A stretch of DNA of 14,468 bases from assembly GCA_963825865.1 (NCBI GenBank), contig CAWGVG010000031.1, positions 1 through 14,468 of the forward strand, given 5' to 3'. A model generated the notes under the pieces. The model was not told where the DNA came from. It did not search any database and saw only the letters and a list, made by a program, of their open reading frames with translations. Position 1 is the first letter of the stretch. Every line of letters begins with the position of its first letter. Shown here one piece after another: positions 1 through 14,468 of this stretch. The stretch comes from an uncultured Nitrososphaeraceae archaeon (GTDB lineage Archaea; Thermoproteota; Nitrososphaeria; Nitrososphaerales; Nitrososphaeraceae). The position numbers were made by a program, and so were the translations under genes.

Positions 1-155
1 TATGAACGATTTAATGGGTCAGAGGATGCTGCCGAAGTAATCACCATATCTATCAGATAATTGCATCCGCTGTTCATTCCTATAATGAATAGTGGTATGA
101 AAATAGGAAAGACTGTCACAAACGGGTAAAGACTGTGCTACAAAAGAAAATATCG

Positions 156-400
156 TTAGTCTTCCAAAAGAGGTCTTCCTGGAATAGTGAGTGTACCTCC
201 TACGCTTGGATTAGTTGGCTTTAGTGATGGATGGGTTGGCTTTACACTTCCCCCTACTCCTGGTTTCTTTACATGGCTTCCTGATGATGATGAAAATCGC
301 CTGGAACTTCCTGGTTTTTTGCTACTTGCACCATATGTTGGACCTGTAGTCGTTGGTACAGTAATCATCATAATTACCAAGATTACGCCTACGAACTTAT
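156..400 (-). other. Possible fragment of a secreted Pro/Ser/Gly/Lys-rich protein
   Basis: The minus-strand frame reads KFVGVILVIMMITVPTTTGPTYGA (signal-peptide-like) then a low-complexity SSKKPGSS...KPTHPSLKPTNPS tract. There is no clean start and I recognise no family. Confidence 0.25.
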
Positions 401-957
401 AGCAGTATTATTATGATGATAATAGGCGGTAATCTAATCCTTAAATTTTCTATTCTTTTTTCATAGACTCGTTCTAACTACTCTTCTCATCATAACAGCA
501 AATAACTTCCAAGTAAGATTATTGAAACTTGCAGGACTTACTTGGCATATCAATGAAACCAATGTCTTCTTGTAGTCATTATTCGGAAATGTGTAGTTCT
601 AGATGATATTCATATATTGCAATTAATGCATGCGCGCCCTGCAATAGATATGGTATAAGGCAGTCCCCCCCCATTAAATCTGTTTTTAATTCTACACATA
701 TGCTGTAATTATCATCAAATGAGTTACAGTTTAAATGCTGTATCTTGTGCTCTAAGGCTTACTTCCGTTGTGATATATGGATCGAACTCTTCATAATGCT
801 CTTCAACTTGCCTTTGAGACTAATACCCTCGTATTCCTTCTTAGCCATTAGAGGACCTTCATTGCTTTGCATTAAGGGCTCTATAACGTGATACCAAAGA
901 CTTATAAGTTGCCTTTTCAATTGAAGTATGATAGGGTTATATTATGTGGCAAATGCT

Positions 958-1221
958 TTAGATATTTTCATGTTCTTCTTTTGCTTTGCTTTCTATCGTT
1001 TGTAATATTGTATAATAATTTGGAAATTCATTTAGGTGTGCAAGTGCAATATTTCAGTGATTTTTTAGTCATCACTAGTCACATTCTATTGTCAATAACG
1101 GCTTCATTTCTAACTCCACATTCAGTCCCATTCTAAACTGTTCTGTATCAAACTTACTCCAGTCAATACCGGAGCTTCACCTATTCTCCTAGCATCTCTA
1201 TTGTAAAACCTTAGTAGTCAA
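958..1221 (-). pseudogene. DUF5661-like small protein, frameshifted (not in the ORF track)
   Basis: Manual translation across frames gives ARRIGEA-GIDWSKFDTEQFRMGLNVELE...NVTSDD...IALAHLNEFPNYYTILQTIESKAKEEHENI*. This matches my recollection of the DUF5661 pattern (GIDW..FD.EQF.MG..VELEH...IALAHL.E.PDYY). Several indels are needed to join it. Confidence 0.75.
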
Positions 1222-1617
1222 GATGTAATATTCATTAAAACAATAATATTATTACTTTTGCATATGTAGAAAGGAAAGTCCTTACTACTATATTCATGCT
1301 ATCGATCAATTGACTTTGTTAGTAGTATGTTCATATCTCCTGTAATGTTTTGTCGTTGATATCTGCCATCGTGGGAATACACATAGTAACGGGGACTATT
1401 TTTATCCGACAGACTCAGCCTATATCCAGATGGTGCGGAGAATACAGAATAAATATAATAGTCATAACTTTATTTGCATTGCATTTTTGGGTTGGTTCCA
1501 CCAAGGCTGAAGTATAGACGATTTTTCCTCGTGCACCATTAACTAAATATAAATCCGTTGGTCCTTCCTACAAAGACTGTAGTAAGTAGACTACAGGTAT
1601 AAGTTATGAAACTCCAC

Positions 1618-2570
1618 TTATTGCACTTGAGAGTAGGGTTCCATTAGTAGAACAGTCCATGTGTTGGATAGTATTTTTGCGGGAGAATATCCAACAAGCA
1701 TCTTTGTATCATTAACTACTTCAATATTGTATCCAGACTTACCAGAGATAGCATCTTTAAAACTTTGTAGATTAGCAAAAGATTCTGGAGTCTTTGAAGT
1801 TGTGAATCTGAATCAGCCACTTTCTGACCCTGGCTATCAATGTATACTATACGTTCCAAGGATGAAGAGATTGAAGATATCTGTCAAATACGCTAAATTC
1901 TAGTGCACCATCCCATACTCCTATTAAAGATCCATCTTTGTCAGAATGTATTGGCACTGCAATAACTGATACTCTCTTTCCTGTAGCCTTGGATACAATC
2001 ATATTTCCAAGGAAGGCATCTTTTGTTTCAATTGCTCCTTTATGGTAGTCTCTAAATGAAATTATTTTGTGTAAGATTGAGTTGGCGCCAATAGGGTCTG
2101 TCATGTACATATCTCCATTGGGAAGAAGGAAAGATATTCCAGCAAAATCATCATCAGCTTTCAAAATAGCATCTGCAATATTTCTTTTCGCAACATCTAT
2201 ATCATTGGCAATACCATGTAGACTACTATTGATTTTATCAGCATATTTAGCATTACCTACTTGTGGTAACATACTTGTTACCTTGAGATGGTGCTGCTGA
2301 GTTATTTAGACTCTGACCTAAGCTATTAGCCAAAACTTTTGCAATTGTAACTTTATCAGCTTGCGACTGATTTTGAAGGTTTATAGTATTATCATTATTT
2401 TGGGCGTTTGCATTAGGTAAATGAAGGATATATGGGCTTATTGATAGTAACGATAGTGTCAAAACTGTTATGCCAAGAATTACGGACAGGACTTTCTGCT
2501 CTTCTCTGTCCTCCTTTGTCCAGTGATATTCAACATGATTTTTCCTATAGAGATCGATTATGTTATGCAC
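1618..2570 (-). pseudogene. Membrane-anchored/secreted double Cache (dCache_1-like) ligand-binding protein, split by frameshifts
   Basis: N-terminal hydrophobic helix VLSVILGITVLTLSLLSI (ORF 2253..2570). Cache motifs FRDYHKGAIETKDAFLGNMIVSKATGKRVSVIAVPI...LIGVW (ORF 1847..2272). A second PDC-like subdomain is readable in other frames: ERIVYIDSQGQKVADS, then FKDAISGKSGYNIEVVNDTKMLVGYSPAKILSNTWTVLLMEPYSQVQ* ending at 1618. Indels near 2290, 2060-2095, 1860 and 1800. True start uncertain. Confidence 0.75.
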
Positions 2571-2984
2571 TATATCAGGTTACATGACGTCTGACTTACT
2601 GAGACCAAGGAAAAATCAAGCCCATGTGCAGTCTTATAAGTGAATACGTTATCAGTAAACAAGCCATAGATAAAAAAAGTAATGCTGTTCTGCTTCATAT
2701 GAGACTACTGCTGATAGTAACAATATTTCCAAAGATTCAAAAAAGAAGGAAGTAGTAGTAGTAATGACAATGTAAACTCTATTAGAAAACATTCGAGTAA
2801 GAATAGGATAAAAGATTTACATTATAAATCAAAAAGAATAACGGGTGGTCAATCAAAGCAAAATCATTCAGCAGTTTATGATTAGAGGTGTAATGCACTA
2901 AAAGAAATTATCACAACGGTTTTTGTCTGCTAGTATGTAATTCTCTTAGAGTTATTATTCTTATACTCGTGTTCTTTAAGACGT

Positions 2985-3440
2985 GTGTTTCTTTTCTTAC
3001 GGGCACGCATTGTATCTATTACCGATATTATGGATAATAAATTTGGTCATCACTGGCAGACTGGTGTTGCTCGTGATGTACAAGAGGCTATCCGAAATTT
3101 TCTCAAATTACTACATAGACATTGGAACACCCAGTGGTGTCTATTGAGTGGCGACATAAATATTGTTCCTGTAAGACACGTACTTGGAAATGAAAGTTGG
3201 TATTCTATACCTAAGGAAGATAAACTTGAACCTGATGAAGGAAACTACTACATTCATGTTCTACAAGATAAAATGCCTCTGTTATCCTTTCGTTCAATGG
3301 GGTGGTGGAAAGACACAGCTCTTAGCGTAATTATATGCTCTTGTTTTGTCCTGCTTGCAATAAATCACATGAAGGCAGTTTTGGAGACAACTGCGCTGAA
3401 TGGAAATGCCAACACAATGATAGTTACTTTATTTAGGTAA
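2985..3440 (+). pseudogene. Fragment resembling the N-terminal part of a C25 (gingipain-family) cysteine peptidase domain
   Basis: DVQEAIRNFLKLLHRHWNTQWCLLSGDINIVPVR resembles the C25 motif IR.FLK.....W...YVLL.GD...VP.R. No signal peptide or catalytic His/Cys region follows, and the last third of the ORF looks unrelated. Confidence 0.5.
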
Positions 3441-3597
3441 GTAAGTAAGCATAATAATAATCGTCATCTTATGAACAAATGAACACAATGCCCTTATCGA
3501 CAGAGTATATGAGAACTCAACGAGAGACCTTATATTCTCACAACCAATCATACGTAGAGTATCAAGAGAGTAAAGATAGTGTTGATACAGACTAGAA

Positions 3598-6075
3598 TTG
3601 AAAGAGGAAGAGGATGACGAGTATGGGAGAGATGATGAACAAAAAGATGAACTAAATCAACATTCTGAACAAACAGTAAGTGACTATTATGGAGATACTC
3701 CCCGACAACAAAAATATCATGCGAAGGAAGGCTATCGCAAATACAAAGGTGCTATAGTATTGGAACCTATAAGAGGTCTTCATCGTGATGTTTACCTGTT
3801 TGATGTTACCAGCCTATATCCTACGATGATAATAAAATATAATCTATCTCCTGAGACTGTTAATTGTTCCTGCTGTAAAAATGAACCTAAAGCCAAAGAG
3901 AAACTTACATCAGAGATTCTGAAGGATTGCAGTCATATACCAGCAAAAGATGAAGGTCTTTATTGGATATGTCAACGACGAAGAGGATTATTTGCAAAAA
4001 TTTTACAAGAACTAACAGAGCAGCGTATCAAATACAAAAATGCGGGTTTAGAAGTTGAAAGTCAAGCAATCAAAGCAATAATTAATAGTGGATATGGTGT
4101 CTTTGGTAATCCTTACTTCAAATACCACGATCCAAGGGTTGCGGAATTGGTAACAGCATTTGGTCGATATACATTAAATAAGATGCAAGCATTAGCTGAT
4201 GAGAGTGGTTTTTCCACTCTTTATGGTGATACTGATTCTTTATTTGTAAATAATGTAAAAAGCATTGATGAGAGCAGCAAGTTCATTGCTGAATGTAAGT
4301 CAAAGTTGGAGGTTGATGTCAGCCGTGATAAAATGTTCAGCAAATTAGTCCTTGTTGGCAAAAAGCACTACATTGGAATACCGTCTGATCCAACTAAAGA
4401 GCCGATCATCAAAGGAATGGAAGGGATAAAATCAGATAGGCCTGAATTTATTCATAGGGCGTTCAGACAGCTGGTAGAGGCCATCAAAAATAGCGTTAGT
4501 CCGATTCCTAAATTAAAGCAAGCCTTATATCAATTAGAAAATAGACAAATTGCTCCAGAACTGCTTGCTATATCTTTAGTTATGCGAAAGAATCTAGAGG
4601 AATATGATCAGGTTTGTAAACAGAGCAGATTGGGCTCTAAACTTAGATTACGCAAAGGCGATACTCTTGTCTATTATAAATGTGACATAGTCGAGACTGT
4701 TTATGATTCAAAGAAGAAGCAAGATGTGCTGAAAAGGATTTATGAGTCGGAGAATCCACAGGACATTAGTTACGCCGCTTACAAAAAGATGTTTGTAAAT
4801 AATGTTAAAGATGTTCTAGAGATTTTGCGTTATGATATAGAGAAAGATTTACTAGATGTAAATAAAACACAATTAATTGAGAGCAGTCACTTAAATACTA
4901 CCAATGTCACTAATAGTGCTACTGCCATAGCTACAAACCAGATTGTGCATAAGGTTACCATTGAACAGAAACAAATGAAGCAACTGGTATTAGAAGGAAT
5001 AGAACTTATTTTATCACTCTTTGTTGCAGTCGTACAGCAAAGATTATTTCCAAGGACCATCATGACAAAACACACCAAAGGGCAAATTGTAGTAAATAGC
5101 AAGGAGGAGGTTGTGCATTATTTTGAAATTGCCGGTTATGAAGACTGCCGAATAAATGCATATCCAACATTTTTATCGAAGGCTGAGGAACAAGATTTCA
5201 AAAAAGGAATCAACCTGAATTTGTTTGCGCCCAACATCCTTTTCATTGACTTGGATGCAAAAAGATTCAAGTCTGATAAAGAACTTCAACATTCATTAAA
5301 CCAAATTCTAAAGAATATCGCTTATCTTTTACATGATGTTGAGCCTTTGGTATTATGGTCCGGCCATGGTTATCATGTTGTAATTCCCGTCAATTGCAAA
5401 GAAGCATTAGAACACTTTCAGGAGTTCGCACAATATACTAGCGAACCTTCAAAAGAGTTTTTACAATTTGCAGAGCGCCATTTATCATTTAATAAAGCCG
5501 ATCCTGCAAACAATCCGTCTTTCAAATCCTGTTTGCTTAGAGTACCATACACATTTAATTCTAAATGTATTGGTGAATGGGTAGACGCAGAGGTCAAAAT
5601 AATTCAGAGGTTGGACAGCTCTAAGCCGTTACCAAACATAGATAACTTACTAATTGAGTTTCAGACATTCCTTGTAGATCAAAAGTTGAAAGCAGAAATT
5701 AAGCAAGAAAATAGAAGTAAGAGGCACTCTAGATTCAGCCCGATTCCTATAACCAATACAATTCCATATGTGGAACGACTCCTCGAAATGTCGCTGAAAG
5801 ATTATCGGAAGATCTCAATATCTCTAATACTGGCGCCGTATTTTGTAAATATAAAAAAGCTTTCTGATACTGATTCTTTTAGTAAGATAAAACAATGGGT
5901 TTTAAAGTGTAATGATGTTAGAAAGTTAGAACCATCTTTAGAATACCTTGATGGCATAATTCACAAAGCAATAGAGAGAGCAAGAGAAACAGGCATAAAG
6001 CCTTTGAAGCTTGAAGAGACCCTGCACTATAAAAATACAGAATTATATAACTTGTTACATCAATCCAAAAGATGA
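3598..6075 (+). CDS. Family B DNA polymerase core fused to an archaeo-eukaryotic primase catalytic domain and a PriX-like domain
   Basis: PolB: YKGAIVLEP, motif A FDVTSLYP (3799-3822), motif B QAIKAIINSGYG (4063-4098), motif C YGDTDSLF (4222-4245), KKHY and IKGME. AEP: motif I FIDLD (5242-5256), motif II WSGHGYH (5356-5376), motif III D(5500)...LLRVP. PriX-like: IPYVERLLEMSLKDYRKISISLILAPYFVNIKK from about 5761. TTG start uncertain. Confidence 0.9.
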   Translation: MKEEEDDEYGRDDEQKDELNQHSEQTVSDYYGDTPRQQKYHAKEGYRKYKGAIVLEPIRGLHRDVYLFDVTSLYPTMIIKYNLSPETVNCSCCKNEPKAKEKLTSEILKDCSHIPAKDEGLYWICQRRRGLFAKILQELTEQRIKYKNAGLEVESQAIKAIINSGYGVFGNPYFKYHDPRVAELVTAFGRYTLNKMQALADESGFSTLYGDTDSLFVNNVKSIDESSKFIAECKSKLEVDVSRDKMFSKLVLVGKKHYIGIPSDPTKEPIIKGMEGIKSDRPEFIHRAFRQLVEAIKNSVSPIPKLKQALYQLENRQIAPELLAISLVMRKNLEEYDQVCKQSRLGSKLRLRKGDTLVYYKCDIVETVYDSKKKQDVLKRIYESENPQDISYAAYKKMFVNNVKDVLEILRYDIEKDLLDVNKTQLIESSHLNTTNVTNSATAIATNQIVHKVTIEQKQMKQLVLEGIELILSLFVAVVQQRLFPRTIMTKHTKGQIVVNSKEEVVHYFEIAGYEDCRINAYPTFLSKAEEQDFKKGINLNLFAPNILFIDLDAKRFKSDKELQHSLNQILKNIAYLLHDVEPLVLWSGHGYHVVIPVNCKEALEHFQEFAQYTSEPSKEFLQFAERHLSFNKADPANNPSFKSCLLRVPYTFNSKCIGEWVDAEVKIIQRLDSSKPLPNIDNLLIEFQTFLVDQKLKAEIKQENRSKRHSRFSPIPITNTIPYVERLLEMSLKDYRKISISLILAPYFVNIKKLSDTDSFSKIKQWVLKCNDVRKLEPSLEYLDGIIHKAIERARETGIKPLKLEETLHYKNTELYNLLHQSKR

Positions 6076-6288
6076 CGTGACTATATGACCGTTATATGTG
6101 AACCCTTTTACGTAATGGGCCCAAGCAGATATGATTCCTATCAGCCGGTATTAAAAAAACCTTGGAAAGAAACCTTCATACATAGGTCTAGAATAATGAT
6201 AACCATAACCGTGGTAATTTCTAAAACCTAAAGAGGAGTTATAGAAAGGATAAAAAATTTTCTGTCTATTGTTATTATTGCTGATATA

Positions 6289-7386
6289 TTAAATTACACC
6301 TTTCCTATACAGAAAATAAACAGCTGCTACAGGCAGCGGGAATCCCAAATATAACAGCATATGCTATATAAACAAGCGTTATAGGGTTTACCTTGAAAGG
6401 ATTAGATGGATTATTGACACTCTTATATTGCGCTGCTAGTTGATTTGGCAGCAGCTGAGGAAATACTCGGATTATCGTATACAGTAGTATTAAATACAGT
6501 AAAAGATGTTTTTGCACCACCGACATTTTCAACTCTGATAGTTGTAGGACCTGAATTTGAAAATACATAATGCTGAAGATTCATTCCAATTTGTGAAATA
6601 CTTGGCACACGTTCAAGTTGTTTTCCATTTTGCATCAAGATAAAATCAAATGGCAAAAGATTCGGTTTATTGTTCGCAAGATCAAAGAAAACAACGAAGA
6701 AGGATATTTCCTTACCTGTCAGTAGAACTTGAGGATCCCAGCTTAACCCTACTTCAATTTTTCCATCACTTGTAAAATGGTAAACTGGAAATTTGCTTAT
6801 CCTTTTACCAGAAGCGTCAACAGGATAGTTTGGAATATTTTGTGCTTGTACACCTTGGACTGAAACTACACCTTCCATCCATGGATGAATAGTACAAAAA
6901 TAAGTATATGTTCCAGGATTAGTAAATGTATGTATCCATGATTCCCCAGTCTTAAACAGGCCACTATCAAATATTCCATTTGATGTTCCCCTTTTATTAT
7001 TCATCAAGCTTTCTATTCCAGCGCCAACTCCACTTGTAACAGTATGAGCTTCTGTGTCTTGGTTTATCCATTTAATGGTATCATTTGTATGTATTGTTAT
7101 CTGTCTTGGAAAATACCATTGTCTTGGACCTAGCTTGGTAATATCGACCTCTGGATTTGCTGAGCCTTTTGGTATTGTGACATTAAATGACTTTCCTCCA
7201 GAGGAAGAATCGGCATATGCAAGGTGATAATAATAATAGGAAGAAGAATAATTATTATCATCATCGTTGTCACCGATTTTCTTATAAAAGAAGAAGGACA
7301 ATGATGAATTGATCGAGCTAGTAAAAATAGAAAGAGTGAGAAGAAAATAATAATAGAGATGAAAAAAGAAAAAATTTATGGTTCAT
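6289..7386 (-). CDS. Secreted, C-terminally membrane-anchored cupredoxin (plastocyanin/azurin-like) domain protein, frameshifted
   Basis: Type-1 Cu ligands AHTVTSG...YFCTIHPWM, plus FDSG. A probable ATG at 7386 with signal-like MNHKFFLFSSLLL needs one indel in a T run. The C-terminal helix ITLVYIAYAVIFGIPAAVAAVYFLYRKGVI* (stop 6289-6291) needs indels near 6445 and 6330. Main ORF 6423..7301. Confidence 0.85.
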
Positions 7387-7591
7387 ATAATTATTGTTAT
7401 GATTTATGAGGTAATTGTTATTATAGAATCCACTGAGCCATCAGTATATTCAAATATGATATGGGCATATGATGAAAATGCCTCTTCATCTATGGTAACA
7501 TTAGAAGTTTGCTTCATCCCAGCATCATATATGTCTAGTTGTAAACAAGTTATATTAACCAATATGAAAAAGTATGTACGTCTATAACAAA

Positions 7592-9025
7592 CTATTTGGC
7601 TTCTGCAAAGTTTTCCTTGATATATGTCTTTAGTCTTTGTGCATCGGTATTGTTTACAAGTATATCTTCATTGAATACATTCTTCTTTTTTCCCTTGGAT
7701 GCTCTTACCTTAATGACGTATTCATTTTCTGCCTTGCGAACTATCTCTATTCTCAAGTCTGGTCCTTTAACCAGCATACCTTTTATACCTTGGGCTTCAA
7801 GAATAATGTTATCATCATCTGTAGTGTTTGGGCGTTTACGAGGTTTATCAAATTCTAAGTTAAATCTGTTGATTCTATCTTCTATCATTAATTTAAGCTT
7901 GCCAGCTTCTTTTTCAATCCTCATAATATATTTCTCCAGACTCTCTATTTCGATTAACTGAGCAGAAGAAGAGGCACTTTGATTTGAAGAGGATACAGAT
8001 GAAGAAGATTCTTGTAAACTTTGTTCTTGTTTGTTTTGTAAACCTCGACTATCCCACACCATTCCTTCTCTAGCTACAGTTATTCTGAATTTGCCCTCGC
8101 TTCCTATAATTTGAAGATGTGAATCTATTACTCTTTGCAGTTCATCTGTTGTCATAGCTTTAACAGGACCTCTAAACCACTGGTTTGTAGCTTCTTCAAA
8201 GTCTAAAAGACCTCTATAATGAACTATATAACATTCTTTGGCATTCCATCTTCTCACTAGTTCGAATGCTTCGCTTACAGAGATCATTCCAGTTTGAGGA
8301 TGAGGGTTATAGCTTTGTGTACCTAAAATAACAAGATCTGGATTCCACAACAAATTTTCATTCACATTGGGTAATGAAAGAAAATCCCATCCAATTATTA
8401 CTTTATGATTAGCAAGTTTCACCATGTATATGACAGACCCAGATGGAGAATTGTCACCATGGTCAGCCAAAACTGGTGTTATAAAAAAAGGACCTATTTC
8501 AAAGGATTTGTCTGGCTGTATTGTGTTAAACGATATTCTTTTATTATTATTATTATTGCCTTCTGAAAGCTCAGGAAATCTTTTGGTAAGCTGTTCAGAA
8601 CACTCTGCAGTACAGAATATCTTTAACTTCGACGATTCGTTATCGACCTTGTTTATCAATAAAGGCAGTTCTTTAATGTGATCATCATGTGAATGAGTTA
8701 TCAATACTGCATCAGGAATAGCTGGCGATAATGATAATGTCGATGAACTAAATCCAAGTTCAGAGATGCCTTTTTCAATACTTTTAACTATTCCTTGACC
8801 CACATCAACAAGAACATGAAAAATCTTATCTGTTTTATCTGCAGCAAACAAAGAGCAAGAAGTGTTTGTACTTATACCTTTTTGTTTTATCTCTGCTGCT
8901 CTTTCTGATTCTTCCTCACTACCTATTGTTGAAATATCTGGAAGAGTGCCATTTATCCTTACTAGTAATTGATCGCCTGCAAGTATCTTAGAAGGAGAAG
9001 GGATTTGTGAATTTAACATATTCAT
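7592..9025 (-). CDS. Metallo-beta-lactamase-fold hydrolase with an extra C-terminal domain
   Basis: Intact 477-aa ORF: VLVDVG, HxHxDH motif THSHDDH (about 8678-8698), ADHG, GWDF and IVHY. A Ser-rich linker leads to about 120 aa of charged C-terminal domain. Substrate unknown. Confidence 0.85.
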   Translation of the reverse strand: MNMLNSQIPSPSKILAGDQLLVRINGTLPDISTIGSEEESERAAEIKQKGISTNTSCSLFAADKTDKIFHVLVDVGQGIVKSIEKGISELGFSSSTLSLSPAIPDAVLITHSHDDHIKELPLLINKVDNESSKLKIFCTAECSEQLTKRFPELSEGNNNNNKRISFNTIQPDKSFEIGPFFITPVLADHGDNSPSGSVIYMVKLANHKVIIGWDFLSLPNVNENLLWNPDLVILGTQSYNPHPQTGMISVSEAFELVRRWNAKECYIVHYRGLLDFEEATNQWFRGPVKAMTTDELQRVIDSHLQIIGSEGKFRITVAREGMVWDSRGLQNKQEQSLQESSSSVSSSNQSASSSAQLIEIESLEKYIMRIEKEAGKLKLMIEDRINRFNLEFDKPRKRPNTTDDDNIILEAQGIKGMLVKGPDLRIEIVRKAENEYVIKVRASKGKKKNVFNEDILVNNTDAQRLKTYIKENFAEAK

Positions 9026-9193
9026 TTATTTTAATAAGACATATCAGATAAACATAACTATTAAATACATCTAATTATTTTAGATTTATTGTATATTTTT
9101 ATAAATCTTATAACTAAAATACTGCTTTTTTTGCTAAGACATTTGATTTATTTATCTATACGATTAAATATATCTTATTATTATGATAATAAA
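9026..9193. promoter_or_regulatory. Divergent AT-rich intergenic region with candidate archaeal TATA boxes
   Basis: TTAAATA at 9164-9170 lies about 24 nt upstream of ATG 9194. TTTAATA on the minus strand at 9059-9065 lies upstream of the MBL gene. The AT-rich background lowers specificity. Confidence 0.35.
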
Positions 9194-10531
9194 ATGCATA
9201 GGAGCAAACCTAAATCTTTTACAGTGGGCTTAATCTGCACCACCGCATTGATAGGATCTGCCTTTTCAATATCATCATCATTATCATTATTAATGTTATT
9301 TTCAGTAAAACCAGCCTTTGGTGATGGTTTAACTCAAGAAACACTTTCAGCTTCTTTTGGAAATAGGAAGGCTGATCTACTTATAAAAATGACCCCTCCT
9401 GTAGTTACAACTGAAACAATCACCCAACAAGGTCAAAAGCCGGTTATTCAATTTCGATTATTTGATCCAAGTACAAATCAAACATTCAAACATGTAACAT
9501 ATTTTATAACCATGGAAAAAGGAGATAAAAAATTAGTTGCTGATACTTTCCATGATCATAGCGGAGATTTACGAATAGAAGTGAAACCAATGAACACAAG
9601 TAAAATCACAGTTTATGGAGAGCAAGATCCCATATTGAATGCTTATACAGGGACACCCGAAAGTCCTGTAATTGCTGCAGGCCCAATCTTTTTGGAAGGT
9701 GGATTATATCACTTCAAAGTACAGATATCAACAATAGACTTTGATCGAACCCTTATTCCTGATAATCAGCAGCCAACTTATGATGGCTGGTTGAGTGTGG
9801 GGAATACTGAAAATCAGCACATAGCCATTGATGGAAAACAAATCCCAATTACGATAATTTCCTATTATGATAAGCTAAAGGACTTTAGCTTTAACAATAA
9901 AGACATGCAAATGAAGCTTGTTATGCCCTTTGATTGGGATCTAAGTAGATTGAACAAAGTCAAGATTTTTGTCCATGAAGAAATAAGCATTCCAAAGCCA
10001 AATGAATTTACTGCAAAGGCATCATATTCTGGTGCAGTAAATGGAATCGATGTAACAAAAAATCTTGTGCTTGATAACAGCAAACCTCAAAAAGATGTAA
10101 TTCATTTTATGTTGCCTAAAAACACAGTGATGCAGGTTGCAGACCAGGTAAACAAAAATGGACAAGCATCTACTCCATTGATGACATTTACTTTGCAGCC
10201 TGGAGGTGCAGCAAAGGGAGCTTTCTTCTTCTATGACAGGTAATATGACGAATCCAACAAATGCGACCAAATCACCAGGCGCTGTCGGAGGAGGCAATAT
10301 GACAAGCCCAAGTAGCGCCAAAGCAGCAAATGAAACAGCGGGTACGCAAACAGGCGGCAACAATTCAATGGCAGGTGGCAGCGAGCAATTGCTGGCTCTG
10401 GAAATGCAACGCAATCTGGCAATCAAACAACGACAGCAGCCAATCAACAATCAGCAAATCAAACTGGGAATAATAATGGAAACCCACTAGCCAAGATTCC
10501 GATAATAGGAAAGATTTTCGGCGGTAAATAA
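9194..10531 (+). CDS. Secreted thaumarchaeal-type cell-surface protein with low-complexity Asn/Thr/Gly-rich tail, frameshifted at the 3' end
   Basis: In-frame ATG at 9194, signal peptide ending VKPAFG/DGL, and a beta-rich body (TFHDHSG, GGLYHFKV, ISYYD). The tail continues through ORF 10206..10490 and a further frame ending GNPLAKIPIIGKIFGGK* (TAA 10529-10531). Confidence 0.7.
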
Positions 10532-10940
10532 TAAAGAAATAGACAGCCTAAAAATGACCAAAAAATTCTTGTTGCGTTCTTTAGCAACAAATATAATTTC
10601 TTTAAAAAATGCTAAGTCAATATATGCATATAACTTAATCGACTTTTGGTTCGAAATATAATGTCAACTACATAAGGAAAATCGTCGGTATTCAGATATT
10701 ATAATAAAATTTTACCATCTATATCAAACAATTTTACCAAAAACGGCCGCAGTTTCATATTCTCTGGTGCGTAATTGATTTTAAGAAGCCATTTAATTCT
10801 CAAATTATGAATAAATCATAAGAAGAAGTTATTATTATTGGTCTGCTTGTGCATTTGCACTCTTTTAAATATCATAGCTATTAGTATATATTTTGGCTAT
10901 TTAGAATTGAATTTAAATTAATCAGTAACAAGTAGAAAAT

Positions 10941-11927
10941 ATGGAAAAGATAAGTAAAAGAAAATTATTACTTGCTGTTACTTTATTTGTTACAGCTATT
11001 ATTCTGATGGGTTCATTTTTATCTATTAGCAAAGCATCCGATTGGCAGTTTCATTATACCCCTGTGCAAAAGCACTTAAAGGGCATTTATTTTTTAAACT
11101 ATAATACTATTTTTGAAAAGAACACCATCAACGATATTGCTCTATTAGCAGACAAACTTGATATCAATAATAATAATAACAAAAAACAGATCAGCGGCGT
11201 AACCTATACTGCAAAATTTGAATGCAGTGCAATATTTGAAGATCATGGTTTACTCTCACCAGGGTATTATGACACTGATATAAGCATTTTCAATAAGCAA
11301 GGATATCCAATCACAGTGCTATTGAATGTGATAATCAACAATAGTAATTCCTCAGCTAATTCGATAATAAAGATCATACAGCCCCAAAAATCAACAGGAG
11401 TAAGCTCGAAAAGATATCACAAAGTTATTTGATATCAAAGGACAAGAGCTGATAGAGGGATTTATGACTGTACTGGTTCAGCTTGACAATGGAATAGCGG
11501 GTTCCTTATCAAGCGGTGGAGCAATCGTTATTATTCCTTCTTTACAGCCCCCAGCATTGGCATCAGAGGACCAAATTAACTTGCTTGACGTACGTGTATT
11601 TTACTCAACCAATTCCTTTGCTACAACTCCTCCACAAAAGCTAGTCGTAGATAAAATCAGTTTTTCCATTCTAAATGATACTTCTGGAAAGATTCCGCAT
11701 TCAATGCTATTGAAAACAGTAGATACAGCCATACAATCAAAGATAAATACTACATTTGATGCAGAGACACAAGTAAAGAGGATTTTACCGGCAAGTCCAA
11801 TCTATCAAATTCAGAACTAACAAATCTAAAGATTAAAGTTTATGACGCAGATACAGCTACAGCCACTACTATGGTGGATCGACATGCTATATTCTCGTTA
11901 CAGGTACAACCACAAGCGATTTATTAG
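10941..11927 (+). pseudogene. Secreted hypothetical protein broken into at least three pieces
   Basis: Signal peptide MEKISKRKLLLAVTLFVTAIILMG and YTAKFEC...PGYYDTDISIFN. The reading continues DITKLFDIKGQELIEGFMTVLV into ORF 11464..11820, then ELTNLKIKVYDAD...FSLQVQPQAIY* (TAG 11925-11927). Confidence 0.6.
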
Positions 11928-11953
11928 TGTATATCTGCTTATCTGTGAGATAA

Positions 11954-12230
11954 GGCTCAGTAGAAATCATCACCAATGAGAAAAGGTTAGTCATTCTAAG
12001 CGTGTTGTAGGCGATGCATCTGAATGATAGTTCTCTATTCTGTGTTCTTACCACCTTGAAGTAATATGTTTACCAAATAGCCTCTTTATGATAGACATTA
12101 TGGTTTCATCCTTGTTACGTTGATTGTATAATGGTTTGAGATAATCACGTTTCATCTGTTTGCTGTAGCTCCCATGTGTTCTCCATATTGGAACGTATTG
12201 GTACCTTGGAGGAATGATGCTGTAAAAGAC
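11954..12230 (-). mobile_element. IS5-family insertion sequence remnant (transposase C-terminus plus probable terminal inverted repeat)
   Basis: SIIPPRYQYVPIWRTHG...LYNQRNKDETIMSIIKRLFGKHITSR, then in another frame VRTQNRELSFRCIAYN. This carries the Y-x2-R-x3-E-x6-K (YREK) signature. The end sequence GGCTCAGTAGAAA at 11954-11966 follows TAA. Confidence 0.8.
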
Positions 12231-12231
12231 C

Positions 12232-12426
12232 TTGCCTGAAGCCAGCTTTAAGCATACAATTGCTACAATAACCTTTGGCGTAGTTCTTTCATCATTGATC
12301 ATACAATATGTTGGACTTACAAGATATGCCAAGAAGATATTTGTTGAAGGAGGTAATAGTACTGTGCACGATGATAATTCATCTATCAAAGTTTGTGAAG
12401 AAAAATCCAAGAATAATAATAACTAG
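12232..12426 (+). pseudogene. C-terminal fragment of a CPA1-type cation:proton antiporter
   Basis: LPEASFKHTIATITFGVVLSSLIIQYVGLTRYAKK matches the last TM helix pattern LP........TFGVVL.SL..Q of NhaP-like antiporters. The upstream part is absent and replaced by the IS5 remnant. Confidence 0.6.
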
Positions 12427-12459
12427 TTGATTATCTATTTTTATTGTTTGCTATTTTTG

Positions 12460-12672
12460 TCACATTTTCAGCACACACAACAAGTATGTCCAGTTATCAT
12501 ATCTTGGTAACCAATCCGAAGCCCATGTTCTACTTCTACGTAGCTCCTTTGCTACACGAGCTGGAATCATACCATCACCTTCGACCTTCAAGACAAGCAA
12601 CAACATCTCCTTCACATTCGGATCTGATTCCCTTTTGTAAAGGTTGACTAATTTACTCCTGTTAAACGCCAT
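12460..12672 (-). mobile_element. IS630-family transposase N-terminal HTH fragment
   Basis: LYKRESDPNVKEMLLLVLKVEGDGMIPARVAKELRRSRTWASDWLPRY has the HTH pattern of IS630 N-termini. It is truncated after the HTH and has no DDE domain. Confidence 0.75.
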
Positions 12673-12980
12673 ATATTAAAGAACACGAACAATGCTACTA
12701 CAATTAGCTCTTCCTGTCTGAAAAATATGGCTATTCTGTCAAAAGAATGTCAGCATACTTATGTTAATTGGTATAACTATAATGATGAGAGAATTATTTA
12801 TGAAATATATAGAAGCAATATACTGAAAGATAAGGGAAATCAGCATCAACTCTCTACTCTCAAGGTAAGCTAATGTACAATAATCTAGAGAAAAGATTAT
12901 GAGATGAAGCATTCATAAATTAACCGGATATATTTGAAGATTAGGTTTATCTAATAGTTTAACAGTATTCTATATTGTTA

Positions 12981-13375
12981 ATGCCAATGAAAAAAGCAAC
13001 ATACCTTGCAGCCGTCTTGATACTATCGCTTGGCATTATTTTAGGATGGGTAAAGTATGAGCTAGTATCAGTATATGCACAATCGAGTGCATCTGTTTCG
13101 ATTGTTAATGGAGCTTCATCTCCTAGCATTTCTAAACCCTACGATCCGTCACCCCTAACAATAAAGCCAGGTACATCTGTCACATGGACAAATAATGATT
13201 CTACTATCCATACAGTAACTTCAGGTCTTCCAGAACAAGGTGAAGTAGGTACTTTGTTCGACTCCAGCATTATGAGTCCTGGTAAGACCTTTACACATGT
13301 CTTTGATAAGACAGGCACTTTTGATTACAGCTGTATCTGCACCCATTCATGCGTGGACAGATAATAAGCAAGTAG
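12981..13375 (+). CDS. Secreted single-domain cupredoxin (plastocyanin-like blue copper protein) with one frameshift in the Cu loop
   Basis: Signal peptide, YDPSPLTIKPGTSVTWTN.D..IHTVTSG and FDS. Restoring one base at about 13335 turns CICTHS into C-x-LHPFMRGQIISK* (TAG 13373-13375), the C-x2-H-x2-M ligand loop. Confidence 0.85.
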
Positions 13376-13809
13376 TTAAAGGCCATCGATGTTGATAATT
13401 TTTCATCTTTCTAATATGAACTTTTGATTTTCTTTTCGTATTACTCTTTTTCTGAATAGGAGGAAGATGATTATCTTTGACTAGGAAAACTATATTGATC
13501 ATAATCACGTCACATTCTAAGATATGCTAGATGTAAACATTGACAGAGTGCTACTAACAAGGCTGGTACTTTTGGTTTCATTGCTTTTTGGGTCTTGTAT
13601 AGGAATAAGAATGGACAGAACACTTTGCAAGCGACATATCAGATGTTATATATTGCAGCGGTGGCAATTCTGGGTTAGGTATTAGAGAGGTAACTATGGA
13701 TGAGACATTAGATCTAATAATTAGGTTTATCTGCCTGATTCAATATACTTAATAATAATAATAATACTTAGACTAAAGATTATGGCAAAATGAGTGATTT
13801 ATTAAAAAA

Positions 13810-14437
13810 ATGAAAGCAGTATATATTGTAGATGATGCAAAAATTGCAAAAGTACCTCATTGATCCAATGCGAAGAGCTATTCTAGGTCTACTCAGGCAA
13901 AGGCCTATGACACAGGCAGGATTGGCTAATGAATTGGGGTTGACAGCAGCTTCTCTTAATTATCATATGAATATACTTAGATCTAAAAAATTGGTAACTA
14001 TAGCAAAGAAAGAAGTCGAAAGACATAGAATAATGCAAATATTTTTCTCAACAACAGCATATCTATTTGTATACGATTTAGATTCATTGCCAAAAAGTAT
14101 TGCTCGATATTTCTATCCTGTTAGCCTTGAAAGAGCAAGAGCAGTAGTTGTATCTTTGCATATGTTGAATAGAAAAGTCCTGTCATCATCATCATCATCA
14201 TCATCATCATCACCACAATCTTCAGTGTATACTATCGACCAGACTCCAGAATCTATTGATGCGATATCAGAAAATCTATCTCGATTTCTTGTTAAAACTG
14301 CCAAGTCTTATGAAGATAAGGTTGTTAATCATGGTGATGAGAGCATTATTTATGAAATTTATTCAAAAGCATTAAGCAGTTTCCTCAAAGAGAAAAATAT
14401 CAGAAACTCCCTACTAGTAAGAAAACCGACATCATAG
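13810..14437 (+). CDS. ArsR-type winged-helix transcriptional regulator
   Basis: LIDPMRRAILGLLRQRPMTQAGLANELGLTAASLNYHMNILRSKKLV is an HTH_20/ArsR pattern. The likely true start is ATG 13810 (MKAVYIVDDAKIAKV), which needs one indel at about 13855. Confidence 0.8.
14183..14212 (+). repeat. (TCA)10 perfect trinucleotide repeat encoding poly-Ser
   Basis: Ten tandem TCA units read directly inside the regulator ORF. Confidence 0.95.
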
Positions 14438-14468
14438 ACTAAGCCAGAAACCAAAATCTTGCATGTCA

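Follow-up and report, generated by a model that had tools for sequence, protein, structure and literature searches.

A 5'-truncated polymerase-primase reading frame in a Nitrososphaeraceae archaeon, probably a relic of an integrative-element replication module

An AEP (primase-polymerase) domain tethered to a helix bundle is found in pRN1 ORF904, in RepB' of RSF1010 and in PolpTN2, none of which is joined to a family B polymerase. PolpTN2 is described as a fusion of two domains, one PriS-like and the other related to PriL (PMC3973330). Two phage systems are closer to the locus studied here. According to their descriptions, the HelPrimPolB proteins hold an AEP primase and a family B polymerase (PolB) in one chain (PMC7544198), and GP55 of phage 1706, a 'four-in-one' replicase, synthesizes DNA de novo (PMC12205980). 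In both, as described there, a single polypeptide combines a family B polymerase with an AEP primase and with a helical accessory domain on which priming depends; the order is helicase, primase, PolB, with the helicase part of the chain, and the hosts are bacteriophages. Thaumarchaeal integrated elements carry an integrase and their own replication genes, some of them a PolB or a primpol-S3H (Krupovic et al. 2019, PMC6563490), and the excerpted survey mentions neither a helicase-PolB-AEP/PriX order nor a PolB-primase fusion. Family B polymerases also sit on other self-replicating integrated elements, as the piPolB of pipolins and the protein-primed PolB of casposons, which need no primase.

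We analysed a stretch of 14,468 nucleotides (contig CAWGVG010000031.1; hereafter the window) from an uncultured Nitrososphaeraceae archaeon, in which PolB and an AEP-PriX primase are joined in one reading frame. The original prediction had described an open frame with PolB motifs A, B and C, a linker, three AEP motifs and a PriX-like end, and each of these was located by profiles and a structure model (Table 1). The frame runs for 825 codons from TTG to TGA, or 829 codons from stop to stop beginning at 3586, and the chance of a stop-free frame this long at the window's 35% G+C is about 2e-27. A TAA at 4892-4894, singled out beforehand as fatal to the fusion should it fall in frame, lies out of frame. 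TTG 3598 and the TTG at codon 55 are the sole start codons before motif A, and the first in-frame ATG is codon 77, within motif A.

Table 1. Features of the polymerase-primase frame and its surroundings (positions in the window)
Feature	Position	Strand	Basis or remark
In-frame TAG	3583..3585	+	closes the frame upstream; similarity to full-length relatives starts just past it
Whole frame: PolB palm-fingers-thumb, linker, AEP and PriX-like domain	3598..6075	+	profiles, structure model
Acidic head LKEEEDDEYGRDDEQKDE	3598..3651	+	aligns with acidic spacer of full-length relatives
Family B DNA polymerase domain	3724..4818	+	PF00136 profile 37-450 of 453; N-terminal and exonuclease domains missing
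PolB motif A DVTSLYPTMI	3802..3831	+	alignment to 1s5j
PolB motif B KAIINSGYGVFG	4072..4107	+	alignment to 1s5j
PolB motif C YGDTDS	4222..4239	+	alignment to 1s5j
Linker, 40 residues, Thr/Asn/Ser-rich, low-complexity	4855..4974	+	
In-frame ATG, Met460	4975..4977	+	one residue ahead of conserved KQLVLEG
Predicted AEP (primase-polymerase) catalytic domain	4975..5640	+	structure model, motifs
AEP motif FIDLD	5242..5256	+	
AEP motif SGHGYH	5359..5376	+	
KADPANNP...CLLRVP	5494..5547	+	CLLRVP itself 5530-5547
Predicted long connecting helix (model residues 242-269), then low-confidence loop	5641..5724	+	structure model
Segment repeated at 98.8% identity	5680..6094	+	C13 67743-68157, PriX-only fragment, unrelated flanks
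PriX-like helical bundle	5767..6060	+	PF18689, NF033412; fold match to 4wyh, 5of3

The polymerase motifs had been called intact, which holds: A (DxxSLYPS), B (KxxxNSxYG) and C (YGDTDS) are all present, and residues 43-407 match the Pfam DNA_pol_B profile (PF00136, E 1.2e-35). The polymerase as a whole is not intact. It aligns to Sulfolobus PolB1 (1s5j) over residues 457-759 only, which comprise the palm, the fingers and some of the thumb; the N-terminal and 3'-5' exonuclease domains that precede the palm in family B enzymes are absent. The fused relatives P0003, P0005 and P0006 have about 350 extra N-terminal residues, and the full-length fused relatives include an exonuclease region, which is separated from the polymerase part by an acidic spacer. 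A profile of 33 polymerase-only relatives reaches into the 1s5j exonuclease region, its positions 169-277 aligning with chain residues 314-419 (i-E 5.9e-7). Read by eye, FDLEW and YCxxDAH in the N-terminal part of the relatives resemble Exo I and Exo III motifs. By tblastn, P0003 matches the window from residue 355 onward (3700-6063) and P0005 through residues 287-1085 (3631-6072), and neither residues 1-354 of P0003 nor the missing N-terminal part of P0005 found a match anywhere in the whole window at E values up to 10. The polymerase gene of the window is thus front-truncated, with its front third gone. For a split PolB with an exonuclease subunit in trans, the rest of the genome offers only short N-terminal fragments (C15 187910-188380 and C12 64517-64735).

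Sequence profiles (Pfam, NCBIfam, PHROGs and PDB sequences) gave no match to the AEP part. An AlphaFold2 model of 4918-6072 (mean pLDDT 88) places in this part a fold that resembles, by Foldseek, the RepB' primase, the CAPP Prim-Pol, LigD polymerase domains, PriS and PrimPols, with a Foldseek probability of 1.00 for RepB' (3h20, 3h25) and the CAPP Prim-Pol (7nqd); the predicted AEP fold of 4975-5640 is identified through the structure model alone. FIDLD and SGHGYH correspond to catalytic motifs I (DxD) and II (sGxGxH), and D111, D113, G149, G151, H153, D195 and R208 (P0122 numbering) are invariant in 31/31 aligned relatives, among them the putative motif III residues D195 (KADPANNP) and R208 (LLRVP). 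At the C-terminus, residues 724-821 match Pfam PriX at E 2.5e-8; the 34.5 bits of this match and the 57.3 bits of NCBIfam primase_PriX both exceed the curated cut-offs (25 and 50), and the modelled fold matches PriX as well.

In relatives the two halves are usually separate genes, a polB of about 750-770 aa adjoining an AEP-priX of about 375-385 aa, and the junctions are either overlaps in another frame or a single stop in the same frame. We found 611 stand-alone AEP-PriX proteins, typically 375-385 aa and starting just before QLVLEG, against four proteins of 675-2000 aa. Across these 611 homologues (211-674 aa) the PriX-like domain is always in cis with AEP. The PolB-only relatives (750-770 aa) sit on contigs equal in length to those of the primases, and P0041 and P0173 have adjacent locus tags. 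One open frame was seen at 0/15 metagenome loci holding both parts and at 0/6 reference-genome loci with polB upstream. The primase frame is offset from polB in 12 metagenome loci, with overlaps of 4-74 nt in the seven whose stop-to-stop frames were read out, and five loci (L089, L090, L170-L172) have one same-frame stop followed by Leu. The commonest state of the family is the primase part alone: 99/201 genomes match, nearly all on the primase only. Out of 7830 representatives at the 50% identity level, the 150 best each matched on one half only, and none of these 150 was fused.

Uninterrupted fusion is rare but real, and it recurs in independent sequences: besides the window, it was seen in four long proteins (P0003-P0006), in two with internal deletions (P0002, P0026) and, in decayed form, on contig C12 of the window's own assembly. 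The junction is read through in all of these with related linkers, for P0002-P0006 and P0026 as seen in protein-database sequences rather than in contig DNA. The possibility that all homologues exist only as two adjacent genes, raised by the original prediction as grounds for rejecting the fusion, thus fails because a minority are fused. The window linker corresponds to the PolB C-terminal tail plus the primase N-terminal tail of two-gene relatives, with the dividing stop gone, and stand-alone primases begin aligning at the conserved KQLVLEG. The stop between polB and AEP-priX was probably lost in one or a few lineages, yielding a single chain of 1052-1129 aa.

In a PolB tree of 63 rows, the fused label requires two changes against a shuffled mean of 5.9, and 0/500 shuffles were as low; in the AEP tree it requires four changes, and 47/500 shuffles were as low. 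The fusion is heritable in the PolB tree, yet it was gained or lost more than once, and its inheritance is less clean than the PolB tree implies because of the four changes in the AEP tree. The window groups with P0003 in both trees. Its nearest relative is P0002, 91% identical over 351 PolB columns, in which the AEP segment holding FIDLD is deleted; P0026 has lost the thumb, the linker and most of the AEP domain. The sister of the window's primase half is P0123 (374 aa), which like the window linker begins VHKVTI; it may be a gene with a GTG start, or else part of a fused frame that its contig end interrupts.

The original prediction had tentatively taken the architecture to be undescribed. 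Judged by the available accounts, HelPrimPolB and phage 1706 GP55 already join an AEP primase to PolB in one chain, and the architecture is a variant of these known helicase-primase-PolB replicases. It differs from them in having the order PolB, AEP, PriX, a separate upstream helicase gene and an archaeal host lineage, and the window protein has no SF3 helicase and PrimPol N-terminal to PolB in one chain; the PolB of this family is nearest to archaeal PolB1 in the structure bank. RepB' is the best structural match of the AEP-PriX half (3h20, E 2e-6), which shares with RepB' and PolpTN2 the tethering of an AEP domain to a helix bundle. The helical domain of the window matches PriX profiles directly, unlike that of RepB'/PolpTN2-type primases, and here the AEP-PriX half forms one chain with a family B polymerase. 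Over its C-terminal 100 residues the protein resembles the PriX of Sulfolobus PriSLX, both by profile (E 9e-9 to 4wyh) and by fold (TM 0.76-0.79 on the target). PriX is there a separate, non-catalytic subunit of the cellular PriSL primase, whereas in the window it shares a chain with a divergent AEP to which no PriS profile responds. Unlike piPolB and casposon PolB, the polB of this family travels with a dedicated primase gene.

Two long metagenome loci (L092, L096) show the same order: an integrase-like ORF, one opposite-strand gene, a D5-like SF3 helicase gene, polB and AEP-priX, with the helicase gene directly 5' of the polB and primase genes. The integrase-like ORFs lie 2.4 kb (L092) and 2.0 kb (L096) upstream of the helicase gene; their Pfam Phage_integrase matches (E 1e-3 and 1.3e-4) are below the cut-off, and a PHROG integrase match (1.3e-8) was obtained for the L092 ORF only. 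The helicase gene also lies upstream of polB on contigs C15, C21 and C7 of the same genome as the window and in L012, L089, L093 and L104, and its model (mean pLDDT 65; residues 339-419 below 50) resembles the ASFV PrimPol, the SaPI5 primase-helicase and MPXV E5. The source genome holds 24 PolB matches, ten of them with internal stops, and the integrase, like PolB, is present in G000 in numerous copies and fragments. From gene order and copy number, it is likely that the family supplies the replication module of integrative elements and that such elements are common in Nitrososphaeraceae genomes, in multiple and often decayed copies. The idea of a mobile-element replicase finds support for the family, from the helicase before polB and the weakly matching upstream tyrosine integrase at two loci, and not for the window copy, which is truncated and in which neither helicase nor integrase gave a match. 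The window also contains no tRNA gene as an integration target. P0267 (1402 aa) and P0242 (709 aa) proved not to be fusions of the L092 helicase with either PolB or primase. A casposon was rejected, as Pfam scans of 13 window frames (E <= 0.01) and 24 frames of L081, L092 and L096 (E <= 0.001) found no Cas1 family; a pipolin and a protein-primed polymerase were rejected too, PF03175 (DNA_pol_B_2) scoring 21.3 bits against a cut-off of 25.8 and a dedicated primase gene accompanying polB.

We think it likely that the frame descends from a fused polB-primase gene, part of the replication module of an integrative element, and has lost the 5' portion of that gene. As we infer it, in an intact element the D5-like helicase would unwind the DNA, the AEP domain with its tethered PriX-like bundle would begin a primer, and the primer would reach the PolB active site in the same chain by way of a flexible 40-60-residue linker, the polymerase being a primer-dependent enzyme with an N-terminal exonuclease region. 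It is possible, and we suggest it tentatively, that the full-length fused proteins of the P0003 type (exonuclease, PolB, linker, AEP, PriX) are active single-chain replicases of an undescribed integrative-element family in soil ammonia-oxidising archaea, forming with the D5-like helicase a two-protein replisome, with the split, one-stop and fused forms recording their birth by stop loss and the window copy a recent offshoot, perhaps still able to prime and extend DNA without proofreading. If active, such proteins, whose domain order is the reverse of that of phage HelPrimPolB, would be an independently built archaeal counterpart of the phage one-chain replicases, with opposite primase/polymerase order and a PriX-type priming module. 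The family shows all intermediates together, from overlapping separate genes through a same frame with one stop to the fused form, and therefore offers a natural series for studying primer hand-off when a primase and a polymerase become one chain. Helicase, PolB and AEP-PriX probably form a widespread, unannotated mobile-element replication module in Nitrososphaeraceae, the primase of which current pipelines call just 'PriX'.

The window copy itself, proposed earlier as a self-priming replicase, keeps the active-site motifs of polymerase and primase. Since the front third of the polymerase is lost and helicase and integrase are absent alongside, a relic is likelier than a working replicase; most likely this copy cannot replicate an element alone, was recently truncated and is of little interest by itself. 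Its remaining 825 codons show no visible decay. The AEP-PriX half keeps 122/127 of the columns conserved at >=90%, the 3.9% missed being the family median, and the PolB half keeps 137/145, missing 5.5% where the family median is 3.6%; in the PolB tree the window sits on a short end branch (0.046). Conserved columns and short branch are compatible both with a truncation that happened very recently and with ongoing selection, and so a working product may exist. One form of it would be an exonuclease-free self-priming polymerase, translated from TTG 3598 or the TTG at codon 55 and serving repriming or repair in the host, or sister elements in trans. The intact PolB and AEP active-site motifs, miss rates inside the family range and 825 open codons in DNA of 35% G+C favour such a product, which is nevertheless unlikely given the absence of an ATG and of a helicase partner, the loss of N-terminal and exonuclease regions found in every full-length relative, and the internal losses in its kin P0002 and P0026, which show that this lineage does decay.

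Alternatively, only the primase half may be functional. ATG 4975 is a possible internal start for a 366-residue AEP-PriX product, the upstream polymerase part then being dead weight; this start is near those of stand-alone primases, in conserved columns the AEP-PriX half equals the family median and the PolB half does slightly worse, and a primase without polB is what the family most often shows. The 459 stop-free polymerase codons would be unexpected if long unselected, and we regard this alternative as improbable.

That the single frame arose in assembly or sequencing, through a chimeric contig or through a stop or indel overlooked in the linker, appears very improbable. Other contigs of the assembly share window segments at 93-99% identity, because of which strain mixtures or collapsed repeats are likely, and in run X3 one contig carries, over 4850-4949, a linker that is equal in length but diverged. 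Against an artefact, the junction is read through with related linkers in seven other sequences (P0002-P0006, P0026 and the C12 copy), the PolB and AEP halves agree on P0003 as nearest fused relative, and an independent-run contig from another study (X5, record 25) spans 4631-5394 gap-free. Contigs of four runs over 3300-6100 are short and bear on parts of the region other than 3440-3600; with 40 of their 128 differences from the window considered, stops arising by substitution may occur in other samples. Loose contig ends lie at 5680 and 6094.

The frame at 3598-6075 (+) lies on contig C31, the whole of which is the window, in a 4.98-Mb assembly (G000) of 62 contigs with 82% completeness. It runs without a stop for 825 codons from its TTG, or 829 when counted between stops; at a G+C content of ~35% in the window, the chance of a stop-free run this long is about 2e-27. 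Pfam places DNA_pol_B at residues 43-407 (E 1.2e-35) and PriX at residues 724-821, and the NCBIfam model primase_PriX also scores above its cut-off, while the middle part of the frame matches no sequence profile. Residues 441-825 were modelled with AlphaFold2 from an alignment of 31 relatives, with a mean pLDDT of 88. Structural matches over the first two thirds of the model are RepB' primase (E 2e-6), CAPP Prim-Pol, PriS and the polymerase domains of LigD, and the final 100 residues match Sulfolobus PriX. A profile of the same 31 relatives also matched the PriX chains 4wyh and 5of3 at ~1e-8. PriCT and PriX domains are reportedly related to PriL. In our motif search, the placement of PolB motifs A, B and C and of the primase strings FIDLD, SGHGYH and LLRVP agrees with the original prediction. 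Profile matches and structure model therefore concur that a PolB core, a linker, an AEP primase and a PriX-like domain are carried in one frame.

The fusion of polymerase and primase is real. The junction is read through in the window, in a second copy on contig C12 of the same assembly and in six database proteins, four of them long (P0003-P0006) and two internally deleted (P0002 and P0026); the linkers of the fused sequences are related and not identical. A contig from an unrelated study spans window positions 4631-5394 without a gap, and another contig carries a diverged linker of equal length. The C12 copy (about 51400-53500) is a full-length fused gene in decay, with five stops in the polymerase part and a frameshift in the primase part, in which the frame across the PolB-primase junction is continuous and upstream of which the exonuclease region and the acidic spacer survive as remnants. 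Only four longer proteins with a primase part were found, three of them known fusions, in a search that missed P0006.

Most relatives keep the two parts as separate genes. The primase half as query returned 611 proteins of 211-674 aa, mostly 375-385 aa long and starting just ahead of a conserved QLVLEG block, and a search with the whole frame returned mostly polymerases of 750-770 aa without a primase part. Polymerase-only and primase-only proteins come from equally long contigs, and in one case (P0041 and P0173) the two have neighbouring locus tags. None of the 15 metagenome loci holding both parts has a single open frame. In 12 of them polB and the primase occupy different frames, and in the seven of these read out the stop-to-stop frames overlap by 4-74 nt; in the remaining three (L089-L091) both parts share a frame, yet are interrupted. 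Among reference genomes, a primase-profile search found polB directly upstream in 6 of 80 loci, none of them in one frame. Both parts lie in one frame in G101, G131 and G155; G101 has a single stop followed by Leu, as at the L089/L090 junction, and the other two have two stops each within the match, of which one lies at the junction. When a junction-spanning query was run against 201 genomes of the family (three of them unpublished: G034, G098 and G160), 99 matched, nearly all through the primase part alone, and the junction was read through only in G000 (C31 and C12). A decayed polB and AEP-PriX pair was also seen on a 1.95-Mb contig (L076) recorded under the title of an Alphaproteobacteria MAG, which reflects either a labelling problem or a transfer.

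Several loci have one in-frame stop at the junction (see table). A Leu codon directly follows this stop ('*LS...') in L089, L090 and L170, whereas Gln and Ile follow it in L171 and L172. The immediate Leu codon suggests coupled termination and re-initiation, and these three junctions indicate that one substitution could fuse polB and AEP-priX. A PolB tree of 63 rows, which omits P0026 because of its short length, joins the window with P0002 and P0003 (SH-aLRT 94), places P0004 next to them and pairs P0005 with P0006; 2 changes suffice for the fused label, versus a shuffled mean of 5.9, with 0 of 500 shuffles as low. The primase tree recovers the same pairs; there the label takes 4 changes, a score at least matched by 47 of 500 shuffles, and P0123, called as a stand-alone protein, is the sister of the window. 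We conclude that at least one lineage has passed the fusion on through genuine divergence, and that gain or loss of the fusion happened on more than one occasion. Repeated gain or loss would be easy where a single stop separates the two genes in one frame.

Coordinates of window neighbours, the ORF upstream of polB and polB/AEP-priX junction stops in relatives
Feature	Sequence	Position (strand)	Remark
dCache-domain fragment	window	1847-2272 (-)	below Pfam cut-off
Two cupredoxin-type copper proteins, metallo-beta-lactamase-fold protein, ArsR/MarR-type HTH regulator	window	6423-7301 (-), 7592-9025 (-), 12975-13364 (+), 13832-14437 (+)	
673-703-aa ORF	L092	4195-6216	directly upstream of polB
673-703-aa ORF	L096	2869-4980	directly upstream of polB
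Junction stop	L089	about 3186	one in-frame stop
Junction stop	L090	about 2627	one in-frame stop
Junction stop	L170		one in-frame stop
Junction stop	L171		one in-frame stop
Junction stop	L172		one in-frame stop

The observation behind the original prediction is confirmed in part: its one-frame set of domains stands, but the polymerase lacks its N-terminal part. Its interpretation as a self-priming replicase in a single chain is likewise supported in part. In alignment, the PolB part of the window covers no more of Sulfolobus PolB1 than residues 457-759. P0003 (1129 aa), P0005 (1088 aa) and P0006 (1070 aa) have ~350 additional N-terminal residues, which align to the PolB1 exonuclease region in a profile of 33 polymerase-only relatives and are followed by an acidic spacer. 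In tblastn, the window was matched only by residues 355-1127 of P0003 and 287-1085 of P0005, and the N-terminal part of either protein found no match in the window even at E 10. The window's frame starts within the acidic spacer, immediately 3' of a TAG at 3583-3585, and its earliest in-frame ATG is codon 77, within motif A. The missing N-terminal match, the start inside the spacer and the late ATG together indicate that the window's polB-primase gene is 5'-truncated.

Relatives point to a mobile-element setting for the gene. L092 and L096 share the gene order integrase-like ORF, one opposite-strand gene, 673-703-aa ORF, polB and AEP-priX; the distance from the integrase-like ORF to the 673-703-aa ORF downstream is 2.4 kb in L092 and 2.0 kb in L096. 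The integrase-like ORF scores below the Pfam cut-off and, in L092, the one locus tested, has a PHROG integrase match of 1.3e-8. Searches of Pfam, NCBIfam, PHROG and PDB sequences gave no match for the 673-703-aa ORF; its Walker A motif GxxGxxKS is invariant, and a low-confidence model matches ASFV PrimPol, the SaPI5 primase-helicase and MPXV E5. Motif and model together identify it as a predicted D5-like SF3 helicase of a so far unannotated family. P0242 (709 aa), with a Walker A-like GRPAGGKT near its N-terminus and an AEP part (LFIDLD) near its C-terminus, was considered as kin of the L092 helicase and rejected as unrelated. The helicase gene precedes polB on C15, C21 and C7 of G000 and in L012, L089, L093 and L104. 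In loci without polB (L024, L040, L047, L056 and L082) it is followed, 250-650 nt further on, by the AEP-PriX frame in the same orientation, which suggests that helicase and AEP-PriX form the core module, with polB seemingly inserted between them in one clade.

G000 contains many integrase copies and 24 PolB matches, of which 10 contain internal stops; the 14,468-bp window has no helicase, integrase or tRNA gene, and its five annotated neighbour frames include no mobile-element gene. The window's primase half retains 122 of 127 strongly conserved columns, the family median, and its polymerase half 137 of 145, slightly below the median. P0002, the nearest relative, has lost the FIDLD segment and P0026 much more. 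The window copy is probably a relic, and its frame probably a recently truncated remnant of an integrative element's fused polB-primase gene. In intact relatives, the helicase would unwind DNA, the AEP domain and PriX-like bundle would begin a primer, and the primer-dependent PolB would extend it, acting in cis in the fused forms.

Related arrangements have been described. Members of the HelPrimPolB group carry an SF3 helicase and a PrimPol on the N-terminal side of PolB in one chain (Kazlauskas et al. 2020, PMC7544198), and GP55 of phage 1706, which combines helicase, AEP primase, PolB and exonuclease activities, synthesises DNA de novo and depends on a helical domain for priming (Zhang et al. 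2025, PMC12205980). Among listed thaumarchaeal elements, some encode PolB or primpol-helicase proteins, with no PolB-primase fusion in the part of that paper considered (Krupovic et al. 2019, PMC6563490). The literature searched yielded no description of the PolB-AEP-PriX order, for which the 2019 and 2020 supplements may hold records; measured against these portions of the literature, the architecture is a variation on known primase-PolB fusions and is itself new.

Window segments 1-2477, 6871-9325 and 13435-14468 match other G000 contigs at 93-99% identity (C49 93.6%, to its end; C18 96.3%; the start of C32 99.4%; C30 97.3%). The assembly therefore seems to contain strain variants or large repeats, and C31 may be a haplotig. 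A 415-bp piece of the gene's 3' end, holding PriX only (C13:67743-68157), is 98.8% identical to window 5680-6094 and has unrelated flanks. Loose ends at 5680 and 6094 were also seen in assembled contigs of sequencing runs X4 and X3, where the match to the C13 flanks was judged by eye. At 11941-12224 the window holds a ~270-nt repeat that recurs at 73-84% identity on more than 15 contigs of G000 and may be a small non-autonomous mobile element.
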